From: Chloroflexia bacterium
Lineage (GTDB): Bacteria; Chloroflexota; Chloroflexia; Thermomicrobiales; UBA6265
Reading direction: 5' to 3'
DNA: 64,000 nucleotides
NCBI GenBank assembly: GCA_043427975.1
Contig: JBHWTK010000067.1
Span: 16,523 to 80,522 of the forward strand
In this document: positions 1 through 64,000 of the stretch, in pieces
Layout: each line of letters begins with the position of its first letter
Numbering within the stretch: the stretch's first letter is position 1
Notes under the pieces: model-generated
What the model saw: the letters and a program-made list of their open reading frames with translations, nothing else
The model's database searches: none
What the model was told of the DNA's origin: nothing
Position numbers and translations under genes: made by a program

Positions 1-1600
1 CGTTGCGCGTGTTGATGGCTTCCTTGCGCTTGGCGTCTTCGGCGGCGTGCTCCTCAGCCTCCTGAACCATGCGCTTGACTTCATCCTCGCTCAGGCCGGA
101 GCTGCCGGCGATGGTGATCTTCTGTTCCTTGCCTGTGGCGGTGTCCTTGGCGGTGACGTTGAGGATGCCATTGGCGTCGATATCAAAGGTCACCTCAATC
201 TTCGGCACACCACGCGGTGCGGGCGGAATTCCATCGAGGATAAAGCGGCCGAGACTCTTGTTATCGGTGGCCATCGGGCGCTCACCCTGCAACACGTTGA
301 TCTCTACCTGCGGCTGGCTGTCGCTGGCCGTGGTGAATGTCTGGCTCTTGCGGGCCGGGATGGTGGTATTGCGCTCGATTAGCGGTGTCGCCACACCACC
401 AAGCGTCTCGATCGCCAGGGTAAGCGGCGTCACGTCCAGCAGCAGGATGTCCTTGACATCGCCGCCGAGCACACCACCCTGGATGGCGGCACCAAGCGCC
501 ACAACTTCGTCCGGGTTGATGCCCTTGTGCGGCTCCTTGCCGAAGAAGTCCTGCACGGTCTTCTGAACAATCGGCATGCGGGTCTGGCCACCAACGAGCA
601 GGGCTTCGTCCACCTCGCTCTTGCTGAGGCCGGCATCCTTGAGGGCCGATTCCATCGGGCCCTTGGTGCGGTTCACCAGGTCACTGGTGAGCGATTCCAG
701 CTTGGAGCGCGTGAGGGTGATATTCAGATGCTTCGGACCGCTGGCATCGGCCGTAATAAACGGCAGGTTGATATCGGTCTGCTGGGTGCTGGAAAGCTCG
801 ATCTTGGCCTTCTCGGCAGCTTCCTTCAGGCGCTGGAGCGCCATGCGGTCGTTGCGGAGGTCAACGCCTTCCTGCTTCTTGAACTCGTCGGCGAGCCAGT
901 TAATGATCACCTGGTCGAAGTCGTCACCACCCAGGTGGGTATCACCATTGGTGGCGAGCACCTGGAAGACGCCCTCGCTGAGGTCGAGGATGGAGATATC
1001 GTAGGTACCACCACCAAGGTCGTACACAGCGATCTTCTCATCCTTGTCCTGCTTCTCAAGGCCGTAGGCCAGGGCGGAAGCGGTGGGCTCGTTGATAATG
1101 CGCAGCACCTCAAGGCCAGCGATCCGGCCAGCATCCTTGGTGGCATCGCGCTGTGAGTTATCGAAGTACGCCGGTACGGTAATCACGGCCTTGTCCACGG
1201 TTTCACCGAGGTAGGCTTCCGCGTCCGCCTTCATCTTCTGCAGGATCATCGCGCTGACTTCCTGCGGGCTGTACCACTTGTCGCCCATCTTCACCTGCAC
1301 GTCGCCGTTCGGGGCGGCCTGCAGTGCGTACGGCACAAGTTCCTTGTCCTTGGCGATAGCAGGGTCGTTGAACTTGCGACCAATGAACCGCTTCACCGAG
1401 AAAATGGTGTTATCCGGGTTGGTTACCGCTTGCCGGCGGGCAAACCGCCCCACCAGGCGCTCGCCGGAGTTGGTGAGGGCCACGACCGAGGGCGTAAGTC
1501 GCTCGCCTTCGGCGTTGGGGATCACCACCGGCTCGCCACCTTCAATGGTGGCCATTACCGAGTTGGTTGTTCCGAGGTCAATACCGATTGTTCGTCCCAT
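1..1600 (-). CDS. dnaK: Molecular chaperone DnaK (Hsp70), N-terminal ~533 aa; C-terminus runs off the left window edge
   Basis: Absent from the ORF track because there is no stop in the window. Reverse complement from ATG at 1600-1598 reads [22 protein letters not shown]...[20 protein letters not shown]...[12 protein letters not shown]...[22 protein letters not shown] lies upstream. Follows grpE. Confidence 0.95.
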
Positions 1601-1649
1601 GTTGTCTCCTTTAGGTCTGTGTGGCTCACGCCACGTTTATTGAACGTGC

Positions 1650-2213
1650 TTACGCGTTGAACTCTTCGGGAGCGTTGCCGGTTTTCACCATGGCAGCACG
1701 CAGAAGGGTATCCCCCAGTTTGTAGCCCTTCTGGTACACCTCTACGACGTACTCGCCGCTGGTACCGGGCTCTACAGAAACTGCCTCGTGAATGGAGGGA
1801 TCGAATGCCGACCCCACTCCGCTCACTTCCTTCACACCAGCGCCCTCAAGCAACTGGTGGAATTTGGCCTGGATCATCTGGATTCCCTTGAACCAGCTAT
1901 CGTCGTGCTCGTTTTCCGGCACAGCCGCCATGGCCCGGTCCCAGTCATCGATAACGGGCAGGAACCGGCTAATGGCATTGGCAGTGAAGAGTTCCCCCAA
2001 CCGCAACTTCTCGGCATCGGTTCGCTTGCGATAGTTGATGAACTCTGCGCGGCTTCGCTGCAACTGGTCGAGGTATTCGTCCCGCTGGGCGACAAGCTTC
2101 TCGATCATCGAATCGGTATCATCGGACGTTTCACCGAACTCGCCTTCCAGCTCGTCGCCCTCCATATCATCCTCGAGGAATTCGTCATCGTTCCTTACGT
2201 CGTTATGCGTCAT
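1650..2213 (-). CDS. grpE: Nucleotide exchange factor GrpE
   Basis: 187-aa ORF with acidic N-terminus, coiled-coil RSRAEFINYRKRTDAEK and a GrpE C-terminal beta domain. Located between hrcA and dnaK. Confidence 0.95.
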   Translation of the reverse strand: MTHNDVRNDDEFLEDDMEGDELEGEFGETSDDTDSMIEKLVAQRDEYLDQLQRSRAEFINYRKRTDAEKLRLGELFTANAISRFLPVIDDWDRAMAAVPENEHDDSWFKGIQMIQAKFHQLLEGAGVKEVSGVGSAFDPSIHEAVSVEPGTSGEYVVEVYQKGYKLGDTLLRAAMVKTGNAPEEFNA

Positions 2214-2267
2214 TCAAACCTCTCCAATCGGCCGGGCCCGTGCCCAACCAGTACGAATTTTTCCTGT

Positions 2268-3314
2268 TTACGCGGAATACAAGTCGGCCATGAGGTCACT
2301 CATCAGCCGGGCCATGTACCGCACCGACGGGATACTGTGCCAGTAGCGCATGCGGGTTGGCCCAAGGACGCCCAAAATGCCCGTGACTTCGCCATCGACG
2401 CCATAGGTGGCAATTACAATGCCGAAGTTGCGCAGCGCCTGGGCGGGGTTCTCTTCGCCAATAAATACCTGCACATCGTTATCCGGGGTAAGCTGCGGAA
2501 GCAACTCTCCCAGGAATCCGGGTCCGGCCATAAGCTCCATCACCAGCTGGCCCTCGGCGCCCGCGAACTCCGGCTGGCGCAGCATTTTATCGATACCGCT
2601 ATGCCGTACGGGCATATCCTGGACCGAATCCATGGTGCGCAGCCCGCTGGCGATATGCTCCAACACAAACTGCACAACGCCCTGTGCGGTGGCGCTTATC
2701 GCCTCGATTTCCTGGCTGTTCAGTCCGCGTAATGCGCCAATCTGCTGGTCGGCAATACTGCTGAGCAGTGGCTGTTCCGCTTCCTCGGGAAGGTGCAGCA
2801 TCATCTGCCGAACCGCACTCTCCTGCGTCACCAGAATGAGCAACGCCAAACGCGGTTGCAGGGAAATCAGTTCGAAATGCCGCAACCGTGCCACGTGCGT
2901 TTTCGGTGCCGTCACAATGCTGGCCATACCCGAAGTACTGCTGAGGACGCTGGCGGCAAACTCCACCATGCTGTCCAGCTGGCCCTCGACCTGGCGGAAC
3001 TGATGGCGAATCATCACCTGGTCCGCTTGGGCCAACGACCGATTCGGCATCAGGTGGTGCACGTAGTACCGATATCCCTGGTCAGTCGGGATTCGTCCAC
3101 CAGAGGTATGTGGCTGGGCCACGTACCCCATGTGTTCCAGGGCAACCATCTCATTACGAATGGTCGCGCTGGAGATTGGTGCGCCGAACCGTGTCACCAA
3201 GGTTGCAGACCCCACGGGTTTCCCGGAATCCACATACTCGCGCACGAGAAGCTGCAGCAGCTTTTTGCGCCGCTCCGTCATCTCTGCCGGGCTATGTTGA
3301 ATCCGTTGGTCCAT
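2268..3314 (-). CDS. hrcA: Heat-inducible transcription repressor HrcA
   Basis: 348-aa ORF with N-terminal winged-helix RRKKLLQLLVREYVDSGKPVGSATL. First gene of hrcA-grpE-dnaK, with a CIRCE operator immediately upstream. Confidence 0.95.
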   Translation of the reverse strand: MDQRIQHSPAEMTERRKKLLQLLVREYVDSGKPVGSATLVTRFGAPISSATIRNEMVALEHMGYVAQPHTSGGRIPTDQGYRYYVHHLMPNRSLAQADQVMIRHQFRQVEGQLDSMVEFAASVLSSTSGMASIVTAPKTHVARLRHFELISLQPRLALLILVTQESAVRQMMLHLPEEAEQPLLSSIADQQIGALRGLNSQEIEAISATAQGVVQFVLEHIASGLRTMDSVQDMPVRHSGIDKMLRQPEFAGAEGQLVMELMAGPGFLGELLPQLTPDNDVQVFIGEENPAQALRNFGIVIATYGVDGEVTGILGVLGPTRMRYWHSIPSVRYMARLMSDLMADLYSA

Positions 3315-3332
3315 GGCATCGTCCTTTCGGTG

Positions 3333-3359
3333 TTAGCACTCGTTTATTGAGACTGCTAA
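3333..3359 (-). promoter_or_regulatory. CIRCE operator (HrcA binding site)
   Basis: TTAGCACTC-N9-GACTGCTAA on the plus strand, versus consensus TTAGCACTC-N9-GAGTGCTAA (one mismatch). Lies 19 nt upstream of the hrcA ATG. Confidence 0.85.
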
Positions 3360-3367
3360 CCAAATGG

Positions 3368-3397
3368 ATGATACAAGGTTGATACGGACCTTGTCAA
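3368..3397 (-). promoter_or_regulatory. Sigma-70-type promoter of the hrcA operon
   Basis: Minus strand reads TTGACA-N18-TATCAT, ending 8 nt upstream of CIRCE. Confidence 0.6.
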
Positions 3398-3399
3398 GG

Positions 3400-4080
3400 T
3401 TAAGACCGCTTTCCGAACAACCTTCCCATCAGGCTTTGCTTCTCTTCCGCCAGTGCTGCGTCGATGCGCGCACGGATAGCGGGATCCATTTTCTTACGGT
3501 TCGGGGTCTCTACCACCCGGGCGTTGGGCGGAAGCACATTGATTGCTTCGATAAGCCCAAGTCCCGACGATTTCGCGGCATCTGTCACCATTCTCATGGT
3601 GGCGAGCATCGGGTACGGGTCGGCTTCGGCCACGTGCAGACGTTTGGCCCAGAGCTCCAGGCGCAATTCAACCAGCTGGTCCAGCTTGTCAATCAGGTGC
3701 GGTGGAATCCAGGCTCCGGCCATGATGCCCCCGTGCAGGTCAAGCCGAATCGGCATACTGCCCACGAACACCGGCGGTACACCGTTATCCACAAACACGC
3801 GCGCCGGTGGTCGCATCAGCATGCCCACGCCACGATCAATAAGCGCTTCCCATGGCGTAAGGCCAAAGCCCTCGTAATGGAACGTTGGCTGGTCCTCGGC
3901 CATGGCCAGTGCCAGGCCCGTGGTGATGCGATTTGCCGAGAGCTCATCCAACGGCCGCTGGACCAATGCGCGCAAATCGTCTTCCCACCAGCTCCAGGGT
4001 GGCGTGCCCTCGCCACGTAGCGCCTGGACATAGCGTATGGCGGTCTCTGGCGAGTAGAGGTGCATGGTAATGAGCTGCAT
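3400..4080 (-). CDS. Hypothetical protein (226 aa), no recognised domain
   Basis: Long ORF with GC-rich third codon positions, and the only long ORF spanning this gap between neighbouring genes. I recognise no motifs. Confidence 0.55.
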   Translation of the reverse strand: MQLITMHLYSPETAIRYVQALRGEGTPPWSWWEDDLRALVQRPLDELSANRITTGLALAMAEDQPTFHYEGFGLTPWEALIDRGVGMLMRPPARVFVDNGVPPVFVGSMPIRLDLHGGIMAGAWIPPHLIDKLDQLVELRLELWAKRLHVAEADPYPMLATMRMVTDAAKSSGLGLIEAINVLPPNARVVETPNRKKMDPAIRARIDAALAEEKQSLMGRLFGKRS

Positions 4081-4122
4081 GGGTGATCCTTTCGTCGCGA
4101 TATATGCCTATCGTGCCATGAG

Positions 4123-4779
4123 GTGCCTGCCTGCGTCATACTTCAGCGCATGAAAACGATGATCGTCACCCTCCGGCTTTCTACCAACCTCGATGGACGC
4201 ACTCGCGAGCGCTGCCCCGATCTGGTGCTGTCTGTTGATGGCAACGAGGTTGCATCGGTGCGCAGCGATGTCGAGCAGCCGCACCTTCCAACCGGAGACG
4301 GTGAAATCGACCTTGTTGAATTCCAGGATGACGCGCTTAGCAGGGTGATGGATGAAGAGGCATGGATGGCCGAGCTGAAGCGCGTGGTTGCGCCAGGTGG
4401 CAACGTGCGCCTGACGCTGCCCGCCTCGGGCGCGCTGGCCTGGCTGGACACCATGAACCTGTACCGCTACATCGCCGATATCAGCAAGCGCGGCCATGCC
4501 CCGGATGCTGCCCTGCCCACCGGCTGGAATCGCCACTACTCGCCTGAGGATGTCACCCGGTTGCTGGCGGACGCAGGATTCGAGAACGTATCGATTCGCC
4601 GGAGTTGTTACGTGTCCGAAGTGATAGGGTTCCTGGGCAGCATGCTGTGGCGCAACTGGGTGCGGGGTGATCGACGCACCGAGTTAGAGGTTTTTCCCCG
4701 TTTTGCCCGGCGCACACCGGGTGAACGGCGTTTCCCGATTGGAACAACCTGGAGCGTTTCCGCCCGCAAACCTCGCTAA
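4123..4779 (+). CDS. Class I methyltransferase-fold protein with degenerate or absent SAM motif I
   Basis: Post-motif-I region is recognisable (LVLSVDGNE..., EIDLVEF..., ELKRVVAPGGNVRLTLP). The N-terminus (MIVTLRLSTNLDG) lacks a GxGxG. Start uncertain (4123/4150/4159). Confidence 0.45.
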   Translation: MPACVILQRMKTMIVTLRLSTNLDGRTRERCPDLVLSVDGNEVASVRSDVEQPHLPTGDGEIDLVEFQDDALSRVMDEEAWMAELKRVVAPGGNVRLTLPASGALAWLDTMNLYRYIADISKRGHAPDAALPTGWNRHYSPEDVTRLLADAGFENVSIRRSCYVSEVIGFLGSMLWRNWVRGDRRTELEVFPRFARRTPGERRFPIGTTWSVSARKPR

Positions 4780-4831
4780 CGCCGCAGGGGCGGCCACCGG
4801 TTGGTGACCGCCCCTGCCTGCTCCTGTGATG

Positions 4832-6295
4832 TCAGCGAGCCACTGCACCCTTGAGCGAATCTGGCGCCGGGATGTGGACATCGACCTTCTTGATGTACTT
4901 CTCAACAAGGTCCGCTCGGCCTGCCACGCCAAGTTCGCGCATTACCAGCTCGAAACGAGGCTGCAATTCGGCGTAGATAGCCTGCTTTGTTTCATCCGGC
5001 AAGCTCCACATTTCCTTCTTGAACGGGCCGAAGCCGTTCTTACGGGTCTTGTAGTAGAACTGCACATCGCTCATGCCCTCCTTGCGCTCCGATGCATGCG
5101 CTTCGGAAAGGTGGGCGTACACAGCGTCCCTCAGTTCGGCGGGGAAGTGTTCGCTATCGTAGTAGGCGTTCTGGTAGGCGGTGGCGAGGTGGACTTCCAC
5201 CGCGTCCACTTCTGCAAACTTACCAAACGCCTCTTCGGGCAGGGTGCTGGCACCATGCTGTACCGCGCCGCCCATGCCGTACTTCTTCGCCGCCTGGCTT
5301 AGCTTGCCGAGCGTCTCGAAATCGACCGCGACATCCGCAATGGAACCATCCGGCAACACCACGCCACCGTGGCTGGTGCCTGTTTGCACGCTGATTTTGC
5401 TCACAGGGATCAAGTTTTCGCCCAGCTTGGCCAGTTCTTCAGCATACCCTTCGTAGAAGGCATCCAGATCCTCAACGGTGCTGTTGTCGTTGCCGATCTC
5501 ACCTATTTCCGCGCCCACGGAGATCGTGAAGCCTTCCGGCTCATGTTGCCGGATAGCGGCAGTGAGTTCCGCCGTGTGGCGGCTGTTGAGCGCCTGCTGC
5601 TCCTTGAGGGTGGGTTTGGAAAGATCGACCAGCGTGCTGCAATCGATATCGATATTGCCGTAGCCGGCAGCGATGGCCGCGATCGCATGCTTGCGCACTG
5701 CTTCGATTTCGGCCTCAGGATCGGCTTCGTACTTCTTGCGGTTGGCCTGGTAATGGTCGCCTTGCACCATCACCGGACCCTCCCAGCCGTACTTCACCGC
5801 TGCGGCGAAGATGCTGGTAGCGTATTCAGAAGGCGACTGGTTCGTGTATCCATTTTCCGACTTCGCAAGCTCGAACAGCATTTGCTTGGTACCGGTGGCC
5901 TGGGCCGCCCGGAAAATGGTGCCGGCAAACTCCATCACATCACCACGGACATTGATCGCCGGTGTGGTGATGTTATGGTACTCGCCGCGCGCGGAGGCCA
6001 TATACAGGTCCTGGATCGACGCAGGGAACGCACCGGTAGCAACAGCAATGCGTCGAACCAGCCAGCGGGCCGCTTGCTGCGGATCGCCCTCGCCGAAGGC
6101 ACTCGTCCAGGCGAGTTGCTCTATCAGGTCGGACCGCACGGCATCGAGATCGAGAATTTCGATGTCGTCGCCGGTCACCCGTACGACGTCTTCCAGCGCG
6201 CCAACCAGCGACTCCATAGATTGGTGAATCGTTCGGGTCATGTACTGTCGAACCTTTCTCCAGGCATCATCGCCTGCTCTCTCCGGGGCACTCAT
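4832..6295 (-). CDS. Class II fructose/tagatose-bisphosphate aldolase family protein (long form)
   Basis: 487-aa ORF with class II aldolase hallmarks: VMVQGDH, GNIDIDCS, VQTGTSHGG, AVQHGASTLP. Confidence 0.8.
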   Translation of the reverse strand: MSAPERAGDDAWRKVRQYMTRTIHQSMESLVGALEDVVRVTGDDIEILDLDAVRSDLIEQLAWTSAFGEGDPQQAARWLVRRIAVATGAFPASIQDLYMASARGEYHNITTPAINVRGDVMEFAGTIFRAAQATGTKQMLFELAKSENGYTNQSPSEYATSIFAAAVKYGWEGPVMVQGDHYQANRKKYEADPEAEIEAVRKHAIAAIAAGYGNIDIDCSTLVDLSKPTLKEQQALNSRHTAELTAAIRQHEPEGFTISVGAEIGEIGNDNSTVEDLDAFYEGYAEELAKLGENLIPVSKISVQTGTSHGGVVLPDGSIADVAVDFETLGKLSQAAKKYGMGGAVQHGASTLPEEAFGKFAEVDAVEVHLATAYQNAYYDSEHFPAELRDAVYAHLSEAHASERKEGMSDVQFYYKTRKNGFGPFKKEMWSLPDETKQAIYAELQPRFELVMRELGVAGRADLVEKYIKKVDVHIPAPDSLKGAVAR

Positions 6296-6368
6296 GCCAG
6301 CTATGGCATGATGGCCGCAATATCCTTACCAAAGCATGGTACCGCACAGGTATTGCAGAAACGTGTCA

Positions 6369-6411
6369 GGAAAACAGCACATGCCCCGGATGTCGAAACA
6401 CCCGGGGCATG
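6369..6411 (-). terminator. Intrinsic terminator after the cupredoxin gene
   Basis: Minus-strand RNA has a 10-bp stem CAUGCCCCGG/CCGGGGCAUG followed by GCUGUUUUCC, about 20 nt after the stop at 6430. Confidence 0.6.
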
Positions 6412-6429
6412 CACCACTCGTTCTATCCG

Positions 6430-8820
6430 TTATTTGACGGTAAACGTGCCCACCATGCCGCTCTGCTTGTGGCCCGGTACCGAGCAATAGAACTCGACCG
6501 ATGTACCAGACTCGGCATCGTCGGGAATCACCACATCACCGGTCTGGTCATTGTTCAGGAGTTCGGTAGCAATACCCCACTCATCCACAACCAGGTCGTG
6601 CTGGGCAAATCCCACGTTGTGCAGCGTTACGGTTTGACCAGGCGAAACCTCAACTTCATTCGGGCTGAAGCTGAAGTCATCATGCGCCTCGATCGTGATC
6701 GCTTCGCCCGATCCGGAATCCTCGCCGCTGCCAGTCGCCGATGGCGATGACTGCGGGGATGCAACCGGGGTTGCGGATCCACCAGGCGCCACGATGGTGA
6801 TCTTGCCGACCATCCCCTGGTTCTGGGCTTCGGTCAGGTTCGACTTGAACTCGATCGTCTTGCCGACCTCCGCATCCTCAGGGACGGTGAACTCGCCAAA
6901 GCTGCCGTTGGGCACGCTCTTGATCATGGGCGTGAGGGCGTTTTCGTCCCACTCCTCTGAAGTAAGGCCCATCGACATGCCGGTTTCGTTCTGGAAGGTG
7001 ATCACACCACCCGGGGCAATCTCGAACTCGGCAGGCTGGAACTCCCACTGGGTACCAACTACGGTAACAGCCTGCGGCGTGTTCTCCGTGCCACCCGTTT
7101 CAGAACCGGAACCCGCCTCGCCGGCCGCCGCCGTGGCCTCGCCTTCGGCAGCCGGAGCCGCGGCAGACGAGCCGCCCTCAACGACGGTGAAGGTACCAAC
7201 CATGCCGCTCTGCTTGTGGCCCGGCACGGAGCAGTAGAACTCCACCGAGGTACCGACTTCTGCGTCGTCCGGAATGACCACGTCACCAGTCTGGTCGTTG
7301 TTGAGCAACTCGGTGGCAATACCCCATTCGTCCACAACCAGGTCATGCTGGGCAAAACCGACATTGTGGAGGGTCACGGTTTGACCCGGGGCTACCTCAA
7401 CCTCGTTCGGGCTGAAGCTAAAGTCGTCGTGCGCCTCGATCATGATCGCTTCGCCGGAGCCACTCCCGGCGGCGGCGGGAGCCTCTTCTTCGGCAGCAGC
7501 GGTCGCTTCGTCCTCGCCTTCTTCAGCCGGAGCTGCAGCCGAAGAACCACCTTCAACAACCGTAAAGGTGCCTTCCATGCCGCTCTGGCGGTGGCCAGGA
7601 ACCGAGCAGTAGAAGGTGACGGAACTACCGACTTCGGCATCCTCGGGGATCACCACATCGCCGGTCTGCTCGTTGTTCAGGAGTTCGGTAGCGATGCCCC
7701 ATTCATCAACCACGAGGTCGTGCTGGGCAAAGCCCTTGTTATGCAGGGTGACCGTCTGGCCTGGAGCCACTTCAACTTCGTTCGGACTGAAGCTGAAGTC
7801 ATCGTGCGCTTCGATGGTGATTGGCTCGCTGGAGCCGCTACCAGCGGCCGCAGGAGCTTCTTCCTCTGTAGCAGCAGTCGCTTCGTCCTCAGTTTCACCT
7901 GCAGGAGCGGCCGCCGCAGAAGAGCCGGCCTCGACAACCGTAAAGGTGCCTTCCATGCCGCTCTGGCGGTGACCGGGGACGGAGCAGTAGAAGGTAACGG
8001 AGCTACCGACTTCGGCATCCTCGGGGATCACCACATCACCAGTCTGCTCGTTATTGAGCAGCTCGGTCCTGATTCCCCACTCGTCTACGACGAGGTCGTG
8101 CTGGGCAAAGCCCTTGTTATGCAGTGTGACTGTCTGGCCGGGCGAAACCTCGACCTCGTTCGGGCTGAAGCTGAAATCATCATGTGCTTCGATCACGACG
8201 GCCTCAGCGGCACCACCGGCACTGCCTTCCTCGGCGGGAGCTTCCTCTTCAGCAGGGGCTTCCTCACCGGCTGGGGCTGCAGCCGCAGATGCCTCAACCA
8301 CCGTAAAGGTGCCTTCCATACCGCTCTGGCGGTGACCCGGGACGGAGCAGTAGAACGTTGCCGTGCTACCGATTTCCGCGTCTTCCGGGATGGTTATGTC
8401 GCCGGATTCTTCGCTGTTGAGCAGCTCTGTCGCGATTCCCCACTCGTCCACCACAAGGTCGTGCTGGGCGAAACCCTTGTTCTGGAGGGTAACCGTCTGG
8501 CCGGGCGAAACCTCGACCTCATTTGGCGTGAAACTGAAGTCGTCGTGCGCTTCAATCACAATCGCCTCGGCTGAAGCGGCACCGGTATCGCCACCACCGT
8601 CGCCTGATCCAGTTCCTTCAGTGGGCGTATCGGAGCCCTGTTGGGCACCGGGGGTGGAGGTGCGTGGGGCGATCGTTGGTGGTGCGCCCGGAACGTCCGG
8701 GATCTGGGTTGGATTAAGAGCCTCTTCGCTCAGCGGTTCGTTGCCACAGGCAACCAGTAACACGCTTGTTGCGGTTACCGATGTTACCGCCACAAATCGA
8801 CGGCGATTCATACGATTCAT
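6430..8820 (-). CDS. Tat-signal lipoprotein with six tandem cupredoxin modules (five with full type-1 copper ligand sets, one degenerate)
   Basis: Start reassigned to ATG 8820 (AGGAGG SD 10 nt upstream). Signal peptide MNRMNRRRFVAV...LLVAC has a twin-Arg motif plus lipobox L-V-A-C. Each module carries FAQH...FYCSVPGH(R/K)QSGM, giving His, Cys, His, Met ligands. Confidence 0.85.
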   Translation of the reverse strand: MNRMNRRRFVAVTSVTATSVLLVACGNEPLSEEALNPTQIPDVPGAPPTIAPRTSTPGAQQGSDTPTEGTGSGDGGGDTGAASAEAIVIEAHDDFSFTPNEVEVSPGQTVTLQNKGFAQHDLVVDEWGIATELLNSEESGDITIPEDAEIGSTATFYCSVPGHRQSGMEGTFTVVEASAAAAPAGEEAPAEEEAPAEEGSAGGAAEAVVIEAHDDFSFSPNEVEVSPGQTVTLHNKGFAQHDLVVDEWGIRTELLNNEQTGDVVIPEDAEVGSSVTFYCSVPGHRQSGMEGTFTVVEAGSSAAAAPAGETEDEATAATEEEAPAAAGSGSSEPITIEAHDDFSFSPNEVEVAPGQTVTLHNKGFAQHDLVVDEWGIATELLNNEQTGDVVIPEDAEVGSSVTFYCSVPGHRQSGMEGTFTVVEGGSSAAAPAEEGEDEATAAAEEEAPAAAGSGSGEAIMIEAHDDFSFSPNEVEVAPGQTVTLHNVGFAQHDLVVDEWGIATELLNNDQTGDVVIPDDAEVGTSVEFYCSVPGHKQSGMVGTFTVVEGGSSAAAPAAEGEATAAAGEAGSGSETGGTENTPQAVTVVGTQWEFQPAEFEIAPGGVITFQNETGMSMGLTSEEWDENALTPMIKSVPNGSFGEFTVPEDAEVGKTIEFKSNLTEAQNQGMVGKITIVAPGGSATPVASPQSSPSATGSGEDSGSGEAITIEAHDDFSFSPNEVEVSPGQTVTLHNVGFAQHDLVVDEWGIATELLNNDQTGDVVIPDDAESGTSVEFYCSVPGHKQSGMVGTFTVK
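6433..8571 (-). repeat. In-frame tandem array of ~93-aa cupredoxin modules separated by 27-33 aa Ala/Glu/Pro/Ser/Gly linkers
   Basis: Module coordinates: D1 8293-8571, D2 7930-8208, D3 7552-7830, D4 7177-7455, D5 (degenerate) 6790-7077, D6 6433-6708. D2~D3 and D4~D6 are nearly identical as protein. Confidence 0.9.
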
Positions 8821-8871
8821 ACCCACACATCCTCCTGGGCGATTTTGTAGCAGTTCGCGTTGTTGCACCGG

Positions 8872-8897
8872 AAAAAGCGCACCGACGAACGTCGTGC
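8872..8897 (-). promoter_or_regulatory. Stem-loop plus U-tract in the 5' leader of the cupredoxin gene
   Basis: Minus RNA reads GCACGAC-GUUC-GUCG(G)UGC followed by GCUUUUUCC. It lies between a TACAAT -10-like box (8914-8919) and the start codon. Confidence 0.3.
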
Positions 8898-8976
8898 ACA
8901 AGACACTGCAACTATTGTACCGTGCCCGCAGCAAAGGTAACCGCGGGCCAACGGGCCGATGTAAGGAAAATTACCT

Positions 8977-9795
8977 ATGACCGCCCTCCCCCATACACGA
9001 ATGCGAATACCGGTAGATCGTGACGGCACACACCTCGCCGTCACGATGTACGAGGGATCGGGTCCGCCGATGTTGCTGATTCATGGCATCACCAGCAGCA
9101 GTGCCGAGTTCAACGGCGTCATGCCCCGCCTCGTCGAGGTATGCCAGCCGATCACAATCGACCTGCGCGGCCACGGAGAGTCGGACAAGCCGGCTTCCGG
9201 CTACCACTATGACGATTACGTACGCGACCTGTCCGCGGTCATCGCGCACCTGGAGCTCAACCGGCCGCTTGTGCTAGGCCATAGCCTGGGCGGCATTGTG
9301 ACGCTTTTCTGGGCAGCCACCAACCCGGGAGTCGCCCGGGGCCTGGTCATCGAAGACTCCCCCTTGCGAAGCGGCGGCGAATTCCGCCAGGCATTCGATG
9401 GCTGGCTTGCCCTCAACGCCATGCCGGAAGACATGTTGCGAGCCTGGTATGCGGAGCGGAATCCCACCTGGAATGAAACACTCGTGGCCTCACGCTCGGA
9501 TGCCATGAACGCATGCGCCCGGTCAGCCATCCTTGAACTGAGGGATGCCTCAATGGCGAACCAGGGGCTCGATTCATCCGATACACTGGCACGGATTACC
9601 GAACCGGTGCTCTTCCTCCACGGGGATCCGAAGGCGGGTGGCATGGTGCATCCGGATGATGCCGCCACCTTGCCACAGCGGATTCCCAATGTGACGGTTC
9701 GCAGGATCGAGGGCGCGGGACATACGATTCACCGTTCCCACCCGGACGAGTGGCTGAGGCTGGTGCGCGATTTCGTGCTGATGCACCAGGACTAA
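8977..9795 (+). CDS. Alpha/beta-fold hydrolase
   Basis: 272-aa ORF with HG oxyanion motif LLIHGITSS, nucleophile elbow GHSLGG and C-terminal GAGHTIH. Confidence 0.85.
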   Translation: MTALPHTRMRIPVDRDGTHLAVTMYEGSGPPMLLIHGITSSSAEFNGVMPRLVEVCQPITIDLRGHGESDKPASGYHYDDYVRDLSAVIAHLELNRPLVLGHSLGGIVTLFWAATNPGVARGLVIEDSPLRSGGEFRQAFDGWLALNAMPEDMLRAWYAERNPTWNETLVASRSDAMNACARSAILELRDASMANQGLDSSDTLARITEPVLFLHGDPKAGGMVHPDDAATLPQRIPNVTVRRIEGAGHTIHRSHPDEWLRLVRDFVLMHQD

Positions 9796-10733
9796 TCGAC
9801 AATCATCTCGTTCAGCGTAACGAACTCGTACCCCTCGGCGCGATACTCGGCAATCAATTGTTCGAGCGAGAGGTAATCCTGCTCCTGCGAGACGTGGTAG
9901 AGGATGATGGCTCCCGGTCCGCCGTTGGCTGTGTTGGGCCCACACCACTCCACGATCTCTTCGGCGGTATAGCCGTTCCACCCAAGGCTGTCACAGGTCC
10001 ACCAGAAGGTGTAGTCGTATCCAAGCGATGCAAGCAGTACCTGGCCCTGGGCGTCGTAATCGCCATACGGAGGGCGCCAGAATGGGGCCATATCGTGATC
10101 GGCAACATCCAGAACCGCATTGTGCGCGCCCATGACCTCGGCGGTGCGCTCTTCGTCCGTAAGGGGTTCGGTACCGGGTGAAGCACCGGTCCAGCTCCTG
10201 TGACTTTCACTGTGGTTGAACAGCAGGTGCCCCTCATCCAAGATGCGCAGGATCAGGTCGGGATTCTCGCGCGCCCACGCCCCAGTCGTACCGAAGCTCG
10301 CCCGGATACCCTCTGCCTTGAGCAGATCGAGGATCTCTTCGGTGTAGCCGCGCCCTTCTCCGGCATCGAAGGTGAGGGCGACAGTGCGCGTGTCCGTCGG
10401 ACCGCGCTCAACCATCACCGACGTGCCGGTAGTGTTCTCCGGCACCGGGAAGGTGCCACGCCCGACCGGTGCTGCGGTAGGTTCCGGTGTTGGTGCGACG
10501 GTCGGTGCCGGGGTGAGGGGCAAGGGTGCCTGGGTGGCGGTGGGCACTGCTACCGCGGGAGTCTCGGGTGCCAGAAGCGCGATTTCAGTGGGCGTTGGAG
10601 AAACAAGGACGGTAGCAGGAGCCTGCGGTGTGTTCATCACCGCGACCCCACTGCTACCGCCCCACGTTGCGCCCAACACGAGCACAACAAGCACAGCTAT
10701 TCGTGCCAGTGAAGTGACCGCGCGCGGCGACAT
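9792..10733 (-). CDS. Polysaccharide deacetylase (NodB homology domain) with N-terminal membrane anchor and Pro/Thr/Ala-rich linker
   Basis: Motifs LTFDAGEG... and NHSESH. Start placed at ATG 10733 (MSPRAVTSLARIAVLVVLVL), which overlaps the upstream stop as TAATG. Confidence 0.85.
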   Translation of the reverse strand: MSPRAVTSLARIAVLVVLVLGATWGGSSGVAVMNTPQAPATVLVSPTPTEIALLAPETPAVAVPTATQAPLPLTPAPTVAPTPEPTAAPVGRGTFPVPENTTGTSVMVERGPTDTRTVALTFDAGEGRGYTEEILDLLKAEGIRASFGTTGAWARENPDLILRILDEGHLLFNHSESHRSWTGASPGTEPLTDEERTAEVMGAHNAVLDVADHDMAPFWRPPYGDYDAQGQVLLASLGYDYTFWWTCDSLGWNGYTAEEIVEWCGPNTANGGPGAIILYHVSQEQDYLSLEQLIAEYRAEGYEFVTLNEMIVD

Positions 10734-11041
10734 TACCAGATACCGAGTTCGTCCCGGGCTTCCTCGCTCATCATGTCCGGATTCCAGGCCGGGCTCCATA
10801 CCAGCTTGACGTCGGTTTCGCCGATGCCGGGCAGGTCGCGCAGCGCGTTGTTAACTTCCTGCATGATGACCGGGCCAAGCGGGCAACCGAGGGACGTCAG
10901 CGTCATGGTGACCAGCACATCGCCGGATTCCTCAATATCCGCGTCGTAGACGAGGCCGAGGTCGACAATGTTGATGCCGATCTCGGGGTCGTACACGTTT
11001 TTCAGACCTTCATACACATCGTCTTTGGTGAACTGTGCCAA
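10733..11041 (-). CDS. DUF59/SufT-like Fe-S cluster assembly protein
   Basis: 102-aa ORF; VYDPEIGINIVDLGLVY...TMTLTSLGCP is the MIP18/SufT family signature. Confidence 0.8.
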   Translation of the reverse strand: MAQFTKDDVYEGLKNVYDPEIGINIVDLGLVYDADIEESGDVLVTMTLTSLGCPLGPVIMQEVNNALRDLPGIGETDVKLVWSPAWNPDMMSEEARDELGIW

Positions 11042-11116
11042 TGAACTACTCCTGTGAAGTGATCGACCAATCTGCCCGGCAAAGGACCGAACATAGGTGC
11101 TACCAGTGTACAGCCT

Positions 11117-11884
11117 CTAGAAAAGGATCAGGGTAATGCCACCGATGAACGGGGTTGCCACCACCGCGAACCGGAGAAGCGACACCGGGGCGCGGCGGGT
11201 GAACTTCGCGCCGACATACGATCCGGCTGTCATGCCAATCGTCACGCCCGCCATGTGCAACAGCGCGAGGTCGCCGTGGCTCGCCAGCGCGAGGGCGCCA
11301 CTGGCACTAATGAAACAGAGCGCCAGCATGGTGGTACCTACCGCCTGAAGCAATGGCAGGCGCATAACGGTCATCAGTGCCAGCTGGATGAACGGCGCCA
11401 TACCCACGCCGAAAAATGCCGACGCCACGCCCCCCATCATGCCGACGCCCGTTCCAACCGTGGCCTGTCCGCCGGTGACGTGGTAGGTCTCGAGATCGGC
11501 AGGTTCACCAATGCGGGTGCCAAGTCGGATGCGGAGCCATACAAGGAACGCGAGGAAGAGCAACGCACCTCCTGCCGCCGGCTGGAGGATATGCTCCGGG
11601 ACAAGCTGGCTAAGGTCTGCGCCCAGAATCGCCCCCGCCGTACCACCGATCCCGAGGATCACACCGGGCTTAACCACGATGTTCCCCTCACGAAAATGCG
11701 AGATCGAGCCGGAGATGGTGGTGAACACCATCGCTCCGAGGGCAGTGCCAACCGCGGTATGGATGGGGAGACCAAAAACGAGGGTGAGCAGGCTCACCAT
11801 CACGCCGGCCCCACCAGCCCCGATAAACCCGATAATGACGCCAACCCCGAACGTGACGGCAACAAGCGTGAGCAGCAGGTCTAT
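11117..11884 (-). CDS. TauE/SafE family sulfite/anion exporter; start codon non-canonical or uncertain
   Basis: Polytopic membrane ORF. The track starts it at GTG 11803, but the family-typical first TM with GFIGAGGAG is encoded upstream in frame (IDLLLTLVAVTFGVGVIIGFIGAGGAG). No ATG/GTG/TTG is available there. Confidence 0.7.
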   Translation of the reverse strand: MDLLLTLVAVTFGVGVIIGFIGAGGAGVMVSLLTLVFGLPIHTAVGTALGAMVFTTISGSISHFREGNIVVKPGVILGIGGTAGAILGADLSQLVPEHILQPAAGGALLFLAFLVWLRIRLGTRIGEPADLETYHVTGGQATVGTGVGMMGGVASAFFGVGMAPFIQLALMTVMRLPLLQAVGTTMLALCFISASGALALASHGDLALLHMAGVTIGMTAGSYVGAKFTRRAPVSLLRFAVVATPFIGGITLILF

Positions 11885-12240
11885 GACTTTCGCTCCTGGC
11901 GGATATCATCGAGGTCGATCACGTCATCGTTGAGGCGCTGCTGGTCGCGACGCACCTGGTTGAAAAGGTCATCCTGCTGCGTGGGCAGCCTGCCGGATGT
12001 CCAGGTGTACGTGGTGGTTTCGGCCTTTGGGGCGGCGTTTCGCACCTTAAACCAGAACCAGATGGCGACCACAAGTGGCACAAGCAGCAGGATCGCGAAG
12101 CCAAAGCGCATCACCGCACTCACCAGCCCGCTGAACACCCATCCGATCAGGATGCCCAGCACCAGGCCAACGATGAACGAGACCTGCATTCGTCGAGAGA
12201 TGAGCGAGCGGACTGAGGCCGCATTTGGATTGAATTGCAT
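11881..12240 (-). CDS. Small membrane protein (119 aa), hypothetical
   Basis: Two predicted TM helices followed by a charged C-terminal tail. Its stop overlaps the TauE reading frame. Confidence 0.5.
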   Translation of the reverse strand: MQFNPNAASVRSLISRRMQVSFIVGLVLGILIGWVFSGLVSAVMRFGFAILLLVPLVVAIWFWFKVRNAAPKAETTTYTWTSGRLPTQQDDLFNQVRRDQQRLNDDVIDLDDIRQERKS

Positions 12241-12336
12241 GTGAGGCCTCCACGGTGTCGACGGACGCTCCAGCGGCTATGCTGGAATCCTATTGTAGTG
12301 CCGTATCACGGCTGGCGAGCATGGAATGGAGCAGGC

Positions 12337-12786
12337 ATGAGCGAAGAACTCCAGATCACAACATCGTTCGAGATCGTGGAACCGTTGTTCCTGAAGATGG
12401 CGGAGCAGCGCATCCTGGCGGCTGGCGGGGCAGTGACGCACGCCGCCTTCGGGGTCAGCCCGGATGCGTTCGGCAGCTACAACATGACTATCGAGGTCGA
12501 GCCAGACAACCTGGAGGCCGTCCAGGATGTGCTGGTGACCGAGTTCCCCGTGGAAACGATGATCATGGGCGGCGAATTGTTTCGTATTTCCTACGATGCG
12601 GGCCGCGTTACCACCAAGTTCGGCGAGGTCGCCATTCGCGATCGGGTATGGAAGGGCCGCGTTATTGGCGTTCTGCCAAGCCTGCCCGAGTGCGCCACGC
12701 TGGCCAAGCGCTTTGGCGTCCCGGGCGTGATGGTCTGGCAGGAGGCGCTACGGTTGTCGGAATCGCGCGTCGGCCTCAAGCGCTGA
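12337..12786 (+). CDS. Hypothetical protein, possible stand-alone LarC C-terminal-like (DUF111 C-terminal) domain
   Basis: Start placed at ATG 12337 (GGAG upstream). The C-terminal half RVTTKFGEVAIRDRVWKG...PSLPECATLAKRFGVPGVMVWQEAL recalls the LarC C-terminal pattern. This is from memory only. Confidence 0.4.
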   Translation: MSEELQITTSFEIVEPLFLKMAEQRILAAGGAVTHAAFGVSPDAFGSYNMTIEVEPDNLEAVQDVLVTEFPVETMIMGGELFRISYDAGRVTTKFGEVAIRDRVWKGRVIGVLPSLPECATLAKRFGVPGVMVWQEALRLSESRVGLKR

Positions 12787-14410
12787 CACGCCGGAACCGG
12801 GCAGGAAGCCGGCCCTGCAGCATGTCCATGATTTGCCGGATCACAGCGGGTGCCAGAAGCGATACCAGCGCGGCGTAGGTAACAGTAAAGAGCGAGGCAG
12901 GAACCAGCACTAGCGCCAGTCGCCAGGCGATATCCGGCAACCGGATGTCGTACGCTGCCAGCCAGTCGAGGTTGTACCAGGCCAGCCAGGCGACGGTCGA
13001 GGCAACAAGGGCAGACACCCCCACACGCGGCACGAGCGTGCGCAGGGCGGGTTGCGGTGTCCAGCCGAAGTGTTCCCGTCCGAACCACCAGATCACGACG
13101 GTATGGAAGATGAACTGGGCGGAGTTCGCTAGCACCAGGCCCATCATGCCGAAGCGGCCAACCAGCGAAAAGGCGACCAGGAAGTACACGCCAACAGCTG
13201 CCACACCGATCAGCACCGGAAGCCGGGTATTCTGCCGTGAGTAAAACGCGAAGATCAGCACCTGGTCGTAGGCGGCCATGAGCGTACCGGGCAGGTATCC
13301 GAGCAGTGCCAACGAGATCTGCCCTACCCCGACCTCTGTAGTCGCGCCATAGCCAAAAAGCAGCCGGGCGATAGGATCGCTGAGCGTTGCGAGGGCGAAG
13401 GTGGCCGGGAAAATGAGCATGGTTACCATGGTCAGCGCCCGACCGAGCGTATCCCGAAACGAGATGGCATCGTTTGCCTGAAAATGGCGGGAAAGCGTTG
13501 GCAGGGCGGCCAGCGATATGGCCGCGGCCACTATGCCAAGCGTGAGCTGAACCAGCGTGGTGGCGTAGCGCATTGCACCAAGCGCGTTCTCCCCTGCTCC
13601 CCACGCCAGCCCGCGATCCACAATTACCGCCACGCTGTTGACAATCAACCCAAGGAACACCGGAACATACAGCGCGCCCATCTGGCGCAACGCCGGGTGC
13701 TTCCAGTCGAACGCTGGCACCGGCATAATGCCGTGCCGGATGAGTGGTGGAACCTGGATCGCGATGATGAGGGCCGCGCCCAGCACGGTACCCCAGGCCA
13801 TCGCTTCCACACCCCAGCGGGCGCCGAACAGTGCCGTTACCACCACGATCGCGAGGTTACGAACCGCCGTGGAGAGCGCCGGAGCGGTCACCTTCTCAAT
13901 GGCGTAGAGCATGGCCTGCAACACGGTTGCCAGGCAGAGCAGCAGGGCAGCCGGTAACACGATCCGTACCAGGCGAATGGTCAGCTCTACCGCTTCCGGC
14001 CCGCGCGCCTGATCATCGCCGGAGATCAGAATGAGCGCATTCACCACATCCGCGGCGTAGTACTCGCCGATGAGCACAGCGATGCCCACTACGACCAGGA
14101 CACCGGTCAGCAACGTGCCACCAACGCGGCGAATCTCGGCCCGGCCGCCCATGGAAGCAGACGCCCACTGCGCCAGCACGGGGATCAGTGCTGCCTGAAG
14201 CGCCCCGCTTGCCAGCAGATCGAACAGCAGCGTCTGGAGGTTGTCGGCAATCGTAAACGCGGCGATTTCGTTGCCGGTGCCAAACAGGCCGGCGGCAAGT
14301 TGCTCGCGCACCAGGCCCAACACGCGGCTAAGGATATTGCCGAGCATGAGGATGAGGGCGGCGATGGCAATGCCACCACCACGCCGTGCGGGTTGGCCAG
14401 TTTCGCTCAC
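12776..14410 (-). CDS. murJ: Lipid II flippase MurJ (MviN family)
   Basis: Polytopic ORF with LGNILSRVLGLVREQLAAGLFGTG..AAFTIA..LQTLLFDLLASGAL. Start set to GTG 14410, overlapping the upstream stop as GTGA. Confidence 0.85.
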   Translation of the reverse strand: MSETGQPARRGGGIAIAALILMLGNILSRVLGLVREQLAAGLFGTGNEIAAFTIADNLQTLLFDLLASGALQAALIPVLAQWASASMGGRAEIRRVGGTLLTGVLVVVGIAVLIGEYYAADVVNALILISGDDQARGPEAVELTIRLVRIVLPAALLLCLATVLQAMLYAIEKVTAPALSTAVRNLAIVVVTALFGARWGVEAMAWGTVLGAALIIAIQVPPLIRHGIMPVPAFDWKHPALRQMGALYVPVFLGLIVNSVAVIVDRGLAWGAGENALGAMRYATTLVQLTLGIVAAAISLAALPTLSRHFQANDAISFRDTLGRALTMVTMLIFPATFALATLSDPIARLLFGYGATTEVGVGQISLALLGYLPGTLMAAYDQVLIFAFYSRQNTRLPVLIGVAAVGVYFLVAFSLVGRFGMMGLVLANSAQFIFHTVVIWWFGREHFGWTPQPALRTLVPRVGVSALVASTVAWLAWYNLDWLAAYDIRLPDIAWRLALVLVPASLFTVTYAALVSLLAPAVIRQIMDMLQGRLPARFRRVSA

Positions 14411-14985
14411 CTGAAGCGCACCCAGGCGATGAGATACGTAAGTCCGGCAAAGAGCAGGTCGGGAACGACCCGGACCTGAAGCAACTGCGACATAAACGGC
14501 GAGAGGTTGTTCACCATCTCCCACGTAATCCCGTACCGTTGCGCGAGCAAGACGCGGCTCAGCAGCAGCCCGATGGTAACGAGGCCGAACGCAAGCAGTT
14601 GCAGGTCGCGGCCACGCTTGTTATTCGTGGCCCAGGCGATTCCCTCAACCACGCCGAAGCCGAGCAACAGCGCCAGGTAGAACTGCCATTGGGGGAAGAA
14701 TCGCCACAATACCGCCGTGCCGACCGCAATGAGGAGGCCAATACCGGCCGCCTTAACGAGCGAATTGGTCGATGTGCGGATGCTGCCCATGGTGCGTACA
14801 CCGGCGCAATCCGGGCAACGCAACCCTACCGGCGTCCGTACCGCATCCAGCGGGCAAATCGGCCGGCCACAGCGGGTGCAGCGCAAACCGGTGAGCGTGT
14901 CGGGGTGATAGGAACAGGGCACCTGCCCCGAAGCATGATCCATGCGAGCGTATCCGCAACATTTCGGACCGGATTCTCCGGCCAC
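14407..14985 (-). CDS. Zinc-ribbon membrane protein, hypothetical
   Basis: N-terminal CxxC pairs (CTRCGRPIC, CPDCAG) followed by 4 TM segments. The start may be the internal MDHASG. Confidence 0.6.
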   Translation of the reverse strand: MAGESGPKCCGYARMDHASGQVPCSYHPDTLTGLRCTRCGRPICPLDAVRTPVGLRCPDCAGVRTMGSIRTSTNSLVKAAGIGLLIAVGTAVLWRFFPQWQFYLALLLGFGVVEGIAWATNNKRGRDLQLLAFGLVTIGLLLSRVLLAQRYGITWEMVNNLSPFMSQLLQVRVVPDLLFAGLTYLIAWVRFR

Positions 14986-14992
14986 ACGTCCG

Positions 14993-15766
14993 CTATTCTA
15001 CGCCACCGCGCAGCCGTGTCTTGAGGAACTCAAGAAGTACAAGCGCGGCAAAGTGCGGCAGGACCAGCTGCCGTCGCCAACGCCACGGCTCGCGTACCAG
15101 CCGCACGAGCCACTCCAGCCCGAGCTTGCGTACAAGCGGCGAGGGTAACGCCACGTTTCCGGAGATGTAATCGAAGGCACCGCCAATACCGGCAACCACG
15201 CGAACGCCAACATCCTGTAATGCCGGCAGGTTCCGTTCGATCCAGTGAATCTGTGCCGGTGCACCGTAGGCCACCAGCACGATAGCCGCCCCGGCCTCCC
15301 GGATGCGACGGATCGATTCGGCGTCATCCTCTGGCCGCGGTGATCCATCGGCCCAGGTGCCCACAATACGCCCCTGCGGCTGGTCGGCGAGCAACTCCCG
15401 GGCCGCACGATCAGCAATACCAGGGGCGGCCCCGAGGAGGAACACGCCCGCACCGGTTTCCACCGAGAGCTGCACCATATCGGGCACCAGCGTTACGCCG
15501 GTATAACGCCCGGATTCCACATGGGGATAGAGCAGCCGCATGGCCACGGCCAACCCGGCACCGTCCACAGTCACGATGCCGGCATTGTTCAACGACTTGG
15601 CAAATGCGGCATCCCTGCGGGCCGTCATCACGTATTCAGGGTTGGCAGTGACAACGTGCAAGATTGAATCGGACGTCTGCAAATGGTCACGAATGGCCTG
15701 CTGAAGCGCATCACAGCTGCCGGGCGTGATCTCCACGCCCAGCACACGCGGACGACGGGCGATCAT
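14993..15766 (-). CDS. WecG/TagA/CpsF family glycosyltransferase
   Basis: 257-aa ORF. VVTANPEYVM...AGIVTVDGAGL... and the C-terminal GLEWLVRLVREPWR are typical of the family. Confidence 0.85.
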   Translation of the reverse strand: MIARRPRVLGVEITPGSCDALQQAIRDHLQTSDSILHVVTANPEYVMTARRDAAFAKSLNNAGIVTVDGAGLAVAMRLLYPHVESGRYTGVTLVPDMVQLSVETGAGVFLLGAAPGIADRAARELLADQPQGRIVGTWADGSPRPEDDAESIRRIREAGAAIVLVAYGAPAQIHWIERNLPALQDVGVRVVAGIGGAFDYISGNVALPSPLVRKLGLEWLVRLVREPWRWRRQLVLPHFAALVLLEFLKTRLRGGVE

Positions 15767-17763
15767 CCGAAGCTGCTGCTTCCGCCGCCACCACCGCCGC
15801 CGAAGCCGCCTCCGCCGGAGAATCCACCGCCTCCGCCGCCGAAGCCGCCGCCTCCACCACCGGAGCCACTGCTAATCACGCGAGCGGCGGTGCCAAGCAT
15901 GCCCAGGAGGCTCCCGGATGCTCCACCGAGGCCGCGGGCCGCCGAATCGCTGCCGCCTTGCAGGTCGGGGATATTCCATCCGCCCCCACCGCCGGATCGG
16001 TCACCAGGCCCATGGCCAGTTGAGCCGAACGGGCCCGAGCCAACAACCCAGCCACCACCGCGCTGGCCACCATACATGGGGCCTCCACCGGTGTGGATGA
16101 TCACCGGCCCGCCGCCACCGAACCAGGTTGGCGCAGGTACACCGGCCTGTTCGAACTTCGTCACCCAGCCCTTTTCGATGCCGAATGCGACTGCGTACGG
16201 AAGGTACTGCTCGAAAATCTCCTGGCTCTCCTCGAGGTTGGTGCGCTGCTCGATATCCTCCAGGTAGCGTTTGAACGCATTCCACTTGGCGGCAGCCTCG
16301 GCACCGGCCATGGTCTTGCGCACCATCGCGTTGCTTACCGACATGCCGATGAAGAACACAAACGCTGCAGCAAAGGCCATAAACCAGAGCCACCCGGAAT
16401 CGCCGCCATAGATCACGCCCATAACGACCCACACGATGACCGCCAGGATCGGCGCGAAGATGCCCATCATCGAGTAGCGGGCGCGAACCTTGTTCGGGTC
16501 CTTCTCGAAATAGCCGTGGTCTACCACTTCCTGGTAGAAGCCCTCGTGAATCCGGCTGGCGCTGCGCTGCATGCGCTCGTTCGCCGTATGCATGGGCGTG
16601 CTGCTACCTTCGGCCACATTCCCGTTGAAAATCGCGTCCAGCAACACGTCTTCGTAGCTCGCGCGGGGCTGGGAAAGGTCGACAATTGAGATGGTGTAAA
16701 TCGTGCTGCCACCAAAGCCCATGAACCCGCCGGTTTTTTCCTCGTCGATGCGAATGATATTGCGGCGTCCAAGATCAACAAGCGTGGCAACAACGTCGCG
16801 CGTGTCCGTGCGCTCGTCCACCAGGGTGCCAGCAGCACCGGGATGCAGGTCGTCTGGCGGGGAGGTGACGATATCGGCGACCAGGCCGACCTTCGGATCG
16901 CGGCCCGTGGTGTACCAGCGCAGCAACACGAACAGCGTCCCGCCAACGGCGATCAGCAACCCGGCTGCGAGATAGACGGTGCCCGCGACGGCGTTCTTGT
17001 CGGCCTGTTTGGCTTCCTCGGCGCGCCGCTCATCATCGGCGGCCTGCCACGAGGGCGGAGTTGCCTCGGTGATCGGCGGGAACTGGAGGTTCACCTGGAA
17101 CTCTCCGGTCAGGTTCTGGCGGGTCCACGTGAACGTGTCGCCATCGTGTTGGGCGTCCGGCGGGGAATAAACGGTATCTTCATTGGCCACCGGCTCTGGC
17201 AGGTGAACGGTAATGGTGGAACTGCGCACATCGGCACTGTTAACCACGTCGGCCGGCACACCAATCCACCGCAGCTGCTGGTTGGCGGGTTCTTCATCCG
17301 GATAGGCACGCAACCCGCCCACAACGTCGTACTCAATGACGATCAGGCGATCTTCGCTGCCCCGGGTGGGATCAAAGTGGTAGGTGATCTCGACGGAGTC
17401 CTGCATCTCGGCGACGGTGAACGTCCCCGGTTCACCGGTAGCACGATTGAGTTCCTCAAACTGCTCCGGTGTTCCCGATGCACTGTTGGCGACAGACACC
17501 TCGAGGTTCCCGATGCCTTCCATCCGATCGGTGGGGATCACGCGGCTGCCGAACCGGAACGTCCCGTTGAACGCAACGAGCTGGGTTTCCACCACATGGA
17601 ACGAGCCATCCTCGTTCACGGTGATCTCGGAGTTGTATTCGCGCCAGAAAGCACTGCGGGATTCCTGCGATGCCGTATCGACCGGCATGCTGGCAGCCAC
17701 CAGTGCCAGCAACGCAAGCACAAGGAGCGCTACAAAAGATCGGTTGCGGGTTGCCATGGTCAT
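15763..17763 (-). CDS. DUF2207-like membrane protein with long C-terminal Gly-rich tail
   Basis: Start moved to ATG 17763 (signal/TM MTMATRNRSFVALLVLALLALVAA). Extracellular N-domain, 3 TM segments, and a C-terminus ending GGGGGGFGGGGGGFSGGGGFGGGGGGGSSSFG. ATGA overlap with the TagA-family gene. Confidence 0.7.
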   Translation of the reverse strand: MTMATRNRSFVALLVLALLALVAASMPVDTASQESRSAFWREYNSEITVNEDGSFHVVETQLVAFNGTFRFGSRVIPTDRMEGIGNLEVSVANSASGTPEQFEELNRATGEPGTFTVAEMQDSVEITYHFDPTRGSEDRLIVIEYDVVGGLRAYPDEEPANQQLRWIGVPADVVNSADVRSSTITVHLPEPVANEDTVYSPPDAQHDGDTFTWTRQNLTGEFQVNLQFPPITEATPPSWQAADDERRAEEAKQADKNAVAGTVYLAAGLLIAVGGTLFVLLRWYTTGRDPKVGLVADIVTSPPDDLHPGAAGTLVDERTDTRDVVATLVDLGRRNIIRIDEEKTGGFMGFGGSTIYTISIVDLSQPRASYEDVLLDAIFNGNVAEGSSTPMHTANERMQRSASRIHEGFYQEVVDHGYFEKDPNKVRARYSMMGIFAPILAVIVWVVMGVIYGGDSGWLWFMAFAAAFVFFIGMSVSNAMVRKTMAGAEAAAKWNAFKRYLEDIEQRTNLEESQEIFEQYLPYAVAFGIEKGWVTKFEQAGVPAPTWFGGGGPVIIHTGGGPMYGGQRGGGWVVGSGPFGSTGHGPGDRSGGGGGWNIPDLQGGSDSAARGLGGASGSLLGMLGTAARVISSGSGGGGGGFGGGGGGFSGGGGFGGGGGGGSSSFG

Positions 17764-17899
17764 GACTGCTACACACACTCCTCGTCGATATGAACGGCGT
17801 TGCTGCCATTCTAACGTGACCGGGCATCCCCATGTTCCCCGGCCACGCTGCAATTTGGCGGGCGCTATACAATAGGTGGAGGATAGAAGCAGGATCAGG

Positions 17900-18355
17900 A
17901 TGCAGCACGCCAACCCACACACAACTCCACACCTAACGATCACGGAAATCGAGGATCGCCTTCGCCAGCACGGGTACCGGCTCACCGGCCCTCGCACGGC
18001 GGTGGTGGAAGGCGTCCTTCGTCACCAACGTCCCTTTACTGCCGAGCAATTGGTGGCAGAGTTGAGCGCCGGCAAGGACAGCATCGGCCGGGCGACGGTG
18101 TACCGCACGCTCGAGGTACTGGCAAGCATGGATGTGCTCACCCGCATCGTCACCCCGGACGGCCATCCCAGCTACATCAGCGGCGCGCCGGGCCACCGCC
18201 ACCACCTGCTGTGCGAGGTGTGCGGCACCACCGTGACGTTCACGGCCTGCCCGATGAGCGACCTCATCTCCACACTGGCGCACGATACAGATTTCGTGAT
18301 CAAGAACCACACGCTGGAGGTTTTCGGCGTGTGTCCGTCGTGCCAATCGGCGTGA
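17900..18355 (+). CDS. Fur-family metalloregulator (Zur-like by context)
   Basis: Winged-helix RATVYRTLEVL, metal-site HHLLCEVCG and a C-terminal CPSC. Immediately upstream of a metal ABC importer. An alternative GTG start is at 17876. Confidence 0.85.
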   Translation: MQHANPHTTPHLTITEIEDRLRQHGYRLTGPRTAVVEGVLRHQRPFTAEQLVAELSAGKDSIGRATVYRTLEVLASMDVLTRIVTPDGHPSYISGAPGHRHHLLCEVCGTTVTFTACPMSDLISTLAHDTDFVIKNHTLEVFGVCPSCQSA

Positions 18356-18451
18356 AAATGACGGCTGTTGACACCTGGTATCAATAGCGATACGCTACCC
18401 ACCGGCACGCAATGACGCGGGCCTCCTGCTCGATTAAGGACATCCTCCGGA

Positions 18452-19210
18452 ATGACGCCCCAATCCCCGGTCCTCACGTGTACCGACCTCTCGGTGCACT
18501 ACGACAACCGCTCGGCCCTGCGCGACGTAAACCTCGTGATTCAGCATGGCGAAATCACGGCCCTGCTCGGCCCGAACGGCGCAGGCAAGAGCACGATGCT
18601 CAAGGTATTGGCAGGCATGATCCCGCCGAGCCACGGCACGGCCACCTATCGCGGCACTGAGCTCAATGGACCGCACCCCGAGGTGACCTACGTCCCGCAA
18701 CGCAGCGCTGTGGACTGGACGTTTCCAATCTCGGTGCTGGAATGCACCCTGCTGGGGCTTGCCGGTTCCAGGTCGCGATGGAGACCGTTCTCGCGCCGGG
18801 ATAACGACATCGCCATGAATGCCCTTCGGGATGTCCGCATGGATCATCTTGCCCATGCGCAGATCGATGCTCTGAGCGGTGGCCAGCAACAACGGGTTTT
18901 CCTGGCCCGGGCGCTGGTGAACAATGGCCAGGTGCTGCTGCTTGATGAACCCTTCACCGGCGTGGATGTGCCCACACAGGACATGCTGGTCGATATCCTT
19001 ACCGACCTGAAATCGCGCGGCACGGCCATCGTCTACGCCACGCACGACCTCGCCCAGGCTGCCCGCACGGCCGACCATGCCGTGCTGTTGAATGGCGAGA
19101 TCGTGGCCGAGGGTTTGCCCGACGATATCCTGCAGGACGCCCTGCTGTTAAGAACGTTTGGTGGCAGCACCGTATCTGTGGAATCGCTCCGGGAGTCCGT
19201 CACCCCATGA
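18452..19210 (+). CDS. Metal (Zn/Mn-type) ABC transporter ATP-binding protein
   Basis: Walker A GPNGAGKST, signature LSGGQQQR, Walker B LLLDEP. Resembles ZnuC/TroB. Confidence 0.85.
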   Translation: MTPQSPVLTCTDLSVHYDNRSALRDVNLVIQHGEITALLGPNGAGKSTMLKVLAGMIPPSHGTATYRGTELNGPHPEVTYVPQRSAVDWTFPISVLECTLLGLAGSRSRWRPFSRRDNDIAMNALRDVRMDHLAHAQIDALSGGQQQRVFLARALVNNGQVLLLDEPFTGVDVPTQDMLVDILTDLKSRGTAIVYATHDLAQAARTADHAVLLNGEIVAEGLPDDILQDALLLRTFGGSTVSVESLRESVTP

Positions 19211-20103
19211 GCTGGCTTACCGATCCCTGGGCATATACCTTCATGCAGAATGCCTTCCTCGCCATCATCCTGGTCGGGGTAATCTGTGGCGCTATCGGCG
19301 TGTTTGTGATCCTGCGGGGCTACTCGTTCCTGGGCGATGCGCTGGCGCACGCCATTTTCCCTGGCGTGGTGATCACGTTCATCCTTGGTGGGAATTTCCT
19401 CGTGGGGGCGCTCATCGCGGCGATCATCGTATCCACGCTCATCGGTGCGGTCAGCCAGAGTGGGCGAATCAGTAATGACACCGCCATTGGCGTGCTGTTC
19501 GCCGGCTCGTTCGCGCTTGGCGTGGCGCTCATGAGCCTGCAAAGCGGCTACCTTCGCGACCTTAACTCGTTCCTGTTCGGCTCAATCCTGGGCGTTGGCC
19601 GTGACGACCTTGCGATCACGGCGGGAGTCGGCGCGGTCGTCCTCCTCGGGCTGCTGCTCTTCCGGCGTGAGATCATCCTGATCTCGTTCGACCGCGTATT
19701 TGCCCGTTCTACCGGCCTGAACCTGTGGGTGTTCGACCAGGTTTTCCTCGTGCTGCTGGCCCTCACGATTGTGGTATCGCTGCAGACCGTGGGCAATGTG
19801 CTGGTACTGGCGATGCTGGTGACACCAGCCGCAACGGCCCGCATGCTGACCGATAACCTGCGCCGCATGATCGCGCTCAGCAGCAGCATCGGTGCCCTGT
19901 GCGGGCTGACGGGCCTGTACGTGAGCTTCTATTACAACGTGCCAAGTGGAGCGGCCGTGGTATTGACGGCAACGGTGGTGTTCGGCCTCGTGTTCCTCTT
20001 CGCGCCGCAAACCGGCGCCATCACCAGCCGGGTACGGCGCCGGATTCATTATGCGCATCCGGAAAGCGATGTGCACGTGCGGCCCGACAACCCTACCGCT
20101 TAA
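19207..20103 (+). CDS. Metal ABC transporter permease (ABC-3 family, ZnuB/TroCD-like)
   Basis: 298-aa polytopic ORF with FMQNAFLA...GDALAHAIFPG. ATGA overlap with the ATPase gene. Confidence 0.85.
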   Translation: MSWLTDPWAYTFMQNAFLAIILVGVICGAIGVFVILRGYSFLGDALAHAIFPGVVITFILGGNFLVGALIAAIIVSTLIGAVSQSGRISNDTAIGVLFAGSFALGVALMSLQSGYLRDLNSFLFGSILGVGRDDLAITAGVGAVVLLGLLLFRREIILISFDRVFARSTGLNLWVFDQVFLVLLALTIVVSLQTVGNVLVLAMLVTPAATARMLTDNLRRMIALSSSIGALCGLTGLYVSFYYNVPSGAAVVLTATVVFGLVFLFAPQTGAITSRVRRRIHYAHPESDVHVRPDNPTA

Positions 20104-20981
20104 TCGTGGACTTCCACCCGCATACCGATGTAGGCGAAATCAAAGAGGAACGCGGCATCCGCCTCGGACAGGCGGACGCACCCGAGCGTCGCCGTACCAC
20201 CGGTAACCACCACATTCCCCGATGCATCCCGCGTCGGCGAATGGAAACCGTTACTGCGTACGGGATCGAAGCCGACGAAATCCGAGAGGTACACACCATC
20301 GGCAAACGGAGTTTCTGCCAGTGCCTTTTCCTTTACATGCACGTAATAGGTACCAACAGCGGTGCTGTAGTAACCGTCGGGAGATAAGTCCTTCCCGATC
20401 AGCGCATCAAACGTAGCAACCACGATCTCCCCGTTATGGAGCGTCACCGTCCGGTTGGTGCGATCCACTTCAATCCACTTCTCGCCGGGTTGTGGCTCGC
20501 GCTCAACCTGGGTTGATCCCGCAATCACTGGCGCTGCCGTCGACACCGCTGTGGGTTCCGGGGCGACGGCCGGCGGTTCAGGGGTCGGCACCGGAACCGA
20601 GGCCTTATCATCCGATGGCGCCTCGACCACGGTGTGCTCGGCGGCATAGGCGACACCCGGTTCACTCAGATAGTCGCTGGCAATCCACCCATGCTTCCCG
20701 TTTACCCTCACTGCCACGAAGCCGTCCACCGATTCGCGCTCGGCGGAGACCCCGGTGCCCGCAGGAATCACTGCGAGCACCTTGAACGACGTACCCGGGC
20801 CGGTACGGAGGTTCACGTCGTCGATGGTCACCACATCCCTGATAGCTGGTCCCCCACCGGGTGACCATCCATCAATCCACGGCCCCAGGTACCAGCCCCC
20901 CGCCACAACCAAGAAGAGGACCAGGATGGCAGCAACGAAGGTGCTAGCGATGTGTCGACTCCTGGCGACCCTGCGCTTCAT
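20100..20981 (-). CDS. L,D-transpeptidase (YkuD domain) with SH3b-like domain and membrane anchor
   Basis: C-terminal GFHSP...TLGCVRL catalytic motif. The N-terminal half has VNLRTGPGTSFKV...GWIASDYL, which is SH3b-like. Confidence 0.85.
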   Translation of the reverse strand: MKRRVARSRHIASTFVAAILVLFLVVAGGWYLGPWIDGWSPGGGPAIRDVVTIDDVNLRTGPGTSFKVLAVIPAGTGVSAERESVDGFVAVRVNGKHGWIASDYLSEPGVAYAAEHTVVEAPSDDKASVPVPTPEPPAVAPEPTAVSTAAPVIAGSTQVEREPQPGEKWIEVDRTNRTVTLHNGEIVVATFDALIGKDLSPDGYYSTAVGTYYVHVKEKALAETPFADGVYLSDFVGFDPVRSNGFHSPTRDASGNVVVTGGTATLGCVRLSEADAAFLFDFAYIGMRVEVHD

Positions 20982-20983
20982 GG

Positions 20984-21772
20984 TTACCAGTGCACCTCAA
21001 CGCGCATGCCCATTTGCGCGAAATCGTACAGCTGCTCGATGTCGCCTGGCGCCAGTGCCACGCAGCCGCCGGTACGGCCAGCCCCGTTCGGCACAACATT
21101 GCCGCGCTTGTCCTTGGTGTAACTATGGAAGCCGTTGAAACGAACCGGATCGAAGCCAACCCAGTGGCTGATGTAATTACCGGCATAGTCGGTGTAATGC
21201 AGGCTTTCATCGAACGCGTAAACGGTGTAGCTGCCGATTGCCGTGGCGTAGAAGCCATCGTCGGTTTCATCCCAGCCAAGCGAGCCCCAGAACGCAGCAA
21301 TCGATTCCTCACCCATCATCAGCCGTACAAGGCCGCTGGAACGATTCACATCAATCCAGTGCTCGCTACTCCCGGCCGGTCCTGCATTCGCCGTTTCAGG
21401 CGCGCTGCTGCCTCCACCGATGTCGCCAACGGGCGCGGCAGCCCCATCCATGGAGAGGTAATCGGCCCAGATCCAGCCATCTGTGCCGTAATACCGGATC
21501 TCGTAAAGGCCGTTGTACGGGCCGAAAAGGATATCGACCGGCGTGCCGGCATCCATATAGAGAATCGGCGAGAGATTATCCGGATGGACAAACAGCTCTG
21601 CCCCTTGCACGGCAACGTAGCCGATGAGGCCATTCGCTGCGGCCCTGGAAGCGATCAGCGACGATCCAGCGCCCAGCAGCCCGAGCGATGAGGCAGTGAT
21701 GCCGGCCAGGAATTTTCGCCGGCTGGTCGTTATCCGCTGTACGGCGTCCGTCATGCTCGTGCGATGTGTCAT
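20984..21772 (-). CDS. L,D-transpeptidase paralog with Tat-type signal and SH3b-like domain
   Basis: SRRKFLAGITASSLGLLGAG signal and GFHSYT...TGGCVAL catalytic motif. Sits 2 nt upstream of the paralog. Confidence 0.85.
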   Translation of the reverse strand: MTHRTSMTDAVQRITTSRRKFLAGITASSLGLLGAGSSLIASRAAANGLIGYVAVQGAELFVHPDNLSPILYMDAGTPVDILFGPYNGLYEIRYYGTDGWIWADYLSMDGAAAPVGDIGGGSSAPETANAGPAGSSEHWIDVNRSSGLVRLMMGEESIAAFWGSLGWDETDDGFYATAIGSYTVYAFDESLHYTDYAGNYISHWVGFDPVRFNGFHSYTKDKRGNVVPNGAGRTGGCVALAPGDIEQLYDFAQMGMRVEVHW

Positions 21773-21845
21773 GGTTCCCTTCCCCCTGCTAGAACTCCCT
21801 GTTTCCGGTGAGCAGTGGGTCCGTCCCAGCCAAAGACGACGCTCA

Positions 21846-21864
21846 TACGTACATAGTGTACGTA
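21846..21864. promoter_or_regulatory. Perfect 8-3-8 palindrome TACGTACA-tag-TGTACGTA, candidate operator
   Basis: Seen directly in the sequence. Lies just downstream of the predicted ldt promoter -10 box. Confidence 0.5.
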
Positions 21865-21877
21865 CACTCCTAACACC

Positions 21878-21906
21878 AGCATACGGGTCGGGGTCTATGT
21901 GTGCAA
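21878..21906 (-). promoter_or_regulatory. Candidate promoter of the L,D-transpeptidase operon
   Basis: Minus strand reads TTGCAC-N17-TATGCT. Confidence 0.45.
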
Positions 21907-21978
21907 GGGGGATGGAGAATTAATACCCGGAAATATATCAAAGCGAGAAAAGAGGCAGAGCACAAGCTGGTGTTAATT

Positions 21979-21995
21979 TGTGACAATCAGTCACA
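21979..21995. promoter_or_regulatory. TGTGAC-N5-GTCACA inverted repeat (CRP/FNR-like half sites with atypical spacing)
   Basis: Seen directly in the sequence. TGTGA and TCACA are separated by 7 nt instead of the canonical 6. Confidence 0.25.
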
Positions 21996-22039
21996 GATCC
22001 ATCCAGGCCAGAGACTGCCCATCACTGCCGCACCCTGTA

Positions 22040-22068
22040 TTGCTACCTTTCAGCGGGCATCCTATACT
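22040..22068 (+). promoter_or_regulatory. Candidate greA promoter
   Basis: TTGCTA-N17-TATACT, about 150 nt upstream of the greA ATG. Confidence 0.5.
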
Positions 22069-22088
22069 GTGGACATACCCAGTCAGGG

Positions 22089-22113
22089 CCGGTTGGCGAT
22101 GCCATCCGGTTTT
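22089..22113 (+). terminator. Terminator-like hairpin 1 in the greA leader
   Basis: CCGGUUGGC-GAU-GCCAUCCGG (8 bp, one U.U mismatch) followed by UUUUCG. Confidence 0.4.
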
Positions 22114-22138
22114 CGCGTATGGAACACGTTACTGGTTC

Positions 22139-22164
22139 GGCCCCGTATCATGCGGGGTCTTCTT
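22139..22164 (+). terminator. Terminator-like hairpin 2 in the greA leader
   Basis: GGCCCCG-UAUCAUG-CGGGGUC followed by UUCUU. Confidence 0.4.
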
Positions 22165-22221
22165 ACATATCCGGAGCGATTCATCTCGCCCGCCCAACAC
22201 AGATCCTGAAAGGACCGCACC

Positions 22222-22692
22222 ATGGCGCACGATCGTCTGCAACTCACCCGTGAGGGAATGGACAAGCTCACAGCCGAGCTCCACATGCTCGAAAACGAGC
22301 GGCTCAAGGACCTTTCCCAGCGTATCGCCGATGCGAGTGATGAGGGCGACGTTTCTGACAACAGTGAGTTCGAGGAGTTGAAGGAAGAGTATTACTACGT
22401 GGAGGAGCGCATCCGCGAAGTGCGAGGCATCCTTTCCCGTGCCGACTTGCTGGAAGAAGGCTCGGCCGATGGCACCATCAGCCTCGGCAGCCGCATCACG
22501 GTCAAGGCAGAAGACGGCGACACCGAAGAGACCTGGCTGCTGGTGAACGAAGAGGAAGCCTCTGCCCGTGATGGCCGTATTTCCGACGAATCGCCGGTCG
22601 GCATTGCCCTCCTGGGGAAACACGCCGGCGACTCGGTAACGATCAAGACACCCGGCGGCAGCCTCACCTATGCCATCATCAACGTAATATAG
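22222..22692 (+). CDS. greA: Transcription elongation factor GreA
   Basis: 156-aa ORF with an N-terminal coiled coil carrying the acidic tip (DASDEGDVSDNSEFEELKEE) and a C-terminal SPVGIALLGKHAGDSVTIKTPGG. Confidence 0.95.
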   Translation: MAHDRLQLTREGMDKLTAELHMLENERLKDLSQRIADASDEGDVSDNSEFEELKEEYYYVEERIREVRGILSRADLLEEGSADGTISLGSRITVKAEDGDTEETWLLVNEEEASARDGRISDESPVGIALLGKHAGDSVTIKTPGGSLTYAIINVI

Positions 22693-22774
22693 AGAGCGGA
22701 ATCTGTACCGGCGAAACGCGGCGGGATTCCTACCCGCCGCGTTTCGCGTTTTCACCGCCACACCGGAGTACCCT

Positions 22775-24313
22775 ATGGAACTGACTGAACTGCAGGAAAT
22801 ACGGCGTCGCAAGGTCGATGACCTGCGCGATCTGGGCATTGAGCCCTACCCGACCCGTACCGAACGCACCCACACCACGAGCGACGCCCTCGCGCTGTTC
22901 GAGGCCGAAGAACACGCGGAAGCGCTGGATAGCAGCGGCCATTCGACCCAAACCGTGTCGCTTGCCGGGCGTATGGTCAGCTTCCGCCACATGGGCAAGA
23001 CCGTGTTCGCACACATCCGCGATGGCGAGGGTGCGATCCAGCTGTACATCCGCAAGGATGCCATCGGCGAGGATGTTTACCAGCAGGTCCTCAAGCTCTA
23101 TGACGTCGGCGATTTCGTCCAGGCCAGTGGTGAGCTCTTTCGCACCAAGATGGGAGAGGTATCGCTGCGTGTGGACAGCATCACGATGCTCACCAAGGCG
23201 CTGAATGCCCCACCGGAGAAGTGGCACGGACTTACCGATATCGAAACCCGCTATCGGCAGCGCTATGCCGACTTGCTCTCGAACGAGGAAACCCGGCGCG
23301 TGTTTGCCACGCGGTCAAAGATCGTCTCCTCAATCCGGCGCTTTATGGATTCGCATGGATTTATGGAAGTGGAAACGCCAGTGCTGCAACCGTTGTACGG
23401 CGGTGCCGCAGCGCGTCCGTTCACCACGGTGCACAACGCGCTGGACCAAACCTTCTACCTGCGAATTGCCGATGAACTGTACCTGAAGCGATTGTTGGTT
23501 GGTGGGTTCGAGAAGGTCTATGAAATCTCCAAGGATTTCCGTAACGAGGGCATGGATCGCAACCACTCGCCTGAGTTCACGATGATGGAGTGGTACGAGG
23601 CCTATTCCGACTACGAACAGCAGATGTCCTTCGTGGAAGACCTGATCTACCACGTGGTGGAAGAGGTGTTCGGTGGCCCGACATTCCAGTTCCAGGGGCA
23701 CACCATCGATGTCACCCCACCCTGGCCCCGCCAGACGCTGCGTCAGGCGATCCTGGAGCGGAGCGGCATTGACTATACCCAGTACCCGGATGCCGAGGAC
23801 CTGATTGCGGTTGCCCGCGAGAAGGGAGCACACATTGAGGACGGCACCGTGTGGCCGCGCGCGGTAGACGAGTTGCTCAAGCACTTCGTGCGCCCGTTCC
23901 TCATCCAGCCGACGTTCCTTACCGATTACCCGGTTGAGCTCAGCCCGCTGGCAAAGCGCAAGCTGGAAGATCCAACGCACGTGGAGCGATTCCAGCCCTA
24001 CATTGGCGGTGGCGAGATCGGCAACAGCTTCACCGAGTTGAACGACCCGATGGACCAATTGGCGCGTTTCCTGGAGCAGAAGCGCGATATGGACGCCGGC
24101 GACGAGGAAGCCATGCCGATTGATGAGGATTTCATCAACGCGCTCATGTACGGCATGCCGCCCACGGGTGGTGTCGGCATCGGCATCGACCGCCTGGTGA
24201 TGCTGCTGACAGACCAGCCAACGATCCGCGATGTCATCCTCTTCCCGGCCATGCGGCGGTTGCCCGCTGACCAAGGCCAGACGAAGGAAGCGACGGCAGC
24301 GGTCGAAGAGTAG
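22775..24313 (+). CDS. lysS: Lysine--tRNA ligase, class II
   Basis: 512-aa ORF with an OB-fold N-domain and class II motifs (FRNEGMDRNHSPEFTMMEWY, GGVGIGIDRLVMLL). The greA-lysS pairing is common. Confidence 0.95.
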   Translation: MELTELQEIRRRKVDDLRDLGIEPYPTRTERTHTTSDALALFEAEEHAEALDSSGHSTQTVSLAGRMVSFRHMGKTVFAHIRDGEGAIQLYIRKDAIGEDVYQQVLKLYDVGDFVQASGELFRTKMGEVSLRVDSITMLTKALNAPPEKWHGLTDIETRYRQRYADLLSNEETRRVFATRSKIVSSIRRFMDSHGFMEVETPVLQPLYGGAAARPFTTVHNALDQTFYLRIADELYLKRLLVGGFEKVYEISKDFRNEGMDRNHSPEFTMMEWYEAYSDYEQQMSFVEDLIYHVVEEVFGGPTFQFQGHTIDVTPPWPRQTLRQAILERSGIDYTQYPDAEDLIAVAREKGAHIEDGTVWPRAVDELLKHFVRPFLIQPTFLTDYPVELSPLAKRKLEDPTHVERFQPYIGGGEIGNSFTELNDPMDQLARFLEQKRDMDAGDEEAMPIDEDFINALMYGMPPTGGVGIGIDRLVMLLTDQPTIRDVILFPAMRRLPADQGQTKEATAAVEE

Positions 24314-24379
24314 CGAAAACGCCGCGATTCACGCTATGCTGAACGGCAGAATGGTGGCGCAGGCAGGAGAAAACAGAAC

Positions 24380-24523
24380 ATGTCGTCCATGAAGAACAAA
24401 GTCGAAAACGAATCTGGTATCTACAAGCTCGGCTTCAACCTCTGGTCGTTCCTGGGTATCGCGTTCCCGATCGGGTTCGTGATTGTCGTGGGCGGCATCC
24501 TGGGCTATCTCGTCACCCGCTAG
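24380..24523 (+). CDS. Small single-TM membrane protein (47 aa), not in the ORF track
   Basis: ATG at 24380 is preceded by AGGAGA 8 nt upstream. Sequence is MSSMKNKVENESGIYKLGFNLWSFLGIAFPIGFVIVVGGILGYLVTR. Third codon positions are GC-rich, and a strong terminator follows. Confidence 0.5.
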   Translation: MSSMKNKVENESGIYKLGFNLWSFLGIAFPIGFVIVVGGILGYLVTR

Positions 24524-24545
24524 GCTTTCGCTCAACCAGCAACAC

Positions 24546-24581
24546 GAAGCCTCCGGCTCCTATCCTGGAACCGGAGGCTTC
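24546..24581. terminator. Bidirectional intrinsic terminator
   Basis: Perfect 11-bp stem GAAGCCTCCGG/CCGGAGGCTTC with a 14-nt loop. Lies between convergent genes (small ORF plus strand, MOSC gene minus strand). Confidence 0.7.
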
Positions 24582-24592
24582 TTGCGTCCTGC

Positions 24593-25261
24593 CTACTCCG
24601 GATCTTTGTCCGGATTGGCCCGACCAACGTAATCCACCAGGCTGGGTGGGAGGTGTTCGGCGGCGTCCCGCAACCGTGCCACCAGCGATCGGTCAGTCGT
24701 CGCGGCCATAAATGCCACGCGCACACTGATATCGTGCGGCGGGCGGTGAATTACCTCAATCGTATCCCCGGCGCGCACGGTGCCGGGTGAGACGACCCGG
24801 AGGTACGCTCCCGGACGACTATCCTGCGTAAACTCCTTGATCCATTTCGGCTCCTTGATCACGCCCCGGAACGTTCGGCAGGGAATCCGCGGCCCGGTGA
24901 CTTCCAGCACCACGTCGTCGCCAATCCGCCATCGTTCCCCAACCAGCGCCTCATTGACATCAATCCCAATGGTCGTCAGGTTCTCGCCGAAAGCACCGTT
25001 CGGGAACTCGCGCGCTTTCACCTGTTCCCACCGGTCCAGGTCCTCACGCTGGAACGCGTACACGGCCTGTTCGTCGCCGCCGTGATTGTCCGGGTCGCCG
25101 ATGAAATCACCATCGACGCCGCTCTTTCCGTCGGCGGGCGCAAACACTGAGATGGGGCCTTCCACCGGCCGTTTGTGGATCCCTGTCACCCAGGTTGTGC
25201 TGTGCTCGGTTGGTTCAGATTTTCCCACGTTCACTGTGAGAACAGTCGCGCTGTTATACAT
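24593..25261 (-). CDS. MOSC domain-containing protein (YiiM-like)
   Basis: 222-aa ORF with GDPDNHGG..QAVYAF, GENLT..G, RIPCRTF and the C-terminal 3-alpha region. Confidence 0.85.
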   Translation of the reverse strand: MYNSATVLTVNVGKSEPTEHSTTWVTGIHKRPVEGPISVFAPADGKSGVDGDFIGDPDNHGGDEQAVYAFQREDLDRWEQVKAREFPNGAFGENLTTIGIDVNEALVGERWRIGDDVVLEVTGPRIPCRTFRGVIKEPKWIKEFTQDSRPGAYLRVVSPGTVRAGDTIEVIHRPPHDISVRVAFMAATTDRSLVARLRDAAEHLPPSLVDYVGRANPDKDPE

Positions 25262-26252
25262 TGATCTTCACCGTACGCCCTTCTGCTGCCGAAATCTCCG
25301 CCGCTGCTGCCATGCGCGTAAGCGCCAATGCCTCGGCAACGTTCTCCGGATCCTGTTCGCCACGCCGGATATGCTCAACCCAGCGATCAAACGGCGTCAC
25401 GCCATCTGCTGGAAGTTCACGTGATGTCCAGAGGGACTCGCTCCGTAGCTTCGTGCGAAGTCCATCATCGAAATCATATAAAAGCGACCCGTCAGTTCCA
25501 TGAATCTCGATCCACATCCCGATCGCGCCACCGAGGAACGACGCCTCGGCTACACCGGTGAGCCGGCCGGGATAGTTGCAGACCACCAGCGCCTGGTCCT
25601 CCACCGCGTGGCCACTCGCGCTGAGGTAACTGGCGGTGATGCTCTCCGGTAAGCCAGCAAAGCGGTGGACCAGGTAGTACGGATGCGCTCCAAAATCGAT
25701 CATCGCGCCGCCCATTGCCTCGCTACGATCGAAAAAGGTTTCCGGTAGCCATTGAGGGTGGCCGTTTCGGCGCACTGCGCCATCGTGGGAGACGCGCACA
25801 CGGATGTATGAGACCTCCCCCAGCTCACCTTCGGAGAGGATCCGCTCGATCCCCTGCGTGTAGCCGGTGTAGAGCCGTGGCAGCGAAACAGTGAGCACAA
25901 TGCCGGCCCGTTTTGCCGCGTGTGCAATGGCTTCTGCATCCTCAGGAGTGGCGGCGAGCACCTTCTCCGTGTAGATGTGTTTGCCCGCCGCGATCACCTT
26001 CTCCATCACCTCGCGGTGCTGTACCGTAGCGGTCGTGATGATGACGCCATCGAGTTCGGGATCGGCCAGGAGGGTTTCAAGATCGGCACCGTATGGCACA
26101 TTCCACTGGTCGGCAGCCTGCTGGCCCCGGGCCGCGTCATCATCCCACACGGCAACCAGTTCTGTATGCGGGTTGTTCTCGCAGTCGCGGGCGTAGTCGT
26201 TGGCATGCACGTGCCAGGCTCCAACCAGCGCGATGCGCAATTTCTCTGTCAT
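25254..26252 (-). CDS. Gfo/Idh/MocA family oxidoreductase
   Basis: Start moved to ATG 26252 (MTEKLRIALVGAWHVH, a Rossmann N-terminus; AGGGA SD). EKVLA motif present. Confidence 0.85.
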   Translation of the reverse strand: MTEKLRIALVGAWHVHANDYARDCENNPHTELVAVWDDDAARGQQAADQWNVPYGADLETLLADPELDGVIITTATVQHREVMEKVIAAGKHIYTEKVLAATPEDAEAIAHAAKRAGIVLTVSLPRLYTGYTQGIERILSEGELGEVSYIRVRVSHDGAVRRNGHPQWLPETFFDRSEAMGGAMIDFGAHPYYLVHRFAGLPESITASYLSASGHAVEDQALVVCNYPGRLTGVAEASFLGGAIGMWIEIHGTDGSLLYDFDDGLRTKLRSESLWTSRELPADGVTPFDRWVEHIRRGEQDPENVAEALALTRMAAAAEISAAEGRTVKINV

Positions 26253-26347
26253 GCTGTATGTCCCTGAAACGAGCGAAAACGAACGGCGCGGGATCGTACC
26301 TGATTCCACGCCGTTCATCGTATCGTGATTGCCGGAAATACGGACGA

Positions 26348-28327
26348 TTATTCGTCCTGTGATGCACTCACGGTGGCTTCCTGGATCTGGTTCACCACGT
26401 CCTTGTTGGCCAGGCTGGTGGTATCGCCCAGCGTTTGCCCGGATGCAATATCGCGCAAGAGGCGGCGCATGATTTTGCCGGAGCGTGTCTTCGGCAGGTC
26501 GGGCGTGAACATGATGCGCTTGGGCTTGGCAATAGGGCTAATCTTCTTCGCGACGTGGTTCCGCAATTCCTGGCCGAACTGCTTTTCGTCCCCGGGCTGG
26601 GCGCGGTTCTTGAGCGTCACGAACGCGAAGATCGCCTCGCCGGTCAACTCATCCGGTTGTCCCACTACGGCGGCCTCCGCCACCAGGTCGTGGCTTACCA
26701 GCGCGGATTCGATCTCGGCAGTACTCAGGCGGTGGCCGGATACGTTCATTACGTCATCAACGCGGCCAAGCAGCCAGAAGTACCCGTCCTCATCGCGCAT
26801 GGCACCATCGCCGGCAAAGTACATGTCGCCGAACTTGCCCCAGTAGGTATCGATGTAGCGCTGGTCATCGTTGTACAGCGTGCGCAGCATGGAGGGCCAC
26901 GGTTTCTTGATCACCAGGAACCCGCCGTGGCCAAGCGGCACGGAATTGCCCTGCTCGTCCACCACATCGGCTTCGATACCAGGAATCGGAATGGTGGCTG
27001 ATCCCGGCTTGGTGGTTGTCAGGCCGGGCAGAGGCGAGATCATGATGGAACCCGTTTCGGTTTGCCACCATGTATCCACCACCGGGCACTTCTCCCCACC
27101 GATATGGCGGTGGTACCACATCCACGCCTCCGGGTTGATGGGCTCACCCACCGAGCCGAGCAAGCGCAGCGAACTAAGGTCGTGCTTGTCGGCGTGCTGG
27201 TGACCTTCCTTCATATGCGCACGAATGGCTGTCGGCGCGCAGTAGAGGATGGAAACCTTGTAGCGTTCCACGATATCCCACCAGCGATCCGGAGCCGGGT
27301 ATGTTGGCACGCCCTCGTACATGACGCTGGTGGCGCCATTGGAGAGCGGGCCGTAGCAGATGTAAGAGTGACCGGTAACCCAGCCGATATCGGCGGCGCA
27401 CCAGTACACATCATCGTCCTTGATATCGAACACGGCGCGATGGGTGTACGACGTGCCGACCAGGTAGCCGCCGGTGGTGTGGACAATACCCTTGGGTTTG
27501 CCGGTGGTGCCCGATGTATAGAGCAGGTAGAGAAGGTCTTCGCTATCCATCGGCACGGCTTCGTGCTCGGTGCTCTGGCGGGCAACGATATCGTGCCACC
27601 AGAAATCGCGCCCCTCTTCCATATGGACATCTTCGCCGGTGCGCTTCACCACCAGCACCTTCTCGATGCTCGGCGCGCCCTTGATGGCTTCATCAACGTT
27701 CGGCTTGATGGCGCTCGGGCCGCCGCGGCGGAAACCGCCGTCGGCAGTGATGATGATCTCGGCGCTGGAATCGTTAATACGGTCGCGAACCGCGTCCGCG
27801 CTAAAGCCGCCGAACACCACCGTGTGCGGCGCACCAATGCGGGCGCAGGCGAGCAGCGCTACAACCAGCTCCGGGATCATGGGCATGTAGATGACGACCC
27901 GGTCACCCTTCTCCACGTTAAGTTCCGTGAGGGCGTTGGCGAGGCGACACACCTCATCCTTGAGTTCGGTATAGGTGATGACCCGCTGGTCGCCCGGCTC
28001 GCCCTCGAAGTAGTAGGCGACCTTGTTGCCGTTGCCCGCCTCGATATGACGATCGAGGCAGTTGTAGGCCACATTGAGCTTGCCATTCACAAACCACTTG
28101 GCGTGCGGGGCGTCGCTCCAGTCCAGCACCTGGTCCCATTTCTGGAACCAGTGAAGATGTTCGGCCTGCTCGGCCCAAAACGCTTCCGGGTCGGCGGCGG
28201 CGCGTTCATAAATCGCGGGGTCGCTCAGATTCGCGTTGGCCGCAAAGCTGGCCGGCGGTGGAAACGTTCGATCCTCATGCGAGATGACTTCCACGAAATC
28301 CTTTGAGACGTCCTTGATATCCGACAT
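26348..28327 (-). CDS. acs: Acetyl-CoA synthetase (AMP-forming)
   Basis: Start moved to ATG 28327 (MSDIKDV; AAGGTGGGG SD). Motifs [11 protein letters not shown], the WWQTETG region and the C-terminal SGKIMRR. Confidence 0.92.
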
Positions 28328-28578
28328 TGCGTTCCCCACCTTACTGGCCCGAAAAAATAGCTCGCTCGTCACCCATACCCCGGGCGCGATGCACCGATGC
28401 TGCACTGCGTTCGGTATCGCCGTTGATATCTGTCAGTACTCGTCACAATACAACGATCTTGCGGAAATGGCACACCCCGGCCGTTATGTGGCGATGGACG
28501 TAGGGGTATAACGGCTATGCTCCTATACTTACGGGTGATGTTGTGCCAGAGGCACGTTGTGATTCTACGGAGGCTTGC

Positions 28579-28947
28579 ATGTCGTCCACTACCATCCATA
28601 TGATCGTCGGTTCCATCACCCTGTTGCTGTTCCTCGTTAACGTGGTTATGTACGCGATTGAGCTGTTCAAGGGAACCCCGGTGGCCTATCACCGGCTCGT
28701 AAGCATCGGCGCCGCCACAGGCCTGCTGCTGCAATACGCCCTCGGGTTCATGCTGCTGGGCTCCGGTGAGAAGATCACATGGGTGCACTGGGTGCTGGCA
28801 CTGGCGGCGATTGTGCCGGTGGGAATGGAGCACGGCATGACTGCCAACCAAACCAACTTCCGCTCGAAATCGCTGATCGGCCTCGTTGCTTCCGCGCTTG
28901 CGTTTGTTGTGGTGCTTGCCGTGTACGGCATCGGTGAAATGAACTAG
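28579..28947 (+). CDS. Hypothetical 4-TM membrane protein
   Basis: ATG 28579 with GGAGG 6 nt upstream. Hydrophobic helices; no family recognised. Confidence 0.55.
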   Translation: MSSTTIHMIVGSITLLLFLVNVVMYAIELFKGTPVAYHRLVSIGAATGLLLQYALGFMLLGSGEKITWVHWVLALAAIVPVGMEHGMTANQTNFRSKSLIGLVASALAFVVVLAVYGIGEMN

Positions 28948-28951
28948 CGCC

Positions 28952-30250
28952 ATGCGCAACCATTCGTCCCCCCGCGTGACACCGGTTGATATCGCTATCA
29001 TCGGCGGTGGTATAGCGGGCACCTCATTTTCAGTCACCATGCAGCGGGCAGGCTGGACCACCGCTGTGGTGGAACGCGAGCCGGTGTACAAGGATCGCGT
29101 ACGCGGAGAGGCATGCCACCCCTGGGGAGTCAGCGAGCTTGTCGAACTCGACCTGATGCCCCTCGTGAAGGCATCAGGGGGTCTCGAACTCCCTGTATGG
29201 ACGCGCTACGTCGATCAGGAACTCGAATCCGCGTTTCGCTGGGACGAAGCATTCCCAGGCGCGCAACCCGAGATCGGCTTTAGCCACCACACACTTGAGG
29301 AAACGCTGATCGGGGCCGCAGGAGCAGCGGGGGCGCGGGTGTTCCGACCGGCGCGCGCCTCGATTGCGCGCCAACGGGAAGGCTGGCTCCTCCAGGTGGC
29401 CCACGGTGACGCAACCACCGATATTCGCGCCCGATTCCTGGTAGCAGCCGATGGCAAGAACTCTGCTACCCGCAAGCTGTGGGGTGGCGAAACGATCACC
29501 GATCCGCCGCACCACAGCATGGGCGGCTTGCTGGTGGACCACATCGACCTTCCCATAGATAGCGCATTCATGGGCCGCCACGACGACGGTTTCTCGATGA
29601 TGTTCCCCCAGGGCGACAATCGCTGGCGCATTTACCTGGTGGGTTCAACTGGCGTGGCCCGCACCTTCACGGGGCCGGACCGTACCGAGCGCTTCCTGCA
29701 TGCGTGCGCGGAGTGCTTCCCCGAGGGTGTTTTCGAGCGCGTCTCACCCGCTGGGCCGCTGGCGTTCTTCCCGAACTCCCACATCGGCACATCGCGCATT
29801 CACGGCCCGTTCGCTGTGGCAATCGGCGATGCTGCCGGAGCCGGTGATCCGTCCCAGGGGCACGGGATGTCGCTTGTCTGGCGGGATGTGCGCGAACTGC
29901 GTGACGTGCTGACCACGTACGACCTTGAAGATGTGCCCGTGGCCTTTGCCGAGAAGCGCCGCGCCTACGAACATGTGCTGCGCACGCACGCTGCCTGGGT
30001 GGCGCCACTCATCACCGGGACCGATCCCGTAGAACTTGCCCTTCGCGACCAGGTGGACCTCGCCCGCGAGGCCGATCCTTCCGCGCTTGGGTACGCCGGC
30101 ATCTTCGCCAACGGGCCCGACGGACTACCTACGGACGAAAACGCCCGTGTCCTGTTCTTCGGTGAGCACCTGGTTCCGAACCCCGTTACCTACGCACCGC
30201 ATCTCGATAAGTTGGATCAACCTGTGCATAGTAGTCACAAAAGCGAATAG
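28952..30250 (+). CDS. FAD-dependent monooxygenase/oxidoreductase
   Basis: N-terminal dinucleotide fold VDIAIIGGGIAGTS and a later GDAAGAGDPSQGHG motif. Confidence 0.8.
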   Translation: MRNHSSPRVTPVDIAIIGGGIAGTSFSVTMQRAGWTTAVVEREPVYKDRVRGEACHPWGVSELVELDLMPLVKASGGLELPVWTRYVDQELESAFRWDEAFPGAQPEIGFSHHTLEETLIGAAGAAGARVFRPARASIARQREGWLLQVAHGDATTDIRARFLVAADGKNSATRKLWGGETITDPPHHSMGGLLVDHIDLPIDSAFMGRHDDGFSMMFPQGDNRWRIYLVGSTGVARTFTGPDRTERFLHACAECFPEGVFERVSPAGPLAFFPNSHIGTSRIHGPFAVAIGDAAGAGDPSQGHGMSLVWRDVRELRDVLTTYDLEDVPVAFAEKRRAYEHVLRTHAAWVAPLITGTDPVELALRDQVDLAREADPSALGYAGIFANGPDGLPTDENARVLFFGEHLVPNPVTYAPHLDKLDQPVHSSHKSE

Positions 30251-30426
30251 CGAACGTACATCTGGTGACCCTCTGGGCTTTGTCCTAGGCTTCAGGCAGC
30301 GTTTGTGTCAGCGCGCCGATGCGTCGGCTCTCGCGCCACGCATCGCCACTACACCAGGGCACACATCAGGGGAACGCCAGCATAACCGTGAGGGGCGCTG
30401 GCTGTTCGAGGGAGGAAAGTGCAATC

Positions 30427-31455
30427 ATGCGTTTGTTTCGATCGGTAGCGGCCGTAGCGCTATCTGCGATGCTCGGGTTTGGGGCCATTGGAACGGCACC
30501 GGCAAGTGCCGAAAGCGTTGCAGCCTGGATGACCGTGGCAACCAACCATCCTGCTGCCGGCTGCATTGTGGATACCAGCGTTGAGCTCCAGAGTGGCGGC
30601 GCCCCTGTTGTGGGTGCCGAGGTGGCTATTGTCCTTTCGGACGATAACTCCAGCGCTGTGATCGATAGCATGTCCACAACAACAACCGAAACCGGCTTTG
30701 CCTGGTTGAGTTTCGACACCACGGGCGCGCCGGAGAAAACCTGGCTGGAAGTTCGTGTGAATGGCCAGTACCTTGGTGGCCGCACGATTTGGGTGGACGG
30801 CACCGAGTGTGCCGGCGCCCCAAGCGTGCTGGACCTGAGCGGCGATGTCCCGACCGTTACAGACACCTGGGTCCCGGCACCCGCTGCCGAATCGGCCGTT
30901 GCCAGCTCCTCGGGAAGCACTTTCCTGCCGGTTGTGACGTACCAGCAGCAGCGCCCGCTCAGTTGCGAGTATTCCGCCGTACAGATCGCCACCGGCATGA
31001 TCGGTTACACCGTCTCCGAATACGAGATGGAAGCCGTCACCCCGCTTTCCGCCAATCCGCACTGGGGCTACCGCGGCAATATCAATGGCGAATGGGGCAA
31101 CACCACTGATTACGGCATCTACGCCGATGCCCTGATTCCTGGCCTGAACTACTATGGGTACGAGGCCACTTCGTTTTACGGCGATCCTGCAGATCTCACC
31201 GCCTACATTGACCAGGGCACGCCCGTGATCGTCTGGCTGGGTATGCGTGGCGACCTGAGCCACGACGAGTACACATCCGATGGCACCCGCTACCAGGTGA
31301 CACAGTACATGCACGTTATGGTGGTGTACGGGTACGACGAATCCGGCGTGTACCTTTCAGACCCCGGTTCCGGTAACACGGTGTGGTACGACTGGGCGAC
31401 CTTCAACTCAATGTGGCAAACTATCGACGGCATGGCACTGGCCGTAGGTCAGTAA
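30427..31455 (+). CDS. Secreted protein with C-terminal C39-like (peptidase_C39_2/YvpB-like) cysteine peptidase domain
   Basis: Start moved to ATG 30427 (GGAGG SD; signal MRLFRSVAAVALSAMLGFGAIGTAPASA). C-terminal QQQRPLSCEYSAV...MHVMVVYGYDE...DP pattern. Confidence 0.65.
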   Translation: MRLFRSVAAVALSAMLGFGAIGTAPASAESVAAWMTVATNHPAAGCIVDTSVELQSGGAPVVGAEVAIVLSDDNSSAVIDSMSTTTTETGFAWLSFDTTGAPEKTWLEVRVNGQYLGGRTIWVDGTECAGAPSVLDLSGDVPTVTDTWVPAPAAESAVASSSGSTFLPVVTYQQQRPLSCEYSAVQIATGMIGYTVSEYEMEAVTPLSANPHWGYRGNINGEWGNTTDYGIYADALIPGLNYYGYEATSFYGDPADLTAYIDQGTPVIVWLGMRGDLSHDEYTSDGTRYQVTQYMHVMVVYGYDESGVYLSDPGSGNTVWYDWATFNSMWQTIDGMALAVGQ

Positions 31456-31483
31456 CCATTCTCACAACCTGACAATTATCGAC

Positions 31484-31526
31484 ATCGAGGGGTCCTCTGG
31501 CTGGAATGGACCCCTCGATTGTTTTT
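31484..31526 (+). terminator. Intrinsic terminator
   Basis: Perfect 12-bp stem ATCGAGGGGTCC/GGACCCCTCGAT followed by TGTTTTT. Confidence 0.8.
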
Positions 31527-31570
31527 CCCGTGCGATACTGGCGGCATCTGCAACAACGAGAGGGTGCCAC

Positions 31571-32689
31571 ATGAGTTTCGCAACCGGCCTTGTGTACGAC
31601 GAACGCTACCTGGAACATGATCCCGGCGAGTTCAAGATTCGCTATACCGAACCGTACCCATTCGACGAGGTGGAGCCGCATCCTTCCGGCCCGGTGGTGG
31701 TGCGCCGCACGCGCAAACTGCTCACCGAACTGGGATATACACATGCGCTCGCTACAATCGAAGGACGAATGGCGACGGCCGAAGAGATCGAACGCGTTCA
31801 TAGCCCGGAAATGCGTAACCAGGTAGAAGCGGTCAGTAAACACGGTGGCGACGCAGGGTTCGGATCCCCCATCGCGCCCGGCGGTGCAGGGATCGCCCTG
31901 CTGGCGGCCGGCGGTGCGATATCAGCGGTCGAGGCGGTACTCCAGGGCGATGTTCGCAACGCGTTCGGGCTGATTCGCCCACCCGGACACCATGCCACGG
32001 CCACCGAGAGCCTCGGGTTCTGCGTGTACAACAACATCGCCATCGCCGCGCGCCATGCGCAGCAGGTCCACGGGCTCAGCAAGGTCGCAATCGTGGATTG
32101 GGACGTCCACCACGGCAATGGCACGCAGGACATTTTCTGGCACGACAGCAGCGTGCTCTTTGTATCGCTGCACCAGGACAACCTTTTCCCCATCGACTGG
32201 GGCAAGGTAGAAGATTGCGGTGAAGGTGACGGACTCGGGACTACCGTCAATATCCCGCTGCCCGCAGGCTCTGGAAATGCGGTGTACCTGGCCGCAATGG
32301 AGGAAATCGTGGTGCCGGTTATCCGCCAGTTCGCGCCGGACCTGATCCTCATCTCGGCGGGCCAGGATGCCAGCGTGCAGGATCCGCTTGGCCGCATGAC
32401 CGTCACGGTACCTGCCTACCGCCAGATGACCCGAGCGCTGCGCGACCTTGCAGACCAGGCTTGTGATGGCAGGCTGGTGGCACTGATGGAAGGCGGCTAC
32501 AGCAACTACTACGCGCCGTATTGCACCGCTGCAGCCGTCGAGGGCCTTATGGCCGAACCACCAGCTTATGTTCCGGACCCTTACTCTCCGCGCAGCGAGG
32601 TGCAACCGGGCACGACCACGGTCAGCCTGGACCAACGCGCGGCGCTGGATGCCGTGAAGGCTGCCCAGCGGGCCTGGTGGGATCTATAG
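31571..32689 (+). CDS. Histone deacetylase-family (class II HDAC/AcuC-like) amidohydrolase
   Basis: RPPGHHA, DWDVHHGNGTQ and EGGY motifs. Confidence 0.85.
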   Translation: MSFATGLVYDERYLEHDPGEFKIRYTEPYPFDEVEPHPSGPVVVRRTRKLLTELGYTHALATIEGRMATAEEIERVHSPEMRNQVEAVSKHGGDAGFGSPIAPGGAGIALLAAGGAISAVEAVLQGDVRNAFGLIRPPGHHATATESLGFCVYNNIAIAARHAQQVHGLSKVAIVDWDVHHGNGTQDIFWHDSSVLFVSLHQDNLFPIDWGKVEDCGEGDGLGTTVNIPLPAGSGNAVYLAAMEEIVVPVIRQFAPDLILISAGQDASVQDPLGRMTVTVPAYRQMTRALRDLADQACDGRLVALMEGGYSNYYAPYCTAAAVEGLMAEPPAYVPDPYSPRSEVQPGTTTVSLDQRAALDAVKAAQRAWWDL

Positions 32690-33754
32690 CCAGCCAGCGC
32701 CCAGACCTTCGGCCAACACCTTCAGCTCCTCGAACACCGGCTTGCGGATCGGTACGCCGTGCTCCATGTTGAAACGCGTTGCGGTCATCTCGGGGTCGCC
32801 AGGGACTAACACTGGCATAGCCGGGTCGAGCGGATCCATTGCGCGCAACTCGATACACATGGCGCTGAGCGCGTCCTTGAAATCCTGCACATCGCGGAAT
32901 GCGTCGACCCGCCAGGCCATGAACATCTGTCCGTTCGCCCCGGCATCGCCTTCACCATGGCTGCGAGCCAGCTCGTCGCTCCATGGGTTGGTCGCCAGCT
33001 GCGAGCAGAAGATCTCCACCATCGCGCCCAACCCGTAGCCTTTGTGGCCGCCTGTGAGGTATTCACCGCCGAGCGGTGTCAGGGCCGCGTGGGCGTTCAC
33101 ATCGCTGGTGGGGATTCCGTTGGCATCCACACTCCAGCCTGCCGGGATGGGCAGCCCAAGGCGGCGAGCGACCTCGATCTTCCCGACGGCAACGGTTGAG
33201 GTGGCCATATCAAGGCAAAACGGATCGCCATTCGTCGGGGCGGCGAAGGCAATCGGGTTGGTACCCAGGGCTGCCCGTTTTGCGCCGGTCGGCACCACCA
33301 ACGCCGAGGAATTGGTCATGCTCATGCCGCACATATCGTGCTCAATCGCCATCAGGGCGTAGCGGCCGGCAATGCCGTAGTGACTGCTGTAACGCAACGT
33401 TCCCAAACAGATGCCTGTGTCGTTCGCCTTTTCTATCACGCGCTGCATCGCGTAGGTGGCCATCACCAGCCCAAGGCCGTGGTTGCCATTGAACGCAATG
33501 GTGCCGGGCCGCTCACGGCCAACCGTCAGCTCCGCCTTCGGGTCAACGCGGCCGTTGCCGAGGCCGGTAAGGTAGAACTTCATCCGCTGCACGCCATGCG
33601 TTTCCACCCCGCGTACATCGGCGATGAGCAGCGAATCGGCAGCCACCGAGGCATCAGCACCGGAAAGGCCCGCCGCCTCGAACATGCGCGTAATAAGGGC
33701 GTGCAGGTCGGGATAGGGAATCCTCGGTGCGTCGGCCCAATCAATTATGGCCAT
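32684..33754 (-). CDS. Ldh_2 family (malate/L-lactate/ureidoglycolate-type) dehydrogenase
   Basis: 356-aa ORF with GVETHGVQRM, NHGLGLV, SSHYGIAGRYA and GGHKGYGL. Confidence 0.8.
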   Translation of the reverse strand: MAIIDWADAPRIPYPDLHALITRMFEAAGLSGADASVAADSLLIADVRGVETHGVQRMKFYLTGLGNGRVDPKAELTVGRERPGTIAFNGNHGLGLVMATYAMQRVIEKANDTGICLGTLRYSSHYGIAGRYALMAIEHDMCGMSMTNSSALVVPTGAKRAALGTNPIAFAAPTNGDPFCLDMATSTVAVGKIEVARRLGLPIPAGWSVDANGIPTSDVNAHAALTPLGGEYLTGGHKGYGLGAMVEIFCSQLATNPWSDELARSHGEGDAGANGQMFMAWRVDAFRDVQDFKDALSAMCIELRAMDPLDPAMPVLVPGDPEMTATRFNMEHGVPIRKPVFEELKVLAEGLGAGWL

Positions 33755-33804
33755 TGATTACGTCCTTTCCGTGTCCTGATACTCGGATTCCATTGTCGCC
33801 GCAA

Positions 33805-33833
33805 TTGACGAAACACGGGAGATTCCGTACCAT
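33805..33833 (+). promoter_or_regulatory. Candidate promoter for the mgtE leader
   Basis: TTGACG-N17-TACCAT. Confidence 0.4.
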
Positions 33834-33839
33834 TGCCTG

Positions 33840-34327
33840 TGCAGCGAGCCCGAATTGTCGGTTTCGTGTGCCCGGAGGTGGGTTGAGGTATCTCCCCACA
33901 TTGTTCCACCCAAGGAGCTCTTTTGGACGCTGACAGTCCGAGTTGTAAACCAATTCGAGAACCCCGGAGTTAATCCCGGTCAGCGGCCAATTCATCGGCA
34001 CGCCCCGGATATCTCCGGGGACCAGATCGCAGAACGACCTGCGAGAAGGGACGTGCCATATGCAACGGGTTACCACCCCCAAGCGCTTTTATATCGACCA
34101 CAGCAGCGATGACAAAATCGAGGTTCGCACCATTTCGTGCCCCTGGCCACCCAAGCGTGAGCCGGTCGTGCACGAAATCCGCCAACCCGCGACCCAGGCC
34201 GAAAAGCTGTTTTCCGCCGGCCGGCTGGTACGCGGCGGTTTCCTGCGCAAGCGATAACACACAATAGCGAAAGGCGGGCAGCCGGGGATACCGGCCGTCC
34301 GCCTTGCCGTGCGTAGGGAGACTGGCC
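33840..34327 (+). promoter_or_regulatory. Long, hairpin-rich 5' leader upstream of mgtE (candidate Mg-responsive/M-box-like element, unproven)
   Basis: About 490 nt between the predicted promoter and the mgtE start. It holds at least 5 local stems, including CGAGUUG/CAAUUCG, CCCCGGA/UCCGGGG (34003-34020), UCGCAG/CUGCGA and AAGGCGG.../...CCGCCUU (34271-34305). Confidence 0.35.
34060..34257 (+). CDS. Possible 65-aa ORF inside the mgtE leader (coding status uncertain)
   Basis: ATG has GAAGGGA upstream and third positions are mostly G/C. MQRVTTPKRFYIDHSSDDKIEVRTISCPWPP... matches no family I recognise. Confidence 0.3.
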   Translation: MQRVTTPKRFYIDHSSDDKIEVRTISCPWPPKREPVVHEIRQPATQAEKLFSAGRLVRGGFLRKR

Positions 34328-35725
34328 GTGTACGCCCCAACCGACGAGCAGAACGACATCGATATGTCCGGTGGCGAGCTGCTGGATGCCATACGCGCAG
34401 CAATCCAATCACGCGATGCCGACCAGGCCCGCCTGCTGGCGGGCCGTATGCTGGATGACGATGCGCTCGAACTCCTGGAAGACCTTAACGGCCGGGAACT
34501 GACGCACCTTTTCGCCTTCCTCGGTGAGGAGAGCCTGGGCGCCTTGCTCGCCCGGCTCGACCATCGTGACGCGGCCGGCATCCTTACCCGCATGTCCGCC
34601 ACACAGGCTGCCGATATCCTGGAGGTCATCGGGCCGGACGACGCAACCGATATCGTCCAGGTTATCAACGCCAGCGATCCGGAATCTGTAGAAAACATCC
34701 TCGTGGCCATGGAGCCCGAGGAAGCCGCCGAAATCCGTGAACTCCTCCCCTATGGCGAGGAAACCGCCGGCGGTTTGATGACCCCCGAGTTTGTGGCGGC
34801 ATTCCCGGAAATCCGCGCGGACGAAATGATTCGCGCGCTCCGACGGTTGGCAACCGAGATCGACAACGTTCAGTACGTGTACGTCATCGACCGTGAGGAA
34901 CGGCTGCTGGGCGTGCTGTCGCTGCACCGGCTGGTACTCAGCGCGCCGAACACTCCTATCGGCGACCTAATGTCCCGCGATATCTGGACCGTCCGGGCCG
35001 ATGAGGACCAGGAAGTGGCCGCCCGCATTGTGACCGAGCGATCGCTGCTGGCGATCCCGGTTGTAGATGAAGACGGCAAGCTCCTCGGCATCATTACGCG
35101 GGACGACATCGACGAGATTATCGAAGAAGAAGCGACAGAGGACATGGAGCGCCTTGGTGGTGCCAACCCGCTCAATGTGTCCTACCTTCGCGCCACGCCG
35201 ATGATGCTTTTCCGAAAGCGCATTGTCTGGCTGCTGGTGCTCTTTTTCGCCCAGTTCATCACCGTATCCATCCAGGAAAACTACGAATCGTTACTCTCGC
35301 AGGTCACCTTGCTGGCCGTATTTATCCCCATCCTTATCGGCACCGGCGGGAACGTCGGTTCCCAAACCGTCTCCACGATCATTCGCGCGCTCGCCGTGGG
35401 CGAGGTGCAGGGCCGTCATATCCTGCGCGTTATCGGCAAGGAAACGCTCACCGGCCTCCTCCTCGGCATTGTGATGGGGGTCCTCATGTACGGGCGGGCC
35501 CTGTTTGTGGGCGAGGGTGACACCACAGACCTGGCCATTGTCGTTGGCCTCACTATCCTGGTGCTCACGACCTGGGCGGCAACGGTTGGTGCAATACTGC
35601 CGATCGTGCTAAGCAAGCTCAAAATGGACCCAGCCGTTGTATCGGCACCGTTTATCAGTTCGCTGGTGGATGGCACCGGGCTCATTATCTACTTCACCCT
35701 GGCGGGCTACTTCCTGGACCTGTAA
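34328..35725 (+). CDS. mgtE: Magnesium transporter MgtE
   Basis: MgtE N-domain, a CBS pair and a C-terminal TM domain with PILIGTGGNVGSQ. Start set to GTG 34328 (GGGAGA 6 nt upstream); alternatives are 34304 and 34364. Confidence 0.9.
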   Translation: MYAPTDEQNDIDMSGGELLDAIRAAIQSRDADQARLLAGRMLDDDALELLEDLNGRELTHLFAFLGEESLGALLARLDHRDAAGILTRMSATQAADILEVIGPDDATDIVQVINASDPESVENILVAMEPEEAAEIRELLPYGEETAGGLMTPEFVAAFPEIRADEMIRALRRLATEIDNVQYVYVIDREERLLGVLSLHRLVLSAPNTPIGDLMSRDIWTVRADEDQEVAARIVTERSLLAIPVVDEDGKLLGIITRDDIDEIIEEEATEDMERLGGANPLNVSYLRATPMMLFRKRIVWLLVLFFAQFITVSIQENYESLLSQVTLLAVFIPILIGTGGNVGSQTVSTIIRALAVGEVQGRHILRVIGKETLTGLLLGIVMGVLMYGRALFVGEGDTTDLAIVVGLTILVLTTWAATVGAILPIVLSKLKMDPAVVSAPFISSLVDGTGLIIYFTLAGYFLDL

Positions 35726-35773
35726 ATGGCGTAAGATGAACCGGGAACAGAGGGCGTTTTTCGGGGAGAACTC

Positions 35774-36556
35774 ATGGACCAGCAACCATTCGCGCTCGCC
35801 AAGGCGGCATTCCGGGCCATGCCTGCCGTAACTCTGGTGCGCCAGAACGTGGTGTGGCTGGGTATGACGCTGATCGCCATGTTGAGCGCGCCAGGAGCGC
35901 ATTCCGGTTGGTCGCTCTTTTGGTTGGTGGTCGCGTCGCTTCTCTCGGCAGCATGCCTCACCGAAGTCCATCTTGCCCGCGCTATCGAACATCCTCGCAC
36001 CGTCATAACAACGCTGGGTGCCGCTGCACTGAGCGCCCTGGTTGCGCTCGTCCTCACAATGGCGCTCAACCCGCTCTCCGGTCTGATGCTAATCTTGCTC
36101 CTCGGCATGCTGGCTTACACCGGCAAGGAGCGGCCGTTTGTGACCGCGGCGCTCACCGTGGCCCTGGTGCCGTGGTGGGTATGGATGGCACTGGACCAGT
36201 GGCACTGGCAGCTGCTGGTGTTGCTGCCCCTGGTCGGCATGGGCCTGATCGCGGTGAGCCACCTGCTGGATACACACGCCTGGCCGGACGATGTTAAGCG
36301 CATCATGCCTGCGCGGGCGCACCGAGCGGCCGCCTGGCTGATCATCGCGCTTTCCGGTATTGGGCTGATGCTGCTCGGCCTGATGGCCGACGCCCGCCGA
36401 CCGTTCCTCGCGTTGGCGGGCATTGTCCTGGCGCTTTCCGTGCCGCTGGAAGCCGGGTTCGGGTCTACCAGTCGCCGTTCCGCGCAGCAAAGCATCCGCA
36501 TCGTCGTGAGTGCCTACCTGATCGCCGTAGCCTGCTGGCTCGTCGCAATCGCATGA
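35774..36556 (+). CDS. Hypothetical polytopic membrane protein (260 aa)
   Basis: Seven or eight hydrophobic helices. ATGA overlap with the next ORF. Confidence 0.55.
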   Translation: MDQQPFALAKAAFRAMPAVTLVRQNVVWLGMTLIAMLSAPGAHSGWSLFWLVVASLLSAACLTEVHLARAIEHPRTVITTLGAAALSALVALVLTMALNPLSGLMLILLLGMLAYTGKERPFVTAALTVALVPWWVWMALDQWHWQLLVLLPLVGMGLIAVSHLLDTHAWPDDVKRIMPARAHRAAAWLIIALSGIGLMLLGLMADARRPFLALAGIVLALSVPLEAGFGSTSRRSAQQSIRIVVSAYLIAVACWLVAIA

Positions 36557-37203
36557 CACCGTACTCGCCTATCCCACGCATTGTCCCCGGCACTGCGCAC
36601 CGCCAGCTCATCCATCGCATCCTCCGGTCCGACGTTCCGCCCGAAACACAGCGCATCGACCTGGTGACCACATCGTTCAAGCGTGTGAGCATCATCGACA
36701 GCGGAGAACCCCCTGCCGAGCGCACTGCCGAGGGCGATACAGCCATCCACGTGCTATGGCAGCATCAGGAGCACGGTGCCACGATCGAGATCGGCACCGA
36801 TCGTTATGCCATAGCGCCAGGTGATACCTCCATGATCCCCGCCGGAGACAGCTGGCGAATGCCTCCGCACACGCTGTTTATCGAGGTGGCGGTACGGAGG
36901 TCATCGCTCGCGCTGCCGATTCCTCCAACACATGGCGATTACCACTTCACAGGTCACAATCGTGAATCGCGCTACCCCGCCATGGGAACCGTGCAGCTCT
37001 CGCGCTGGAAGCTGAGCGAGAACCTTGCGATGCCAGCTCCGGACGCGGAACGCGTGCTTATCGGCCTCTACAACGACATCGCCCTCCTGCATCCCGGAGG
37101 CATTACGATGCTGCGAAAAGGCGAAACCAGTGTGACCCGCCCCGCAACCGGAGGGATCACACTGGTGCCGAATGGACTCTCGTACATGCTGGTTATCGAC
37201 TAA
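36553..37203 (+). CDS. Hypothetical protein, cupin-like
   Basis: Beta-rich segments (YAIAPGDTSMIPAGDSWRM; ITMLRKGETSV) resemble a cupin barrel. Weak call. Confidence 0.45.
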   Translation: MTPYSPIPRIVPGTAHRQLIHRILRSDVPPETQRIDLVTTSFKRVSIIDSGEPPAERTAEGDTAIHVLWQHQEHGATIEIGTDRYAIAPGDTSMIPAGDSWRMPPHTLFIEVAVRRSSLALPIPPTHGDYHFTGHNRESRYPAMGTVQLSRWKLSENLAMPAPDAERVLIGLYNDIALLHPGGITMLRKGETSVTRPATGGITLVPNGLSYMLVID

Positions 37204-38036
37204 CCACTGCGCTTGAGCAGTCCGGTTTTCTTGGCGTAGATCTCGCCACGCTGGAACAGGTACAGTCCCAGTGGCGGAAAAATGACGCCCATGATCAGCA
37301 GCGGCCACACGTTGTGCCACTGGCTCGCGAAGCTGGCACCTTCCAGCAATGCGGCCCGGATGCCGTTCAACGCGTAGTACACCGGGCTCACGTTGGCCAG
37401 CGGCTGCATCCAGCCGGGAAGCACATCCACGCTGTAGTAGATACCGCTCACCAGCAGCAGCACCGCCGTGAAGATGTACGTCACCTGTTGGCCCTTCTCC
37501 GGGCTCAGCAACGGCATCACTGCGGCGACCATCCCGAATCCCACCAGGGAGACAGAACAGATGGCCAGGATCATGATGGCCGCGCCGTAGTTCGCCTTCG
37601 ACAGCGAGAGGTCGAAGAAGAGCGAGATCGCCCCCAGCATGATGATGATACGCAGGATGCCGTACAGCACCGCGTACACACCCATACCGATCAGCTGGGT
37701 CGCACGGCTGGCCGGCGCCATAAAGGTGTACTCGATAGTTCCCTCCCAGCGCTCCCAGCTCACGGTTTCCGAGAGCAGGTCGAAGATCATGCTCAGGTAG
37801 CTCCAGATGAGCGTACCGATAAGCAGGAAGGTCGTCGCCTGCGCGGCCGCCTCGCCGCCGAAATTCACTCCAATGAAGCCAATGGTGAGGGCGTTCATGG
37901 TGCTGTATACCAGCCACACCACTTCCCAGAGGAAGTAGCGCTTGCTAAGAAAGTAGTTTCGCTGGGCGTATCCCCAGATCGCGATCAGTTCGCGTTGCCA
38001 CCCCGGTTTGTTCAGGTGGCCGTGGGTTATTTCCAT
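37200..38036 (-). CDS. ABC-2 type transporter permease
   Basis: 278-aa ORF with 6 TM segments. N-terminal WGYAQRNYFLSKRYFLWEVVW is typical of ABC-2 permeases. Abuts the ATPase gene. Confidence 0.8.
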   Translation of the reverse strand: MEITHGHLNKPGWQRELIAIWGYAQRNYFLSKRYFLWEVVWLVYSTMNALTIGFIGVNFGGEAAAQATTFLLIGTLIWSYLSMIFDLLSETVSWERWEGTIEYTFMAPASRATQLIGMGVYAVLYGILRIIIMLGAISLFFDLSLSKANYGAAIMILAICSVSLVGFGMVAAVMPLLSPEKGQQVTYIFTAVLLLVSGIYYSVDVLPGWMQPLANVSPVYYALNGIRAALLEGASFASQWHNVWPLLIMGVIFPPLGLYLFQRGEIYAKKTGLLKRSG

Positions 38037-38933
38037 CTATCCAACTCCTGCCCCAACCTCTACCGGCGAGGCCTGCTCTTCTTCCTGCTCCACCTTGCCG
38101 TTCTCCGATCCCTTCAGTTCCTCCGGGTCGAACTCCGCTTCATCCAGGCTGGTGCCGGTTGCCGCCATAAAGACCTCTTCCAGCGAATCTGATCCGTACT
38201 GCGCCTTCAGTTCGTCGGCGGTGCCCAAAGCGATCAGTTCACCATTCAGCAGGATGCCGATGCGGTCGCACAGCTCCTCTGCCTCGCCCATATCGTGCGT
38301 GCAGAGCAGGATCGACGAATCGTGCCCCTTGCGGATGTGCTGAACTAGCTTCTGCACATCCTTCTTGCTCCGCGGATCCAGACCCGTGGTCGGCTCGTCG
38401 AGCAGCATCAGCATCGGGCTGGTGAGCAGTGCGCGCGCCAGCGCAATCTTCTGCTGCATACCGCGGCTGAGGTGCTCCATCGGCTCGCCAATGCGCTTCA
38501 CATCGAACCCGATACTCTCCAGGATGTTGCGGATCTGCGGACGGCTCTCGCTATCGGTGACGCCGTACATCTTGGCGCCAAACAGCAGGTTCTCCAGCGA
38601 ACTCAGCTTCTTGAAGAAGCTCGCCTCCACGCTCACGCGGTTGATAAACCGCTGCACCGTGCGCGGATGTTTCACCGCGTCGATATCAAACACCTTCACC
38701 TCGCCGGCATCCGGCAGTGTGAGCGTGCTGATGACACGCACCAGGGTGCTCTTGCCCGAACCGTTCGGCCCCAGGATGCCGACAACCTCGCCGCGGTGAA
38801 TCGTCAGCGAAACACCCTTCAGCGCGTACGCGTATTCACCGCGCTTCTTCTTGAACTTCTTTTCCACATTTGTCATCACCAGGGCTTCGACGCCTGGCTG
38901 TAACTTGTTGATCACCTTTGATCCTTCCTCCAT
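38037..38933 (-). CDS. ABC transporter ATP-binding protein (ABC-2/DrrA-like subfamily)
   Basis: Walker A GPNGSGKST, signature LSRGMQQK, Walker B MLLDEPTTGLD, H-loop CTHD. Confidence 0.88.
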   Translation of the reverse strand: MEEGSKVINKLQPGVEALVMTNVEKKFKKKRGEYAYALKGVSLTIHRGEVVGILGPNGSGKSTLVRVISTLTLPDAGEVKVFDIDAVKHPRTVQRFINRVSVEASFFKKLSSLENLLFGAKMYGVTDSESRPQIRNILESIGFDVKRIGEPMEHLSRGMQQKIALARALLTSPMLMLLDEPTTGLDPRSKKDVQKLVQHIRKGHDSSILLCTHDMGEAEELCDRIGILLNGELIALGTADELKAQYGSDSLEEVFMAATGTSLDEAEFDPEELKGSENGKVEQEEEQASPVEVGAGVG

Positions 38934-38991
38934 ACCGCGCTACTTCCTGGAACGGGCATTCGCGCTTCCCACCTGTGGCGTCCCCTAAAGG

Positions 38992-39023
38992 CACAAAAAA
39001 ACCCTAACGAATGCTCGCCAGGG
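38992..39023 (-). terminator. Intrinsic terminator inside the ABC-2 exporter leader (candidate attenuator)
   Basis: Minus RNA reads CCCUGGCGA-GCAU-UCGUUAGGG (9 bp, 2 G.U) followed by UUUUUUUGUG, about 58 nt upstream of the ATPase ATG. Confidence 0.7.
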
Positions 39024-39055
39024 GTCAGTGTGCTCGTTCGGTTGTGCGCTCGGAC

Positions 39056-39145
39056 CTAGATCGCAACCTCCACCGAATGGACACACTGCTCCCGTGCTGT
39101 GCTGCCGATAGGCAGTTGACGGCATCGGGTGAATCCGTGTGTCAT
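39056..39145 (-). CDS. Candidate leader peptide uORF (29 codons)
   Basis: GAGGU lies 9 nt upstream of the ATG. Sequence is MTHGFTRCRQLPIGSTAREQCVHSVEVAI. It contains the shared motif GGGAGCAGUGUG in frame as (R)EQC(V). Confidence 0.35.
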   Translation of the reverse strand: MTHGFTRCRQLPIGSTAREQCVHSVEVAI

Positions 39146-39200
39146 CAGGTTCCGACCTCGTACGTGTACGCAAGTGGTGCGCCGGTTGCGAACCTCTCGC

Positions 39201-39229
39201 AGAATACGGAATACGAATTGAAAAGTCAA
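39201..39229 (-). promoter_or_regulatory. Candidate promoter of the ABC-2 exporter leader
   Basis: Minus strand reads TTGACT-N17-TATTCT, starting right at the DUF1801 stop codon. Confidence 0.5.
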
Positions 39230-39658
39230 CTAGTCCGGATGCTCCTTCTTGATGGCGATATAGGAATCCCGGATTAGCCAACGGAGCACGGACTCGTCCA
39301 CCTCCGCCAGCTTCCTGATGTAGAGGCAAGCGTTGCCGGTTTTGAATGGGCCCAGTTGCATAAGCTGTTCCTGGTAGCGGTCCTCGTAGCCACCGATAAG
39401 GTAGACCACCAGCTGCGCCTTACGCGGACTGAATGCGGCTGCTGGCGCATCGCCTTCCCGGCCGGATTCGTATTTGTAATGGTATGTGCCGAAGCCGACG
39501 ATGCTCGGGCCATACATGTACGGCTCCTCGCCGGTTTCCTCGCGCATGATATCGACCAGCCGATAGGCATCGGCGCGGCGGACATCGTTCTCCACAGCGG
39601 CGATAAACGCCATTGGGTCGACCTCGGTTGGCTGGGTTTTGTTCACCGGTTTGGCCAT
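39230..39658 (-). CDS. DUF1801 (YdhG-like) domain protein
   Basis: 142-aa ORF. The pattern VDPMAFIAAVEND.RRADAYRLVDIMREETGEEPYMYGPSIVGFGTYHYKYESGREGD fits the family. Confidence 0.7.
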   Translation of the reverse strand: MAKPVNKTQPTEVDPMAFIAAVENDVRRADAYRLVDIMREETGEEPYMYGPSIVGFGTYHYKYESGREGDAPAAAFSPRKAQLVVYLIGGYEDRYQEQLMQLGPFKTGNACLYIRKLAEVDESVLRWLIRDSYIAIKKEHPD

Positions 39659-39690
39659 GTCTGCACGATCCTGCTACCGGTCGGTAGCCG

Positions 39691-40266
39691 CTAGAGTGTC
39701 CGGGCGACGGATTTGGCGATGGTGGCGAGCGTTTCCTTCACGCCGATGCCGCGAATCGCCATTGCCTGCACCACCGGCCAGGCGTGGGCGTTGAGCGGAT
39801 CGCTCACCTCTGCAACTGGCAGGGCGTTCGGCAGGTCGGTTTTGTTCACCTGGATAATCAACGGCATAGTGACGGGATCCTTGCCGTAATGGGCCAGGTG
39901 GCCGTGCAGCTCATCCTTACTGGCCTCATTTGCCTCACGCTGGGCGGGATCAGCATCGGCCACGAACACAATGCCATCGGCACCGCCCAGGATCGCGCGG
40001 CGTGTGCGCACGTAATCGGCCTGCCCGGGGACGGTGTACAGGTGGAAGCGGATATTCCAGCCTCCCACCTCGATATCCTGCATGGGAATGAAATCAAAAA
40101 AGAGCGTGCGCTCGTCGACGGTGTCGATCGATCGCATGGGGCCGCGCGCTTCCCCTGGCAGGCGTGCATGCACGTTGACCAGGTTGGTGGTTTTGCCACT
40201 CTGCGCTGGACCGTAGTACACGATCTTGGTATCAATGCGGTGGTTGCGAACGTCGATAGCCGCCAT
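39691..40266 (-). CDS. MglA-like Ras-superfamily small GTPase
   Basis: 191-aa ORF: KIVYYGPAQSGKTTNL (P-loop), RTLFFDF, LYTVPGQ (G3), VNKTD (G4). Collinear with Myxococcus MglA as I remember it. Confidence 0.8.
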   Translation of the reverse strand: MAAIDVRNHRIDTKIVYYGPAQSGKTTNLVNVHARLPGEARGPMRSIDTVDERTLFFDFIPMQDIEVGGWNIRFHLYTVPGQADYVRTRRAILGGADGIVFVADADPAQREANEASKDELHGHLAHYGKDPVTMPLIIQVNKTDLPNALPVAEVSDPLNAHAWPVVQAMAIRGIGVKETLATIAKSVARTL

Positions 40267-41327
40267 TACTCGCTGACTAATCCTTGCACGGCGGCCTCAT
40301 CGGGGTTGGATCGCGGGATGATTCGGCCGATCTGGACAGCACCGTCAACCTCGGCCAGGACCGTTGCCGCATCCTCGGGACGGACGACCAGCACGAAACC
40401 GATGCCCATATTGAGGGCGCGGTAGCGTTCTTCCTGGCTAAGTACAGCCTGCTCGACCAGGTAATCGAAAATCGGCAACGACGGGAACGTGCCGGGATCG
40501 AGTACGGCGATGCAGTTTTCAGGCAGAGTCCGCGGCAAGTTGTCGATCAGGCCGCCGCCGGTGATGTGGGCCATGCCGCGCACCAACCCGCGCTCCAGCA
40601 GTGGCATCACCTCCGGAAGGTAGCTACGGTGTCCGCGAATCAGCGCATCGCCAAGCGTCTCATTGGAGCCGGGCAATTGCTGAGAGAGAATGGTCGCGTC
40701 CTGGGCGTGCTCACCGGTAAGGCCGACCACCTTTCGTGCCAGTGAATAGCCGTTGGTGTGCAGGCCATCGCTGGGGATGCCGATAACGATATCGCCGTCC
40801 CGGATGCCCGAACCATCGACAATGCGATCCTCAGTCACTGAACCGACGATGAACCCCGCGAGGTCGTACTCACCATCACTGTACATGTCGGGCATTTCCG
40901 CGGTTTCGCCGCCGAGGAGGGCCATGTTGTTGTGCTTGCAGGCATCGGCGATTCCGCCCACCACCTGCTCCACAATGTCGCCATCAAGCCGGCCCGTGGC
41001 AAAGTAATCGAGGAAGAAGAGCGGTGTGGCCCCAAGCGCGAGGATATCGTTGACGCAGTGGTTGACGATATCGCGGCCCATGCCCGCATGTGCCTCGCCG
41101 CCAAGCACAAAGGCAAGGCGGAGCTTGGTACCCACGCCATCGGCGCTGGCCACCAGGATCTGGTTGGCTGGCCCCTCCATGCGCCAGGTGCCGCCAAAGT
41201 GGCCGATGGGCCCCGCACTGCTGCCCAGCGTGCCCGCAACCCGGGACTTGAGGCGGTCGATGGCCTGCATTTTGGCATCGATATCGACACCGGCGTCCTT
41301 GTAGGTAATAGGCGTGCGGGCGTTCAT
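40266..41327 (-). CDS. purM: Phosphoribosylformylglycinamidine cyclo-ligase (AIR synthetase)
   Basis: 353-aa ORF with YKDAGVDID, ADGVGTKL and the GGETAEMP region. Confidence 0.93.
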   Translation of the reverse strand: MNARTPITYKDAGVDIDAKMQAIDRLKSRVAGTLGSSAGPIGHFGGTWRMEGPANQILVASADGVGTKLRLAFVLGGEAHAGMGRDIVNHCVNDILALGATPLFFLDYFATGRLDGDIVEQVVGGIADACKHNNMALLGGETAEMPDMYSDGEYDLAGFIVGSVTEDRIVDGSGIRDGDIVIGIPSDGLHTNGYSLARKVVGLTGEHAQDATILSQQLPGSNETLGDALIRGHRSYLPEVMPLLERGLVRGMAHITGGGLIDNLPRTLPENCIAVLDPGTFPSLPIFDYLVEQAVLSQEERYRALNMGIGFVLVVRPEDAATVLAEVDGAVQIGRIIPRSNPDEAAVQGLVSE

Positions 41328-41346
41328 ATGGGTCCTTGTACTGCGC

Positions 41347-41375
41347 CTGCGGGGACCCGTTTGGGTTCCCCGCAG
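41347..41375 (-). other. Stable GC-rich hairpin between hflX and purM
   Basis: CUGCGGGGA(A)CCC-AAAC-GGGUCCCCGCAG with no U-tract. Function unknown. Confidence 0.4.
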
Positions 41376-41407
41376 CTCGGCCGCAAAGGTGCGGAATCGC
41401 TACCAGT

Positions 41408-42682
41408 CTACTGAATTTCGGCTGTCTCGTCCGCGTGCAGGTAGGGCTCGAACCGGCTAATCTCGCGGTTCGGCAGCGAACCGGTTAGCACCGTGCCATC
41501 CTCTGTGAAATCACGCTCGAGCACGTGGCCCTGGGTATGGAACCGCTCCACAAGGTCGGACCGGTCGTAGGGGATCGTGGCCTTCACCGGGCGGAATCCC
41601 TCTTCCCGTTCTAGCATCACCTCGATGCGGGTGAGCAGTTCCTCGATGTTCTGGCCCTTCGCCGCCGAGATCGCGACAGATTCGCCATCGATCCCGAGTT
41701 CGGCCTTGGCCGAATCCAGCTGCTCCAGTTGCTCTTGCGAGAGCGCATCGATCTTGTTGAGCGCGTACAGCACCGGCCGGTCATCGACGCCGAGGTCCTC
41801 GAGCGTTGATTGCACCGTGGCCGTTTGTTCCGGCGCGTTGGGATGGGTCACATCCACCACATGCACCAGCAGTGTCGCCTCCTCGATCTCTTCGAGCGTG
41901 GCGCGGAAGGCGGCGATGAGTTGGGTTGGAAGGTTGTTGATGAAACCTACCGTATCGGTGAGGAGCACTTCCCGGCCGCCCGGCAACGTGACCCGGCGGG
42001 TAGTGGGATCGAGCGTGGCGAAGAGCTTGTCTTCCGCCAACACATCGGACCCCGTCACCTGGTTCAGCAGGGTGCTCTTGCCAGCGTTGGTATAGCCAAC
42101 GAGGGACACAACAGCGATCGGGGCTTTCTTCCGCTGCTGTCGATAGCGTTCACGATGCGCATGCACATCAACGAGCTGCTCTTTCAGGAACGCAATCCGC
42201 TGGTTCGCCAACCGGCGGTCTGTTTCCAGCTGGGTTTCACCGGGTCCACGGACACCCACTCCACCAACGGACTGGCGGCTGAGGTGGCTCCACATGCGGG
42301 TGAGCCGTGGCAGGCGGTATTGCAACTGGGCAAGCTCGACCTGCAACCGACCCTCCCGCGTTTGAGCCCGGCGGGCGAACACATCCAGGATGAGCGCGGT
42401 ACGGTCGATGATCTTGAGTTCCAGCGCCTGTTCCAGGTTGCGTTGCTGGGCGGGCGTGAGCTCGCCATCGACCATCACCAGGTTGTAATCCAGCTCGTCG
42501 CGGAGTTCCTTGATTTCTTCCAGCTTGCCCTTGCCCACAAACGTGCCGGGATGCGGGTGGCCGAGCTTCTGGGTCACAGAACCCACCACCTCGACATCAA
42601 CGGTCTCGGCAAGGCTGGCGAGCTCTTCCAGTGAATCGGTAGCGCTCCAGGTTTGTGACGGGGTCTCCACAGCTACCAGCAA
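41408..42682 (-). CDS. hflX: GTPase HflX
   Basis: HflX N-domain (ERALLVAVE...), GYTNAGKSTLLN, DTVGF and NKID. A TTG start is called; the true start may differ by a few codons. Confidence 0.9.
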   Translation of the reverse strand: MLVAVETPSQTWSATDSLEELASLAETVDVEVVGSVTQKLGHPHPGTFVGKGKLEEIKELRDELDYNLVMVDGELTPAQQRNLEQALELKIIDRTALILDVFARRAQTREGRLQVELAQLQYRLPRLTRMWSHLSRQSVGGVGVRGPGETQLETDRRLANQRIAFLKEQLVDVHAHRERYRQQRKKAPIAVVSLVGYTNAGKSTLLNQVTGSDVLAEDKLFATLDPTTRRVTLPGGREVLLTDTVGFINNLPTQLIAAFRATLEEIEEATLLVHVVDVTHPNAPEQTATVQSTLEDLGVDDRPVLYALNKIDALSQEQLEQLDSAKAELGIDGESVAISAAKGQNIEELLTRIEVMLEREEGFRPVKATIPYDRSDLVERFHTQGHVLERDFTEDGTVLTGSLPNREISRFEPYLHADETAEIQ

Positions 42683-42847
42683 CGCCCGCTCGCGGTCGGT
42701 TGCGGTTGAATGGGAATGAAGTTCAATATCGAATTGTATGGTCGTTTCCTTTCGGCGGTGCGCCGATTGGCATCACATGTCGTACGCATGATGGTGCACC
42801 TATCGGCTGCACCAGGTGGTTACGCTGTTATCCGGGCCCGGTGCGGT

Positions 42848-44659
42848 TTATGCTGCCCAGTCGATCCAGTGTGTGTAGATCATGTCCATCCTCCTGTCAT
42901 GCGCAGATACAGCAAGCATATCACGCCGGGTTAATGCTTCCGGAATCACCAGTCCCTCGCGCAGGATGTCACCCTTAGGCGCTTCCTGTTCCCACAGGTC
43001 CACCGGGGCGATGTGTGTCATCACGAGGTTGGCCGTGCCCTGGATGAGGGCAAAACAATCGATACGGATGACGTATTCCTGGTCGGCGCGTTCATCGGCC
43101 AGGGGCTCCACGCGGTACACCACCCACGCAGAAGTCGCGGTGTTTCCGCCCTCGGTATTCCCACTGGCATCCTCCCAGAGACGTATATCGGCATGCTCCT
43201 CGAACACCTGCAGCGTATGCAGTTCATCCAGCACGCACTGCACCGGATCGCCGTGATGATTGATCACGCTCTCAAACTCGAACAGGCTTGAACCGTTCTG
43301 TAGGCCGATGCGGTCGTAGCCCGCTTCAGCAAACTGTTCAGTAACGGTCCACTCCGGGCCAAGCTCCGGCAGCATCCAGCCGAACTCGGTACTGCCCAGT
43401 TGCGAACCACCTGTTACCGGCGTGGCCTGGGGCGGGATGGTAACCGGCGGCAAGACCGATGCCAGGTCGAACGGCGGGCACACATGCGCGGCCTCGATAC
43501 ATCCCAGCTGATGGTCCATAAGCGCGCTGGTGATATCTACGCCCGGTACCGATGCCCCGACCGAGCGATACCCGATCACGACAACTGTGTTGCCAGTCGC
43601 GCGGATTTCGACGTTACCGGAGTACCGGGCGCCTTCCCATGTGCCGGTCACGCGGTAAAGGCCAACAACGCCTTGTTCCGTCCACGATTCTTCTGCGTCC
43701 GGCACGAAATACGGATCTTCCAGCGATGGGTATGGCGAACCGCTCATCAGTGTATCGAAATACGTGCTGGCGGACGCCTCGGAATCGAAACTGCCAAGCC
43801 AGACCGAAACCAGCGCATGGCCGCCGCCCGTGCGGGTAATACTGTTGGAGAGGTACAGGGATTGCACCCCGGCAGGGATTTCGGCAGTCTCGGCACCGAG
43901 TTCGCCGATGGCCGGCTGCACCTGGCCATCGCGCAGGCGGTAGACCCCGTGCACGCCGGTTTGCTGCGTATGCGCGAATGGCGCAGTGAACTCATCGGGG
44001 CGAAGCGTCAGGGCAAGGGAGGAAACGCCCGGGCCACCGATCTCACGAGCTACCTGCAGGCGATCGAGGGTTCCTTGCACGATCAGCCCGTGTTCGGTTT
44101 CGTCGGGCGTGCCGGTGACGTCCAGCGAAACGATCTCAATCACCACCCGGCCATCGCTCACCACCGTGCGCAGCATATCGCCGCCCTCGCCAATGATGGC
44201 AACCGTTGTTGCGCCTTCCACCGCCGGGTCGCGATCCTCCAGGTAATCCGTCGCTGAATAATCGCGAAGCAGGTCGACCAACTGGCCGGCGTTGGCCTCA
44301 TCGTGAAGGACATAGACGCTGGTTTGCTGCACGGCAAGTACCGGCGAGTCGCGCCAGGCACGGTCCTCGGGCAGGACCAGGTCCAGCACGTAGGCCCGGG
44401 CCACACTGATGGCGTCCAGGTCGCTCCCTACTTGCCCGGCATCGAGGTTCCGCGGTTCGGCGACGAGCCTCACCATATCGGACGGAGTAAGGTAGGCGCC
44501 GGCCAGCACCTGGTAACCATCCTCCGGCAGGGATTGCACGGGGAGCGGCACATCGGCGAGGTCGATACGTTCATCGACCTGTGCAGCCTGCACCGGGTCC
44601 ATGGCGAACCCGCCCGCAACGATGCACAACGCAAGCAGTAAGTGAATGACGCGGCGCAT
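42848..44659 (-). CDS. Secreted hypothetical protein (~603 aa)
   Basis: Start moved to ATG 44659 (GGGAGA SD; signal MRRVIHLLLALCIVAGGFAMDPVQA). I recognise no domain. Confidence 0.6.
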   Translation of the reverse strand: MRRVIHLLLALCIVAGGFAMDPVQAAQVDERIDLADVPLPVQSLPEDGYQVLAGAYLTPSDMVRLVAEPRNLDAGQVGSDLDAISVARAYVLDLVLPEDRAWRDSPVLAVQQTSVYVLHDEANAGQLVDLLRDYSATDYLEDRDPAVEGATTVAIIGEGGDMLRTVVSDGRVVIEIVSLDVTGTPDETEHGLIVQGTLDRLQVAREIGGPGVSSLALTLRPDEFTAPFAHTQQTGVHGVYRLRDGQVQPAIGELGAETAEIPAGVQSLYLSNSITRTGGGHALVSVWLGSFDSEASASTYFDTLMSGSPYPSLEDPYFVPDAEESWTEQGVVGLYRVTGTWEGARYSGNVEIRATGNTVVVIGYRSVGASVPGVDITSALMDHQLGCIEAAHVCPPFDLASVLPPVTIPPQATPVTGGSQLGSTEFGWMLPELGPEWTVTEQFAEAGYDRIGLQNGSSLFEFESVINHHGDPVQCVLDELHTLQVFEEHADIRLWEDASGNTEGGNTATSAWVVYRVEPLADERADQEYVIRIDCFALIQGTANLVMTHIAPVDLWEQEAPKGDILREGLVIPEALTRRDMLAVSAHDRRMDMIYTHWIDWAA

Positions 44660-44721
44660 ATGCGTTCTCCCGGGTACCGGTTTCAAAGCTTCATTACGTT
44701 GAAGTGTAACGGAAGCGGAAA

Positions 44722-45510
44722 TCACCCCCGTTGGGGCGAACGGCGCAGAAGAACAACAAAAAGCCCAAGTGCGATCATGGCAAAACTGAGCCAATACGCA
44801 GCAGGCAACGGCCCGATATAGAGGCTATCCGTCCGGATGCGCTCCAGGATGAGTCGTATCACGCCATACGCGAGGAAGTAGATGCCGAACGCCATGCCGG
44901 GCCGGAACCAGCTGATCTTCTCCTGGTGCAGCACCAGCAACACCAGTGCGGTGCACAGCAGCAGGCTGAGCAACGATTCGTACAGGAACGTGGGATGGAA
45001 GGTAGTGAACTGCTCATATCCTTCCGGTCGGCGGGACGGTTCGATGGTTACCGCCCACGGCAGGGTGGTTGGTGTGCCAAATGCCTCCTGGTTGGCCCAA
45101 TTTCCCCACCGTCCAATCGCCTGCCCCAGCGCCAGGGCAGGCACGATGCAATCGAACCACTGCCAAATGGAGCCTTCCTGCCTGCGTAACAGTAACCATG
45201 CGGCGAGGCTGCCACCAAGAATCGCGCCGTGGATAGTCAGCCCGCCCCCGCGCACGTTAATGGCACCCCAGAGATCATCCCTGAACCGGTCCCACTCGAG
45301 GAGTACGTAATACAGTCTGGCACCAGCGATAGCGGCCAGCACGATCACCGGCGCAGCGTCCAGCAGCGCCTCCCCATTCAGCCCTCGCTGGTTGGCAATC
45401 CAGACCGCCAGCGATACGCCCAGCACAATGCCCAGCACGATAAAGAGCGCATACCAGCGCACTTCAAACGGGCCCAGCGCCAAGGCGACGGGGTCATGCA
45501 GGGTGGGCAT
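44722..45510 (-). CDS. lgt: Prolipoprotein diacylglyceryl transferase
   Basis: Start moved to ATG 45510 (MPTLHDPVALALGPFEVRWYAL). Motifs GRWGNWANQEAFG and HPTFLYESL. Confidence 0.9.
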   Translation of the reverse strand: MPTLHDPVALALGPFEVRWYALFIVLGIVLGVSLAVWIANQRGLNGEALLDAAPVIVLAAIAGARLYYVLLEWDRFRDDLWGAINVRGGGLTIHGAILGGSLAAWLLLRRQEGSIWQWFDCIVPALALGQAIGRWGNWANQEAFGTPTTLPWAVTIEPSRRPEGYEQFTTFHPTFLYESLLSLLLCTALVLLVLHQEKISWFRPGMAFGIYFLAYGVIRLILERIRTDSLYIGPLPAAYWLSFAMIALGLFVVLLRRSPQRG

Positions 45511-46426
45511 GCAGGAACTCCTGAACCTGGTCGAGGGTTGGTAGCCCCTCCATGGCACCCGGTCGGGTTGTAGCAAGCGCGCCACAGGCCATGGCCACCC
45601 GCAGGTCGGCGGCATCTGCGCCATGCCAACCACGCGCGATCATCCTGCTGATAAACCCGGCGGTGAAGGCATCGCCGGCTCCGGTGGGCTCGATTGCATC
45701 GACCGGGAAGACATCCTGGCGAATGCGGGCGCTGCCCACGCGCAACAGCGCGCCGCGTGAGCCATCCGTAATAACGGCGACAGGCGGGTCAATGCGCTCC
45801 AGCGCGTCGGCAGCCTCATCGAGCGTGCGGGCGCCCCACAGGTGTCGGGCATCATCGACGCTCATTTTCACGACCGTGCTCGACGCCAGGCCGGCCGACA
45901 CGAGCATACGCAACTCGTCAATCGGTACAAGGCCGGGACGGACGTTAACGTCGAACACGAGCGGGATGCCCTCCTCGGTCGCGTGGCGAATAGCGGTAAG
46001 CACGGCGTCCACGCTGGGGCTGGCGCACATCGCTACAGACCCAAAGACCACCGCTTCAGCGTCGCCAAGCTCCATATCGGCTGGCGCAAGCAATCGGTCG
46101 GCGTGGCGATGCAACCGGAAATGGCCGTCACCATGCTCGTCCGCCCAGGCGAGCGCGATGGTGGTAGGTGTGCCCTCGGCGATGCGAACGTGGCTCACAT
46201 CCACGCCCTCTGCAGCGATGTGATCGTGCAGCCGCTGGCCAAACGGGTCGTCGCCCAGCACCGAGCGCAGTTGCACCGGTACCCCGAGGCGGGCGAGGCC
46301 AACAGCCACATTCGCGGGCGCGCCGCCCTCACGGATATCAAGCGTGTTGCCGCGTACCAGGTCGGTGCCCCGGGGTGCGATGAGGTCGACCAGGCACTCG
46401 CCAATGGCAATGACCGGTTTTGTCAT
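45494..46426 (-). CDS. PfkB-family carbohydrate kinase
   Basis: N-terminal GECLVDL, GGAPANVA and C-terminal TGAGDAFTAGF. Confidence 0.85.
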   Translation of the reverse strand: MTKPVIAIGECLVDLIAPRGTDLVRGNTLDIREGGAPANVAVGLARLGVPVQLRSVLGDDPFGQRLHDHIAAEGVDVSHVRIAEGTPTTIALAWADEHGDGHFRLHRHADRLLAPADMELGDAEAVVFGSVAMCASPSVDAVLTAIRHATEEGIPLVFDVNVRPGLVPIDELRMLVSAGLASSTVVKMSVDDARHLWGARTLDEAADALERIDPPVAVITDGSRGALLRVGSARIRQDVFPVDAIEPTGAGDAFTAGFISRMIARGWHGADAADLRVAMACGALATTRPGAMEGLPTLDQVQEFLHAHPA

Positions 46427-48726
46427 GCGGTCGATCGGATGGTCGAGGGGCGGTCGGCCTCCCGGCGCACGCTGTTCACCTGCCGGAGTTGCTCCAGTTT
46501 GGTGAGCATGGTGGAGAGGTGGTTAATATCTTCCACTTCGACCACAGCGCGGAAGGTGACGGTGCGATCCTCGTGCGTTTGCGTCGCCATGCTGAGGATA
46601 TTTACCCGCTGGTCGGCCAGGAGCGTCGAGATGTCCTTGAGCAGCCCGACGCGGTCCTCGGCATCGACAATGATGGCCACCGGGTGCGTCTCGTTGCTCT
46701 GGTTGCCCCAGTTCACCTGCACCAGTCGCTCAGGATCCGGAATGTGGGTGACATTCGGGCAGTCCTGACGGTGATACACCACTCCACGGCCCCGGGTGAT
46801 ATAGCCAATGATCGGTTCGGGCGGTACCGGCTTGCAGCAGTTGGCTTGCATGGTAAGCACATTTCCGGCACCCATGACCTCGACCTTGGCCACCTTGGCG
46901 GGGACCTTCACCGGCGTGACCGGAACCACGTCCTTAATCGAAACATCAAGCCGGGACGTAATCGAATGCGCCGAAATGGCGCCATATCCGATGGCGGCGT
47001 AGAAATCGTCCAGCTTGGTGTAGCGCGGGTACTTGGCCATCACCTCTTCGTGCTTGATGTTGAGCGCGAGGCGATTGAGTTCCTTGTCGAGCGTGGCCTT
47101 GCCGCTGGCAATGTTCTCGTCCCGCTCCTGGCGGCGGAACCACTGGCGGATCTTCTCCCGGGCCGAAGCAGTTTTGACGTAGCCGTTTTCAAGCTGCAAC
47201 CAGTCCCGTCGTGGACCCTTCACCGTTTTGCTGGTGCGAATCTCCACGATCTGGGCGTTGTTCAGCTCGTATTTGAGATCGACCTGCTGGCCATTCACCG
47301 TGGCACCAACGGTGTGGTGCCCTACTTCGGTGTGGATGCGATACGCGAAGTCGATCGGGGTGGCTCCACGCGGCAGCTCGATGATATCGCCCGCCGGGGT
47401 AAAGCAATAGATCATGTCCTGGAAGACATCGGACTTGAGACTTTCAACGAACTCTTCCGCATCGGCCACTTCATCGCGCCAGTCCATAAGCTGGCGCAGC
47501 CAGGTGATCTTTGCTTCCAGGCGTTGGTCGCTGCGCGACCCTTCCTTGTAGCGCCAGTGGGCCGCGATACCGTATTCGGCAACGTGGTGCATCTCCCAGG
47601 TACGAATCTGGATTTCCACCGGATGCCCGCCCGGACCAATTACCGCCGTATGGAGGCTCTGGTACATGCTTTCCTTGGGCGTGGCAATGTAATCGTCGAT
47701 TTCACCCGGAACCGGGTGCCACATTTCGTGCACCAGTCCCAGCGCGATGTAACACTGGGTCACGTCCTCCACAATGATGCGGATGCCGATGACATCGTAA
47801 ATCTCATCGAACGCGCGGTTCTTGCGGTTCATCTTCCGATAGATCGAATAGATGTGCTTCTTGCGCCCGTACATATCTGCGCGGATGCCCGCCTGCGAAA
47901 GCAATGCCCCCAGCTGGTCGGTAACCTGCTGCAGGGCAATGGCGCTATCGGCACCGCGGCGATCGAGTTCCTCAGTGATGTGACGGTATTGGACGGGATT
48001 GAGGTACTTAAAGGCCAGATCTTCGAGTTCGGACTTCACCTGCCAGATACCAAGGCGGTTGGCGAGCGGCGCGTAAATTTCCATGGTTTGCTGGGCGATG
48101 CGCACCTGTTTTTCGGGCCGCATGGAATCCAGCGTACGCATGTTGTGCAGGCGGTCGGCCAGTTTAATGAGCACGACTCCGATATCGTCCACCATGGCGA
48201 GGAACATCTTGCGCAGGCTCTCGGCCTGTTGCTCGCGTTCGCGCTCCTGCTTGTTGCGTTTATCTTCTGAATCTGGAACCCACTGGATCTTGCCGAGCTT
48301 GGTGGTGCCATCAACAAGCTGTGCCACCCGTTCGCCGAAAATCTCCTCGATTTGCTCGATGGTGACCGGGGTATCCTCCACCACGTCGTGCAACAGGCCG
48401 GCGGCCATGGTTTGGCCATCCAGCCGCATAACGGCAAGGATCCGCGTCACTTCAATGGGATGAACGATGTAGGGTTCACCGGATTTGCGCATCATGCCCT
48501 GGTGCCCGTGGTAGGCAACAAGGAACGCACGGGCCACGATCATGAGATCGCCCGAGTGCTGGTCCTCACTGATGGCGGCACTGAGCCCCTCGAGACCCGC
48601 CTGAACCTCCGGCTCGAACGTTTCCGGTGGTGGCGCAACCAGCGCATGCTCGTGTTCCAGCACCGCGGGATCGCGGAACATGGCGATGGTTTCCAGCAAA
48701 TTGGAGTCTGCGTTGGTCGGGGTCAT
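46423..48726 (-). CDS. rel: Bifunctional (p)ppGpp synthetase/hydrolase (RelA/SpoT homolog)
   Basis: HD hydrolase (HPIEV...LLHDVVEDT), synthetase (YSIYRKM...GIRIIV...YQSLHT), and TGS and ACT domains. Start moved to ATG 48726. Confidence 0.93.
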   Translation of the reverse strand: MTPTNADSNLLETIAMFRDPAVLEHEHALVAPPPETFEPEVQAGLEGLSAAISEDQHSGDLMIVARAFLVAYHGHQGMMRKSGEPYIVHPIEVTRILAVMRLDGQTMAAGLLHDVVEDTPVTIEQIEEIFGERVAQLVDGTTKLGKIQWVPDSEDKRNKQEREREQQAESLRKMFLAMVDDIGVVLIKLADRLHNMRTLDSMRPEKQVRIAQQTMEIYAPLANRLGIWQVKSELEDLAFKYLNPVQYRHITEELDRRGADSAIALQQVTDQLGALLSQAGIRADMYGRKKHIYSIYRKMNRKNRAFDEIYDVIGIRIIVEDVTQCYIALGLVHEMWHPVPGEIDDYIATPKESMYQSLHTAVIGPGGHPVEIQIRTWEMHHVAEYGIAAHWRYKEGSRSDQRLEAKITWLRQLMDWRDEVADAEEFVESLKSDVFQDMIYCFTPAGDIIELPRGATPIDFAYRIHTEVGHHTVGATVNGQQVDLKYELNNAQIVEIRTSKTVKGPRRDWLQLENGYVKTASAREKIRQWFRRQERDENIASGKATLDKELNRLALNIKHEEVMAKYPRYTKLDDFYAAIGYGAISAHSITSRLDVSIKDVVPVTPVKVPAKVAKVEVMGAGNVLTMQANCCKPVPPEPIIGYITRGRGVVYHRQDCPNVTHIPDPERLVQVNWGNQSNETHPVAIIVDAEDRVGLLKDISTLLADQRVNILSMATQTHEDRTVTFRAVVEVEDINHLSTMLTKLEQLRQVNSVRREADRPSTIRSTA

Positions 48727-48825
48727 AACCCTCTTCCCGGCCCTGCCTTGGGTACACCGGCGCGGACGAACCACTTTCCAACGGTCGCCAACTCTTCGCC
48801 GCTGCGTTGAAGCGGATAAGTGATC

Positions 48826-48854
48826 AGTGTAAGGAGATAGCGCCGCACCGTCAA
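48826..48854 (-). promoter_or_regulatory. Candidate rel promoter
   Basis: Minus strand reads TTGACG-N17-TACACT. Confidence 0.4.
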
Positions 48855-48890
48855 CGCTGACCGTACGTGCGCATCGTACACCGAATTGTA

Positions 48891-50102
48891 CTAGCGACGG
48901 AGCGAATTAGCGAAGGTTGCAGCGGTATTCGTTACAAATATCACCATAGCCACTGCGCCAGCCAAACAGGGCCACACGATAACGTCGGGATCGAGCCGAC
49001 CGTACATTCGTAAACCCATAAATACCATGCCAAGCAGGCACGCAAGCGCCATAAGCACAACCTGCGGCATCCGCAATGCGGGCCAGCGCATTTCCTCCAC
49101 ATCGGCCAGTTGGGGCACATACCGATACCCGAAGCCGCTGATAAGCAACCCGGCGAAACCGAACAGGTTGGCGATCACGTGGGTGGTCCGCAGCCGGGCG
49201 CCTGCAGCCGGATCGATGGCAAACATCACACCGAGGCCAATGCCTGCCACCATAAAGAGCAGCGCGATTGCGATTCCAACGCGAACTGGCGCCGACAGTG
49301 GCCAGGCCACGGGCAGGATATTTACCGCCCAGGCAACCATGGCAATGGCCATGAGGATAGCCCCAAATCGGAACAGGATATCGGCATCCGTCGCCAGCGC
49401 CACTGCCATCGCCGGCAAGCCGGCGAGAAACGCGACCAGGTGTACGCCGATAAGCCGGAGATGCCGGAAGTCCCGCCCGCTCCATCGGCCGAGCATGTGG
49501 TAGCTGGTACCCGAGGCCATGGGAAAGAAGAACCCGAGTAACATCACGTGCGCCCACACCAGGTCCCACCGGCCCTGTGACGGCTGCCAGTAATGCAGCG
49601 CAACGCCCATCGCCGTGCCCACGACCACCAGCATGCCACTGAGCATGGTAAAGGGGATCGCCAGCCGGTCCACCTTCTGCTGCTGCGTTCGTTCCTGCCA
49701 CGGAATCCGCGGCGGACGCGCACCCGGACCGGTAAACAGCAGCATCAGGTTGAGCAGGAAGAGCCCTGCTCCCGCAAATGCGAGCCAGTGGCCCAGCTCG
49801 GTCAGGGCTGCGTTCCGCTGCCCGTAGCCAATGGCTGCCAGCCAGCCCCCGGCAATACCGGTAACCACCTGCAGGCCAACCAGTGGCAGGCTACGCCATG
49901 GTTTGCCCGAGTGCGCCGGCAGGGCCTGCACGTTCACGCCATAGATCATCACCGTGATGCCGCCAAGCACCGCCAGGTGAACGCTCCCGGTCCACCAGGC
50001 ACCGTGGGTTTGGCTGTAGCCGGCAAGGGCGAGCGCGACGCCCATGGCCAGTGGTGCCATAACCACGGCGAGCGCAATGATGGATCGTTGGGATACCCGC
50101 AT
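48891..50102 (-). CDS. Polytopic membrane protein, NnrS-like (two copies of an H-x4-G-x7-G-x6-(P/G)-x3-G motif)
   Basis: 403 aa, about 12 TM. HLAVLGGITVMIYGVNVQALPAHSG and HVMLLGFFFPMASGTSYHMLGRWSG match the spacing of the NnrS HEMLFGF...GFLLTAVPNWTG signature as I recall it. Confidence 0.5.
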   Translation of the reverse strand: MRVSQRSIIALAVVMAPLAMGVALALAGYSQTHGAWWTGSVHLAVLGGITVMIYGVNVQALPAHSGKPWRSLPLVGLQVVTGIAGGWLAAIGYGQRNAALTELGHWLAFAGAGLFLLNLMLLFTGPGARPPRIPWQERTQQQKVDRLAIPFTMLSGMLVVVGTAMGVALHYWQPSQGRWDLVWAHVMLLGFFFPMASGTSYHMLGRWSGRDFRHLRLIGVHLVAFLAGLPAMAVALATDADILFRFGAILMAIAMVAWAVNILPVAWPLSAPVRVGIAIALLFMVAGIGLGVMFAIDPAAGARLRTTHVIANLFGFAGLLISGFGYRYVPQLADVEEMRWPALRMPQVVLMALACLLGMVFMGLRMYGRLDPDVIVWPCLAGAVAMVIFVTNTAATFANSLRR

Positions 50103-50103
50103 A

Positions 50104-50562
50104 TCAGGATTTCTTTACAGGGGGAACGCCCAGTTTGTTCTTGCCGTAGATGCGCGGCCACATTTGTGCCACGAAAATGACGATGGCCATCACCTGCAAC
50201 ACCGAGGACACCACCAGGAGGATATCGATCCAGGCACCATCGTTCCGCTGCCGGAAAAACGGCTCGGCGATAACTCGACACGCCAGCCCCACGTTGAGGC
50301 ACACCAGCGCGAAGAACGCCTTGTGCTCGCCATACCCCAGCGGCAGTTCCGGCACGCGTTTACGGGGCAGCAACCAGAACGCGATGCCGATGACGAACTG
50401 TACAAACCAACCGACAAACAGGATATGGCCGTGCGTCGGCAGCAACCACCCTCGCCAGTTGCCGGGAATGAGATGGTCAATCAACATCAGGCTGCCCATG
50501 GCGATACCAACGACCATCCATAGCAGCGATGTCTTCACCGCAATGATGCTGAATCGATCCAT
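50104..50562 (-). CDS. Small 4-TM membrane protein carrying one copy of the same NnrS-like motif
   Basis: 152 aa. HGHILFVGWFVQFVIGIAFWLLPR has the same H/G/G/P spacing. Tightly packed between the usp gene and the large NnrS-like gene. Confidence 0.45.
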   Translation of the reverse strand: MDRFSIIAVKTSLLWMVVGIAMGSLMLIDHLIPGNWRGWLLPTHGHILFVGWFVQFVIGIAFWLLPRKRVPELPLGYGEHKAFFALVCLNVGLACRVIAEPFFRQRNDGAWIDILLVVSSVLQVMAIVIFVAQMWPRIYGKNKLGVPPVKKS

Positions 50563-51380
50563 CAGGTACGCACCGCCGGCTCGGCCTTCAGCGGTTCCGC
50601 CCAGCCACAGGCCTGGTAGCCATCAATGACGATGTCTGCCTGCGGGTCGGCTTCCATGATGAGGATCGGTTGCGGGGTGGATACCAGCACGCGCCGCGCA
50701 ACACTATCGCGATGATGCAGGTTATTTCGCTCGGGCCCGTGGGTGGTCATCACCACCAGGTCACCGTCCTGGATACTGGCCATAAGCGATGCATTGATCG
50801 ACCCCAGCAGCAGGTCGGAACTGACGGCAATGCCGTCCCCCTTCATGGTGGTCTCGGCCTGGCCCAACGCCCAATGGGCGGTGACCCGTAGCTCTTCGAT
50901 CACGCCCCAGGCCTCGGGATCGTAGGCATAGGCGGGCGGAATCACCCGGGATGGATCGATCACCATGACGAACTTCACCGGCAGGCTGTAGCGCCTCGCG
51001 ATCCGGCTCGCAACCGGAATCGCCTGCCCGGCGACCGCAGAGCCATCGAGCGGTACCACAACCCGCGCGAACGGGAGCGGTTCACGCTCCGTGCCTTCCG
51101 GCTGGCGGATGACCAGCACGGGCACCTGCGAGGTGAGCAACTGCTCGATCAGGGGCGATCCCTGCATCAGTTGTCCATCAGCGTCGGCATGGACCGCTAC
51201 TACCATCAGCGCCGAAGGGTCACGCGGCCGTACCAGGGCATCGGTGAACGAAGCCAGGGGCATGGTTTGCACAGGGAGATCCGGAAACCGGGCCGCGCAG
51301 TAATCTCGGGCAAACGGTTCCAGCGCCGGTTCTTCAGTCGCGAGCGATATCCGTGTTATCTGGGAAGGTTCGTGGGTCAT
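50562..51380 (-). CDS. Universal stress protein, tandem UspA domains
   Basis: Start moved to ATG 51380 (GGAGGTG SD 7 nt upstream). VVPLDGSAVA... and DLVVMTTHG...SVARRVL motifs. Confidence 0.8.
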   Translation of the reverse strand: MTHEPSQITRISLATEEPALEPFARDYCAARFPDLPVQTMPLASFTDALVRPRDPSALMVVAVHADADGQLMQGSPLIEQLLTSQVPVLVIRQPEGTEREPLPFARVVVPLDGSAVAGQAIPVASRIARRYSLPVKFVMVIDPSRVIPPAYAYDPEAWGVIEELRVTAHWALGQAETTMKGDGIAVSSDLLLGSINASLMASIQDGDLVVMTTHGPERNNLHHRDSVARRVLVSTPQPILIMEADPQADIVIDGYQACGWAEPLKAEPAVRT

Positions 51381-51503
51381 GGCAGCCACCTCCATGTGGA
51401 TTGGGCGCTCAATGCGGGCGAGCACCCGCTGTCTACACCTTGATGGTACTGGTTCCACCAGCCGGCTTCACGCCAGCACTGTCGGGGAAACCCCCTGAAT
51501 CCC

Positions 51504-51559
51504 GGATAACGGCAACGCGCGGCACCAACCAGCATCGGTGCCGCGCGCCCGGGTTATCC
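51504..51559 (-). other. Long composite hairpin downstream of the multicopper oxidase gene
   Basis: Inner perfect 10-bp stem GCGCGGCACC/GGTGCCGCGC plus outer 7-bp stem GGATAAC/GTTATCC. No clear U-tract. Confidence 0.45.
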
Positions 51560-51575
51560 AGGTTCAGCCGGAGGA

Positions 51576-52595
51576 TTACTCCTCAACAATCAGCACTGTC
51601 ACCATACCGAACATGCCGTGGTCGCTCTCGGCGTGGGAGAGGATGTGGCAGTGGTACGCCCACAGGCCCGGCTCGGTGCAATCCACAATCACGTCGAACC
51701 GCTGGCCGGGGGCGATATTCAGCGTATCGCACATGTACGGCTGCGGCAGGTTCCACCCGTCCTGCGCAATAACCAGCTGCGGCATGCCGTGCAGGTGCAT
51801 CGGGTGAATCATCAGGCCTTCGTTCATGTACCGCACGAGGATCTTCTCACCCACCTTGGCCGTAAGGGGCTGGGTAGACGGGAAGCTCTTGCCGTTGAGC
51901 GAGTAGCCGCCGATGGGGCCGTCATTCAGCACCATGATGTACTCGTGGTCGTATTCCGGCTTCTTGGTTTCGTCCTTCGGTTCGATGATGAACGCGCCGA
52001 GGAGACCCATGGTCACCTGCTTGGCGGCGTTGTGATGGCTGTGATACATGTGCGAACCGGCATTGCCCTCACGCGCCTCGAACTCGTAGGTGAACGTTTC
52101 ACCCGGCTTGATCGGCGGCTGGGTCAGGTACGGCACGCCGTCCATGGTGTACGGCAGCATCACGCCGTGCCAGTGCACCGCGGTGGATTCCGGCAGGTTG
52201 TTGGTGACGTTCACGCGAACCTTGTCGCCCTCGGTCACACGGATCGCCGGGCCAGGGGTGACGCCGTTGTAGCACCACGCCTCCACGCGCTTCTCAACGT
52301 CGAATTCCCAGTCGACCACGTCACAGGTGATATCGAACACCTTAACGTCGCCATCCATGGTGAATTCCAGGTCCTGGTTGCCCAGGCCCTCGGTTTCGGC
52401 CGGGAAGGCACGTACTCCGGCTTCGTGGTAGGCATCCATCTCGTCCGGGGTAACCTGCTGGCTCGAAAGACCTTCCATGCGGGCGTCCATCTCGCGAGCA
52501 GACCATGGAGAAAGGGTGGCACCGAATGCTCCGGCGCCAACGAGGCCAGCAAGGCCATTGAATCGACGACGGGAGACTTTGCTTTCCTGGGTCAC
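51576..52595 (-). CDS. Two-domain multicopper oxidase (small-laccase-like) with Tat signal
   Basis: 339 aa with SRRRFNGLAGLVGAGAFG signal. Copper motifs HWHG, HSHH, HPMHLHG and HCHILSHAE. Confidence 0.88.
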   Translation of the reverse strand: MTQESKVSRRRFNGLAGLVGAGAFGATLSPWSAREMDARMEGLSSQQVTPDEMDAYHEAGVRAFPAETEGLGNQDLEFTMDGDVKVFDITCDVVDWEFDVEKRVEAWCYNGVTPGPAIRVTEGDKVRVNVTNNLPESTAVHWHGVMLPYTMDGVPYLTQPPIKPGETFTYEFEAREGNAGSHMYHSHHNAAKQVTMGLLGAFIIEPKDETKKPEYDHEYIMVLNDGPIGGYSLNGKSFPSTQPLTAKVGEKILVRYMNEGLMIHPMHLHGMPQLVIAQDGWNLPQPYMCDTLNIAPGQRFDVIVDCTEPGLWAYHCHILSHAESDHGMFGMVTVLIVEE

Positions 52596-52634
52596 TGTTG
52601 GTTTCCTTCCTTGGTTGGACGATGATCCCCAGGT

Positions 52635-52648
52635 AGCACCCGGGTGCT
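52635..52648. promoter_or_regulatory. Perfect 14-bp palindrome AGCACCCGGGTGCT in the divergent MCO/moeA intergenic region
   Basis: Seen directly in the sequence, 40 nt upstream of the MCO start codon. Confidence 0.35.
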
Positions 52649-52810
52649 CACGACTACGGTCAAGTATGCCGACCCGGAATACCCGCGTCCGTAGGGTTTT
52701 TTCTGCAATTGCTGTTACAAATTCGTATCAACACCCTGCTACCATGCCACACGTTGTGAATCCGTGCCTGAATACCTCCGCTGAGAATTCGCGAATTAAG
52801 GAGCCAATCG

Positions 52811-54049
52811 ATGCCCGCACCACACGATATCGACCGAATGCTGCATCCACACGAGGCGCACGAAGTCATCGCTGCCACCATCGTGCCACTCGCAACAGAG
52901 GAGATTCCCCTACAACAGGCCGTTGGACGCGTCCTGGCGGAGGACGTGACCGCCACAGGCCCTTACCCGCCATTTGCGGCAAGCACCATGGATGGCTACG
53001 CCGTTCTCGCGGCAGATGCATCGCCCTGGCGCGAGGTGATCGGCACCCAGAACGCCGGCGACGTGTTGCAGCTTGAGGTGACCGAAGGCTACTGCGTGCG
53101 CATCATGACCGGCGCGCCTCTACCGCCGGGCGCCGATGCCGTGGTACCGGTGGAAGCCACCGAAATGGCCGACGACCATGTGGTGATCCACCAGGAGGAT
53201 GTGGAGCCCGGACAGAATATTCGCCCGGTCGGTGTCGATATCGCGGCTGGCGAGCTGTTGATCCGCGCAGGCACACGCATCGGTGCGGCGGAAATCGGCC
53301 TGATGGCCAGTCTCGGCCACACACCGGTAACGGTGACCCGAAAACCACGTATCAGCATTATCAGCACTGGCGATGAACTGGTGGAACCGGAACAAACACC
53401 GGGGCCAGGGCAGATCCGCGATGCGAACCGCTTCACCATCTCGGCCCTGTTGGCCGCTGAACCGGTGGAGATCAGCTGGATCGGCATCGCGCCGGATAAC
53501 CGGGGGGAACTCGAATCGCTGCTGACGGAACGGCTGGCGCACGACGACCTGGTGCTGACATCCGGCGGTGTCAGCATGGGCGAGAAGGATTACATCAAGG
53601 CGATCCTCTTCGAGGACAGCGATGTTGAGCTCTACTTCCGGCGCCTGTTCATGAAACCGGGCAAACCACTCACGTTCGCCCGCAAGGGCGAAGCGTTCAT
53701 CTTCGGGCTCCCGGGCAACCCGGTAAGCTCCATGGCCACGTTCGATGTGTTTGTGCGGCCAGCCATTCACCGGATGATCGGCGCCCGCCAGGTTGGCCTC
53801 CCGACAGCGAAGGTGAAATTGCTGCAACCTGCCGAACCTGCCGACCGGATCGAGTATCAGCGGGGCACCGTATACGTCACGGCAAGCGGCGAGCTCGTGG
53901 CCCGGCCAACCGGGGATCAACGCTCGTCCCGCCTGGCCTCCTATATCGACGCCAACGCGTACCTGGTGATCCAGCCGCGAGAATCGCCATACAATGCCGG
54001 AGAACACGTCGACGCGTTGCTGACCGCAGCACCGACACTGGAAGGATAA
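52811..54049 (+). CDS. moeA: Molybdopterin molybdenumtransferase MoeA
   Basis: 412-aa ORF with MDGYAV, GAPLPPGADAVV, ISTGDEL, TSGGVSMGEKDY and FGLPGNPVS. Confidence 0.92.
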   Translation: MPAPHDIDRMLHPHEAHEVIAATIVPLATEEIPLQQAVGRVLAEDVTATGPYPPFAASTMDGYAVLAADASPWREVIGTQNAGDVLQLEVTEGYCVRIMTGAPLPPGADAVVPVEATEMADDHVVIHQEDVEPGQNIRPVGVDIAAGELLIRAGTRIGAAEIGLMASLGHTPVTVTRKPRISIISTGDELVEPEQTPGPGQIRDANRFTISALLAAEPVEISWIGIAPDNRGELESLLTERLAHDDLVLTSGGVSMGEKDYIKAILFEDSDVELYFRRLFMKPGKPLTFARKGEAFIFGLPGNPVSSMATFDVFVRPAIHRMIGARQVGLPTAKVKLLQPAEPADRIEYQRGTVYVTASGELVARPTGDQRSSRLASYIDANAYLVIQPRESPYNAGEHVDALLTAAPTLEG

Positions 54050-54059
54050 GCACAGCTCC

Positions 54060-56093
54060 ATGGCCAAGAAATCGAAGAAGACGACCACCACTGTGACACC
54101 CGTGCAGGATTCGCCCGCCTGGAAGGTAGCGGCACCCGATGCACCGCTCGAGAAAGCGGGCACCGGCGGCCGTGCGATCACCATCGACGACCTCTATGCC
54201 TGGCACCTGCCCGGCAACCCGCAGGTGTCGCCGGATGGCAGCAAGATCGTCTACGAGGTGCTGGGTATCGACCGCGAAAGCGACGAGTACCGCTCCACCC
54301 TGTGGCTGATTGATGGCGATGCTGCCCCGCGCAAGCTCACCAGCGGCCAGTGGAAAGATACGTCCCCCGCCTGGAGCCCGGATGGCAGCAGGATCGCGTT
54401 TACCTCCAATCGCGATGAGAAGAACCAGCTCTTCGTGTTGCCGATTGATGGCGGTGAAGCCACGCAGGTAACCGACATCGAAAGCGGCGTGGGCGAGTTC
54501 GCCTGGAGTCCGGACGGGTCGCAGATTGCGTTCACGAGCCGCATCGCGCCGGAAAAGGATGGCGACAGCGATGTGAAAGTGATCACCAGTGCCTACTACA
54601 AATTCGATGGCATGGGCTTCATCGAGGACAAGGCCAGCCAGGTGTGCATCGTTGCTGCCGATGGTGGCGAGCATGAAGTGCTTACGGAAGGACCGTTCAA
54701 CCACACCCAGATCGCCTTCTCGCCTAACGGCTACGAAATTGCGTTTGTGAGCAACCGCACTCCGGATTGGGATATCCGCCGCGAGCGGGATATCTGGACG
54801 ATCGACATTCACAGCAAGCAGCTCCGCCAGCTCACCGATGGCCGGGGGTCGTGGGTTACGCCCACGTACTCGCCAAACGGAAAGTGGCTGGCCGTGTTGG
54901 GCGAGCCGGACGCCTACGCCGAGAACGTGAACCATGGCCTGTACATCATGCCTGCCCGGGGTGGCGAAATGACCAGGCTGGGCAAGAACCTGGACCGAAC
55001 CATCGGTGATTCCGGGATGAGCGGCCCTGCCGGTGCCGGTGGCAAAACGCTGATCTGGACTGCAGACGGCAAGGCCATCGACGCCATGGTGTCCGACTGT
55101 GGTGACACCCACGTTGTGCGTTTCGCCCGCAAGGGAAAGAAGCCTGTGCGCCTTACGCCGAAAGGTCGCCACATCAAGGCGTTCCAGCATCGCGGTGACG
55201 ACCTGGTACTGGCCGCCGCACAGCCGGCCCGGCCAATGGAGATCAGCCTGCTCACCGAAGACGGTGAAAAACGCCTGACGCATCACAACGATGCCTGGGT
55301 GGCGGAAGTGAACATCCCCCAGCCAGAAGAGTTTTGGGTGCAGAGCGGCGACGAGGTGATTCAGGGCTGGCTGATCCGCCCGGAAGGCAACAGCGCTGAC
55401 AGCGAAACGAAGGTCCCGCTCATCCTCAACATCCACGGGGGACCGCACGCCCAATTCAGCCCGGCGTTCTTCCACGAACTGCAAATGTACACCGCGCGCG
55501 GATTCGCGCTGGTTTTCATTAACCCGCGTGGCAGCACCGGCCGCAGCAACGACTTTGCCCGCGCCGTGAACGCCAAATGGGGTTTCGCCGACATGCCCGA
55601 TTTCATGGCGGCAATCGACCACGTGCTCGCCCTTGGCGGGCTGGACGAGAACCGGCTTGGCATCACCGGCGGCAGCTATGGCGGGTTCAGCACCAACTGG
55701 TTGCTGGGGCATACCGACCGTTTCAAGGCTGCTGTGACTGACCGGTCCATCAGCAACATGGCCAGCATGTTCGGCACCGATGACATCAGCCTGGTGGCGT
55801 TCGACAAGGCGCTTGGTACCCCGTGGGAGAATCCAACGGGATTCTGGGAAGCCTCGCCGCTGGCATACGTCGCGAACGTCACGGCTCCCTGCCTCATCAT
55901 TCACAGCGAAGAGGATTACCGTTGCCCGATGGAGCAGGCCGAGCAGTGGTACATGGCGCTGAAATCGCTCGGTCGTACCGTGGAGTTCGTCCGCTTCCCG
56001 AACGAGTCCCACGGGCTGGGTCGTAGCGGCAAACCGAAGCACCGCGTAGAGCGGCTGGAGCGCACGCTTGCCTGGTTTGAACAGTACCTGTAG
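54060..56093 (+). CDS. S9-family serine peptidase (prolyl oligopeptidase/acylaminoacyl peptidase type) with N-terminal beta-propeller
   Basis: Repeated SP(D/N)G...IAF propeller blades. Catalytic GGSYGG, later D and H in ...FPNESHGL. Confidence 0.88.
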   Translation: MAKKSKKTTTTVTPVQDSPAWKVAAPDAPLEKAGTGGRAITIDDLYAWHLPGNPQVSPDGSKIVYEVLGIDRESDEYRSTLWLIDGDAAPRKLTSGQWKDTSPAWSPDGSRIAFTSNRDEKNQLFVLPIDGGEATQVTDIESGVGEFAWSPDGSQIAFTSRIAPEKDGDSDVKVITSAYYKFDGMGFIEDKASQVCIVAADGGEHEVLTEGPFNHTQIAFSPNGYEIAFVSNRTPDWDIRRERDIWTIDIHSKQLRQLTDGRGSWVTPTYSPNGKWLAVLGEPDAYAENVNHGLYIMPARGGEMTRLGKNLDRTIGDSGMSGPAGAGGKTLIWTADGKAIDAMVSDCGDTHVVRFARKGKKPVRLTPKGRHIKAFQHRGDDLVLAAAQPARPMEISLLTEDGEKRLTHHNDAWVAEVNIPQPEEFWVQSGDEVIQGWLIRPEGNSADSETKVPLILNIHGGPHAQFSPAFFHELQMYTARGFALVFINPRGSTGRSNDFARAVNAKWGFADMPDFMAAIDHVLALGGLDENRLGITGGSYGGFSTNWLLGHTDRFKAAVTDRSISNMASMFGTDDISLVAFDKALGTPWENPTGFWEASPLAYVANVTAPCLIIHSEEDYRCPMEQAEQWYMALKSLGRTVEFVRFPNESHGLGRSGKPKHRVERLERTLAWFEQYL

Positions 56094-56167
56094 CCGACCT
56101 TGGCACCAAATATGCGTAGTTTTCTGCAGTCGATGGCGGTAACGCCGTTTACCTGAGGAGGTACTAC

Positions 56168-56392
56168 ATGACTCACGGACACGATGATTTTGCAGTTTCC
56201 GACGTTGAATACAACCTCGTAACCACGCTGAGCAACCTGCTTCAGGCTGAGGATGCGCTGCACAAGTACATCTCGGATGCCGAGAGCGCCGGGGCGAGTA
56301 ACGTGGCTTCGCTGTTCAGGGAATTGCACGATTCGAATCGCCGCATCGCCAAGCAGATGCGCCAGGTGCTCCACGACGAATTCATGAGTTAG
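56168..56392 (+). CDS. Small helical hypothetical protein (74 aa)
   Basis: Strong GGAGG SD 7 nt upstream; a terminator follows. Confidence 0.55.
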   Translation: MTHGHDDFAVSDVEYNLVTTLSNLLQAEDALHKYISDAESAGASNVASLFRELHDSNRRIAKQMRQVLHDEFMS

Positions 56393-56418
56393 TCGCCATG
56401 AGCATATTGGGTAAAATC

Positions 56419-56453
56419 AAGGGGGATTGCCGCTGGCAATCCCCCTTTTTGTT
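56419..56453 (+). terminator. Intrinsic terminator
   Basis: Perfect 13-bp stem AAGGGGGATTGCC/GGCAATCCCCCTT with a 3-nt loop, followed by TTTGTT. Confidence 0.8.
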
Positions 56454-56468
56454 ACCACGAGGCGATGC

Positions 56469-57176
56469 ATGTCCCAGTCCATCACCATTTCGATGCTCTA
56501 TTTCGCCATGTTCCGCGAGCACCTTGGCAAGTCTGCCGAGTCGCTTTCTGTGCCACCCGGCACGACAGCCGGTGACATCTTCGGGATCGTCACTGAGGGT
56601 TTTTCTGCCCTGTCCGGCATGCGCAACTCCACCATGGTGATGGTGAACGAGGAATACGCCGATCCCGCACAAGAATTGCGCGATGGGGATCAAGTCGCCC
56701 TGATCCCGCCGGTAAGTGGCGGCGACCATCGGTTTACGTGCACGGAGGACGAACTGGATCCCCGAGCGGTCGAAGCGCTGGTCGCGTCCGACGATGCCGG
56801 CGCGCTGGTAACGTTCACCGGCACCGTGCGCAACCATGCCCGCGGCATGGCGGTGAAGTCGCTGGAATACGAGGCCTACCCGGCAGCTGCCGAAAAGATG
56901 ATGGCGCAGGTTGGTGCGGAGGTGCAGCAGCAGTGGTCGGCGGTGAACATCGCCATCTCCCACCGCTTCGGCCACCTCATGCCCGGCGAGGCCAGTGTGG
57001 TGATCTGCACCAGCAGCGCCCACCGGGACGAAGCCTATGCTGCCAACGCCTGGGCGATCAGCCGTATCAAGGAAATCGTCCCTATCTGGAAGAAGGAGCA
57101 CTACGCCGACGGCTCCGCCTGGATTGGCAGCGAACACGCCTACCAGATTGAAACGGGCAGGATCGGCAAACCATAG
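56469..57176 (+). CDS. Fused molybdopterin synthase MoaD-MoaE
   Basis: Start moved to ATG 56469. The N-terminal 85 aa form a MoaD/ThiS fold ending ...IPPVSGG. This is followed directly by MoaE (ALVTFTGTVRN...EYEAY...ISHRFG...IWKKE). Confidence 0.85.
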   Translation: MSQSITISMLYFAMFREHLGKSAESLSVPPGTTAGDIFGIVTEGFSALSGMRNSTMVMVNEEYADPAQELRDGDQVALIPPVSGGDHRFTCTEDELDPRAVEALVASDDAGALVTFTGTVRNHARGMAVKSLEYEAYPAAAEKMMAQVGAEVQQQWSAVNIAISHRFGHLMPGEASVVICTSSAHRDEAYAANAWAISRIKEIVPIWKKEHYADGSAWIGSEHAYQIETGRIGKP

Positions 57177-57260
57177 GCCCGGGTTTTATGGACCGTTCAG
57201 CGAGAGACAACTTCGCCGCCATTCCCGCTCTACCCTGCCCCTACCTCTATCACGGCGGCT

Positions 57261-58718
57261 CTACGGCAGATCCACCCGATATACGCCGGTGTCGGTGACC
57301 AGGTACAGCATGTTCCCTTCGAACCACGCGTTCCAGACGTTGCTGGCAGCCGGCAGGTACCTGGTACCGGCGCGGTCGAAGCAGGTGAACTCCTTCAGCG
57401 TCACACAGGCGTAATCCGAATTGGACGCCACCGCCAGCGGACTCATTTCAGGCTGGCGAACCGGATCCGTTTCCAGCATCACCCAGCCATTGGCATCCAG
57501 CCACACCAGCGCCGAGGCCGTATGGCCATGCTGGCCCAACAGGCGCAGCAGGAACGGCGCGCTGTTCCAGGTGTAGGTCGCCATGGCGATGGAGCCATCG
57601 GACGCGACATTGATGCGGCTGGATTGATCGAGTGCCCGCTCCCACACCACGCTGCCATCCGCCGGGTTCACCACCACCAGTGTCGTGAGCGCTCCCGAGC
57701 CAACATAGGTATCGGCCGCAACCAGCAGCCCGGCCGGAACGCTGAACATCTGCATGCTCACCGGGTGGGCCTGCTGGAACGACGCCGGCATGGTGAACTG
57801 CCGTACAGATGCGCCAGTGGTGAGGTTCAGCACCTCAATAGAGCCATCCACTTGCCCCAGGTACAGCTCCTCGCCGATATGCATCAGCGCCGGAGGCTGC
57901 ACGTAATTGTCCTCCCGAGATGCATAGAGGTCATACCCGGCCTGCCAGCGCATTTCGCCGCTGCTGCCATCGATTGCAACCAGCTTGCCTCCCAGCACAA
58001 TCACAGCGGTATCGCCTGCCATCATCACGGTTTCCCATCCGTGGACGACGTCCCATTCGGCCAGGGAATTGGTCCAGAGTTCTTCTCCGGTGTCGATGTT
58101 GTAGGCAGCCATTTCCTCCAGGCCAAATAATGAATTTGGATCGTTGTCCTTTGGTTCGCTGTACGTGATACCGATGATGACATCGTCTCCAAACAGGATG
58201 TGCCACATCTCGGGCACCTCTTGTTGCCACTGGACCGCGCCGGATGCCGGGTCATACGAGACCAGGTACGGCTGATCCGAGCCGGACATCGACGTGACAG
58301 CGATAAGGTGGTCTTCGTACATGTGGACCTGGCCCGCTGTACCAACGCCGGGCAGCATCTCGGCTGTCAGGGTGACATCGGGGCCGGGTGTAGCGCTGGC
58401 ATCGGCTGGCAACGTCGCGACCGCCTGGCTCGCGTACTGCGGCTCCAGCACCCTGGGTGCAAGTTGCACGACAGAAGCGAGCGCGAGCGCGAACACCACC
58501 AGTGCGGCCGCTGCGATGAAGAGCGGGTGTCGCCTGTCCGGTGCCGTCGCGTTCACAGATCGTCCCGACGGCGAAGCACCAATGATCGGCTGCACCGGGA
58601 CCGGTTTCGCGGGTGCTTCTGCCGCCATCCGTCGTCGCATCCGCTCTGCGAACGCGCTATCTGGCTCCATGGCCGAATCGAATGCCCCGTGAAATTGACG
58701 GAAATCGGTATCGTTCAT
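57261..58718 (-). CDS. Putative anti-sigma factor: cytoplasmic N-terminus, one TM, extracytoplasmic PQQ-like beta-propeller
   Basis: ATGA overlap with the upstream ECF sigma gene. TM segment is LFIAAAALVVFALALASV. Repeated ...G.V.W... blades are typical of PQQ-like propeller repeats. Confidence 0.6.
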   Translation of the reverse strand: MNDTDFRQFHGAFDSAMEPDSAFAERMRRRMAAEAPAKPVPVQPIIGASPSGRSVNATAPDRRHPLFIAAAALVVFALALASVVQLAPRVLEPQYASQAVATLPADASATPGPDVTLTAEMLPGVGTAGQVHMYEDHLIAVTSMSGSDQPYLVSYDPASGAVQWQQEVPEMWHILFGDDVIIGITYSEPKDNDPNSLFGLEEMAAYNIDTGEELWTNSLAEWDVVHGWETVMMAGDTAVIVLGGKLVAIDGSSGEMRWQAGYDLYASREDNYVQPPALMHIGEELYLGQVDGSIEVLNLTTGASVRQFTMPASFQQAHPVSMQMFSVPAGLLVAADTYVGSGALTTLVVVNPADGSVVWERALDQSSRINVASDGSIAMATYTWNSAPFLLRLLGQHGHTASALVWLDANGWVMLETDPVRQPEMSPLAVASNSDYACVTLKEFTCFDRAGTRYLPAASNVWNAWFEGNMLYLVTDTGVYRVDLP

Positions 58719-59296
58719 CGGTGGTCTCCATTGCGCTGCAACCAGATCGATCGGAAGGCGTTACGGGCACGGGCAAGCAGCGACTGAGTCGCCGATTCCG
58801 AGAGGAAGAGCGCCGCTGCGACCGCGGCGACGTCGCATCCATCGAGGTATTTGAGGACGATCGCTGCGCGGTAGCGCGGGTTGAGCTCGGCCAGGGTCGC
58901 GATCACTTCCTCGCGGACAGGCAGGGATTCGAGGTCGAGATCGGGCAGGCCGGGTTGGACGCCGGGGTCATCGTCGTCCACGCGCCGGCCAAACGCGGAT
59001 CTCTCACGGGTTTGGCGGCGGTAGTGGTCGATGAGCCGGTTGCGGGAGATATGGAACAGCCAGCGCATGCGGTCATCCGCACCTTCGGGCGCTGCGCCAG
59101 ACCGCACGGCGGCCAGCATGGTGTCCTGCGTCAGGTCTTCTGCCAGGGCGCGATCACCGCCCACCCGTGGGTAGAAGTACCCGTAGATACGCGGGATCGC
59201 CTCGGCCAGCGCGGCGGTCGGCGCGTGGTGAGGCGACGATTCGGCTTTCTCCTTCGTGGGGTTCAATACGATCGTTCCCGGCGCAGCAAGCTCCAT
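58715..59296 (-). CDS. ECF-type RNA polymerase sigma-70 factor
   Basis: Start moved to ATG 59296 (AAGGAG SD). Region 2 (AEDLTQDTMLAAV...WLFHISRNRLIDHYR) and region 4 (LNPRYRAAIVLKYLDG...SESATQSLLARAR). Confidence 0.85.
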   Translation of the reverse strand: MELAAPGTIVLNPTKEKAESSPHHAPTAALAEAIPRIYGYFYPRVGGDRALAEDLTQDTMLAAVRSGAAPEGADDRMRWLFHISRNRLIDHYRRQTRERSAFGRRVDDDDPGVQPGLPDLDLESLPVREEVIATLAELNPRYRAAIVLKYLDGCDVAAVAAALFLSESATQSLLARARNAFRSIWLQRNGDHR

Positions 59297-59492
59297 ATGC
59301 AGGTCTCCTTGCAAAGTAGAACGAAGCCGCGTCAGAAATCTGTCGGTTGACCCCAAATACGCCAGGTACATGGCATATCCAGAAATCTGCTGTGATTAGT
59401 AACAGGCTGACAGCAGTTTATTCTGGTCCTGCGGTATGCTTCGGGCAGGAGATCGATAAATTGGCAGGGTAATAGATCGGGGAAGAAATCTG

Positions 59493-60500
59493 ATGAAGCG
59501 AACGATAGTCTCGTTGTTGGCCGCAATGCTCGTTTGCGTTGTATCGGTGCAGCCAACTATCGCCCAAGCCGATGAAGGGTGTGAACCAGAGATCGAACAA
59601 CCCTACGCGTGCCGAACGTTCGCCTCCACATCACCTGGCGTGGCCGAGGTAACCATGCTGATGATTGTGGTAAGCGATCACCAAACAGCATCCCAGGCAG
59701 ACAGCTATGTCCTCGGAATGGAAGAAGCAATGGTTGATGCAGACGTTCCTCTACTCCGGCTTCGAGGTCTTCCATCCGAAATGGAATACGCCTATTCCTC
59801 CCTCACTTTGGAGGAGGATGGATCCTCAATGGGGTTGGCCATCCTTCTGGTTTCCGTTGAAAAATACGTGGTATCAATTTTCGCTGGCGGCGCCGCCGAG
59901 CCCAGCAGCAACGATCTGGTGAGCATTGTGGTCGAGATTGTAGATCGTGCCAACTCTAGTCATGCCACACTGTTCGACTTGCTCCCGAATGAGGACGATC
60001 TGCCCTATCGCATGTCTGTGTCAGTTGAGCGGACAACAGAATCCTCCAATAATGCCGGCACCAGGCGGTCTGGCAATACCAGTAACGGTATTACACGGAC
60101 GCCTCGAACCGGCTCCACATCCTCCAGCCGAAACACCACCTCAGGTGAATCTTCTGGAACAATAACCCGCACACCACGGACCGGATCAGCGAATACAAGC
60201 TCCGGTAGTTCCGGCACCCAGACAGGGAGCCTCCGAGTAGTGGATATAACAACAAAAGACGCTGGAATAGGTGACGGGACGATCTATGTTTACATCGAAC
60301 TGGAGAACGCCTCGAGCAAGGATTATGGTTACGTTCAGGTGGACTTGATATGTCGTGATAGTAGCGATCGCGTGGTAGCAACGGGCATTGCCAACGAGCT
60401 GGGACTGCCCGCTGGGGGAAGCACGGTTCTCACCGGCATCATCATGAGTGCTCCCGATTGCGTCAAGGTCCAGGCAAAGGTCAATCCCTTGTCCGACTAA
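59493..60500 (+). CDS. Secreted hypothetical protein with Ser/Thr/Gly/Arg-rich linker; locally AT-richer gene
   Basis: Signal MKRTIVSLLAAMLVCVVSVQPTIAQA. Duplicated ITRTPRTGS peptide (60090-60116 and 60162-60188). C-terminal beta-rich domain. Confidence 0.65.
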   Translation: MKRTIVSLLAAMLVCVVSVQPTIAQADEGCEPEIEQPYACRTFASTSPGVAEVTMLMIVVSDHQTASQADSYVLGMEEAMVDADVPLLRLRGLPSEMEYAYSSLTLEEDGSSMGLAILLVSVEKYVVSIFAGGAAEPSSNDLVSIVVEIVDRANSSHATLFDLLPNEDDLPYRMSVSVERTTESSNNAGTRRSGNTSNGITRTPRTGSTSSSRNTTSGESSGTITRTPRTGSANTSSGSSGTQTGSLRVVDITTKDAGIGDGTIYVYIELENASSKDYGYVQVDLICRDSSDRVVATGIANELGLPAGGSTVLTGIIMSAPDCVKVQAKVNPLSD

Positions 60501-60588
60501 CGGCCAGCTCCGACACTTCAACGGAAAACGTGAATTGCGACATTGTGGGCAAGCGTTGCTGATCAAATGTCGCAACTGACCATAGCTG

Positions 60589-60613
60589 GAGCCCGGGAAT
60601 AAAACCCGGGCTC
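60589..60613. terminator. Bidirectional hairpin terminator between convergent genes
   Basis: Perfect 9-bp stem GAGCCCGGG/CCCGGGCTC with loop AATAAAA. Abuts the ABC-F stop codon. Confidence 0.6.
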
Positions 60614-62313
60614 TACTTTTCCCGTTTCCTCACCGGTTCCGATGCGGCGGCGGGGTGGCGCAGGCCGAGGGTGAGCGGGGTGCCTTTCTCCGCGTTCTCG
60701 ACGGCATAGGTGTAGCCGCCCGGATAATCGCGCACGATGCCGTCCTCAATCGCGAGGATGCGGTTGCAGACCTTGTCCATGAAATAGCGATCATGCGAGA
60801 TGCTGATGATGGTGCCCTCGAACGCCAGCAGCGCTTCTTCAAGCTTCTCGACACTGGCGAGGTCGAGGTTATTGGTCGGTTCGTCCAGCACCAGCAGGTT
60901 GGCACCGCTCAGCATCATCAGTGCGATCTGCAGCCGGGCCCGTTCCCCACCGCTCAGGTTCTTCACCTGGTTCATCGCGTCAACACGATCAAAGCCCATA
61001 CCCACCAGCGCGCTGAGCGCCTGCTGTTCATTGAGCGCCTTCACCTTGCGCACGAGTTCTAGCGGCTGGGAATTGCCATCCAGCGATGCCTGCATCTGGT
61101 CGTACCACGCCATCTGGATACTCGCGCCGATGCCAATCCGGCCGGAGGAAGGCGCGAGTTCGCCGGTGAGGCACTTCATCAGGCTGGTTTTACCGGCACC
61201 GTTCGGCCCGATGATGCCTACCCGCTCTCCATGCCGCACCAGCACATCGAACGGTTGCAGCACAGTGCGGTCGCCATAGCGGATGCTGACGTTGCTGCCC
61301 GTGACCACGTTCGTGGATCCCCGTTCCGCCTGGAAATCGATATTGATGTTGCGGCGCTGCATTTGCGGCCATGGCTGGGCATCGAGCCGGGCGCGTTCCT
61401 CCGCCATTCGGTTGCGTTGCTGCTCGGCGCGGGTAGCGAACTTCGGATTCTGCCGCGCCCACTGGGTCAGTTCCTCGGCGCAGGCCTTCAGCTTCAGGTA
61501 TTCGCGTTCGGCCAGCTCGCGGAGTTCCAGTTCACGTTCAAGCCGATCCCGCTTCTGCTGCTGGTAGGCGCTGTAGTTGCCGGTGTACCGGCGGATGCGG
61601 CCATCCTCCAGTTCAACGATCGAGTTGGCGACCCGGTCGATCATGTAGCGGTCGTGCGAGATCATGCACACCGCGCCGCGATACTGCGTGTTGAGCCAAT
61701 CCTCCAGCCAGGCGCGGGCATCGACATCGAAGTGGTTATCTGGCTCGTCCAGCAGCAGCACATCCGGCGGGTCCAGCAGGAAGCGGGCGACATCCACCAG
61801 CTTCCGTTCGCCACCGGAGAGCGTGCCGATTGATTGGTCCCAGCGGTGTTCCGGAATATGCAATTCGCCGAGCACCTGCTGCAACTGATCGGTGGCATCG
61901 TTGCCGGCGAGTGCGTCGAGCCGATCCAGCAAGGCCGCCTGGGTGTCCAGCAGCGCTGCCATCTCGTCGTCAGTCATCGGCTGGCCAAACCGTTCCTCAA
62001 TTTCCAGGAGCTGGTATTCCACGCTCTCGGAATCGCCGATTGCCTCGCCGAGCACTTCGCGAACCGTCTTGTGGGCCGGGAGTGTCGATTCCTGCTGCAG
62101 GTATCCGATGCTGATGCCATTGGCGTGCGTGATTGCTCCAGACTGCGGGTGCAACTCCTTCGTCAGCAGGCGAAAGAGGGTGGACTTGCCCGTGCCATTC
62201 TCTCCGATCAACGCGAGGCGGTCGCCAGACTGGATGGTGAATGAAAGTCCCTGGAAAAGCTGGTTACCGCCGTGGGCATAGGCGATATCCGCAGCCTGAA
62301 TGAGAAGTACCAT
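60613..62313 (-). CDS. ABC-F family ATPase (two NBDs, no TM domain; ribosome-associated type)
   Basis: 566 aa. Two Walker A motifs (GENGTGKST, GPNGAGKTS), two signatures (LSGGERK, LSGGERAR) and a charged interdomain linker (QQQKRDRLERELELRELAEREYLKLK...). Confidence 0.9.
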   Translation of the reverse strand: MVLLIQAADIAYAHGGNQLFQGLSFTIQSGDRLALIGENGTGKSTLFRLLTKELHPQSGAITHANGISIGYLQQESTLPAHKTVREVLGEAIGDSESVEYQLLEIEERFGQPMTDDEMAALLDTQAALLDRLDALAGNDATDQLQQVLGELHIPEHRWDQSIGTLSGGERKLVDVARFLLDPPDVLLLDEPDNHFDVDARAWLEDWLNTQYRGAVCMISHDRYMIDRVANSIVELEDGRIRRYTGNYSAYQQQKRDRLERELELRELAEREYLKLKACAEELTQWARQNPKFATRAEQQRNRMAEERARLDAQPWPQMQRRNINIDFQAERGSTNVVTGSNVSIRYGDRTVLQPFDVLVRHGERVGIIGPNGAGKTSLMKCLTGELAPSSGRIGIGASIQMAWYDQMQASLDGNSQPLELVRKVKALNEQQALSALVGMGFDRVDAMNQVKNLSGGERARLQIALMMLSGANLLVLDEPTNNLDLASVEKLEEALLAFEGTIISISHDRYFMDKVCNRILAIEDGIVRDYPGGYTYAVENAEKGTPLTLGLRHPAAASEPVRKREK

Positions 62314-62331
62314 GATGCGAAATCCCCGCAG

Positions 62332-62370
62332 ACAAACAAAAATCCCTCCGACAAATGCGTCGAAGGGAGG
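62332..62370 (-). terminator. Intrinsic terminator 18 nt upstream of the ABC-F start codon (candidate attenuator)
   Basis: Minus RNA reads (CC)UCCCUUCGAC-GCAUUU-GUCGGAGGGA (10 bp) followed by UUUUUGUUUGU. The single non-Watson-Crick pair is G.U on the minus RNA and C.A on the plus, which makes the structure strand-specific. Confidence 0.7.
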
Positions 62371-62411
62371 TCAAACACCCTGATTTGATGCTGATCGTTA
62401 GCCAACGCTCG

Positions 62412-62492
62412 TTACATCAACCAGGCACACTGCTCCCATATAGTGGCCGTTCGTGGTGAAACCGCGATGGTGGCTTTCATAAAGAACTGCAT
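62412..62492 (-). CDS. Candidate leader peptide uORF (26 codons)
   Basis: GGGGA lies 5 nt upstream of the ATG. Sequence is MQFFMKATIAVSPRTATIWEQCAWLM. It contains GGGAGCAGUGUG in frame as (W)EQC(A). Confidence 0.4.
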   Translation of the reverse strand: MQFFMKATIAVSPRTATIWEQCAWLM

Positions 62493-62522
62493 CTTGATCC
62501 CCGGTAGCGATAACCTGCGCCT

Positions 62523-62551
62523 ATGCTACGGGATGGGCCGGCCGGGGTCAA
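62523..62551 (-). promoter_or_regulatory. Candidate promoter of the ABC-F leader
   Basis: Minus strand reads TTGACC-N17-TAGCAT, immediately after the sodC terminator. Confidence 0.5.
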
Positions 62552-62585
62552 CACAAACGCCTGGCACACCTTTGTGCCGGGCGTT
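62549..62585 (-). terminator. Terminator-like hairpin after sodC
   Basis: AACGCC(C)GGCAC-AAAGGU-GUGCC(A)GGCGUU followed by UGUGUUG, about 30 nt after the stop at 62617. Confidence 0.5.
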
Positions 62586-62616
62586 CAGTTTGATCACACT
62601 CGCCGCTGAGGTGTGC

Positions 62617-63285
62617 CTAGTTCTCCGGCGTCGCTGCCGGGGAAGCAACTGGCGAGGCTACCGGTGTACCGGTCAGTCCTGCCGCGGTCGGGAAGAGGAT
62701 CGCGCAGGCCCAGCGATCACCGCTGTTGCCGGATGGATCGGTGGCAAGGTCATCCTCGCCAGCATGGATCACGATTGCGCTGCCATTCTCGCCGGCAAGG
62801 GAGTTCGGCTGGTCGCGCTCCATGGTGAGCTTCTCGGCCAGCACTTCATGCTCGAAATTGCCGTCTCCGTCCGCCTCCAGGTTCCCCAGATCACCAGCGT
62901 GGCTCGGGTCGGCGTTGATATCGCCATGGGTCTCTTCGGTCGGGTTAAAGTGGCCACCAGCAGAATCGAACGCATCGGCGGGGTCGCACACGCCACGCTC
63001 ATGGACGTGAATGCCGTACTTGCCCTCTGCGATGCCGGTGCCATCCTCGCTCTTGATCGAGAACCAGACACCGTTCCCCTCTTCGTCCTGCCACACCTCA
63101 GCCACAGCTACGGTATTGCCTTCAGCGTCGATAAAGGGGACGTCCTGCTTGACGGGCAGATCGGCAATCGGAGTGCCCATGCTGTCCTCAGTAGCCGGAG
63201 TCGATTCCTGCGCCATGGATGCAGCACCACCAAGTACCATCGATGAAGCAAGGATGCCGGATAGCAAGGTTTTGCGAAGTTGCAT
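62617..63285 (-). CDS. sodC: Cu/Zn superoxide dismutase, secreted
   Basis: Start moved to ATG 63285 (signal MQLRKTLLSGILASSMVLGGAASMAQ). Motifs GIHVHERGVC, GGHFNP, HAGDLGN and IVIHAGEDD. Pro/Thr/Ala-rich C-terminal tail ending ATPEN. Confidence 0.9.
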   Translation of the reverse strand: MQLRKTLLSGILASSMVLGGAASMAQESTPATEDSMGTPIADLPVKQDVPFIDAEGNTVAVAEVWQDEEGNGVWFSIKSEDGTGIAEGKYGIHVHERGVCDPADAFDSAGGHFNPTEETHGDINADPSHAGDLGNLEADGDGNFEHEVLAEKLTMERDQPNSLAGENGSAIVIHAGEDDLATDPSGNSGDRWACAILFPTAAGLTGTPVASPVASPAATPEN

Positions 63286-63405
63286 AGCAATTGAGTCCTT
63301 TGCTGAGGCAGAACCAGTTCCCACCATCGTTGGGACCGACAGGGCAAGTCGCGTGCCATGCCGTCGATTCCTGCACCACAGGCGTTAATAGCCTTGGCAC
63401 TCAGG

Positions 63406-63439
63406 CAACGAAAAGCCGCGCCCACAGACAGACGCGGCT
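63406..63439 (-). terminator. Intrinsic terminator after the upstream sodC paralog
   Basis: Minus RNA reads AGCCGCG-loop-CGCGGCU followed by UUUCGUUG. Confidence 0.55.
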
Positions 63440-63473
63440 CCCCGTTGGTGCTGATATCAGCCCGGTCCTGGTC

Positions 63474-64000
63474 CTAGTTGGCAGGCGTCGCCTCAGGCGT
63501 ACCCGTGCCCTCAACCGGCGCGAAGATCACGCCGCAGGCTTCGCGGTCGCCGCTTTCGCCAGACGGATCGGTGGTGAGGTCATCCTCACCGGCATGGATG
63601 ATGATGGCGCTGCCATCTGCATCGTTCAGGGAGTTCTCGGCATCGGGCTGGAGCGTGATCTTCTCCAGCTTCACCTTGTGCTCGAACGAGCCATCATCGT
63701 TGACGGTCATGTTGCCAAGGTCGCCGCCGTGGCTCGGGTCGGCATTGGCATCGCCGTGGGATTCATCCGTAGGGTTGAAATGACCACCGGCCGAATCAAA
63801 CGCGGCATCGTCATCGCACACGCCACTCTCGTGGATATGCACGCCGTGCTGGCCCGGTGAAAGCACGGCCTCGCCGCTGCTCTTGATCACCAGCGTGACG
63901 CCGCTTTCATCCTGCCAGAGGGTGGCATAACCAACAAAGTCGCCATCCACCGTCTTGATCGCCTTGGGTTCAACAGTGATCCGAGTCACGGGCGTGGCGT
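63474..64000 (-). CDS. sodC: Cu/Zn superoxide dismutase paralog, N-terminus off the right window edge
   Basis: Motifs GVHIHESGVC, GGHFNP, HGGDLGN and IIIHAGEDD. The frame stays open to position 64000, so the GTG at 63989 in the track is probably internal. Tail ends ATPAN. Confidence 0.88.
   Translation of the reverse strand, partial: ATPVTRITVEPKAIKTVDGDFVGYATLWQDESGVTLVIKSSGEAVLSPGQHGVHIHESGVCDDDAAFDSAGGHFNPTDESHGDANADPSHGGDLGNMTVNDDGSFEHKVKLEKITLQPDAENSLNDADGSAIIIHAGEDDLTTDPSGESGDREACGVIFAPVEGTGTPEATPAN

Follow-up and report, generated by a model that had tools for sequence, protein, structure and literature searches.

Introduction

Genes for ABC-F proteins that confer antibiotic resistance are, as a rule, controlled by a short upstream open reading frame (uORF) combined with an intrinsic terminator (PMC10201436, PMC9226507, PMC12421871). 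Transcription of such leaders begins at a constitutive promoter, and stalling of a ribosome on the uORF flips the terminator to an antiterminator (PMC9226507, PMC10201436, PMC12421871). The known uORFs have 3 to 9 codons, encoding for example MIN, MRI, MK[L/Q], MAGN, MLV or MVGDDDISG, and the ribosome stalls at or near the start codon (PMC10201436, PMC12421871). Control of this type has been documented well among the resistance factors found in Firmicutes and Actinobacteria, whose tiny leader peptides hint at the drugs being sensed.

Several other leaders follow a related logic. In the whiB7/wblC leader of Actinobacteria, efficient translation of the uORF leads to termination and slowed translation leads to antitermination (PMC10274678). 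In the trp, his and thr attenuators, the ribosome stalls just ahead of the antiterminator 5' strand, and the stop codon falls within the structured region. The erm leaders act mainly on translation of the methyltransferase gene and respond to macrolides. They carry a short, conserved hydrophobic motif in the leader peptide, which is IAVV, the stalling motif, in erm(A) L1 (PMC12698558).

Here we describe a leader found in a 64,000-nt stretch of DNA (the window) from a Chloroflexia bacterium. It has the same arrangement of promoter, short uORF, intrinsic terminator and ABC-F gene as the vmlR, cplR, vga(A), lmrC, msrD, tiaA and are5sc leaders. The initial annotation regarded this layout as exactly that of the known ABC-F leaders, which goes too far, as the uORF here has 26 to 36 codons instead of 3 to 9 and carries an invariant internal motif of 8 residues. 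It also differs from the resistance leaders in that it has no sequence similarity to them, in that its terminator leaves the ribosome-binding site of the ABC-F gene free, and in that its ABC-F protein passes no resistance cut-off. With the whiB7/wblC leader it shares a longer uORF followed by a Rho-independent terminator, the regulatory logic proposed below and an origin in high-G+C soil bacteria. However, whiB7/wblC regulates a transcription factor rather than an ABC-F protein, and its widely varying, merely Ala-rich uORF serves as a general sensor of translation stress and amino acids, whereas one specific motif is conserved here. The positions of the proposed stall site and of the stop codon are as in the trp, his and thr attenuators, but there is no run of codons for a single amino acid, the gene is not biosynthetic, and no clear 1:2 anti-antiterminator hairpin is present. 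A short conserved motif in the leader peptide is the feature shared with the erm leaders.

The leader is thus a new family within a known type of control element, and it extends the principle to the Chloroflexota and to a housekeeping-looking ABC-F of the EttA type with an unusually long and sharply conserved leader peptide. We consider it reasonably probable that the leader regulates the gene of an EttA-like ABC-F translation factor by ribosome-dependent transcription attenuation.

Organization and conservation of the leader

The ABC-F gene, which we take to be the regulated gene, lies on the minus strand (positions 60613 to 62313) and encodes a protein of 566 aa (NCBIfam NF000355). The four elements that had been proposed to precede it were all recovered at the same positions from the minus-strand sequence and by mechanical scans. 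These are, in order, a TTGACC-N17-TAGCAT promoter, a uORF of 26 codons preceded by a Shine-Dalgarno (SD) sequence, a helix across the uORF stop codon, and a terminator, followed by the ABC-F gene.

The −35 hexamer TTGACC (62546 to 62551, minus strand) and the −10 hexamer TAGCAT (62523 to 62528, minus strand) are separated by a 17-nt spacer and match the consensus at 9 of 12 positions, with a predicted transcription start at about 62516. The uORF (62412 to 62492, minus strand) ends with a TAA stop codon and encodes MQFFMKATIAVSPRTATIWEQCAWLM; an SD-like GGGGA (62498 to 62502, minus strand) is located 5 nt ahead of its ATG. The terminator stem-loop, TCCCTTCGAC-GCATTT-GTCGGAGGGA (62343 to 62368, minus strand), has a stem of 10 pairs (11 by the count of the scan), including one U.G pair. 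It is followed by the U-tract TTTTTGTTTGT (62332 to 62342, minus strand), which ends 18 nt ahead of the ABC-F ATG at 62313. This reproduces the 10-bp terminator and its distance to the gene as originally reported. The strand specificity claimed for it holds as well, as the U-tract is present on the minus strand only and the U.G pair would be a C.A mismatch on the plus strand. The SD-like GGGGA of the ABC-F gene (62323 to 62327, minus strand) follows the terminator and stays outside its stem, and a GGAG-like sequence precedes the ABC-F start at the other loci. The GGAGGG within the 3' arm of the terminator was also considered as the ribosome-binding site of the ABC-F gene, and it was rejected because the start codon lies 30 to 60 nt further on and has an SD-like sequence of its own.

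The order promoter, uORF, terminator and ABC-F gene recurs at 20 further loci of Thermomicrobiales/Chloroflexia, giving 21 leaders with that of the window, several of them closely related; identity between the ABC-F proteins ranges from 54 to 93%. Both the uORF and the hairpin, whose conservation in relatives the initial annotation had named as one test of its proposal, are kept upstream of the orthologous ABC-F genes at these 20 loci. In all 19 leaders examined for a promoter, TTGAC plus any nucleotide stands 17 to 18 nt ahead of a TAnnnT hexamer, and the −10 variants of orthologous leaders (TACGAT, TAGGAT, TATGCT and TACCAT) are equally spaced. The distance from promoter to uORF is 40 to 70 nt in most leaders and 30 nt in the window, and a purine-rich, GGAG- or GAGG-like sequence lies 4 to 10 nt ahead of the uORF start (ATG or GTG) in the other leaders. 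A hairpin followed by a run of T is present in all of the 21 leaders, with hairpin energies between −14 and −21 kcal/mol in the 19 leaders that were folded. On alignment A1, 91.9% of the terminator cells are paired and 5 of its 10 pairs show compensatory changes. None of 500 shuffles reached this covariation score, and slid controls were beaten as well.

Within the window alone, such elements are not statistically significant. The scans found 4 promoter-like sites where 1.4±1.1 were expected and 1 terminator-like site where 3.0±2.0 were expected, and the fold of the whole 221-nt leader was no better than those of shuffled sequences (z = −0.37). It is therefore the comparison across loci which shows that the leader elements are not due to chance. 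A 14-nt core sequence, GGGAGNAGTGYGYC, occurs exactly once at each of the 20 further loci, always on the strand of the ABC-F gene, and at 0 of the 18 other loci compared; it is unique within the window, where 0 matches are expected by chance. When the leader DNA pattern alone was used as a metagenome query, just 4 contigs were matched, and all 4 had a terminator and an ABC-F gene downstream.

The leader was said to be undescribed, which agrees with our searches. Rfam gave 0 matches at the gathering score over the whole window and only chance-level matches (E above 2) at permissive E-values over 61800-63000; neither an Rfam family nor a published description of such a leader was found. Two ABC-F genes close to the leader-bearing ones, L007 and L010, have no leader, and L007 is nested inside the leader clade in the tree. 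Leader control must therefore be dispensable.

The leader peptide and the RNA block

Across the leaders, which have uORFs of 26 to 36 codons, one stretch of the peptide stands out. This is the 8-residue motif K[AS][TI]IAxSP in the first half of the uORF, encoded in the window by the codons K-A-T-I-A-V-S-P (62454 to 62477, minus strand), and we propose it as the stall or sensor site. All 17 of the sequences compared have K, I, S and P at these motif positions, encoded by differing codons (AAA/AAG, TCA/TCG, CCA/CCG, and all four Ala codons), and pairwise comparison over 11 motif codons gave 424 synonymous versus 132 non-synonymous differences. As the residues are fixed and the codons are not, selection acts on the peptide. 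Judging by these substitutions, the uORF is under purifying selection at the peptide level, and its codon pattern suggests that it is translated.

The motif, a candidate nascent-peptide arrest sequence, shows the signature expected of one. Its I-A-[VIMT]-S part resembles the IAVV of ErmAL1 (compare IFVI of ErmCL), a similarity that is a lead only. It might also be that K[AS][TI]IAxSP is an intrinsic, drug-independent arrest sequence relieved by the ABC-F protein whose gene it controls, the leader then being a feedback sensor of ABC-F activity, but we assign this idea a low probability.

Always five codons after the motif comes a second conserved element, the nucleotide-invariant block TGGGAGCAGTGTGCC (62424 to 62438, minus strand), which encodes W-E-Q-C-A in the window and is the proposed 5' strand of an antiterminator. 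Its consensus is UGGGAGNAGUGYGCC (W-E-x-C-A). Glu is encoded by GAG in 17 of 17 cases and Ala by GCC in all 16 Ala codons, and the middle codon is always NAG. The RNA sequence of the block is kept in leader L006 despite a frameshift and in leader L001 despite changes of W to G and A to V. Because GAG and GCC never vary and the block outlives both the frameshift and the residue changes, these sequences indicate that the W-E-x-C-A block carries a constraint at the RNA level beyond that on the peptide. A second leader variant (L026 and L035) encodes a different N-terminal peptide, FFxLIGYRxK, and has only the W-E-x-C-A block in common with the main leaders.

Such conservation could in principle reflect a function in trans. 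The short terminated transcript (roughly 185 nt), or the peptide of 26 to 33 residues, might itself be functional as a small RNA, a small protein or the precursor of a modified peptide, the position next to the ABC-F gene being incidental. Leader peptides and attenuator RNAs that act in trans are known (peTrpL/rnTrpL; PMC7298713), and the peptide here is conserved and contains Cys, Ser and Thr. However, neither the length nor the sequence of its C-terminal half is constant, the neighbouring genes inspected include no modification enzyme or transporter, and the ABC-F gene is the sole conserved neighbour of the leader, as upstream genes differ between loci. Moreover, the distance from the block to the terminator is 70 to 78 nt in 18 of 19 leaders, and this constancy argues for a function in cis. 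We therefore regard a product acting in trans as very improbable.

The ABC-F protein and the question of resistance

The ABC-F protein of the window has two ABC_tran domains plus ABC_tran_Xtn, the architecture of resistance ABC-F proteins, in which a linker joins two ABC domains and no membrane domain is present; the translation shows both sets of Walker A, signature and Walker B motifs to be intact. For its subfamily, the protein was compared with NCBIfam models. The generic ribosomal-protection model ribo_prot_ABC_F (NF000355) was passed with 419.9 bits (cut-off 380), and no other model was. Scores for the named resistance families (Msr, Vga, Lsa, Sal, OptrA, CplR and the producer types TlrC/CarA/OleB/SrmB) were 174 to 310 bits against cut-offs of 680 to 1450, and the EttA equivalog models failed too (NF008775, 411.3 versus 599; TIGR03719, 405 versus 806.75). 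The closest relative of solved structure is EttA (298 bits, 521 residues aligned), with which the protein shares two intact nucleotide-binding domains, the arm insertion and the W-x-R-Q tip of the linker. It differs from EttA in scoring below the equivalog cut-off (411 versus 599 bits) and in having a linker about 10 residues longer. To our knowledge, no attenuator leader has been described for ettA.

The linkers of ARE1-5 are about 30 residues longer than that of EttA, although this is not required of ARE7, OptrA (PMC6723617), and the window protein does not have an extension of that size. In leader-less sister clades, the linker is equal in length and nearly identical at its tip. The genes around the window locus (sodC, an ECF sigma factor, a PQQ-like beta-propeller protein, a peptidase and MoeA) contain no biosynthetic cluster, and self-resistance within such a cluster was rejected on this basis. 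The initial annotation had taken the gene for a resistance factor of the vmlR, msr, vga or lsa type. Because the protein is nearest to EttA, has a linker just about 10 residues longer and passes no named resistance cut-off, and with no biosynthetic cluster nearby, that reading is unproven. What does stand is the overall interpretation of a real, complete and previously undescribed attenuator-type ABC-F leader, given the conservation of promoter, peptide and terminator.

These properties of the protein bear on a drug-free, homeostatic role. The KATIAxSP sequence might be hard to translate and the ABC-F protein might help the ribosome to pass it, so that a scarce factor would lead to stalling and read-through and an abundant one to termination, in the style of SecM or MifM. 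An EttA-like rather than resistance-like protein would suit this role. So would the linker of the leader-less sister clades, by which the protein looks like a core factor of the whole lineage, and so would the ordinary neighbours, which differ between loci and form no cluster. At its end the motif has Ser-Pro, Pro being a poor peptidyl acceptor. It is also specific and invariant, unlike the variable whiB7 uORF (PMC10274678), and feedback of resistance ABC-F proteins on their own leaders is already established (PMC12421871). Against this, the variant leaders encode FFxLIGYRxK, a different peptide, so that the factor would need two substrates, and L007, within the leader clade, and L010 manage without a leader. 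Furthermore, we know of no non-resistance ABC-F under feedback control of this kind. On balance, we think homeostatic control unlikely.

The two possible kinds of signal would have different consequences. If the peptide is a drug sensor, it would represent an undescribed, context-specific stalling motif and would point to antibiotic pressure on soil Thermomicrobiales. If an intrinsic stall is relieved by the ABC-F protein, the motif would be a defined natural substrate sequence for an EttA-like subfamily, which is the main open question of the family, and feedback would carry the SecM-SecA or MifM-YidC principle over to a translation factor. Either way, the 15-nt RNA block together with the peptide motif provides a simple signature for annotating the leader in metagenomes.

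Hairpins and the proposed mechanism

In the minimum-energy fold of the window leader, TTGATG (62420 to 62415) pairs with CATCAA (62390 to 62385) around the TAA stop codon (62414 to 62412), which bears out the UUGAUG/CAUCAA helix originally claimed. In single-sequence folds, this helix forms the top of a longer irregular hairpin (62365 to 62437, minus strand), which extends from GGGAG at the W-E codons to CUCCC at the terminator foot and has the uORF stop codon near its apex. In each of 19 leaders, the segment from the W codon to CUCCC exceeded its dinucleotide shuffles in stability (z between −0.6 and −4.1, mean −1.9).

At the base of the hairpin, GGGAG of the block can pair with CUCCC at the terminator foot, and does so in 18 of 19 folds of transcripts from which the terminator 3' arm was omitted. 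The pairing overlaps the terminator foot by 3 to 4 nt in 15 of 19 leaders, the arm being 9 to 11 nt long; in L006, L008 and L022 the best register adjoins the arm with no overlap. Forcing GGGAG:CUCCC in the full leader costs 0 to 6.6 kcal/mol. In these models, the candidate antiterminator is weak, taking just 3 to 4 nt of a 9- to 11-nt arm.

The terminator shows covariation (5 of 10 pairs compensatory) and GGGAG:CUCCC shows none, both of its strands being invariant. A complement of 5 nt between two short blocks has a probability of roughly 0.1 of arising by chance, by our own estimate. In a fixed register, the pair next to GGGAG:CUCCC holds in 10 of 19 leaders (G:C in 5 of 5, A:U in 5 of 9 and C:G in 0 of 5). 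RNAalifold on MAFFT alignments of all leaders and of two subgroups recovered just the terminator and a small local GGG...CCC hairpin. The long hairpin was not recovered; the length of the central part of the leader varies too much for a sequence-based alignment.

The terminator is favoured at equilibrium in every leader and at every modelled ribosome position, the probability of its basal pairs being near 1. An equilibrium switch was rejected, as the terminator is favoured by 7 to 16 kcal/mol over structures in which its 3' arm is blocked. If there is a switch, it would thus have to be a kinetic one. Placing a ribosome at the Pro codon of the motif in the models leaves the 5' arm of the terminator partly occupied in 20 of 21 leaders; placing it over the block leaves this arm nearly free (0 to 2 nt paired) in 10 of 21. 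Direct occlusion of the terminator by a ribosome was rejected, the stop codon being 29 to 46 nt ahead of the terminator arm.

The model with a ribosome over the block is relevant to a mechanism of the erm or vmlR type, the one implied by the initial annotation. Here the ribosome would arrest at W-E-x-C-A or at the end of the uORF and melt the 5' side of the hairpin around the stop codon, releasing its 3' side to pair, as the antiterminator, with the 5' arm of the terminator. No part of the peptide is indeed more widely conserved than W-E-x-C-A, which is common to both leader variants, and every leader has a hairpin across its stop codon. It is common for arrest peptides to have, besides a site close to the catalytic centre, contributing residues in the tunnel 10 to 17 positions upstream, as in SecM and TnaC, and KATIAxSP, 6 to 13 residues before W, would suit such a two-site peptide. 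However, the 3' side of the hairpin is rich in pyrimidines, as is the 5' arm of the terminator, and is not complementary to that arm, and masking of the block by a ribosome leaves the arm nearly free in those 10 leaders with a terminator probability near 1. In addition, L006 has no W-E-x-C-A frame, and L001 has neither W nor A, yet both keep the RNA sequence, and GAG and GCC show an invariance that the peptide alone would not require. A mechanism of the erm or vmlR type is, in our view, improbable. By analogy, the pairing geometry appears to fit a logic of the whiB7 or trp type better than one of the erm type.

Following that whiB7- or trp-type logic, and keeping to attenuation with the motif as sensor, we infer uORF translation, the stall site, the antiterminator role of GGGAG:CUCCC and the inducing signal from the conserved sequences and modelled folds. 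Transcription would start at the conserved sigma-70-type promoter and, by default, most transcripts would end at about 62332, ahead of the ABC-F gene. When translation proceeds smoothly, the ribosome would move over the block to the stop codon near the apex of the hairpin, so that the 5' strand is unwound and the terminator can form. If translation is disturbed, whether through a compound that targets the ribosome or because a factor required to get past the motif is lacking, the ribosome would stall or slow at K[AS][TI]IAxSP. Held at S-P, it would leave the block UGGGAGNAGUGYGCC, five codons on, uncovered, and the block might then form the long hairpin with the downstream strand, with GGGAG:CUCCC as its basal helix. 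This helix would take the first 3 to 4 nt of the terminator 5' arm, lowering termination and allowing read-through into the ABC-F gene. Most likely, then, the leader switches the ABC-F gene on when translation is disturbed. Quick release of the ribosome at the stop codon could let the long hairpin form even without a stall.

As for an anti-antiterminator of the 1:2 type, the folds predict a UCUCC...GGGAGA hairpin in just two leaders, L009 and L011, and the L013 sequence allows a comparable pairing.

Leader upstream of the ABC-F gene and its conservation

Sequence inspection and scans of the minus strand from the sodC stop (62617) to the ABC-F start (62313) recovered all four elements that the initial annotation had placed there: a promoter (TTGACC, 62551..62546, and TAGCAT, 62528..62523, with a 17-nt spacer); a 26-codon uORF running from an ATG at 62492 to a TAA at 62414..62412, with GGGGA five nucleotides 5' of the ATG; a stop-codon helix (TTGATG, 62420..62415, with CATCAA, 62390..62385), which in folds belongs to a larger irregular hairpin; and a terminator made of a 10-pair hairpin (62368..62343, with one U.G pair) with TTTTTGTTTGT directly 3' of it and another 18 nt from there to the ABC-F ATG. 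By themselves, these elements are unremarkable. The scan gave four promoter-like sites versus 1.4±1.1 in shuffles and one terminator-like site versus 3.0±2.0, the whole-leader fold was no better than shuffles (z = -0.37), and Rfam had no match in the leader region or the whole window.

On comparative evidence, however, the leader is real. A query with the ABC-F protein yielded 21 genome loci, the close ones all from Thermomicrobiales/Chloroflexia metagenome-assembled genomes, and in 12 of 14 close loci (protein 59-87% identical) ABC-F is preceded by a homologous uORF and, after it, a hairpin with a T-run. When metagenome contigs were scanned for a DNA pattern drawn from the uORF alone, four were returned, all with the terminator and an ABC-F gene downstream. 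Further homologue look-ups added four leaders: L034 (ABC-F 93% identical, same leader) and L038 (standard leader), each with sodC upstream, and L026 and L035, which carry a variant leader. Conservation in related genomes thus extends to 20 further loci. A 14-nt core, GGGAGNAGTGYGYC, which occurs once in the window with zero chance matches expected, is present in one copy on the ABC-F strand in 20/20 leader loci and is missing from the other 18 loci compared. The leader is absent from sister clades and more distant relatives (about ten loci: L007, L010, L027-L033, L036 and L037). In a neighbour-joining tree, most leader-bearing ABC-F genes form one clade, in which the leader-less L007 is nested, and L026 and L035 group apart from it in a small clade.

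The promoter pattern (TTGAC[N], 17-18 nt, TA[N][N][N]T) was present in all 19 leaders inspected, in several loci immediately 3' of the upstream gene's terminator. In the window, the terminator hairpin of the first sodC (about 62583..62558) leads into the leader's -35 hexamer. The leader terminator was found in 21/21 leaders, with a conserved foot, (C)UCCCUU : AAGGG(A), and an upper stem that varies with compensation (CGAC/GUCG, GAUGA/UCAUC, CAGC/GCUG and CGGC/GCCG). In alignment A1, 91.9% of the terminator cells pair, and the covariation score of 0.275, with double changes in 5 of 10 pairs, is higher than in any of 500 shuffles or any slid register. The terminator 3' arm, GGAGGG (62343..62352), is Shine-Dalgarno-like, as is GGGAG within the uORF (62433..62437). 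The 5' arm (GACCUCCCUU; 62359..62370) resembles the anti-Shine-Dalgarno 3' end of 16S rRNA.

A probable peptide element and a probable RNA element in the uORF

Across leaders, the uORF spans 26-36 codons, begins with ATG or GTG after a purine-rich, SD-like sequence, and encodes the consensus [FIY][FY]xK[AS][TI]IAxSP-x5-WE[QKE]CA, then 3-8 variable residues. In the K..P part, residues are fixed while codons vary (AAA 11/AAG 6; TCA 7/TCG 10; CCA 9/CCG 8; second Ala GCG 8, GCC 6, GCT 1 and GCA 1), and pairwise differences over the 11 motif codons are 424 synonymous versus 132 non-synonymous, the mark of selection at the peptide level. The nucleotides of W-E-x-C-A, in turn, are constrained beyond what the peptide requires: Glu is GAG in 17/17, Ala is GCC in 16/16, the middle codon is always NAG, and the base preceding TGG is A in 17/17. 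This A creates an out-of-frame AUG (A-UGG) conserved in all leaders but one; in the window (62436..62439) it would start a 13-codon overlapping frame, with no SD-like sequence upstream.

Three sets of variants agree with this division. L006 lacks one nucleotide between S-P and W (uORF region about 180..240), so that W-E-x-C-A is no longer in frame (the frameshifted peptide reads …KSIIAISPNSGRHGRSVPCS*), although UGGGAGGAGUGUGCC is retained; this may be either an assembly error or a genuine variant, in which case it would bear on whether function lies in the peptide or in the RNA. In L001 the peptide reads G-E-Q-C-V, yet GGGAG is kept. The leaders of L026 (about 1290..1400; peptide MRVTFFHLIGYRFKSGIWETSWEKCA…) and L035 (about 330..450; MAQQMFFTLIGYRYKGATRDTTWEKCA…), which precede the ABC-F genes of the separate clade, have another N-terminal peptide, FFxLIGYRxK, and share with the main family only the WEKCA/RNA block, followed by the same kind of terminator. 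From the codon table and these variants, we read K[AS][TI]IAxSP as a probable peptide element and the W-E-x-C-A block as, at least partly, a probable RNA element.

Several signals could act through such a peptide. One is a compound that targets the ribosome and causes stalling in the context of the motif. Under published context rules, Ala, Thr and Ser at alternate positions are favoured by phenicols and oxazolidinones, which we treat as a lead only. The same holds for the resemblance of I-A-[VIMT]-S to I-A-V-V, the stalling motif of erm(A) L1 as cited in PMC12698558. General translation stress, as for whiB7, is another option, although a sensor that is purely general would not readily explain why one specific peptide is so sharply conserved. 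Alternatively, an intrinsic stall might be relieved by ABC-F itself, giving feedback control; the finding would be of greater interest should the peptide turn out to be an arrest sequence dependent on the factor.

Proposed attenuation mechanism

The leader is very probably a leader-peptide attenuator. In folds of transcripts ending before the terminator 3' arm, GGGAG of the block paired with CUCCC in 18 of 19 leaders, covering the first 3-4 nt of the terminator 5' arm in 15. The pairing extends upward as an irregular hairpin, of which the UUGAUG/CAUCAA helix is a portion; its 5' strand is the remaining uORF, with the stop codon near the apex. The segment from W to CUCCC is 70-78 nt long in 18/19 leaders, and in each of the 19 it folds more stably than its dinucleotide shuffles (mean z = -1.9). 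As the Pro codon always lies five codons from the block, the edge of a ribosome whose P-site holds Ser or Pro would fall just short of GGGAG.

These features suggest a trp/whiB7-type logic; stalling and read-through of this kind are documented for the whiB7 leader (PMC10274678). Stalled on K[AS][TI]IAxSP, a ribosome would leave the block free, and the hairpin would occupy the terminator foot and allow more read-through; a ribosome reaching the stop codon would keep the 5' strand open, and the terminator would form. Modelling a ribosome at the Pro codon left the terminator arm partly occupied in 20/21 leaders; with one over the block, it was nearly free (0-2 nt paired) in 10/21.

An equilibrium switch is ruled out, as the terminator wins in every leader at every ribosome position modelled. 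The energy cost of imposing GGGAG:CUCCC is 0-6.6 kcal/mol, which leaves room for a kinetic switch only. We therefore hold the particular stall site and antiterminator more tentatively than the attenuator itself, at somewhat below an even chance, given not only this equilibrium result but also that: the overlap with the terminator is short, and in L006, L008 and L022 the best register abuts rather than overlaps it; both partners are invariant, so that the antiterminator helix shows no covariation, and the adjacent pair in fixed register holds in only 10/19 leaders; and RNAalifold on sequence alignments gave the terminator and a small local hairpin only, without recovering the long hairpin.

The regulated protein and relation to known leaders

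The ABC-F product has 566 residues and two intact ATP-binding cassettes. The initial annotation had read it as a resistance-type ribosome-protection factor, for which no membership test spoke: the protein passes only the generic NCBIfam 'ribosomal protection-like ABC-F' model (419.9 bits; cut-off 380) and falls below the cut-offs for EttA, Uup and every named resistance family. Among solved structures, EttA is the nearest relative (298 bits). Compared with EttA, the linker between the two domains has about 10 extra residues, far fewer than the roughly 30 by which ARE1-5 linkers are extended (PMC6723617); in leader-less sister clades the linker is equally long and its tip, LTQWARQNPKFA[ST]RAE, almost the same. 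Neighbouring genes are ordinary and differ between loci. Taken together, these points make the protein look like a lineage-wide EttA-related factor. As short-linker resistance factors exist, a role in antibiotic resistance is possible.

Resistance ABC-F genes are as a rule controlled by a uORF plus terminator (PMC9226507, PMC10201436, PMC12421871), but their uORFs have 3-9 codons and sequences unrelated to the present one. Literature searches on ABC-F leaders and Chloroflexota turned up no description of this leader or of any Chloroflexota ABC-F leader. We file it as a new family within a known type of regulator.

Neighbouring genes

Immediately upstream of the leader are tandem Cu/Zn superoxide dismutase (Sod_Cu) genes (62617..63327 and 63474..63989, both minus strand). 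Since the leader of L034 and that of L038 likewise follow a Sod_Cu gene, the order sodC-leader-ABC-F is common to part of the clade. On the strand of ABC-F and downstream of it, the genes for an ECF-type sigma factor (58715..59371) and a PQQ_2 beta-propeller protein (57261..58718) overlap stop to start, and the same pair follows ABC-F in L034. The gap between ABC-F and the sigma factor gene is about 1.2 kb in the window versus only about 130 nt in L034, the closest relative, which points to an insertion in the window or a deletion in L034. It is occupied by a plus-strand ORF of 335 residues (59493..60500) with zero Pfam matches, a signal-peptide-like N-terminus and Ser/Thr/Gly-rich repeats (…TRTPRTGS…).
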